The notes under the pieces were generated by a model that saw only the letters and a list, made by a program, of their open reading frames with translations, was not told the origin of the DNA and made no database searches. The translations under genes and the position numbers were made by a program. A stretch of 37,179 nucleotides of DNA from Octopus bimaculoides (Eukaryota). The DNA lies in contig NC_068983.1 in assembly GCF_001194135.2 (NCBI RefSeq), positions 88,991,464 through 89,028,642 of the forward strand, given 5' to 3'. Positions 1-37,179 of this stretch are shown in pieces; position 1 is the stretch's first letter; each line of letters starts with the position of its first letter.

Positions 1-408
1 CAGGCCAGTCCCGGGGTTGCACAGCGACCACAGAGGGAGCGGTACCCTCCTCCCTGGTTGGCTGATTATGAAACCAATTAAGGTAGTTCGGGAGCGAGGA
101 GTGAGTGGGAGAGCCGGTTGAATGATCTATAGATCAGGGGGGGCGTGTGGTGTTATGGGCTGTGATGAGCTATGTGTTGTGGTGGAGAGGGGTGAGGCAA
201 ACAGAGGTGAAGCCAGACCGGAAGGGTCAGATCGGAAGTCGGCGACACGCGGTCCAAGGCTAGCACGTGGGGCCAGTGAGAAACAGCGACGTTACGAGAA
301 AGACGTGTTCTGATCAGGAGCGATCGTGTACCCCGCTGCGGTTGGCAAGGTAAGGTCCAACGCTTCATTCTGTCCTTTTGCTTCTTGTTGTCTTCTTCCT
401 CCATCACA
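1..408 (+). mobile_element. 3' end of a Ty3/Gypsy LTR retrotransposon: integrase C-terminus, polypurine tract and 3' LTR (146-408)
   Basis: Frame ending at TAA 79-81 reads RPQRERYPPPWLADYETN*, a typical Gypsy integrase tail. It is followed by GATCTATAGATCAGGGGGGGCG (PPT), homologous to GATCTCTGAAATCAAGCGGTG before the 3' LTR at 18782. The LTR runs TGTGGTG...CATCACA (7 bp terminal inverted repeat, 1 mismatch). CpG-rich, so relatively young. Confidence 0.8.
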
Positions 409-1640
409 CCACACATTGTTTGCAGTACTTCTTTCAAGCATAAAACCAAACTATATCTCACCTACTTTAATTCTGTTTCTAATTAACTAGACTATAACTA
501 TTTCCATAACTTTCATGACCTGGTTCAGCAATTTGATAGCACTATAATTACTTCTGTTTAAGGCATTTCATACATACTTTGAGATATACATCCCTTCCCC
601 AACACATCAACTAGCTGTTACAACTAGTTTATACCACAACACCTTGAGAATCTGCCACAAAATCTTATTTATCCAAAACCAATACATGGAAAGCTTGTAA
701 AAGAGTATATTCTGACCCACTGTGTTGCCAGTTTGTACATTCCATATCACAGCATTAACTTCCTATTGTTATAATTCTCTCACATCAAATTTATGTTGTA
801 CTATTAGCCCTCTCAAGTCTGGTGCCACCATGAATGACTATCTTTACTTCTCATCTGAATATGTGAATTTCAGATGCATTTGCAGCTTCTTATCAAACTT
901 CTAATGATTTTTTGGATATTCTCTCTTTAAAAAATCCTCTTTTGTAAATTTGTATGCTTGTTTGTTGCAGTCTTTTCTTTGTTTCCTTTGATACTTCTTT
1001 TTTGAGAAATATTTGACCCACCTGAGTCTCTGCACTTACTTTTCATATCCTCATACAGTTACAAAAGGCTTGCTTTCAAGTTTGCATACCTGAATTTTCC
1101 AACTGATGCTCTTTCTTCAACAACCTCTCCTAATCTGTTTAATCCTTTCATTTTGACACCAAAGAGCTTGGCCTCAATTTCCTTCAGGTACCTATTGCGA
1201 CATAGTTTTCAGCATTTCTAATTTCACTTCACCCTTCAGACTCAACTCAACTCAAAAAAACCCCCACCTAATTGATTATTCAGTAGTCTCCATTTGTCTA
1301 TTCTCCTTTTGTACAAATTGAGGGTCTTCAGTGCAATGGTTTGTAATCTGACCCAGGAACTCCCACTGTCTCTATATTGTTGGTATGGTTCTGCACTCTC
1401 AACCTCTCACTATACTGTGGATTTGCCTTGTGTACTGCAACATATTTTTTATCATTATTCCTTTTTTCACATGTCTCCCAAATATTTTCAACTTGCAAAT
1501 CCTTAAGTCCCCTAAAAAATCACCTTTTCAGCATCCCCTCTGGGCCCCTATCTGATATAATCCAACATGGAAAAAGTATCAGTGGGTGAATAGTTTTTTC
1601 GTCCAGTAGGCACACATTCACTAAAAGGAATAGAATCTCC
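409..1640 (-). mobile_element. Decayed RTE-clade LINE fragment (APE end/linker and RT N-terminus), cut at 408 by the Gypsy insertion
   Basis: Minus strand near 570-425 reads NALNRSNYSAIKLLNQVMKVME...FGFMLERSTAN, matching RTE RT motifs NYRGIKLL..MKV.E and FGFMPGRSTTDA. Many stops and frameshifts; upstream boundary approximate. Confidence 0.75.
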
Positions 1641-1848
1641 TCTTACTGTCACTTCACTTCTAGCACACAGCTCCACACTATACTAAACCCTGCTTATAAT
1701 GAGTATCACCAAGGTACTGGTTGGGAATTTATTACCTAAATCATATAGTTATTGCTGAAAGTGAAGTTAATGCTAACAGCATTACAATAAAAGTTGCATT
1801 ACCTATTGTTATTAACATCATCATAGTTTCTCTGGGAATAAAAGAACT

Positions 1849-1885
1849 TTATTGTTTTAAATTGTTCAAAAATGTTTTCTCTGGA
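1849..1885 (-). CDS. Candidate terminal coding exon of the FAM227-like gene after a U12-type AC acceptor
   Basis: Minus strand TTTCCTTAATGTCTTAC| resembles a U12 branch site plus AC. The phase-2 join gives T-PEKTFLNNLKQ*, and AATAAA lies downstream (plus 1728-1733). An alternative AG acceptor 5 nt further would give an open 78 nt exon 1880-1803 ending at GTAATG. Confidence 0.35.
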
Positions 1886-2976
1886 GTAAGACATTAAGGA
1901 AAGGAACGGTAGAAAGGTGTGAAATAAGCCTGAAAGGATAAGAAACAGATTTTGTAGCATTTATACCATGATTGTTAATACATTAGCAATCTGGCAGACA
2001 TCTAATAAATAAGCTACAGACTTTTAAATATATTCAACTTTGTAGATATTTGTGATTAAAAGATGCATAAAAGGCTACTATATATGTTGAAGCTATACCA
2101 TCATAGAAAGATAGATATGAGATCAATAATTATAATGAACCTACATAATTCTTTACAATTAGTTATCAATTAGTATGCAACACTGTAATTGATTAGAGCA
2201 CAAAATGTTCTTTTAATAAATTTAGGATTTTACCCTAAAGTCCAACAAAATAAAATTAAATAAATGATTCACATCTGCAGTTCATTCTTGACAGATCTAG
2301 ACTGTTAGAAATTTCCTGATCATTCCAGTATTGCTCAAGATGCTGAATAGATCTGCTGGTTAAAACCAATACTTTCAAAATACCCTTTATGTGATCCAGA
2401 CACTCAAAAAATTCAATAATCAATGTAGATTTTCAAAGATTCAGACAGTCAATAATCAGCCAAAAGAATCAGTGGATGGGAAGATTAATCCAAACCAAGA
2501 TTAAATTGGTCTCCAACATAGAAGCACAAAGGCTGAAGAATCAAGATACTCAAATCATTTTCCTTATTACAAACGTCCACAGAAATTAATCAGCCACAGT
2601 TCTTCTTGAAGAATTAAAATATAAAGTGAACACAGTAATTTCCTTTATTCACTGTATGGAATGCAATTTGAATCTCATCAAATTCAAGAGATTGACAGAA
2701 AGTGTTCTTCTTTTTAACACTCACTGCTAGTAATTTTATATTCATCAGATTTGTAATATCAGAGCCACTGTGCAGTTTATTTTATAAAACATAAGTAAGA
2801 GCAAGATTAAACAAAAAGACCATGAATTCAAACCTTGTTAGAACCTTCATATAATATGCCAATTCTTTCAGTCTGTCAAGCAGCTGCAAAATAAGTCTCT
2901 TCATTCTTAATTCATTGTCAAATATAAAAATGAGCACAGTTTACAAGTTACAGTTTCAGGAGTCAATGCACATGTT

Positions 2977-2979
<3 letters not shown>

Positions 2980-3067
<88 letters not shown>
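2980..3067. repeat. (GT)n microsatellite
   Basis: Perfect dinucleotide run seen directly. Confidence 0.99.
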
Positions 3068-3069
<2 letters not shown>

Positions 3070-3074
3070 TTGTG

Positions 3075-3490
3075 CATGGGTGTGTGGTTAAGAAGCTTGC
3101 TTCCCAACCACATGATTTTGGGTTCAGTCCCACAACACAACTCCTTGGGCAAGAGTCTCCTACTATAGCCTCAGGTCAACTCAAGCCTTGTGAGTTGGAT
3201 TTTATTTATGGACACTGAAAGAAGTCTGTTGCATGGGCATGAGTAAGGATGTTTGTATGTGTTTGTGCATCCTTGTCTAGACATAATCTGACGTTTGTAA
3301 ATGAGCATCATTGTCAAACAAACATGATTGTTTGTTTCCAGTCTTCAGTGAAAAATATGTTTAACAATGTGAAAATATTTTCTTGTTTGGAAACAGGTGA
3401 GGGTATGCAACAGAAAGGACATCTGGTCATAGAAAATCTGCCTCAACAAATTCCATCTGATCCATGCAAACATGAAAAAGTGGACATAAT
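3075..3490 (+). mobile_element. tRNA-derived SINE with RTE-like 3' tail
   Basis: Head GTGTGGTTAAGAAGCTTGCTTCCCAACCAC..GGTTCAGTCCCAC (A/B-box-like), then CCTTGGGCAAG core-like segment. The tail AAGGACATCTGG..AGAAAATCTGCC..CCATGCAAACATGAAAAAGTGGAC resembles the RTE 3' end at 11990-12115. Confidence 0.8.
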
Positions 3491-3617
3491 ATTTTGCTGC
3501 TGCCACTGCTGATGCACACATGCACATATCTATATACACACATATGTATATATATTCATGTACACATGGGTGTTGGCATGAATGGCATTGCATACATGAG
3601 TCTTATTACACACTGAA

Positions 3618-5140
3618 CTACATGAATGCTTTACATATTTTGACAGTGTCTTTGATAACTTGTAGCTGTAATCTCTTGACTAAGTATTATCTTTCTGGCT
3701 TTGTGAAATCCACTTTCTCAAGATTGATGCTGAGGCAGTTCTGTGTGGCTTCTTTTCTCAAATAAAGACCATTGTGGCTGGTCTGTTGTGCTTGCAGTTT
3801 ATTGAAGTCTTGACAGGGACATTCTATCAATATTTTTTCAAATTATGTGCGGTTATCCCCCCCCCCCCCACCAATCACTGTACTTTTGTATAGTTGTCTC
3901 CTCAGGATTATCTTTCCTCCATATTTCATTAGATAATGCTCTAGCCACTACATCATGTCTCATAGTTAGGTAATATTAGGAGAATATTTTCAGATAGCTA
4001 TTTATGATATGAGTAGCATCTTCAATTGTTGATTCCACAGAACCTGCATCAGACGTCACAAGTAAATGATTTACCTGCAACCTTATCCCTTTTGTACATC
4101 AAGTATTTTGAGGCTGTGTCCTACTTCTGAATTGCAAAACCATATCCTTCAAAATGAGAACCAATATCTGGGTTGTTAGTCCCAGGATAGACTACTTTAG
4201 TTGCCAATGTTGCTGTCACATTGAATCCTACAGGAAATATAGCCATGCATGCAGCCTCTCTTTTGATAAGTTGTTGAAGCAGTGCTGTGCAACTTCTCTG
4301 AAGCTCCTTTTCACTTTTATGATGTTATCATGTATACAGACTTGATTATTGGCAGGACTTCAATATTTGGTAGTTAGTAGATGCTGTTGAAGGGATGTAA
4401 TATCACATTAAATAATAGTTGGTGTTGATGTTAAACCTCTGCCACCTTGTTTACATTTCAAGAATAGGTAGTCTACATCTGTTGATCTGGAAAATCCTGG
4501 TATGGATTAACAACATCAATAGCCCAGATCTCATCCAGCATCCACTCAAGTAGCCTGAATATTAATAGTAGCATTGGTACAGCAAACATATTGAGGGCTA
4601 ATCAATTCATTGCATGTGGAAAGTTCCAAGGACCATATTTTCTTTATTCTGGTGTTGTATTCCCTAATTATGTGGTTCTTTCCATCAAATGAAATGTTTT
4701 CAGATATCAGAGAAATAGTCAGGCCATTGATAGTAATATTTGTAGATGGACTTGTATATCTTCCTCACTTAACAACCATATAAGAATATTTATCCTAGCC
4801 AACTCCATTCCTATACTTTTTAAGAATATCAAAACTAGGCCATGTTCCTTTATACCATCCATATTCTTGGCATATATTTTCAGATCATCCACAAAGAAGT
4901 AATGTGTCAGGTAGTAACACATTGCATTGTTAGGTAGTAACAAAGAAGTAATGTGTTTCTATCTTCCTGTGGACCAATTGCTTATCCTTTAGATTTCCTG
5001 AACAAAAAGGACTGGGAGGTTACTGAAAGTATAAACAGCATCATGAGGAGATGGTCACTTTGAAATACCTCCATAATACTGTATCCTATCAATAAAAGTA
5101 TGACCTCTTCCTGTCTTGAAATTCAAAATGGTGGCCTAGG
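3618..5140 (-). mobile_element. Decayed R4/Dong-type (REL-endonuclease) non-LTR retrotransposon, RT to C-terminus
   Basis: Minus strand gives, in order: GIFQSDHL..LF (GIFQGDSLSPLLF), HYFFVDDLKIYAK, REYNTRIKKIWS..FAVP, KQGGRGL, SHFEGYGFAIQ, CRFC...THII...RHDVVA (CCHC region), KHNRP (REL motif) and KDTVKICKAFM* (stop 3618-3620). Confidence 0.85.
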
Positions 5141-5676
5141 AGGAAGTCAAGTTGTCTATGGCTATAATAATAGTATCTGGAATTATCTATGTATTATACC
5201 TACCTGCCTATTTGTCTACCTGTCTTTCTACAAATACACACATGGTACGTATATATACACAAAGAAAAAAGACTACTGACTGTAAGATTTAAGTTATGAA
5301 TTACTGTCCCATACGGATGTGAGTTTGAACTTCAATAGTACAATGCAAAACACTATATAAACACAGAAGAGTAGTGTAATTTGGTGTTATGTGATACAAG
5401 TAGGAATCATTAAACATGATAATATCAGTATACTGTAATGTTATTTGGTGTAGTATAGTAACATGTAGCATACTGGAATGTCAAGATATGTGATGTGTAT
5501 AGGGCAATATGCATACTTTAGAAGGGTATTTTCAGCTGTAGTATAATATACACTATAAGGAGAACATTATTGCTTTATGGTCAGGTGCTAGAAAATGGTA
5601 CCAAATATTATGTGATATCAACTATAATTTTTCTTTACTTATAGATAATCTACCAAAATTTTAAAAAAAAGGATAT

Positions 5677-5837
5677 GTCTTCTCAGTTCTTTGAAGGCGT
5701 TGAATAATTTGATTGGATGGTATCATATAAATTGCTGACATCTTCCTGTTGTACATACAGTAGTTGACCAATGGACATTGGCTGTATAAATCAAACTTCA
5801 CCTTCTCCAGGTGCAGGTTGTCAACTGCTACTTCTGG
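5677..5837 (-). CDS. FAM227B: FAM227-family exon (161 nt, phase 0 to 2): PEVAVDNLHLEKVKFDLYSQCPLVNYCMYNRKMSAIYMIPSNQIIQRLQRTEK
   Basis: Acceptor TTTGTAG| and open frame. EKVKFDLYSQCPLVNY resembles the FAM227 motif RVLFN..GQSPL..YYL. Ends at ATATCCTT (U12 donor). Phase matches the upstream exon 20823-20681. The A versus B paralogue call is not secure. Confidence 0.7.
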
Positions 5838-5903
5838 CTACAAATTATAACAGAAGATAACCTAAGTCTTTACCTATTAGTATTGACAGTAATAATTTTA
5901 TAT

Positions 5904-5906
<3 letters not shown>

Positions 5907-5954
<48 letters not shown>

Positions 5955-5974
5955 ACTCACTCACTCTCTCTCTC
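5907..5974. repeat. (CT)n microsatellite with (CACT) interruption
   Basis: Seen directly. Confidence 0.99.
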
Positions 5975-5999
5975 AAGTAATAGCAGATACAGAGAATTA

Positions 6000-7122
6000 T
6001 ATACAGAAGTTGCATCCAGAAAAATGTATATGCACACTGAATTATTATAAAGATAATATTTATTAAAAAACATTTCATTTTCAAAATGTAATACAATTTG
6101 CAGACAGATGACAGTTCTAGTCCAGGCACTGTTGATAGCATGAAGCAATGGAATTGCAAACATCAAGAAACATTTTATTTGGTATTTGTGTACATTTTCA
6201 TTCAATGCCTGCCTTCTATTCAACTGTTGCCTGTTTTTTACTGTAAACTTTATCTTTTAAGTATTCTCATAAAAAAGTCTAGTGGTATGAGGTCCAGTGA
6301 ATACAGAGGGTATCCTACTGAACCTCATTGTCTAATCCACTTGTTGGGAAAAATCTCATCAAGATAGGCCCTTATGTTACAATGGTGGTGTAGGGGTATC
6401 CCATCTTGCTCAAATTCCTTATCTTCAAAATCATCTTGACAGATTGCCACAGCAATTCCGAGTAACTGAGATCAGTCACAGTACCATCAAAATAGAATGG
6501 TTCAATTAATCCTTTTGATAATAAACTGTACCAAACTGTAACTCCTGAGAAATCAATATGATGTTCCTCCATAATATGCAGATTCTCAGGACCCCAGTAG
6601 GTGCAACTGCAGTGGTTAATAAAGCCATTTAATTTAAATGTAGCCTCATCACTCCAAAAAATTCTTTGTTAGAAAGTGTACATCTTCGACATATCTTGTT
6701 TAGTACTACTTGCAAAATTTCACTCTTCCATCTAGAGCATCTTCATTGAGAGCATGAGCTATTCTTGGAATGAAACATTTCCAATGACAGTGCTTCAAAA
6801 TAAGAAGGACACCTGATTTTGAAACTATTATCTCATGACTCGCTTGCTGTACAGATTTTCTTGAACTCTGACTGGACAGTAAGACTCTGGTATCCTTTCT
6901 TGCTTTGTGGGGCTCATTGATGCCTGTGGTCTTCCTGAACATTTTTTTTTCTAGACATTCTGAAAAGTTCCATCTGCTAGGAATTTAATCGTAATTTGAG
7001 TGATGGCAAGTCAGGGAGGTGGCTCTCCTCAACAGTTTTTGCACTTCAACAACATACCTAAATTTCCAGTAGCAGTTTAAGATAAATTTCCTATGCTCAA
7101 TGCTTAGTCTTGCTTCCTTCAT
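6000..7122 (-). mobile_element. Decayed IS630-Tc1-mariner transposon, DD41D (rosa/VS) type
   Basis: ATG at 7122: MKEARLSIEHRKFILNCYWKF...; [13 protein letters not shown]; [18 protein letters not shown]; [43 protein letters not shown] has 41 residues between the 2nd and 3rd Asp. TIRs not resolved. Confidence 0.8.
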
Positions 7123-7185
7123 TGTTTCTAATGTATGAAATCTAAAACAAAGTGAGGATTAAGTGAGTTATCAGCTGTCAATGTG

Positions 7186-7188
<3 letters not shown>

Positions 7189-7217
<29 letters not shown>
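7189..7217. repeat. (CA)n microsatellite
   Basis: Seen directly. Confidence 0.98.
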
Positions 7218-7220
<3 letters not shown>

Positions 7221-7222
7221 GC

Positions 7223-7620
7223 TCATCATCATCATTTAACGTCTGTTTTCCATTCTGGCATGGGTTGGATGGTTTGATTGAGGTCTGGAGAGCTAGCGGC
7301 TGCACCAGGCTCCAATCTGGTCTGGAAATGTTTCTACAGCTGGATGCCCTTCCTAATGCCAACCATTCCGAGAGTGTAGTGGGTGCTTTTTATGTGCCAC
7401 CAGCACAGAAGCCAGCCAGGTGGGCCTGGCATCAATCACGTTCGGATAGTGCTTTTTACATGCCACCGGCACAGAAGCCGTCAGGGGACACTGGCATCGA
7501 CCACATTTGGATGATGATTTTATGTGCCACTGGCCACAACTACGATTTTGGTTTCACTTGACTCAAGCATATCATATCGTCCGACGCATCAAGGGTACTC
7601 TTAAATAGGCCGGGGGGAAG
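7223..7620 (-). mobile_element. RTE LINE 3' UTR/tail (5'-truncated copy) with (GAT)n end
   Basis: Reverse-complement match to 11850-12134 (CATCATCATTTAACGTC..CTACAGCTGGATGCCCTTCCTA..GTGGGTGCTTTT). Contains about three copies of a ~57 bp GTGCTTTTTATGTGCCACC.GCAC unit. Confidence 0.85.
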
Positions 7621-7731
7621 GCCAGTTTATGGGATTACCTTAGGTTTCCCGTCCATAAAGGGTTTAGCTTTATGGCATATTGTCTGATCCCCCAAACCTG
7701 TTGGCCCATGACCACTTAAAAATATATATAC

Positions 7732-8062
7732 ATTCTTTTATTCTTTTACTTGTTTCAATTATTTGACTGTGACCATGCTGGAGCACCACCTTGAAAGATT
7801 TTAATTGCATAAATTGACCCTAGGACTCATTTTTTAAGCTTAGTACTTATTCTATCAGTCTCTTTTGCTGAACCACTAAGTTATGGGGATGTAAACACAC
7901 CAACACTGATTGTCAAGCAGTGATGAGGGGACAAACACAGACACAAAAACACACACGTCTATATATATAACAGGCTTCTTTCAGTTTCTATCTACCAAAT
8001 CCACTCACAAGGCTTTGGTTAGCCCAAGGCTATAGTGGAAGACACTTGCTCAAGGTTCCACA
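7732..8062 (-). mobile_element. SINE, same head family as 3075 but with a different tail (..GAAACAAGTAAAAGAATAAAAGAAT)
   Basis: Minus strand CCTTGAGCAAGTGTCTTCCACTATAGCCTTGGGCTAACCAAAGCCTTGTGAGTGGATTTGGTAGA matches the 3075 and 27135 copies; A-rich tandem tail. Confidence 0.8.
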
Positions 8063-8127
8063 CATCCCCATTTCCCATGTTTCCACACATCCCCATTTCC
8101 CATGTTTCCCCCCATGTCCCTTTCCAG

Positions 8128-8660
8128 TTTCTCAGAGTTGGCACTGTCAATGTAGGTACATTGAAAGTTAGGTCCGGTGAAATTGCTGAGATGCTTGAAC
8201 AGAGACATTTTGATGTGTGTTGCTTTCAAGAAGTAAGGTGGAGAGATTTAACCAGGTTCCTCATAGGCAAGACATAGATATAAAATCTTCTGGGAAGATA
8301 AGTGATAGGATAGGAGATGTGGGTATACTTCTCACAGAGAAATGGGTTGATAAGGTCATAGAAGTAGTCAGAGCGTGTGATAGAGTGCTTAGACTCAAGC
8401 TACTCTTGCAAAATAAAACAGCAGCAATTATCTCTGCCTATGCCCCCCAGACAGGGCTACTGAATGAACAGAAGGACTGTTTTTATGATACCCTTCTGCA
8501 GGCTACTTCAGAGACAAAAAAGAAAGATCTTATCTTTGTGGCCGGTGATTTCAATTGACATGTTGGGCAGCAGCCAGGTGCCTTCCAGGAGTACATAGGT
8601 GTTATAGAATTGGTTCCCGAAATGAAGAGGGAATAAGGCTGCTGGAGTTCTGTGAGGCAT
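8128..8660 (+). mobile_element. RTE LINE apurinic endonuclease fragment
   Basis: LRVGTVNVGTL..FDVCCFQEVRW, IISAYAPQ, IFVAGDFN*HVG, RNEEGIRLLEFC are APE motifs; frameshifted. Confidence 0.9.
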
Positions 8661-10230
8661 CCTTAAAGTCCTGTGGTACATGGCTTACCCTCCAAATATT
8701 TATGAAGAGGTTGTGCAATTGCTTGAAAAGCTTCTGTCCACCATGCTAGTAGATTTCAGGTGGGACAGTATCCCTGCCATGTGTTTGAAAAGTAGAGATC
8801 AGTTAAACAGTCTATCAATTCCTGGAAGGCTGGCTCCAAAGACAAGTCTGTATTTCAGCATGCTCTGGAATAGACATTATGATGTCATCATTAGTGACTG
8901 AAGTGAAGTCCAACACAGCTTTGAAGTGGTCTTTCCATCATTTCAGGATGTCAGATTTGTCAGTTAAGAGTATCTCTCCATTAGATGAAAAAATAGGAGT
9001 AAACACCGTGCTATTAAGGACTATATACTTTCTTGAGACCATCATAGAAGGCTTTAGAATCCTTTCTGTCTGCAGCTTCTTGGAGTTCAGAAGCATTGGA
9101 TGACCACCAAGCCTCCTTCATCTGTTTAAGAGCACACTGGACCTGGCCTTTGCATTTCTTATAAGCATTCTTTCTGCTGAATGAGCTTTTATCATTAATC
9201 CATGTTTTATGAGAACTGTGCATTTTATCTATCAACTGCTGGACATGTGTGCTGTTATTATTGAACCAATCTTGATATTTATGAACAGGAAGTCCAATAA
9301 CCTCTCAGGATGCAGAATGTGTTGCATCATGTAGAGCCTTCCAAGATAATTCAATGTCATCACTGATATCAACAGTGTTGAATTCAGTGTCCAACTAGTT
9401 AGAGAAATCAGCCTGCTTTTCAGGGGTTTTCAAAGGCAGAACATTTATGTGCTTAGGCACTGATGACTTTTGTAGACTTGTGTGTTTCAGATGGAGCGTA
9501 ACCTTACTATAAAGAAGAGAAAGTTCAGAGAGATAGCAGATGTTATGAAAGGAACATGTAATGTTAAAGTCTTTTAGTTCTTGCTTCTTAATGATAATAT
9601 AATCTATGAGATGCCAATCTTTAGATCTAAGATGCATCCAAGTTGTTTTGCAACAATTTCACTGTTGAAAGAAGTAATCATGATGTCTAGTCTGAATTCC
9701 CTGCAGACAGAACACACACAGACTGCTGAAGTTCATTTGACCTACACCATGATGACTAATTGCACCCTTCCATGTCAGATAGTCAGTACCAATATAAGCA
9801 TTAAAATTGCCCATAACAATAAGTATATTCCTATGTTGACAACTGAAGATGACATCGTGGAGTTGGTTGTAAAATTCATCCTTTTCCTGCTCAGAGTTGG
9901 ACATTGGTTGGAGCATAGCAACTGACAAGCATAGCATAAGTGTTACAATCAAGTAACATCATTAGTGTCATGATGCGATCAGAAATACCTTTGGGTAGAG
10001 AAGGAAAGGCCCTGCCTATTTCTGTCTTGATGGTGAAACAAACACCAGAGTGGCATGGCTTGTTCTCATTTCTTCCAGACCAGAAAAATGCATATCCACC
10101 TTTGCTTTCTTCTAACTGTGATGATCCTACAAGATGAGTTTTACTGAGTGTGGCTATATCAATGTTGTACTTTTTAGTTCAAGGGCAACCAGTGCTGCTT
10201 TTTGTTCTGGTGCTGAGTAATTGTCTTTGG
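8657..10230 (-). mobile_element. RTE (BovB-like) LINE fragment: APE, linker and start of RT
   Basis: ALVALEL.KYNIDIATLSKTHL..GYAFFWSG, DEFYNQL..LIVMGNFNA.IG, MHLRSKDWHLIDYII and DTVPPEI..HGG..LHNLF..IW..VPQDFKDA. A different subfamily from the 8128 copy. Confidence 0.9.
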
Positions 10231-10299
10231 TATAATCAAATAGGTAGTTACAAATACAAAAGATGAGAGATAGGTAGAGTCCATAGGTATAAAGTTTGA

Positions 10300-10440
10300 A
10301 TGAGTGATTTGCATGTCAGGCACAATCAAAGCTTTTGTTAATGTCTAGAGCAACAACTGCTTTTGCAAAACATCTCTAAAGTGAGAGTCCACTGCTGAGT
10401 GACATAAAAGAGTGGGTCTCCAGTGGATGTGGCTCTGTAG
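10300..10440 (-). mobile_element. Small CR1/Jockey-group RT fragment
   Basis: Minus strand STGDPLFYVTQQW...AVVALDI.KAFD resembles RSTGDLL..VT..W...VALDISKAFDRVWH (one frameshift). Confidence 0.55.
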
Positions 10441-10465
10441 AAATTGTACTGGTGATCACTGAAGA

Positions 10466-10505
10466 TAGAGAGAGAGGAAGAGAGAGAAAGAGAGAGAGGA
10501 AGAGA
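10466..10505. repeat. AG-rich simple repeat
   Basis: Seen directly. Confidence 0.95.
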
Positions 10506-10884
10506 GAGAAAGAGAGAGAGAGAGATTCAAGGTGATAAAGAATATCATTGTTAATGTTTATCTCCATTGCTTTGGTATTGTTTTGTTTTGAGGATTTCCA
10601 TGCACTAATATTTTTGTGTCTAGACTACTGAATCTAATGTTGTTACTTATTTTATTTTATTTTTGTTTATTTATTGGTTCTATATTCTTTTTCAAATACA
10701 TTTTCCCTGAACTTTGCCAAGAAAATATTCTCATTAGTTGACTGTCCTTAGATTTTTCTAGATCATTATTTCTGTGCAGCTTGCTTTCTTTTGCTTCTTT
10801 CTGCTGTCAGTTTCATTAACTATCCTGACAATCAGTTACATCCAGTTTCATTTTCACCGAGTTTTATCTTTTATTCCATTATTT

Positions 10885-12134
10885 CTGTATATGGACACAT
10901 AAGAGGTGCAGCAACATCAAAGGCAGGTTAACTAGCAAGTTAGTTTTTGTTTGTGGCAGATGTTCAGGTGCAATAAAGACTGTAAACAAACAGGAAACAA
11001 CTTCTATCTCATTCCAGGGTGAAAAACTAGAGGTAGTCGATAGCTTCCGCTATCTGGGCGACCAAGTTAGTAGTGGGGGTGGGTGCGCTGAAAGTGTAGC
11101 TGCTAGAATAAGAATAGCCTGGGCAAAGTTTAGAGAGCTCTTACCCCTGCTGGTGACAAAGGGACTCTCACTCAGAGTAAAAGGCAGACTGTATGACGCA
11201 TGCGTACGAACAACCATGCTACATGGCAGTGAAACATGGGCTGTAANNNNNNNNNNNNNNNNNNNNNNNNNNNNNNNNNNNNNNNNNNNNNNNNNNNNNN
11301 NNNNNNNNNNNNNNNNNNNNNNNNNNNNNNNNNNNNNNNNNNNNNNNNNNNNNNNNNNNNNNNNNNNNNNNNNNNNNNNNNNNNNNNNNNNNNNNNNNNN
11401 NNNNNNNNNNNNNNNNNNNNNNNNNNNNNNNNNNNNNNNNNNNNNNNNNNNNNNNNNNNNNNNNNNNNNNNNNNNNNNNNNNNNNNNNNNNNNNNNNNNN
11501 NNNNNNNNNNNNNNNNNNNNNNNNNNNNNNNNNNNNNNNNNNNNNNNNNNNNNNNNNNNNNNNNNNNNNNNNNNNNNNNNNNNNNNNNNNNNNNNNNNNN
11601 NNNNNNNNNNNNNNNNNNNNNNNNNNNNNNNNNNNNNNNNNNNNNNNNNNNNNNNNNNNNNNNNNNNNNNNNNNNNNNNNNNNNNNNNNNNNNNNNNNNN
11701 NNNNNNNNNNNNNNNNNNNNNNNNNNNNNNNNNNNNNNNNNNNNNNNNNNNNNNNNNNNNNNNNNNNNNNNNNNNNNNNNNNNNNNNNNNNNNNNNNNNN
11801 NNNNNNNNNNNNNNNNNNNNNNNNNNNNNNNNNNNNNNNNNNNNNNGTAGGATTTTCGAGCGAGATCGTTGCCAGCGCCCCTGGACTGGCTTGTGCGGGT
11901 GGCACATAAAAGACACCATTTCGAGCGTGGCTGTTTTCGTGCGGGTGACACGTAAAAGCACCCACTACACTCTCTGAGTGGTTGGCGCTAGGAAGGGCAT
12001 CCAGCTGTAGAAACTCTGCCAAATCAGACTGGAGCCTGGTGTTGCCATCCGGTTTCACCAGTCCTCAGTCAAATCGTCCAACCCATGCTAGCATGGAAAG
12101 CGGACGTTAAACGATGATGATGATGATGATGATG
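10885..12134 (+). mobile_element. Young 5'-truncated RTE LINE (C-terminal ORF, 3' UTR, (GAT)n tail) spanning the 600-N gap
   Basis: Open frame WTHKRCSNIKGRL..FVCGRC...GEKLEVVDSFRYLGD...RIRIAWAKFRELLPLL..KGRLYDACVRTTMLHGSETWAV. CpGs intact; tail CCATGCTAGCATGGAAAGCGGACGTTAAACGATGATG. Confidence 0.9.
11247..11846. other. Assembly gap (600 N)
   Basis: Run of N. Confidence 1.
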
Positions 12135-13013
12135 TCGTTTCTTCTTCTTAGCATCTTTAACTTAGTATTTCCTTTACCATTCTTCTCTACACAACAGCTG
12201 TAGCATTTACTACTTTATTTGCTTGGAGTCAATAAATGTTATTTGTTGTGCATCACAATTATTTGAGTTACTTTAACAGAGATCATTTGTTACTGTTCAT
12301 GGTCTCTTCCCCAAGCTTTTTTCAGATTTTCACATGTCAACTTTTAGAAGGAAAATTAGTCCCATGGAGATATAATTTAGCAAACACCCAATGTGATATA
12401 AAAAATATATTTGTCTCTTGCCTAAAGAGTGATGAGTTTGTGTCTTATTAATTGTGAATTTACTAACTATATATTGTGTACTAATGATTCCTGCATCCAG
12501 TTACAGTCAAAGAGGAGAAAATAGACAGACAGAATGAAGTGAAGTGGAGCAAAATACAATGTCAGCAAACTGGTAGAAGGGTATCAAAACAAAAGTACAA
12601 GAATTCAATTGTCTACAATGTCATTTGTCATAGCAGAGAATATTCCAACAACTGCAAAGCTCAAACATAAAAACTCATACCTAGAAATACCTGTCAGTGT
12701 GTTTCAAAAAATTTCAAAACAAGAATTGGAATGGGTTTAGTAAATTAACTAGCTTTTCCATTATTAAGCTGGTATTAAGAAGAAAATCTAGCACAAGTTA
12801 TCTACATAAAACTATGATGGAAAACTTTAATTTATATATGAACTCTTTAGAATAGTAGTTTTGAATCACAGAACCAAAGCTGGTCTCAAGTTGGTGATAT
12901 CAAAAGAGTTGTTTCCAAAACATTTCCTGACCTAATATTTTTCCTAACCACTTTATTAAATGGTTAAACAACTAAATCCACAAGTGCCATCTGTTTAGCT
13001 GTAATGAAATTTG

Positions 13014-13052
13014 CACCACCACCACCACTACCACCACCACCACCATCACCAC
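13014..13052. repeat. (CAC)n trinucleotide repeat, imperfect
   Basis: Seen directly. Confidence 0.95.
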
Positions 13053-13300
13053 TGTAAATAATAATAATGAGTTTTTTAGTAATTCCAAATACAAAGTTCA
13101 GGTCTCCCTCTTCACTTGGGTTGTGGATCATGATAAAGCACTAACGATGCTGCCCCTTTTTCCATTTCTATTAGCAATACTCCAGAATTGATATAAAAAT
13201 AAAACTTCCTGTTCCACAGTTCTTTTTTTTATCATGACAATCATTCCTTGTCTTCCTAAATACTAAATCTGACAACTATCTCTTCTTCCAATAAGTTGTC

Positions 13301-13537
13301 TGTGGAGATGAGGTGAACCGTGGGGAAAGGGTCAGTGATGTCAATAGCTGAGGAGCCTTACCAGAAGAGGAAGAGTGAGTGCGGAAGTGGGCAGAAGTAG
13401 GAGCAGTGTGGGCTTCTTTGGCCTCAGGCAGAGAGAGAAAATAGACATGTGTAGACATGCAAGCTAGACATGCAAATAGTCACCAAGAGATAGGTGAATT
13501 GCACTTTGTTCCTCATATTACAGTTCCCTATATTACA
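13301..13537 (+). repeat. 5' LTR of the Gypsy element
   Basis: Aligns to 18782-19083; about 65 bp shorter. Confidence 0.9.
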
Positions 13538-13592
13538 AGTTATTTTGGAACTTGTAATATTTTCTTTTGTTGTTGTTGTCCTCTTCCAAGTG

Positions 13593-16500
13593 ATGGCAGC
13601 AAAAATAAGGATCAGTAGTGATGTCATCAGACCTTTTTGTGGCGTGGGAGATGTTACTACCTGGATTCATAAGATCAAGATGGTGGCTAAGCTGCAAAGC
13701 ATTGAAGATGTAGCAGATCTCATGGTTCTGTATTTGAAGGGAAATACGTTGGCACTGTACTTTGAAATGGACGAAAAAGACCAACTGGATGCAAAGAAGA
13801 TTGAGCAGCACCTAAAGGAAGCCTTTACAGAAAGTTCATACACTGCGTTCACCTAGCTAGGAAAGGTCAGGTGGACAGGGGTGCAGATGGATGTGTATAC
13901 AGTGGAGGTTCTGAGACAGGCCACCTTATCTGGTTTTACCAGAAAGGAACTAGAAAAGGTGGCACTGTTGGCTTTCATAAATAGTTTCCCTGATGACATA
14001 TCAGTGCAGCTGCAACAACTGCCAAGCAGTGAGAAAAAGGTGATAAGCGAACTTGTTGCCCAAGCCTGTGTGTCAATGCAAAACACTGGGTGGAATGCAG
14101 TGGCAATGGCAGCTGCAGAAGCCCATGACATCATGCGATGATTTCTGAAGAATGAGGAGAGAAAAACTGCTGTGGAGCAGCAGTAATGGTTTATGGGCTG
14201 GTATTTCAAGTGCCATGGTCTACACATGGTAAGGGACTGTGCAGAGACAAAGTTTGAACTCATTTGCTACTAGGGCAGGCAGATAGAGCATATCACTTGA
14301 TCCTGCAGCCAGGGAAAAGGCCATGGAGAAGTTGCTGCCTCTCAAACTTCTCCTGTTTCTGCCTATAGTTGAAGTCCTGGTTTGAGGAAAGGTGTTCAAA
14401 GCCTTCATGGATATGGGCTGTACAATGTCTCTCATGACCCCAAGGGTGACAAAAAAGTCGAAAGGGACGAGTAGTGTTAGGGCAGTTGATGGCAGTGAAA
14501 TTGGATGTTAGGGTAGCAGTGAAGTGGCGATGGCAGTGTGGGACACAACACTAAGACTGCAGGTAATTGTGATCGACCATGTGGTTGATGGAATTGATTT
14601 GGTAATGGGCATGGACACAATCAACCGCTTAGGAGGTGTCAGTGCTGATGGAGATATGGTATCATTTAGTGGTGCAGGGGCGTTATCCACTGTGAGTCTG
14701 CAACAAGAAAGGGGGAAAAGCCCTGGGGTGGATTGTACTGCTTACATCGTTGAAGGTAAAAATTTTCAGGCAGTGTTCAATAGTCAGTGATGGACAGTTG
14801 AGTGGCACTGGAAAGGAGCAGGGGGGGGGGGGGCAATGCTGAGAAACAAGCTTAGCTGTTATCAGCATACTTTGAAAGATGTCAGGGTGTGAATTTGAAG
14901 GAGAGGTAGAGAGATTGATCAACAAGGGTATCCTAATCCTGTGGAAAGAGAAAGTGAAGAACATAGTGCTGCCATTAATAGCAGTGGTACAACCAATGAA
15001 GGGCAAGGTCAGGCTGGTACTGGACTTTCAAGAGCTAAATGGCCATGTATTGTGCCACACAGGCGGCAAGGTGACTGATGTTGGTGGAGAGACGTTGTAA
15101 GAATGGAGATGGATGATGAGGGCTGCAACAACTGTAGACTTATAGTCAGTATATCTGCAGCTCTATGTGAGCCAGAAATTGTGGATGTATGAGCTGGGGA
15201 GTTTATAAGGGCCAGACATAATGTCTGACTAGGCTGGATTTGGAGCTGAATTCTGCACCAAAGGTCATAGCAACAGCGCTCAAATCTATCCTAAGAAAGG
15301 TTGAGAAGGTAAAAAAGGCCACCAATTCCTATACAGACGACATCCTGGTAGACAAGATTATAGTATCTGCTGCAGAGGTCATAGGTTGCCTAAAGAAGGT
15401 TGGGCTGATTACGAAACCACTGGAGCCAATGCTTAGAGGAGCTGCACTAGGATTCAAGATTCAAAGAGACAAAACAGGTCTGTTGGTGTTTCAGAGAGGA
15501 AATGAGATTCTGGAACTGGGCACCAGTGTCAACAGATGAGAACTATTCTCAATGTGTGGGAGACTAGTGGGTCACTATCCAATTGCAGGTTGGCTTCAAA
15601 CAGCATGCGGATACATCAAGAGATGAGCAGACAGGACAAGGTAGGGAGATAAAGTGAAAGAGAGGATGGTGGTGATGATGCAGGAGATCCTAGAGAGGGT
15701 AAGAGCAGAAGACCCAGTAAAAGGAAGTTGCTATGTACTCAAATTGGAAAACAGGATCATATGGTGCAATGCGAGCAGTGTAATGATGGGGGTGTCGAAG
15801 TGGAGGATGCAGCCTGGCTCTGAAAAGCAGATGATTACAGTGCCTTGCAAAAATCTACACCCCTTTTGAAAATTTATATATTTTGTATAATTTAACAGGG
15901 AACAACACATTTTTTCAATTCCAATGATTGTTAAATAATAAGCAGATCCATCACACTTTCCTTTGATATAAAAATTACATTTTAAAAATTTCACACTGAT
16001 TCTTAAAATCATATAACTGAGAAAAATGTCTCTGCAAAAGTCTACACCCCCTTTGGAATGTCTTCAGCTAATACTTTGTGGATGATCCTGCTGCATCAAT
16101 TACACCCTGCAGATGCCTCGGGTAGCCTTCCATGAGCTTGCTGCAGTGGTCTGCCATTCTTCATGTCAGAACTTCTCAAGCTATGTCAGATTGGATGGGG
16201 AACGTTGGTGCACAACCAGCTTTAGATCTCGCCATAGATGTTTTATAGGATTTAGGTCTGGAGACTGGCTGGGCCACACCAAAACTGTCATTTTCTTGCT
16301 AGCAAACCAAGCTTTAGTGCTTTTTGACACATGCTTGGGGTTGTTATCTTGTTGACACTTGAAATTGCGACCCAAGCGCAGAGCTAGCAGACTTCAGCAG
16401 GTTTGCCTCCAATATTTCTTGGTACTTGACACTGTCCATGATACCTTGGAAGTTACCAACTCTCCAGGCCCTGTAGCTGAAAAACAGCCCCAAAGCATGA

Positions 16501-18749
16501 TCGAGCCACTGCCATGCTTTACAGTGGGAACGGTGTAATGAGGCTGGTGAGCAGTGCCTTTTTTCTGCCAAACATAGCGTTTCCTAATTTTTCCAAATAA
16601 CTTGACTTTGGTCTCATCTGACCAAAAAATCTTTTGCCACATGGTCATGGAATCATTAATGTGACTTTTGTCAAAGCTTGCTTGTGCATAGGCTTCAGAA
16701 GGGGCTTTTTTCTAGCTACCCTTCCTTGCAGGCCAGACTGCTGCAATACTCTGGAAATTGTAGATGCATGGACATCTGTCCCAGTACTGGAAACTGAAGC
16801 TTTCAAGTCTTCCAGTGTTGCACTAGGATTGGAGGTTGCCTCCCGGACCAATTCTGACTTTGCTCTTCTGGTAAGTTTGCTCGGTCTCCCAGACCTTGGT
16901 AGGGTAGCAGTGGTTTTGTGCACTAACCACTTCTAACCTATAGTTTTAACAGTGCTTAGGGGCAATTCTAAAGTTTTTGCAATTTTTTATAGCCATTATT
17001 TTCATTGTACTTTTGAATAATAAGGTTTTTAAGTTCTTGAGACAGAGGTTTGCCCGTTTTCCTTCCCGAGTTGGACACCTTGTGTTTACAGTCAGAGTCC
17101 AAAGACCAACATACCAAAAAACCATGTGGTGAATGATTTTGTAGGCAGTTAAATCACTTTATATAGCAAAATAATAGACTGGCCAAGTTTGTTTGTTATT
17201 GTAGAACACACATGTCACCTTTGATTGTTTTGGATTGTATACATCAATGACAAACTACATGATAACACAGTATAATATCGGGAGGGGGTGTAGACTTTTA
17301 CAAAGACATTTTTATAAGTTATATGATTTTAAGAATCAGTGTGAAATGTTTAAAATGTAATTTTTATATCAAAGGAAAGTGTGATGGATCTGCTTATTAT
17401 TTAACAATCATTGGAATTGAAAAAATGTGTTGTTCCCTGTTAAATCATACAAAATATATAAATTTTCAAAAGGAGTGTAGACTTTTGCAAGGCACTGTAT
17501 AACCACATCAACGTGGCTGAGTTGGATGTTGAGCTGAAATGGGTGACTCTGGCCCTGAGATGTGGGCCACACTCTATCGAAATCAACCAATTTGGCTACT
17601 GTGCTTGGATGGGTGGGATCAGTGATCACCAATGAAAGGAGGGTTCAAACCAAAGGTTTTGCAAAGATGTTAGTAAAACACTGCTCAGGGGTTCTGTGAG
17701 AACTAGCTGCTGAATTTGGTTTGAAGCTGAGCATGGTCTTTGTACCCTCAGGAAGGAATAAGGCAGACATTCAAACCAGGGTGAAAAAGGCCTGGTTGTC
17801 AATACTGGAAGATTCAGAGCAGGGGATAGCTGCAGTGTGTCAGCCATAATATGGATGTGGATAGAACCCTGTATCTTACCAGGAAAGCTGACAGGGAAAG
17901 TTACTGGGCAGAGCATTCAAAAAGTGGTCGGGAGCTGTGACAGGTGTCAATACATCAACCCTGCTCCATGTGTGCACAAGCTGGGAAACATCTCAGTAGA
18001 GTAAAACTGGAGATGATTGGCAGTGGATGTGACACACTACTGGCAGGGGACATCTCTCTTGGTAGTCAACTGCAGACCAGGCCGGATGATGATATGGAAG
18101 GAAATTAAGACGGGCACTGCAGATGAAGTTGCACATATCCTGAATGAGATATTCCAGGACCAGGGCCCTGTAGATGAACTGCTGATGGATAATGGCACTG
18201 CATTTCCTTCAGAGATGCTGAAGGAGATGCTCGATAAGTGGAATGTGCACCGCTTCTTCTGAGTGGCAAACAGGCTGAGTAGAAATGGGATTGTGGAAAG
18301 ATACCATCACATGATCAAGGCCATGGTGAAGAGGGGATATATTTCACCACTGGAAGCAGTATTTTGTTACAATATGTCACCCCAATCAGGACAGACCAAG
18401 GAGTCTGTGCCACAGAGTGATATTGAGGTATAAATAGCAACACCCATGTACAGTATCACAAAACTCTGTGGAAGAGAGAGAGAAAGCCTGCTTTTGTGCA
18501 GGCTGGAGATGAAGTCTGGGTCAAGCTCTCAAAGGCATACTGCACATCTCAGTGGGACAGAGAGACAGTGGCAGCTGTTAATTCAAAAAAATAATGTTTC
18601 TGTGGATGGAATGCTGTGTCATGCCTTGGATGTTTAGTAGAATTGTTGCTTCATCAGATGACTAAGGTGGAGGAGAGGAAGCAGGCAGCACTCCATCCCT
18701 ACAGAGATTACAGGTGCCCAGGTGGATGGCAGATTTCAACATGGAGTGA
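13593..18749 (+). pseudogene. Gypsy gag-pol remnant (interrupted by Tc1 at 15838-17497)
   Basis: gag MAAKIRISSDVIRPFCGVGDVTTWIHK; protease AFMDMGCT; RT KVRLVLDFQELN, LNSAPKVI, NSYTDDILV; RNase H ..EDAAWL*KADD/YNHINVAELD; integrase AVDVTHY, DELLMDNGTAF, GIVERYH; tail VPRWMADFNME*. Many stops and frameshifts. Confidence 0.9.
15838..17497 (-). mobile_element. Tc1-family DNA transposon (DD34E) with ~214 bp IR/DR terminal repeats
   Basis: TA flanks at 15836-37 and 17498-99. TIRs 15838-16051 and 17284-17497 start CAGTGCCTTGCAAAA and each carry two GCAAAA.TCTACACCCC direct repeats. Minus-strand transposase ~17066-16070: [47 protein letters not shown] (34 spacing, catalytic E changed to K). Confidence 0.95.
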
Positions 18750-18781
18750 AGTTAGGAGGCGATCTCTGAAATCAAGCGGTG

Positions 18782-19083
18782 TGTGAAGATAATGTGAACT
18801 GGGAGAAAGGGTAAATGATGTCAATGGCTGAGAGACCCTACCTGAAGGGGAAGAGTGAATGAGAAAGTGGGTGGAAGAACGACCAGTGTGGGCCTCTTAG
18901 GCCTCAGGCAGCGGTAGTAGATGGATGCATGTAGACATGCGAGCTAGAAAGGGAATTAGCCATAGGTTCTAGTGACAGGTTAGATGAGTAGGGCATATCT
19001 CAGATTTAACCCAGCAGGACAGTTGACACTGAGAGGAAGGTGAATCGCACTTTGTTCATCATATTACAGTTCCCCATATTACA
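18782..19083 (+). repeat. 3' LTR of the Gypsy element
   Basis: Homologous to 13301-13537; followed by TSD TTGTC. Confidence 0.9.
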
Positions 19084-20680
19084 TTGTCTCAAGAAAGTAT
19101 AAGAAAGTTCTGGCTTGTATATTTTTAAAGTGTTATTTCTTACATGATGTGGTATAAAACTGATGCACTTCACTTCCTGTAACATTTGTAGCACAACCTA
19201 AGAAACATCAATGCACTTGAGTAGTGGAAAGTATATGTAGCTATGGATGGAGGACTGTGGACTACTCGTTTGTCATGATAGAATTTGTAAATATGTTCTG
19301 TTAACTTACTTAAATAATTAATGTTGGAAGTGGAGCTAACAAATCTTAACTTAAAAGCAGAGCAATTGTAGTGGGTGAATAATGGGATTCTGTAGGCCAA
19401 AGAAGATAAAACACTTATAATGATTGGAAGGGAAAGTCAAAAATTATTTGTTTGTTGCACCACATGAGTTTATACATATGCACATAAAATGTAAATATAT
19501 TTGGAAAAATGATTGAGCATGTAATTTAAATGGCTGCTTCATATTGGATCTCTCACTGTCAGATAGCTAGCCCCACTGTTTACACCAAACAAATACTAAC
19601 TGCCATCCTTGCAGTAATGACATTAACCTGATACATTCCGTTCTTACCACCACAGGCTTTCTGTAGTGACCCTCCACACCAAACATAACAATAAACACAA
19701 GAAAAATGTAGACACACAGTGAGAATTATAAACCTAGTCATTAAAAACACTAAGTATACAAAACATACAAAAACACACACACACAAACACACATTTCACA
19801 ATTAGCAATGTCACTATTACTAATCTTGAATTTCTGATCAAGTGATTGTTAGCTGGAATAAAAATTCAAGTTGTGTGTTTTTCAACATGAACAAAAGAAA
19901 AGAATATATGTCTTAAACACACATACCACCAACAATTATATGCACATAAACATGAATAATATACACAACTGTTCATCCTTTTCTTTATTATATGCATACA
20001 TGCTAGACATTTAAACTGAAAAAGGCCAATAGACTAATCAAAGGTTTAATAAGGATAATCAATAGTTCAGTGATATCAATCAATGGTTCACTAAAAATAC
20101 TAAGATTTACACATATGATTTATAAGTGGCTTATTGTAAAAAGAGCCATACATGTCACTTTACAGCCTAAATAAAACAATCTATACTATCACTTCAGGGT
20201 CATACTGTCACTTATTAACTGAGAACTTTCACTTAAAATTCACATTTTAAAGCTGAACAATTTACTAAATAATTTCATTTTTAATAAATAACTTGCTATT
20301 TTGTAATTTATTGATTCCTGAATTTGGAGTCTAAAAATATTGCCTAAAGTTCTATATTAAACATACCACCAACACACACACTAAAAAAAAAAACAAAAAA
20401 AAACCGATTATTGACAAAAATCTTTGAACTAAGAAGTTTCCATTACTGTAACTATCTGCCAACACCAGCATCACAGGCACCATTACCACCATAAAAGACA
20501 CTTGTATCACCATTACTAGCACTACTACCTTCAATATCACCAATGGCCCCAACACTAACATCACAACCAATATCATAACACCATCTATCTACAGCTCTAA
20601 CATCACAAATTACTTCTTTCATAATTAAGAAATAATAATAGGGAAACAAAGACAGATACATAAAAAGATGTTAGTGTTAC

Positions 20681-20823
20681 CTCACAAGTTTCCTTCTGTT
20701 TTGGAGTATCTTTTGTCACAGACAATCTAGGAACCTCTTTCATTGGAGATACCTTGAAAAGAGATTTGTTCTCCTGATGTTTTTGTAGATCCTCTAAATC
20801 TTGCATGGTCAAGTCTAGTTTAA
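20681..20823 (-). CDS. Exon of the FAM227-like gene (143 nt, phase 1 to 0): (V)KLDLTMQDLEDLQKHQENKSLFKVSPMKEVPRLSVTKDTPKQKETCE
   Basis: Strong acceptor TTTTATTTTATTAG|, donor GAG|GTAACA, open frame, and phases compatible with both neighbouring exons. Confidence 0.75.
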
Positions 20824-21954
20824 CTAATAAAATAAAACAGGTGTTAACTTTTATCAGATGTAATAGACAGGAGTAACACTAGCTCTATGGATGCTGACTG
20901 AATTGATGGTTACATTGTAGTATTAAGATAATGGCTGAAGGGGTGATGAGAGAGAAAAAAAGGAATTATATTATGAAGTTCAGCTAGTAGATATGGTTAA
21001 TACAATAGTTAACTTAGTGGTTGGATAGCTATTTAAAATAGTGGCATGCTTCAAATAATTCAAGAACAATTAAGGTGACAGTTATTAGATTAAAAAGACT
21101 AGCAGAGTTTTATTTTAATGTTGATGGAACTATATTCAGCTTAAACATCTGCATGTCAATGTCTACAAGAAAGAATGTTGGTGAGAGGAAGTCATAATTT
21201 TATCTAAATGCTTACAAAAGAGTGAACTCCACTAAAGACACCCAAGTATTAGGTGGAGGTGTTAAACTGGAATTTTATTAAGTTGAGTGACTGCATAGAA
21301 GCTCTCTTGTTAGCTTGTGGATATAGTGACTTTTATTGTGTCACTGAAGTCAGTCTTGATCAAGCAGACCCATGACACATAGGTAATTAGCCAAATGATT
21401 ATGTTCAACATAGAAACATCTGCAATTCTGGATATGTCATAATTTGCTTAGTTGAGGACCATACTACACAACTCCAGCATGAAATAATAAAGTGTATGTG
21501 GTACAGTGTTGCAGTCTGGGCATACTGTGTATCTTCATTGTCTACTCTTTTTTATCTTAATCAACTGTTTAAAATCAATATGCAATACTCACAGATAGGG
21601 AATTGTGGTCTTCTATAAAGCATCAACAGGTCATGAAAGATCACTTAATTGTAGTACAAGGGCTCTTCCAACCCACATTCTATCAACATTCTCACACTTC
21701 AAAGTTTATCTCCCTCATTTTTTCTACACCACATTTATAACTTGATAACAATTACTTGAATCACACACACTCTTATGCAGTTGATATCATATCCATTCTC
21801 CAATAAAATTTCATATACAAGCATATCCAGATGATGCCTAATAACTTTATGTCAAACCTGTACTATTATATAAAACAAAAAGTATGAAAAGATTCCCCAA
21901 TAGGAACATCAAAAGCGTAGACACAATGTTTACATACTGAGGAAACTCATAATA

Positions 21955-23216
21955 TTGAGTCAACCCCTAAATAATGTGGTTTTTTTCAATTGTATGAACT
22001 AAAAGTTGGAGGGGGACAGGATAAACCACCTGCACCAACTTGCTATAAAAGCAAGTAGTAATTTTTCTTTGTCCTTATTCTAAGTGCAAGTTTTGAAGAG
22101 TGCAGTTCAATTTTAACAGTTATTTTTTCAAAGCTATAATGGAAGTGACAAAGGAGCACATTTGGCATATTTTGCTTTATGAGTTCAATAAAGGCAACGA
22201 CGCAACAGAAAGTGTGAGGAATATTAATGCAGTATATGGGGATTGGACAATAAGTGTAAGCCAGTGTCAATGGTGGTTCCAAAATTCCGAGCCAGAAACT
22301 ACAGCTTAGAAGATGAGCCTCATCCTGTAGCGCTCGATGAGGATGTCCTGCAAACCCTGGTGGAACAAAATCCCATTGTAACTGTTGAGGAACTAGCAGA
22401 GAAGCTTGGATTGGGTCATTCAACCATTCATTGACACCTGCATGCCATTGGAAAAGTCAGCAAATTGGGTCAATGGGTTCCTCACAAACTTTCCAAGTCT
22501 AATTGCATGTAGAGAGTGGATGTGTGCTCTTGTTTGCTGTCATATTTCATGAATGAACCTTTTTTGGACCAAATAGTAACTGGTGATGGGAAATAGGTTC
22601 CCTATAAAAATGTCAAGCACCGAAAACAGTGGGTAGGGAAACGAGAAACACCGGCACCCCAGGCTAAAGAAAGTTTTCACCCATGTAAGGTGTTGTTATC
22701 TGTTTGGTGGGATATGAAAGGTTTAGTCCACTTTGAACTTTTAAACCCAAACCAAACGATAACAAAGGAGATCTACAGCAAGCAGCTTGAGTGGTTTAAG
22801 TCAACATGAAGAAAAACGACCATCTTTGGTTTCAAGATAAAATGTGTTCTTCCATCAGGATAATGCTTGGCCACATACAGTGAGGATAACATCCCAAAGG
22901 CTGGAGCAGTTTGAATGGGAAACAATGTCCCACCCACCATATTCACCAGACATTGCCCCATCTGATTATCATTTATTCTGCAGTCTTCAAAATCATTTGG
23001 ATGGAAAAAACACACACAGAACAGTACTGGAGGAGTATTTTGCATCACAGACAAGTGAATTTTGGAAGAGGGGTCTTGCAAGTCTACCGGATAGATGGAA
23101 AAGCATTGTAGAAAACGAAGGAGAGTATATTTTAAATTAAAAAAAAAATTTGTTTATCTTAATTTTGAAAAATAAAAGAAGTATAAAAAAACTACATCAT
23201 TTATGGGATGACCCAA
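21955..23216 (+). mobile_element. Full-length decayed mariner (DD34D)
   Basis: TA-flanked TIRs TTGAGTCAACCCCTAAATAATG / CATTTATGGGATGACCCAA. Transposase 22139-23140: MEVTKEHIWHILLYEF, IVTGDG, FHQDNAWPH..YSPDIAPSDYHLF with 34 spacing; frameshifted. Confidence 0.95.
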
Positions 23217-23327
23217 TATTATGTCCTTTCTCTACCTAAACAACGCATAAGTAAAATCTTCAAACTTTTCACAAACATCAGGTTTTACAGTCTCTTACGA
23301 TTTTCTTGACAACTTCACATCTATTAT

Positions 23328-23377
23328 TTAGCTAAGACTGCGACCAAAAAACTGACTTTTCTCTTTAAGAGCAAAAC
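23328..23377 (-). CDS. Possible alternative terminal exon: (G)FALKEKSQFFGRSLS*
   Basis: Acceptor TTCTTTTGCTTTAG|G in phase 1 and an in-frame stop after 15 codons. No homology support. Confidence 0.25.
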
Positions 23378-23614
23378 CTAAAGCAAAAGAACCACAAGTA
23401 TTATAGTTGTATTAAAATATCTAGGCCAGTGCACCTAATATGCACACATTCTGAATAAATATATATATATATATATATATAAATGACAGGATATTCTGAG
23501 ACCTTTTGTGAAACTGCTACCAATTTACAGAGAATTTTTTTTAACAGCAGCAGGCTTGTGTAATAGCTAGATAATTACTATAATCACAGTAATGTAAAAT
23601 ATACATTTAGTTAC

Positions 23615-23734
23615 CAGGTTTATTAGACAAAATAGAGTGAGTTAGCATCTCAGCGATAGTCTCAGTTCTCTCTCCAGTCAACTTAGCCATCTTCTCTCGT
23701 TCTTTATTACCAGCTCCTGGCTGGGGCGTGATTC
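23615..23734 (-). CDS. FAM227B: Exon of the FAM227-like gene (120 nt, phase 1 to 1): (G)ITPQPGAGNKEREKMAKLTGERTETIAEMLTHSILSNKP
   Basis: Acceptor TATTTTCAG|, donor CTG|GTAACT, open frame. Continues KWTTG-ITPQPG, like FAM227 LW.SG-L.PQ.G. Confidence 0.8.
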
Positions 23735-25450
23735 CTGAAAATACATTTTAAAAAGAAACAAAGCTCAATACAAAAGAACCTAGCAAACGATTCTTAATTT
23801 CAGCATGATTAGAGGCACTGAAATAAGAAGATAATAAGCAGGAACTGATAACAACAGGAGTAGACAATAGCATGAATAAATAATAATAGGGGTAGTTGCC
23901 TATGGTAGAAAGGCTAGAAATATAGATACAAAACATGAAAATAAATTTTAAAAGCATAATGAAGTAAAAATGAAACTGAAAATTTCGTACTCAACTGTTT
24001 AGTAGGTAGATAAATGGAATGAAACATTTCCCTTTAGCTTTCCAAATACCCAGAAGTCTAGTATATAAGGGGCTTATCACAAGATAAATTATGATTATGC
24101 ATTGTTATATTATCCAGACAGAGAAGCTACTAACATGGAGCAGATGTCCCCAGAGAATATAGTAGAAATTTAGTAAAATCTTTAACTATGTATTTCTATC
24201 AATAACACCTGCAAAATGTGGTACAGAATTTCTAACTTGTAATAACGTGTTCCTCACGAAAACATCCAGAATATGTGGGACAAATTCATATCAATTGTAA
24301 CTATGGATTTCTATCAACACAAACCACAATAAAAGAAGTAAATGTAATTGTAAACATAAATTTTCTTTAATTTCTTTTTAATGCTTTTTTTTTTAATATT
24401 AAAAAATGGGTTGTGCTCATAATCAATGAAGGTTTCTTAAAGTGAAGTATGAGAAAGATACAATGACATTAGTATAGTTAATGTTGTTAAAATCTTAAGG
24501 TTTGTAAAGGCTGGAGAAAAAAAATTATTAAGTAAGAGAGTCCCAGGGTGATGTAACTCAAGAATAATTTGTTTTATGAAATCTTTAGTTTAGGCACCAA
24601 AGGAGGAAGACAGTGGCAAATGAACTGAAGCAAATTTTAATGAAATGACTTCTATCACTTTCCAAGAATGAAATAGAGAGGTATCATGATGATAACGGAG
24701 TAAATATTAATATGTTATTCCTAAGTATTTGATTAGTGACCTCTCTTTCATAGGTAGAATCTTTACAGCCCTGGAAAGAATGCTTTGCAGTATTTGTTTC
24801 ACTTCTTGACACTATGTTCAAATCCTACAAAGTTCAATTTTGCGTCTAATTTTACCAAGATTAGCAAATAAATTATCAATTCAAGGTGGTAACACAGCAA
24901 AATTACTAGAGTATGAGACAAGATGCTTTGCAGTATCAATTCCCTCTCTTTGTGCTTTGACTGTGAAACTAGCAACAATATTGGTGCCAAGCCATATCAG
25001 CCTTACATTTCTTTTATATAAAATTGGTGGTATGAAGAGAGGAGGCTTTCATGCATGAGTTAATTGCTAGTCTTCCATAAAACACATTGCTCAAGCATAC
25101 ATCTTCGAGAGGAGCTTTCCACATGTAGATTAATAATCTCATGAAATGTGCAAAAAACTCAGATATATATCACTTTCAGAAGCAAAATAACTTTATAGGT
25201 AAAGCATTGGACTACCAGTTAACAGCTTTAGAATTCAAGTGCAAAGATAGTAAACATGTTTGGATAGTAAATGTAATTTTACACTCCTCTATCCCCTACC
25301 AGTAGCGAAATCACCTAAGAATGTTTCTGGAATATCTCCTTGCCTTTCTACATTCTTTGCCATGAGTTTGTTAAAACAAGTCTAACCAGAGATGTTATTC
25401 AGTAACAAAAAAAAAAAAGACAATAAAAGTAGTTACAAATGATTACTTAC

Positions 25451-25577
25451 CAGTGGTCCATTTAGTAATATAAGAAAATATATACTGTTTAAAGTTGTCA
25501 TCGAAATACTGGTGGTGTGTCCGTAAGCCATCAAAAAAGGCCACATAAGTAGCTTGAGAGAGGGCTTTGGGAATTTT
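25451..25577 (-). CDS. FAM227B: FAM227-family (FWWh domain C-terminal part) exon (127 nt, phase 0 to 1): KIPKALSQATYVAFFDGLRTHHQYFDDNFKQYIFSYITKWTT
   Basis: Acceptor CATTGCAG|, donor CTG|GTAAGT. The pattern P..LSQA.Y.AF......F.D.FK..I...I..W.TG matches recalled FAM227A/B sequence (P.CLAQAIY..F...F......F.DEFK......I.LW.SG). Confidence 0.85.
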
Positions 25578-25620
25578 CTGCAATGTATATCAAGGAATTA
25601 AAGTCAAGTGGAAACTTAAC

Positions 25621-25815
25621 ATTCATCATCATCATTTAATATCTGTTTTCCATGCTGGCATGGGTTGGACGGTTTTGACAGGAGCTGTCAAGCTGGAGAG
25701 CTACAGCAGGCTCCATTATCTGTTTTGGCATGGTTTCTATGGCTGGATACCCTTCCAAGCACCAACCACTTTACAGAGTGTACTGGGTGCTTTTTATGTG
25801 GCACCAGTACCAGCA
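25621..25815 (-). mobile_element. RTE-type 3' tail fragment
   Basis: CATCATCATCATTTAATATCTGTTTTCCATGCTGGCATGGGTTGGACG..GGGTGCTTTTTATGTGGCACC matches 7223-7420. Confidence 0.85.
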
Positions 25816-25931
25816 CTTAATATTAATCTATAAAGAAAATAAAAGTTAAAATATAGAAAGAGACACATGCAGACACATACATACATACACATGTATCAGT
25901 GTGTGTGTGTATATATATGTATGTATGTGTA

Positions 25932-26026
25932 NNNNNNNNNNNNNNNNNNNNNNNNNNNNNNNNNNNNNNNNNNNNNNNNNNNNNNNNNNNNNNNNNNNNN
26001 NNNNNNNNNNNNNNNNNNNNNNNNNN
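25932..26026. other. Assembly gap (95 N) within TA/CA-type microsatellite
   Basis: Run of N flanked by simple repeats. Confidence 1.
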
Positions 26027-26058
<32 letters not shown>

Positions 26059-26063
26059 ATCCA

Positions 26064-26254
26064 AAATATATAGTATTATATATCCATCACAGCTGACCTT
26101 ACCAATCAGTTTCATGCAAGGAAACCAATGGATTATATAACCTTAGGCTCATCAGAGCATAAGATTATATAATAATACTTAATGCTCCATTGGTTTCCTT
26201 GCGTGAAACCAATTAGTAAGATCAGCTATGATAGATATATAATACTATATATTT
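26064..26254. repeat. Imperfect inverted repeat, MITE-like (~69 bp arms)
   Basis: Arms 26064-26132 and 26186-26254 share GCAAGGAAACCAATGGA and its reverse complement. Confidence 0.8.
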
Positions 26255-27134
26255 CAGATAATATACCCACTCTAGTGACAGATGTACGAGTGTATCTTTT
26301 CCTTGACTTATGGTCTCTTAGATGACACACACACACATATATAAGTTGTGTACCTGCTATTAATAAAAGGAAATTAAACAATTTTAGAAATTATGTAAGT
26401 GATTCTAATAATACTAGTAATTTTGTTTGTTAAAAACACATTTCAATCTAACATGAATTATATCACCGATTCTGTATCTCTTCCCAATAATAACTTTAAT
26501 AATAGTTCAACCAATAATTCTTCACTATTATATTGGAACCACAGCATCAAAATTCAAGTTGAGATGGGGCAGCCACTTACATTCCTTTAATAACAGGCAC
26601 AGATCATATATTTTATTAGCAAAGTTTATTTGGGATTTGAAGGATAGAAATATTCATTACTCTATTTTCTAGACAATTATAAGGACTGAACTTCCATATA
26701 AAGGAGGGTGAGCAGTTGTAAATTACGTTGCATGTGGCACTTGAAATTCTAAGATGTAAATCTGAATTAATTAACAAATGTAATGCGTTGTTAATACATT
26801 GGCCACACCAGATTAATAAAACCTTTCTCAGGATTCCATTTAACTAACCTATGTATTGTATTATACTATAAAACTTCATATAAATTTCTGTTGATTACAC
26901 TTCATTTCTCATTGTTATTATCATCCTTCTTTGATTTTTTTCCATACTTATTGTTCAACAGCAATTTTATCTTTTGTAATTCTCCAGAACTTTAATTTTA
27001 CATTTATTTTCTCGTTCCCAATTATCTTATCACTTCCCACTATAATTTTTCATTTTCCTGTATAACTATTTACTAGTTCCATTTAATACAGTGATAATTT
27101 TTTTTATCATTAATCATTTGTCTTTTACTTCTTT

Positions 27135-27455
27135 CAATCATTGGACAGAGATATGCTTGGACAATGCATTGAACAAATCAACCGTCTGTTTATTTTTTAT
27201 GACTTATCCTATCAGTCTCTTTTACTGAACTGCTAAGTCACAGGGATGTAAATAAACTAACACTGGTTATCAAATGGCGTGAGGGACAAACACAAACACA
27301 CCTTCACATACATACATACATACATATATATGATAGGCATCCACACAGTTTCCATCAACCAAATTCACTCACAAAGCATTGGTTGGTCTGGGGCTATTAC
27401 TGAAGAAACTTGTCCAAGATGCTGCACAGTGGAATTGAACCTGAAACAGCTGTGC
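27135..27455 (-). mobile_element. SINE, same family as 7732-8062
   Basis: Minus strand CAGGTTCAATTCCACTGTGCAGCATCTTGGACAAG..GCTTTGTGAGTGAATTTGGTTGATGGAAACTG, internal (TATG)n, then GACTTAGCAGTTCAGTAAAAGAGACTGATAG. Confidence 0.8.
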
Positions 27456-27499
27456 CTGTACCTAATATTTATATATCTCTTAAAGTATTGAGTTGGAAG

Positions 27500-27665
27500 A
27501 ATCATTAACACTGGACAAAATGCTTAGCAACATTTCATTCATCTTTACATTCTGAGTTCAAATTCCACTAAGGTTGACTTTGTTATTCATCCTCTCAGGG
27601 TTAATGTAACTGACTTAGCCCCCTCCATTCAAAATTTCAGGCCTTGTGCCTATAGTAGAAAAGAA
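27500..27665 (+). mobile_element. Nin-type SINE fragment
   Basis: GAGTTCAAATTCCACTAAGGTTGACTTTGTTATTCATCCTCTCAGGG matches the fuller copy at 34655-34878; internal deletion. Confidence 0.65.
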
Positions 27666-27981
27666 TGTTTATATATCTTAATTTTTTTTATATTATGTTA
27701 TATTGTATTATTGTATTATATATATTTCACTATGATTTGACTTACTATTTCTACTCTAACACAAAAGTTATCAACCCCTTTAATTCTATGTCTTGATATA
27801 TTTCTATCTTTCCATGCTTCATGATCCTCTTCTTGTATTTTTTTTATCCCCCTTTCTCACTCCTAATTTTCTTACTATTTTTTCTTATCATTCTAGTTTC
27901 TTTGATGTTACTCCTGATGTTACTTTACAAAATTACTGATCCTCTGTAGGTGTCATCAAGTTTGCTACTACCTTGGGTTAA

Positions 27982-28022
27982 ATACTGTCCTTGATCAATT
28001 ATTGATTGATCAAGGACAGTAT
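27982..28022. repeat. Perfect 18 bp stem / 5 nt loop palindrome
   Basis: ATACTGTCCTTGATCAAT-TATTG-ATTGATCAAGGACAGTAT. Confidence 0.95.
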
Positions 28023-28254
28023 ATATGCTATAACATTGTAAGCCATTCCCATGTATAGTATTTATAAGGGTATTCGTTCTATTGGAAGTGTATTACATCA
28101 TTTCCAACATCATGGTGAGATGACAATTGGATGTCATTTAATACTGATTCCAGCTTTATATTTACTTAAGTAACCTATCCGTTATTGAAATAGGCGTAAC
28201 TGGATAATAAATGCAATACCAATATCTTCATTTTTTTAATTTATTTTATATATA

Positions 28255-29610
28255 GGAGCACATGGTGGAGACGTAAACGAACCTCCTCCCCACCTTTAGA
28301 AAGACATTTTTTTTATAGAATCCCACATTTTTGGCTATGGAGATTACAATTCTGAAAGAAAAATTTTTCACTTTTTCTGGAAATTTTTTTTTTTTTTTGC
28401 AAAATACATAGAAAAATATGGAGATTATGATTCTGAAAACAATTGTTTGTAAAATTTCAATTTAAAAAAAAAAATGCCCCAACCTCTCCCCTTCCCTCCC
28501 GATTCTGAGGCCTTGGCCTTCAAGCAGGCTATCCACATGCTAGAAATAACAGCCAAATCTTACAAAACTGCGATAATATAAGGAAAGAAATATGTAATCA
28601 GTCTACTCACTTTTCTGAAAAGATTTCTTTCAGAGAAATTTCCCACAGTAATATGACAAAGTGAAATAAAAGAGTTCATTTTTTTTTTTTTCTACAACTG
28701 AAACCTCCACCATGTGTGCCAGTGAAATTTATGGGGGATAAACTTCAGCAATGTGTTTGAGAAATTTTTCTTTGCTGTAAATCCATACATTTCTTGATAC
28801 ATAGATTTGTCGATGTGAGACCATTTCATATCGCCTGATGATCCAGTGACATACTTCAACCATCTTTTGATTCAGGACCGATAGGCCTCAATGTGGTTTG
28901 TGCAAGCACTGGTTTCAGGGTCAACAAAGTTCTGTGAATGGTTTACCGTTTGGTGAATATAGCCAAGTTGCTGTAAATTTCTATAGCTGGCCCATTTATC
29001 AGTATGAATTGCAGTACCGGGCAATACATTTCTTATTATCACAGTTTCCAGTGTTGCTGTACATGCTGTAAAAATCCTTTCTTCACAGTGGTGTCATAAT
29101 GCCCAACAACCCATGTTTGATGGCCTAGTCTCACAACGTTGTCATATCCTCCCTCTTTTTGTCATATTACTTATGAGAAATTTCTCTGAAAGAAATCTTT
29201 GCAGAAAGGTGAGTAGATTGATTACATATTTCTTTCATGATATTATTGCACTTTTGTGAGATTTGGCTGTTATTTCTAGCATGTGGATAGTCTGCTTGAA
29301 GGCCAAGGCCATAGAATTGGGAGGGAAGGGGAAGGGTTAGGTTTTTTTTTTTTTTTTTGTAAAATTGAAATTTTACAAACAATTTTATTTCAGAATCATA
29401 ATCACTGTATTTTTCTGCATATTTCACAAAAAAAAATTTCCGGAAATAGTGAAAAATGAAGAAGGGGTGAGGGAATGAAATTTTGATGTTGCAATTTTTG
29501 AAAATTTTTTTTCAGAATTGGAATCTTCATAGCTGAAAACATGGGATTCCGTAAAAACTTTTTTTTCTAAAGAGGTGGAAGGGTTCATTTACATCTCTGC
29601 CAAGTGCGCC
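28255..29610 (-). mobile_element. Merlin (IS1595-like DDE) transposon derivative with ~400-450 bp inverted arms
   Basis: Arms 28255-28660 and 29157-29610 begin GG(A/C)GCAC. The minus-strand core ~29110-28727 reads WVVGHYDT..KKGFLQHV..LPGTAIHTDKWASYRNLQQLGYIHQTVNHSQNFVDPETSACTNHIEAYRS*IK, the IS1595/ISXO2 motif set. No 8-9 bp TSD found. Confidence 0.85.
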
Positions 29611-29617
29611 AATAAAT

Positions 29618-29712
29618 GCTACTAATAGTTTCTTGCTGTGAAAGCATGTGTCTCGGCAGATTTTAATAATTTGCCTAGACATGTGTCTTTGCAGCAAGAC
29701 ACTATTAGTAGC
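29618..29712. repeat. Imperfect hairpin (~41 bp arms)
   Basis: GCTACTAATAGT.TCTTGCTG... pairs with ...CAGCAAGA.ACTATTAGTAGC. Confidence 0.8.
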
Positions 29713-30103
29713 TCTAGTCTCTATACTGTGTGCATTAGATGTATTTATCTCTCACTAGATGGAATACTTTCTTTATTGGTCTTACATTGACAGAGCAGTA
29801 AACTACATATATAAATTCATATGCATATATATATATAAATACACATACATGCACACATGTATATATACATTTACATATATATATATATACACACACACAC
29901 GTAATATGTATGTTAAGTCTTATAATATACTCCGGTTAGCTTATGATAATTTAGAACTTTTGGTAAATCTCATATTAAATCTCCTTAACTGTTTTTGCAC
30001 AGTGTTCTATGATATATAAAAAAAGAATGACGGATTTTATGAATTGGCTTCATTGTGTTATTTCTGATGTATAATTATGCTTATTTCTCAATTAGTCTTA
30101 TTA

Positions 30104-30300
30104 TCTTAATATATAAAGCTGAAGTTGTGTGTCTGTGTGAGGTCTTTTTAAAAGTGTATAGAAATCCGCATTTTCCACTTTTTGTAAAATTTTTTACATC
30201 AATGGAATTTTCTTGATGTGAACTTTCCAATGCAGTAATTAGATTTTAAAAATTCCGTTTACTTTGTGTGATTTTAGGGAGATTTGGTTGTCGTTTCTAG
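30104..30300 (+). mobile_element. Helitron-like 5' terminus (extent uncertain)
   Basis: A|TCTTAATATATAAAGCTGAAGTTGTGTGTCTG resembles known non-autonomous Helitron 5' ends; 3' end not identified. Confidence 0.4.
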
Positions 30301-31094
30301 CAACTTTTATATTTCTTCCCTTCTACCTGGAACGGCGTTCTTACACACGCGCACAACATAAAAATATAGAGAGTAAGGGTAAAAGAGGGAAAGAGAGAGA
30401 GAGAGAGAGAGAGAAAGTGATACATACAAAGTCATAGATTAAACTTTCCTCGCAGTATTCTTTACCTAATTTTCATAACATTGTTACGTAAAAACACATA
30501 CAACCACACATACGTGGTCTGTGACAACAACATACACATTGATCTCGTTCTCTATTCATTTCTCCCCCTCTTCCTCTCTCGCTCTCTCAAACGCATACAA
30601 GTGCAAGTAAACACAATCATTCACAAAAATATAACTCATGTTCGTCAATGTGGCATAGCTACTTTGGTAAAATGAATATCTTTTAATGAAATTTTCTATG
30701 CATATATTATTTATTATGTAGATTCCGAATATACAAAAATTTTCGGTGAAAGTGTTTTGGGAGGGGGGTGGGGGACAATTTTCGGAAATTCCACTTAAAT
30801 TCCTCTTAACTACTGATCTCAGATTATGACATTACACACACAGTTACCACCACACGCACACATGCTACCATGCACACATACACACACTACCATACACACA
30901 CACTATCACACATATGCCACCACACATGCTTGTGCACACACACGCACATACATACAGAAACCATCCATTCTTCACACTCTCCTCTCCCAGAAAGCACTTT
31001 CCCCTTGTCCTAATTCCAATCATTTCAAAAATGTAACTACACGTGGACTGTTGGAGATTTTTTTCCTCCTTCTTTTTCCTTTGGACTTTCCTAT

Positions 31095-31398
31095 GTTACC
31101 TGTTTCCAAAGAAGAGCTATGTTTGAAACGTAAAACAACCACTCTTTTCCTTCTCCAAGCATCTTATTAATACTTTACATATGTTACATCCTTGCAATGT
31201 TGTTTTTTTCTAGTTGTCTTTTTCTCCATTTAATTATGTGTATTCCATGTTTTTCTCCTTGTCTCCGTATTCTTTCTGTTGAAGAGCGTAGCTCGAAACA
31301 TCAAAGACTTTCTGTATTCCCGAGCGTCATACTAATACATCCTTTTGTTATTTACACCACCTGTCCTCGTCTGTTGTTGTTTTTTCGTACATTCTCCC

Positions 31399-31400
<2 letters not shown>
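31095..31400 (+). mobile_element. Penelope-like pseudo-LTR remnant with two hammerhead-core-like motifs
   Basis: GAAGAGCTATGTTTGAAAC (31111-31129) and TTGAAGAGCGTAGCTCGAAAC (31279-31299) resemble the CTGANGA-stemII-GAAAC core. Confidence 0.4.
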
Positions 31401-31430
<30 letters not shown>

Positions 31431-31711
31431 GCACACACATAATATATACATATATATACATTTACACACACGTATATTTACATACGTACACATAATATAC
31501 ACACACATATATGTATATATGTGTATAAAGTATTAAATGAGGCGGTGTTAGAGATGAATATATCTATTTTTCCATATGACTTCTATATAGTAACAGCTCT
31601 TTCATAACATTCATCATATAGTATTGTTAATTTCAGTATGTAAAATTATATGTACATTGGAACATCATCGTTACATCCATAACACTGCGTAACATTTTTT
31701 TTTTTTTTTTT

Positions 31712-32150
31712 GCTTTTGGTCAGTAAGTGTTATTTCCTATTTGCTTCTATCTAGAAATCAAAGGAAATGACTACCATTCACTTCAAACTTTGCTTTTGTG
31801 AGCTGGACATCAACGTTTTGAAACTGACCTATTTTCCTTTACATTTGAGACAGTTTCGGCGATGAGTTACTGATGCAGAAATATTGATATAGCAAATATT
31901 CTGCTCAATATCACAGATTTGCTTGTCAGTTGCCTGACCTTAACCACTTGAGCACATCCCTTAGTGGCTGACACTATGTGTATCTCTGATCATGAGCAGA
32001 GGTAGTGGGGGAGCATCATAGCTATGTGATGAGAGGGATTCTTTGGGGTTTGAATAAATGTAACAAAAGCAAAGTTTGAAGGAAATATTAGTCATTTTTC
32101 ATACTTTCAAGGGGTAAGCAAATAGGAAATAACAATTGCTATCCAAGGAC
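31712..32150. mobile_element. MITE-like element with ~80 bp imperfect TIRs
   Basis: TGTTATTTCCTATTTGCT (31728) pairs with AGCAAATAGGAAATAACA (32117), and CTTCAAACTTTGCTTTTGT (31781) with ACAAAAGCAAAGTTTGAAG (32063). Outer ends approximate. Confidence 0.7.
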
Positions 32151-32290
32151 AAAAATCATGTTACACAGTATAATTCAAGTTAATGTGAATGTCACTTGAT
32201 TCTCTGAATTCAAATTTTCTTCTACTCTGTAAATACTACATTCATCATTGCTTCCTCCTTCTTTGTTATCTAATTAAATTAAAGGCATAC

Positions 32291-32338
32291 CAGCGAAAAC
32301 AACGAGTTTCCCATTGTTATTATATCCATTTTCTTCTC
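32291..32338 (-). CDS. Candidate exon (48 nt, phase 1 to 1): (G)EENGYNNNGKLVVFA(G)
   Basis: Donor CTG|GTATGC and open frame. The F.G ending resembles FAM227 F.G|F. Acceptor context is poor (TA-rich, next to a mariner MITE). Confidence 0.3.
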
Positions 32339-32355
32339 CTATATATCTATATATA

Positions 32356-32583
32356 TTGGGTTGTCCGGAAAGTTCGTGCCAATTTTTAAAGGAAAGAAAA
32401 AGGTCAATAAATACTTGCCATTACATTTTTAATCAACCAAATATGAACCATTTTGTTGCACAATGCATCTCCATCTTTCCTTTAACTTGAAAATACCCTC
32501 TTCCCAGAATTGAGGTGGTTTCATGGCAAATAAGTCAAAAAGTAAGCTACTATAAATCGGCACAAACTTTCTGGACAACCCAA
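32356..32583 (-). mobile_element. Internally deleted mariner (228 bp)
   Basis: TA-flanked TIRs TTGGGTTGTCCGGAAAGTTCGTGCC / GGCACAAACTTTCTGGACAACCCAA. Retains the transposase C-terminus KPPQFWEEGIFKLKERWRCIVQQNGSYLVD*. Confidence 0.9.
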
Positions 32584-33058
32584 TATATATAAGTAATGCA
32601 AATAATCAGAAAATGGAGAAAACCTCAGAACAACAAACACATCAATTGGACCACATTTATGGCTTATTTTTTAATACAAAGCATGACATAGCAAAATAGG
32701 TAGCGTAACATATCTTACATGCATATTTTATCCCTTAGTCGGTTATTATGACCGCTAACTCTGTTTACACTTATAATATAATATATGTATGTACGTATAT
32801 GGTCAGGGGATTCTTGAATGCCACTGGTAGCATGTAACCAACTGCAACCTGTTGCATGATCCAGCCAATGGTGACTAAATTAGCAACATCACCAAGCCTG
32901 CTTGATGTATAGGACGATGTTTGAACACCTTGTGGGATGAAAAACAAGACCCTCAACAGAGCCAATGCCCATCCAATTATGTGATATATATGCCTATATT
33001 TTTATATTTCTATGGATATCTGTATACATGTCTCTATGTGTATTTATATATCCATGTA

Positions 33059-33891
33059 CAAGGGGGTACCCAAAAGTAACCAGAAACGTTCTCTGTAGGA
33101 CGAGCCCCTTGTAGTTCAGGCTTCTGCCACTCAGGCATCAGTCTGCCAACCAGCAGCATTGAGTGATGTCGTACTGCCACATGGTGTATCTTTGTTTTGC
33201 AATGCTTCTCCCCTTTTTGTGATGGCTGAAACAAAGGAACAGCATGCTTCCATGAAATTCTATTTTTTGTTGGGAAAAATGGTGGCTGAAACAGTTGTCA
33301 TGTTTCAAACAGCTTTCAAGGATGCTGCCATGTGCAAAACACAAGTTTACAAGTGGTTTCCATGCTTTAGGAATGGTCACTTGTTGCTTGGAGACCAACC
33401 ACATTCAATACAACTGTCGACCTCCCAAACGAATGAAAACATCCTGAAAATTCATGAAGGAGAACTGTCACTGAACAATTGATGAACTTTTTGATATGAC
33501 TGGTGTGTCCTGGAGTTCCTGCCAATGGATTTTGAGCAAGGAATTGCGAATGAAAAGAGTTGCACCAAAATTTGTATCTCTCTTGCTCATGGAAGATCAA
33601 AAGCATGTCGAGAACTGAATGCATGTCATGAACTGAAAGAACAGTTGGAAGTTGATCAAGACCTTTTTTTGAAGGTCATCACTGGTGATGAAAGTTGGTG
33701 CTACAGAATTTGCAGATGTGAAGAAAAAAAGGCATCACTTCACAAGAGTTCCAGCACTGTTTTGAATAGTGGAAAATACACCTGGACTGATGTATTGCTT
33801 CAAACGGAGAAGGCAATAAAAATGTAAACATGTAAAACTAAGTGAATAAAATAATATTGCAAAATTCTGGTTTCTTTTGTCTACCCCCTAA
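33059..33891 (+). mobile_element. Internally deleted mariner (irritans-like)
   Basis: TIRs GGGGTACCCAAAAGTAACCAGAA / TTCTGGTTTCTTTTGTCTACCCC, TA-flanked. MAETKEQHASMKFYFLLGK..AETV.MFQTAF, VITGDESWCY, then a jump to the C-terminus QEFQHCFE.W..CIASNG. Confidence 0.9.
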
Positions 33892-34509
33892 TATGTGTAT
33901 ATATTTCTGCATATATCAACGGGTGTTTATGTCTGTGTGTATATATATATATGAACTCCTGTATGATCATTTATATATCTTTTGGGCTCATTTTTGTATA
34001 CAGTATCTATACAGTTATATTTGACTATGTGTATGTGTATACATATATATATATATACATATACATAAATACATACATACATATACATACATACATACAT
34101 GCATATATATAATATAATAAATGTGAAAACAAATTTCTGTGTGTCAGTGTGTCACACTTTGATCCCCTTTCTCACTATTCAATGACAGTTTTACTATTTG
34201 TCATGCTGGGGTGAGAGTAATAGTAGGTCTAGAGACAGAGAGGGCAGTAGCAAAGACAGAGAGAGAGAGAGAAGAGCTGATGTTTTATTCAAAGTAATAG
34301 TACTGATGGTGGTAGTGGGAGTAATAATAAGAGAAAGAGAGAAAGAGTGGATGTGTGAGAGAAAGAGGGAGATGACGTACAACTATGTTTAACCATGCCT
34401 CTTTGACTGAAATTCCTGTGGCCAACATACTGAACACCGAATTCTTTTACACACACATTTAGCCTTTTGCTTTTATAATTATCGTTTTATTTTTTGCTTT
34501 CTTTAATAC

Positions 34510-34540
<31 letters not shown>

Positions 34541-34606
34541 TACACACACACACACATATATAAAATACACTTTAATTGAAATAAAGTTTCCCCAAAATTA
34601 AACATA

Positions 34607-35422
34607 TCTAATATAATAAATGTGAATGTCAGTATGTCACACTTTTTAAAATTTAATAAATCCTTTCTACTGGAAGCACAAGACCTCAAATTTTGGGGAA
34701 AGGTATTAAGTCGATTACATCAACTCCAGTACATAACTGGTACTAATTTTATCAACCCTGAAAGGATGAAAGACAAAGTTGACCTTGGCGGATTTTGAAC
34801 TCAAAACCTAACAGCAGATAAAATACCGCTAAACATTTCTCCCAGTGTGCTAACGATTCTGCCAGTTTGCCACCTTAATATGATATAATATAATAAATGT
34901 GAATGTCAGTGTGTCACATTTTTCAATTTTACTCCTGGAGGCTGTTGTGCAACATATATCATTTTAGAATCAGGCTGACCCCGTGAGTAAATCAAAAACA
35001 TTCCAGGCTGAATCTAGACCCACAATACTGAAATTTTGGATTCTCAAATTTTCATTGCTGTGATTGTTTTCGGTGATTTTTTTATGTAACATTTTGTGAC
35101 AAATTTTTTTGTACAATAACAATTTTTATAATCCAAAGGCCAACTCTGTGAGTAAATTAAAAACACACCGGGCAGAATCCGGACCTGCAATCCTGAAATT
35201 TTGGATTCCTATGTTTTCATTACTGTGATTGTTTCCAGTGATTTTTTTACATGATTTTTAGCGATGAATATGATCATCATTGGGACATGACTCTGGAGGA
35301 AGCAATTGCAACAAATTCTCCAAAACAAGTCAGAGGTTTATTTGCAGATCTTCCTATTCAGGGTCAGTTGCTTAAAAGCTATATACTAACTTAAAAGCTG
35401 CCCTGGGTGGATTTTAAGCTAG
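34607..35422 (+). mobile_element. Non-autonomous Helitron-like element
   Basis: A|TCTAATATAATAAATGTG 5' end; imperfect hairpin at 35390-35418 followed by CTAG|T; two internal ~165 bp tandem units (~34973, ~35138). Confidence 0.55.
34655..34878 (-). mobile_element. Full-length Nin-type tRNA SINE
   Basis: Minus strand AAGGTGGCAAACTGGCAGAATCGTTAG..GAGTTCAAAATCCGCCAAGGTCAACTTTGTCTTTCATCCTTTCAGGGTTGATAAAATTAGTACCAG (Nin/Deu-like central domain). Confidence 0.8.
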
Positions 35423-35602
35423 TATATATATATATATATATATCATTATAAATATACAGGGATTAGCAATTGAGTTGCTTCTCCAACATACTGAAAATTT
35501 AGAAATAGCAGTCAAAGAACTACTGATTCCAAACTACAAATTTTCTCTAAAGTGGATGGCGATATTTGTGGCACACATAGAACAAAAATTACCAAAGATT
35601 AC

Positions 35603-35648
35603 CGTGAATTTTTTTAGAGACACTTTCAAATTTATCAGAATATTGAGG
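35603..35648 (-). CDS. Candidate exon (46 nt, phase 0 to 1): PQYSDKFESVSKKIH
   Basis: Acceptor CTATTCCAATCTTCAG|, donor ACG|GTAATC, open, and in phase with 35875-35732 across an 83 nt intron. Confidence 0.45.
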
Positions 35649-35731
35649 CTGAAGATTGGAATAGTGAAATTTCTATTCACTTAACCATGAAACGATTCGT
35701 ATCCAATTAACTAAAAGCTTGGCTTGTTTAC

Positions 35732-35875
35732 GCTTTTCCCTCCGGTTTTTTGTTCTATGTGTGCCACAAATATCGCCATCCACTTTAGAGAAAATTTGTA
35801 GTTTGGAATCAGTAGTTCTTTGACTGCTATTTCTAAATTTTCAGTATGTTGGAGAAGCAACTCAATTGCTAATCC
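35732..35875 (-). CDS. Candidate N-terminal-region exon (144 nt, phase 0 to 0): GLAIELLLQHTENLEIAVKELLIPNYKFSLKWMAIFVAHIEQKTGGKS
   Basis: AATATACAG| acceptor, GTAAAC donor, 48 open codons in AT-rich DNA. Only loose E.LL....L...KW resemblance to the FAM227B N-terminal region. Confidence 0.45.
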
Positions 35876-35993
35876 CTGTATATTTATAATGATAAATAGT
35901 CTTACCGATAAAGGTTTTTTTCATACTGAACTAGTTGGCAGAATTGTTAATTATTAATTCTATTATTAATTGACGATTCTCTGCTCTTATTCT

Positions 35994-36027
<34 letters not shown>

Positions 36028-36074
36028 CAATAATAAATCTCTGAGCAAGGTATACTCAGCAGTTGCATGACATC

Positions 36075-36561
36075 GTGAAGTATGCTTGCCACTTAAATGT
36101 GGTTAACCCTTAAGGGTGGATGCTACTTGTAGCTTGTAGCCCCAGGAAGATACCTCCTTCAGCTGGCTATTGACATATTTTCTGTACCCTATCACTATTT
36201 GCAAAGGGAAGTCATCCTTCCCATCTTCAACCTGAAGTGATACACAGAGACCTGGGTTTCTTGGTATTGACCCGTCATCAGCGTGTGACAATCACCGGTT
36301 GTCAATGTGAAGTGCATCGGGAAAGCACTTCACATTGACAACTGGTGATTGTCACATGCTGATGACGGATCAATACCCAGAAACCTGGGTCCATGTGTAT
36401 CACATCAGGTTGAAGATGTGAAGGATGACTTCCCTTTGCAAATAGTGATAGGGCACAGAAAGTGTGTCAATAGCAAGCTGGAGGAGGTGTCTTCCTGGGG
36501 CAACAAGGTATAGCATCCACCCTTAAGGGTTAGCTACATTTAAGTGGCAAATATACTTCAC
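36075..36561. repeat. Long fold-back palindrome (~240 bp arms, 9 nt loop at 36316-36324)
   Basis: Arms pair along their length with scattered mismatches; the centre ..GTGAAGTGC-ATCGGGAAA-GCACTTCAC.. is exact. Confidence 0.92.
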
Positions 36562-36576
36562 AATATATACATATAT

Positions 36577-36627
<51 letters not shown>

Positions 36628-36892
36628 TTCATACATATATAAGTTTAGGATTGAAGTGAATCAGTTACCTAAATAATAAAGCACTAAGTTCATGTCAAAG
36701 AAATAGCAATTGCATACAAAAAAATAAATTAGAGGAACATATAACAAAGTAAAATTGCATATATGATTTGTATATATAATCACAAGCACCCAACTGAATA
36801 AACCATGAGTCTAAAGGCTGTATCTCAGAACAAACAGTGCACTTAAGGGACTCCAGATTCATGCTAACTGCAGGTACTGAGTAAGGTAAAAA

Positions 36893-37092
36893 AAACAAAT
36901 AACAACAGATGAATATTGGTTCATTCACTACAACTGTTTCAAATGAATTATTTTTTTATTGATGAATAAAGTTATTAAAAAAAAAACTGTTTTCATCAGA
37001 TGAATATACATTTAAAAAAAACATTCCAAGAATTAACATCATGTGATTCAGCTGTAGTGAATGAACCAATATCCGTCTGGTGTTATTTGTTT
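36893..37092. repeat. MITE-like inverted repeat (~44 bp arms)
   Basis: AAACAAATAACAACAGATGAATATTGGTTCATTCACTACAACTG versus the reverse complement of 37049-37092. Confidence 0.8.
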
Positions 37093-37094
37093 AC

Positions 37095-37122
37095 ATACAC
37101 ACATGTATACATACACACATAC

Positions 37123-37179
<57 letters not shown>
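37095..37179. repeat. (TACA)n/(TA)n microsatellite
   Basis: Seen directly. Similar TA runs at ~23459, 26027, 31399, 34505, 35423, 35994 and 36564. Confidence 0.97.

Follow-up and report, generated by a model that had tools for sequence, protein, structure and literature searches.

Transcript and cross-species evidence for an AT-AC minor-spliceosome intron in Octopus bimaculoides FAM227B

How a coding exon ends at a U12-type signal and where its message resumes is the question raised by the minus strand of the window, the whole 37,179-nt stretch of Octopus bimaculoides DNA analyzed here (NC_068983.1, 88,991,464 to 89,028,642). The original prediction was that an AT-AC intron starts at 5676, and we assign a probability of about 95% to the reading that 5676-1886 (minus strand) is an AT-AC minor-spliceosome intron of FAM227B. 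The gene had been described as hidden; it is in fact annotated, since its product was 100% identical to RefSeq XP_014779102.1, “protein FAM227B isoform X2 [Octopus bimaculoides]”, which ends in ...RTEKTPEKTFLNNLKQ and whose C-terminus already encodes the AT-AC junction. An older UniProt model, A0A0L8GPR9, runs into the intron and ends in ...RTEKTYPFF at a stop. The exon before the intron has a single open frame and carries a conserved ERVxF..SPL...RTE block, which scored 20.8 bits against a profile of 114 orthologues. The C-terminal 152 residues had no match in a homology search and no FWWh in Pfam; PF14922 (FWWh) matched the product of exon 25577-25451 (E=2.9e-6, 27.7 bits versus a cut-off of 25), and this match appeared only after that exon was added. 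Upstream exons with the FWW motif were absent from 25578-29800 and not obvious in the minus-strand frames to 37179. Features of the locus are listed in Table 1.

Table 1. Features of the FAM227B locus, in the order of transcription; slashes mark exon/intron borders.
Feature	Coordinates	Strand	Basis
FAM227B exon, C-terminal third of FWWh domain	25451..25577	-	RNA contig 25450-25577; GT-AG borders
FAM227B exon, GT-AG on both sides	23615..23734	-	RNA contigs; joint 20823->23615 in four runs
FAM227B exon, donor GAG/GTAACA	20681..20823	-	RNA contigs; loose end at 5839 maps here
Exon before the minor intron, PEVAV...RLQRTEK + AC (split codon bases 1-2)	5677..5837	-	RNA contigs exactly 5677-5839
Exon end ...AACTGAGAAGAC (longer context ...GAGAAGAC)	5677	-	Sequence
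Intron start ATATCCTTTTTTTT	5676	-	Sequence
U12 5' splice site ATATCCTTT	5668..5676	-	9/9 consensus positions; same in O. sinensis
U12-type AT-AC intron, 3,791 nt, phase 2	1886..5676	-	RNA junction 5677/1885
Degenerate open frames with ...FVDDLKIYAKN...IGME... motif	4549..4958	-	Motif by eye; “R4/Dong relic” of the original prediction
Block unaligned in the O. sinensis intron	3230..3821		Intron-to-intron blastn
Dispersed, SINE-like repeat	3077..3230		High-depth matches of many unrelated RNA contigs to 3100-3133
(GT)53 microsatellite	2980..3086	+	Tandem Repeats Finder
U12 branch-point sequence TTCCTTAAT, fits TTCCTTRAY	1893..1901	-	Same in O. sinensis
GTCTTAC, between branch box and exon	ends 1886	-	Sequence
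Terminal AC, 3' splice site	1886..1887	-	Spliced contigs: exon ...GAC, then TCCAGAG
CAG five bases into the exon, potential AT-AG acceptor, unused	1881..1883	-	TCCAG kept in all spliced contigs
83-nt exon after the minor intron, (T)PEKTFLNNLKQ then stop	1803..1885	-	RNA contigs 1801-1887
Stop codon TAA	1851-1849	-	Within the 83-nt exon; C-terminus that of XP_014779102.1
AATAAA overlapping the stop codon	1848..1853	-	No assembled transcript ends there
U2 donor AG/GTAATG, GT following exon 1885-1803	1802-1801	-	RNA contigs splice on

Spliced transcripts and the signals at the junction

The reality of the intron is decided by the transcripts themselves, which confirm the central claim of the original prediction. 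Contigs were mapped over 3100-5900 and 1260-2975, and the two sides were joined through their loose-end sequences. We found the junction 5677/1885 in contigs of eight RNA runs from four octopod species, namely O. bimaculoides (X15, X25, X26, X37 and X38) and the related organisms C (X33), B (X36) and H (X34), with a contig depth of up to 193. The contigs of X15, X25 and X26 that spanned 5677-5839 then ran on into TCCAGAGAAAACATTTTTGAACAATTTAAA and also spanned 1801-1887. On the intron side of the 5' splice site RNA depth was zero in all runs, and DNA runs X1, X4, X5 and X9 were colinear over the exon/intron boundary and held no joined form. Read-through past 5677 and use of another GT donor, named in the original prediction as outcomes contrary to it, were looked for and were absent from the contigs of the eight RNA runs, as was splicing at the AG five bases further on. 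The exon had also been said to have no GT donor, which is incorrect: GT dinucleotides are present, including a good U2-like donor AAG/GTGAAG at 5802/5801, and are merely unused. In O. bimaculoides, AC closes both exon and intron, and the cut could formally be shifted 1 or 2 nt upstream; the organism H transcript, however, reads ...CC/TCCAGAG, with no AC microhomology and with the junction unchanged, which resolves the 2-nt ambiguity in agreement with the orthologues. Besides, only the AT-AC reading yields known splice dinucleotides.

U12 signals were judged by consensus matching, and a re-reading of the sequence showed TTCCTTAAT, the AC, the CAG and the AATAAA to be where the original prediction had placed them. 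Either motif alone was not rarer than chance, because the window held one ATATCCTTT versus 0.73 expected and one TTCCTTAAY versus 1.13 expected. What is beyond chance is their placement: they lie on one strand, in the correct order, and abut, with no gap, the end of the sole open frame of a transcribed exon and the start of the next transcribed exon. The intron ends 8 nt from the branch A if the second A is counted and 9 nt if the first is; nothing but GTCTTAC follows TTCCTTAAT, and there is no polypyrimidine tract. About 25 nt of splice signals were identical in O. bimaculoides and O. sinensis. P120/NOP2 intron F is the textbook AT-AC U12 intron, and it resembles the octopus intron in its ATATCCTTT 5' site, a TCCTTAAC-type box near the AC and the absence of a polypyrimidine tract, and differs in belonging to a gene unrelated to FAM227B.

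The pre-mRNA is thus cut after ...GAGAAGAC and joined to TCCAGAG, with the removal of 3,791 nt from ATATCCTTT to TTCCTTAATGTCTTAC; the junction completes a Thr codon (AC/T), which is followed by 11 further codons and the TAA. By what is established about U12 splicing in general, U11 would pair with ATATCC and later give way to U6atac at the 5' splice site, U12 would pair with TTCCTTAAT so that one of its two A residues is bulged as the branch point, and interaction between the terminal A and C may lead to the nearby AC being picked over the AG five bases on. The mRNA then crosses an ordinary GT-AG intron into at least one more exon beyond the window. The original view of a short in-frame exon followed by AATAAA held for the exon, but the exon is not terminal: contigs in six runs passed through the AATAAA to 1803 and then spliced onward to an exon beginning GTTGAAAATTTGAAG..., which was absent both from the window and from the 2 kb past the end of the O. 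sinensis gene.

Other readings of the junction

The U12 5' site could also be kept while the CAG serves as the main acceptor, so that ...GAGAAGAC is joined straight to AGAAAACATT, the exon starts at 1880 and the protein ends in ...RTEKTENIFEQFKTIKFFYSQRNYDDVNNNRLKI at a stop. At 13 nt, the distance of this AG from the branch A is nearer to the spacing of the orthologues, and the frame it sets is open over the full 83-nt exon in O. bimaculoides and O. vulgaris; also, O. bimaculoides and O. sinensis show 7 differences in this exon, 6 of them within its first 37 nt and 1 within its last 46 nt (Fisher p=0.04). However, TCCAG was retained by all spliced contigs of the eight RNA runs and four species, the RefSeq models of two species take the AC junction, and neither an AT-AG junction at 1880 nor an acceptor outside the window, both of which the original prediction had allowed for, occurred in any contig; we therefore consider this reading very unlikely for the main product. 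A profile of 114 orthologue C-termini favored neither tail, the octopus protein being aligned only up to RTE. By-eye matches between tails (PEKTF with PGPTY, SQRNYDD with SKEYQK) were dropped, since the profile scored all tails alike. The RNA evidence consists of assembled contigs, which lose rare isoforms, and a minor AT-AG or intron-retained form may accompany the main junction.

It is highly improbable that the main product is unspliced and is read past 5677 to a TAA some few codons on, as in A0A0L8GPR9. That model does stand in protein databases, but contig depth at 5676 was zero in all runs and the contigs go on into the far exon, which refutes read-through as the main form. Moreover, YPF or YPL tails occur in the models of unrelated species exactly where ATATCCTT follows the exon, and are therefore the mark of a gene predictor unable to use AT-AC. 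Removal of the AT-AC intron by the major (U2-type) spliceosome has an equally slight chance. Rare U2-type AT-AC introns exist. As a class they have been tabulated (PMC7367187), but the 5' site here is ATATCCTTT and not the ATAAGT-like form of such introns, a perfect TTCCTTAAT stands 7 nt from the 3' end and is accompanied by no polypyrimidine tract, and the orthologues have the same U12 signals. Finally, an artefact at the 2-nt AC repeated on both sides of the junction, whether by template switching of the reverse transcriptase or by mis-assembly, or a processed retrocopy, is refuted in practice and hardly credible, given the same deeply covered junction in eight runs that span four species and several studies, its presence in organism H with CC in place of AC, DNA runs with the unspliced form only, and an intron conserved across phyla.

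Orthologous introns in other animals

The original prediction had asked whether FAM227 orthologues have a U12 intron at the aligned position, and this check, when run, was positive: the intron was AT-AC in O. sinensis, Lottia, Lingula and amphioxus and GT-AG in Actinia. In genomic DNA of all five it lies just after RTE and in phase 2. The O. sinensis intron (5,044 nt) has the same splice signals, position and phase as that of O. bimaculoides. Lottia gigantea, Lingula anatina and Branchiostoma lanceolatum, with CC/ATATCCTTT...AC/ at the aligned position, share with both octopuses the 5' site, a TCCTTAAC-like box and the AC end; the downstream exon starts with T-CCA in Lottia and Branchiostoma, as in octopus, and with T-TTG in Lingula. 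Their introns are shorter (335, 157 and 994 nt, compared with octopus introns of 3.8-5.0 kb), the branch A is 10-11 nt from the intron end in the four orthologues measured versus 8 nt in octopus, and the split codon is Pro in these three species versus Thr in O. bimaculoides. This codon is one residue past RTE in octopus and four residues past it in the other taxa, and for the positions to be homologous a 3-codon deletion has to be assumed. In the FAM227B-like gene of Actinia tenebrosa the intron (CA/GTATCC...CCTTAAC-N10-AG/) is of the U12-type GT-AG subtype and agrees with the others in position and phase; a CCTTAAC box lies 11 nt before its end, and its 5' site, GTATCCGAA, is off consensus after position 6. 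It is an instance of the familiar switch between AT-AC and GT-AG subtypes inside one orthologous U12 intron. On these comparisons, the octopus intron is orthologous to the U12 intron that a sea anemone, amphioxus, a brachiopod and other molluscs carry in FAM227B at the same codon phase.

Olthof et al. 2019 (PMC6717393) listed FAM227A and FAM227B among human and mouse minor-intron genes, with the 5' splice sites ACC/ATATCCTTT, CCC/ATATCCTTG and CCT/GTATCCTTC. The human FAM227B U12 intron (chr15:49335497-49367447, ENST00000299338; PMC6717393, Minor Intron Database) has ACC/ATATCCTTT and branch CATTCCTTAATA, compared with GAC/ATATCCTTT and TTTCCTTAATGT in octopus, and its exon bases ACC fit an ..L-P split codon in phase 2 (compare the alligator read-through tail KLPYPF). 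Both introns are long and repeat-rich and fall late in the coding region, the human one measuring 31,951 nt versus 3,791 nt in octopus. Human FAM227A CCT/GTATCCTTC, in contrast to the octopus AT-AC intron, is U12-type GT-AG. Judging from the published 12-mers and from the protein models of alligator and coelacanth, we infer that human FAM227B and human and mouse FAM227A probably have the same intron at the same position. A search of main texts gave nothing relevant on FAM227 with a minor intron or U12; FAM227A and FAM227B are given in the supplementary tables of PMC6717393. A pan-eukaryotic minor-intron survey that included O. sinensis found molluscs relatively rich in minor introns (PMC10639083).

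The octopus intron is thus an ordinary one, a copy of an ancient intron that is already documented for the FAM227 genes of human and mouse, and it is already present in the RefSeq model. It offers a clean, transcript-backed case of an AT-AC minor intron whose codon position has been kept between cnidarians and vertebrates, with lengths that range from 157 nt to ~32 kb, and it carries little weight beyond annotation quality.

The C-terminus and the intron interior

Among the protein models, those of alligator, coelacanth, Littorina and Nucella had read-through tails (PYPF or PYPL). Models that end in this way, among them those of Lottia and the octopus UniProt entry, are cut short, as the predictor was unable to use ATATCCTT, and the true C-terminus lies past the minor intron. 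In octopus the AC in use is 8 nt from the branch A, and the AG at the usual 13 nt is passed over. The AC frame itself stops 12 codons after the junction, versus ~100 more residues in vertebrate FAM227B, which would remove the ~100-residue C-terminal region retained by FAM227B in other animals. The alternative frame of the 83-nt exon is open, and in this exon the part past the stop is better conserved than the part ahead of it; therefore, regulated selection of either the AC or the AG, which are five bases apart, could exist and switch the C-terminus. We regard as unlikely both such a switch and a truncation fixed at the ancient minor intron in the octopus lineage.

Inside the intron, the sequence has drifted and gained repeats, a microsatellite and lineage-specific insertions, with the splice signals kept in two octopus species; the interior of such an intron fills with repeats while its position persists. 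The contents claimed by the original prediction were found in part: a dispersed repeat and the (GT)n run do occur, whereas Pfam on the intron frames (E up to 5) gave no reverse-transcriptase (RVT) or other retroelement domain for the putative R4/Dong relic. ARAGORN and Rfam found no tRNA-like head in the SINE-like repeat, which has a second copy at 7969-8055 and a copy in opposite orientation in the O. sinensis intron. The block at 3230..3821 appears from the alignment to be a lineage-specific insertion or deletion. The degenerate frames at 4549..4958 are common to O. sinensis, with an 89% alignment in the intron-to-intron blastn.

Junction and splice signals of the minor intron

We found that the original prediction of a U12-type AT-AC intron was right, as seen from the RNA junction, the splice signals and their conservation. 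RNA contigs were placed on the two sides of the intron separately, avoiding the (GT)53 and (TC)34 runs (see the table). In O. bimaculoides RNA runs X15, X25 and X26, contigs covered exactly 5677-5839 and continued past 5677 with TCCAGAGAAAACATTTTTGAACAATTTAAA, the reverse complement of TTTAAATTGTTCAAAAATGTTTTCTCTGGA; the same contigs covered 1801-1887 and past 1887 ran into exon sequence ...ATTATTCAACGCCTTCAAAGAACTGAGAAG. X37 and X38, which come from a different study, gave the same junction. As both exon and intron end in AC, the contigs on the two sides share two bases; the cut may formally lie 0, 1 or 2 nt upstream, and only the first option yields known termini (AT...AC). Among related octopods, the junction was identical in one (run X33) and read ...AAC/TCCAGAGAAAATATTTTTGAAC in another (X36) and ...CC/TCCAGAGAAAACA in a third (X34; slashes mark splice sites). 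Since the exon of this third octopod ends in CC rather than AC, the downstream exon must begin at TCCAG, which removes the ambiguity. RNA depth in the intron beside the 5' splice site was zero, and in four DNA runs the stretch 5600-5900 was spanned by a single colinear contig free of loose ends; the joined form is therefore confined to RNA. RNA contigs showed neither read-through nor a GT donor, and the junction did start at 5676. The AT-AG alternative, with the same 5' splice site, the CAG as acceptor and an exon start at 1880, was absent from the RNA contigs of every run and was rejected as the main form.

The upstream exon has only one open frame and terminates in ...CAAAGAACTGAGAAGAC at 5677, with ATATCCTTTTTTTTAA following; 3.8 kb downstream, the 3' end reads ...CCGTTCCTTTCCTTAATGTCTTAC/TCCAGAGAAAACATTTTTGAACAATTTAAAACAATAAAG... 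(minus strand). The AC, CAG and AATAAA positions were as predicted on re-reading the sequence. ATATCCTTT and TTCCTTAAY are each present as a single copy in the 37-kb window (0.73 and 1.13 expected, respectively), neither being rarer than chance when taken singly. The motifs are individually unremarkable; the signal therefore lies in their placement, and transcripts were needed to decide. The intron ends 8 nt after the second A of the branch box, as had been pointed out from the sequence, versus 10-11 nt in four orthologues, and an AG 13 nt from the branch A is passed over, in keeping with the known bias of U12 introns beginning with A towards ending in C. This short spacing with a skipped AG is the one slightly unusual feature of the intron. 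By analogy with established U12 splicing, the U11/U12 di-snRNP would jointly recognize ATATCC and TTCCTTAAT, either A of TAAT would serve as branch, U6atac would replace U11 at the 5' splice site, and interaction of the intron's first A with its last C would select the AC near the branch.

Besides, a good major-type donor (AAG/GTGAAG, 5796-5804, minus strand) lies inside the upstream exon and was used by no contig. A T/A polymorphism among DNA runs at 5662-5663 (intron +14/+15, where the T run that follows ATATCC ends) falls outside the 9-nt splice-site core.

Coordinates of the gene features, repeats and orthologous introns
Feature	Position	Strand	Length	5' end	3' end	Basis
FAM227B exon	25577-25451	minus				RNA contigs
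FAM227B exon	23734-23615	minus				RNA contigs
FAM227B exon	20823-20681	minus				RNA contigs
FAM227B exon before minor intron	5837-5677	minus				RNA contigs
AT-AC intron, phase 2	5676-1886	minus	3,791 nt			RNA contigs
FAM227B exon after minor intron	1885-1803	minus				RNA contigs
Terminal AC of intron	1887-1886	minus				sequence
CAG in downstream exon	1883-1881	minus				sequence
AATAAA in downstream exon	1853-1848	minus				sequence
(GT)53 run in minor intron	2980-3086
(TC)34 run	5907-5974
Lottia gigantea intron	L002 9432-9766		335 nt	AAAATGCC/ATATCCTTTA	TTCCTTTACTATGTATTAC/TCCATCAGG
Lingula anatina intron	L005 5329-5485		157 nt	CATCTGCC/ATATCCTTTC	TTTCTTAACTGAGTCCAC/TTTGCCGG
Branchiostoma lanceolatum intron	L003 13288-14281		994 nt	AGGCTGCC/ATATCCTTTT	TACCTTAACCACTCTCAC/TCCACCTGG
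Actinia tenebrosa intron	L004 9812-10524		713 nt	AAACAACA/GTATCCGAAA	AACCTTAACAATACCACAG/AACTCC

Gene model and the octopus C-terminus

Exons in the window were derived from RNA contig pieces and their joints, and all introns of the model other than the AT-AC one are GT-AG. The product of exon 25577-25451 matched the C-terminal third of Pfam FWWh (PF14922; E=2.9e-6, 27.7 bits, cut-off 25). An exhaustive HMMER search returned a 425-residue protein with 100% identity over all 195 query residues, XP_014779102.1 (protein FAM227B isoform X2 [Octopus bimaculoides]); because the identity includes the ...NNLKQ end, shared by isoform X3, RefSeq already uses the AT-AC junction. The O. sinensis RefSeq model ends ...RTEKTPEKIFLNKIKL, and RefSeq models for two octopus species already incorporate the intron. 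In the older UniProt entry, A0A0L8GPR9, the final ...RTEKTYPFF is translated AC-ATATCCTTTTTTTTAA, a read-through into the intron. Two ab-initio O. vulgaris models sidestep the intron, one by skipping both flanking exons and the other by an invented GT-AG intron with the branch box read as protein (...FLSLMSYSRENIFEQ...). Two upstream structures occurred among FAM227B contigs at 23615-25577 (minus strand): 23733 joined to 23995 (261-nt GT-AG intron), reaching 24277 in X25 and 24308 in X26, and 23734 joined to exon 25451-25577 in X15. The difference probably reflects alternative 5' exons, or else retained sequence that corresponds to the several RefSeq isoforms.

The downstream exon is short and in frame, as predicted, and is not terminal: a GT-AG intron leads from it to at least one further exon outside the window, starting GTTGAAAATTTGAAGATCAGAATGGCGATTGC, and no assembled transcript ends at the AATAAA. 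The frame (...RLQRTEK-T-PEKTFLNNLKQ) stops 12 codons past the junction at TAA 1851-1849, 46 nt ahead of the next exon junction, and the corresponding codon in O. sinensis is likewise a stop (TAG); in other animals FAM227B extends ~100 residues further. Between this 83-nt exon and O. sinensis locus L001 (85913-85995), 6 of 7 differences fell in the coding part (first 37 nt) and one in the 46 nt past the stop (Fisher p=0.04). In both species the exon can also be read from end to end without a stop in an alternative frame (SRENIFEQ...NNNR). The uneven spread of the differences could reflect chance, splicing enhancers or a second coding frame. The early stop is specific to octopus and comes with this open, better-conserved alternative frame.

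Repeats and drift within the introns

The description of the intron as stuffed with retroelements was overstated relative to what can be shown. The (GT)n run is real. The proposed SINE corresponds to a dispersed repeat (3077-3230) matched at high depth by many unrelated RNA contigs, with a second copy at 7969-8055 and an inverted copy in the O. sinensis intron; a search for a tRNA-like head found none. At 4549-4958, broken frames with an FVDDLKIYAKN...IGME motif, in a stretch common to O. sinensis, look like a reverse-transcriptase remnant judging from their translation; a Pfam search of the minor intron including this stretch gave no match, which leaves the R4/Dong label unconfirmed. The O. 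sinensis intron (5,044 nt) is colinear with that of O. bimaculoides at 86-94% identity, with four extra blocks, and one block (window 3230-3821) is found only in O. bimaculoides. These data support a repeat-bearing, fast-drifting intron with lineage-specific insertions. Inside the minor intron, next to the reverse-transcriptase-like stretch, a single RNA contig of low depth lies at 4978-5152 (X25, depth 2.3, one mismatch); it could be pre-mRNA or a transcript of another repeat copy. Transposon debris is also present in the 15-kb intron that separates exon 20681 from exon 5837: a Tc1/mariner transposase HTH was matched at 16645-16923 (minus strand; PF01498, E=6.7e-18), and at 18017-18262 (plus strand) a fragment resembling an integrase core scored 27.7 bits, under the cut-off of PF00665. 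The assembly has two gaps, marked by runs of N, at 11247-11846 and at 25932-26026.

Conservation across animals

Both intron ends in O. sinensis (GAGAAGAC/ATATCCTTTTTTTT and TTCCTTTCCTTAATGTCTTAC/TCCAGAG) match those of O. bimaculoides. A profile search gave 113 FAM227B orthologues across Metazoa, and in the four loci read (Lottia, Lingula, Branchiostoma and Actinia), as in O. sinensis, a U12 intron was present at the aligned position. All four are phase 2, with the split codon four residues past a conserved RTE; in O. bimaculoides it lies one residue past RTE, which we read as a putative 3-codon deletion. T-CCA opens the downstream exon of octopus, Lottia and amphioxus; in Lingula it opens with T-TTG. 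Human FAM227B is listed among minor-intron genes (ACC/ATATCCTTT, branch CATTCCTTAATA, 31,951 nt), as is FAM227A (mouse CCC/ATATCCTTG, human CCT/GTATCCTTC) (Olthof et al. 2019 supplementary tables, PMC6717393); the exon bases of these 12-mers would agree with a phase 2 split of a Pro or Leu codon. We regard the octopus intron as an orthologue of this catalogued and deeply conserved U12 intron, with the vertebrate position a probable match. Molluscs have been reported to be relatively rich in minor introns, in a pan-eukaryotic survey that took in O. sinensis (PMC10639083).

Protein models of alligator, coelacanth, Littorina and Nucella end in ...PYPF or ...PYPL, which is translated ATATCCTT. Predicted proteins that end or derail in this way (P0002, P0005, P0008, P0102, P0128 and P0139; TYPFF in octopus) are read-throughs into ATATCCTT, and such endings offer an easy way to spot, from the text alone, AT-AC introns that database models have missed. 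In Lottia, FAM227B has as its tail-to-tail neighbour a GALK2-like, galactokinase-type gene (L002 12906-15444; GalKase_gal_bdg and GHMP_kinases domains). The tortoise (Gopherus) FAM227B, which spans 198 kb and has an FGF gene nested within it, likewise lies tail to tail with a galactokinase-type gene, and this arrangement looks like an ancient conserved gene order.
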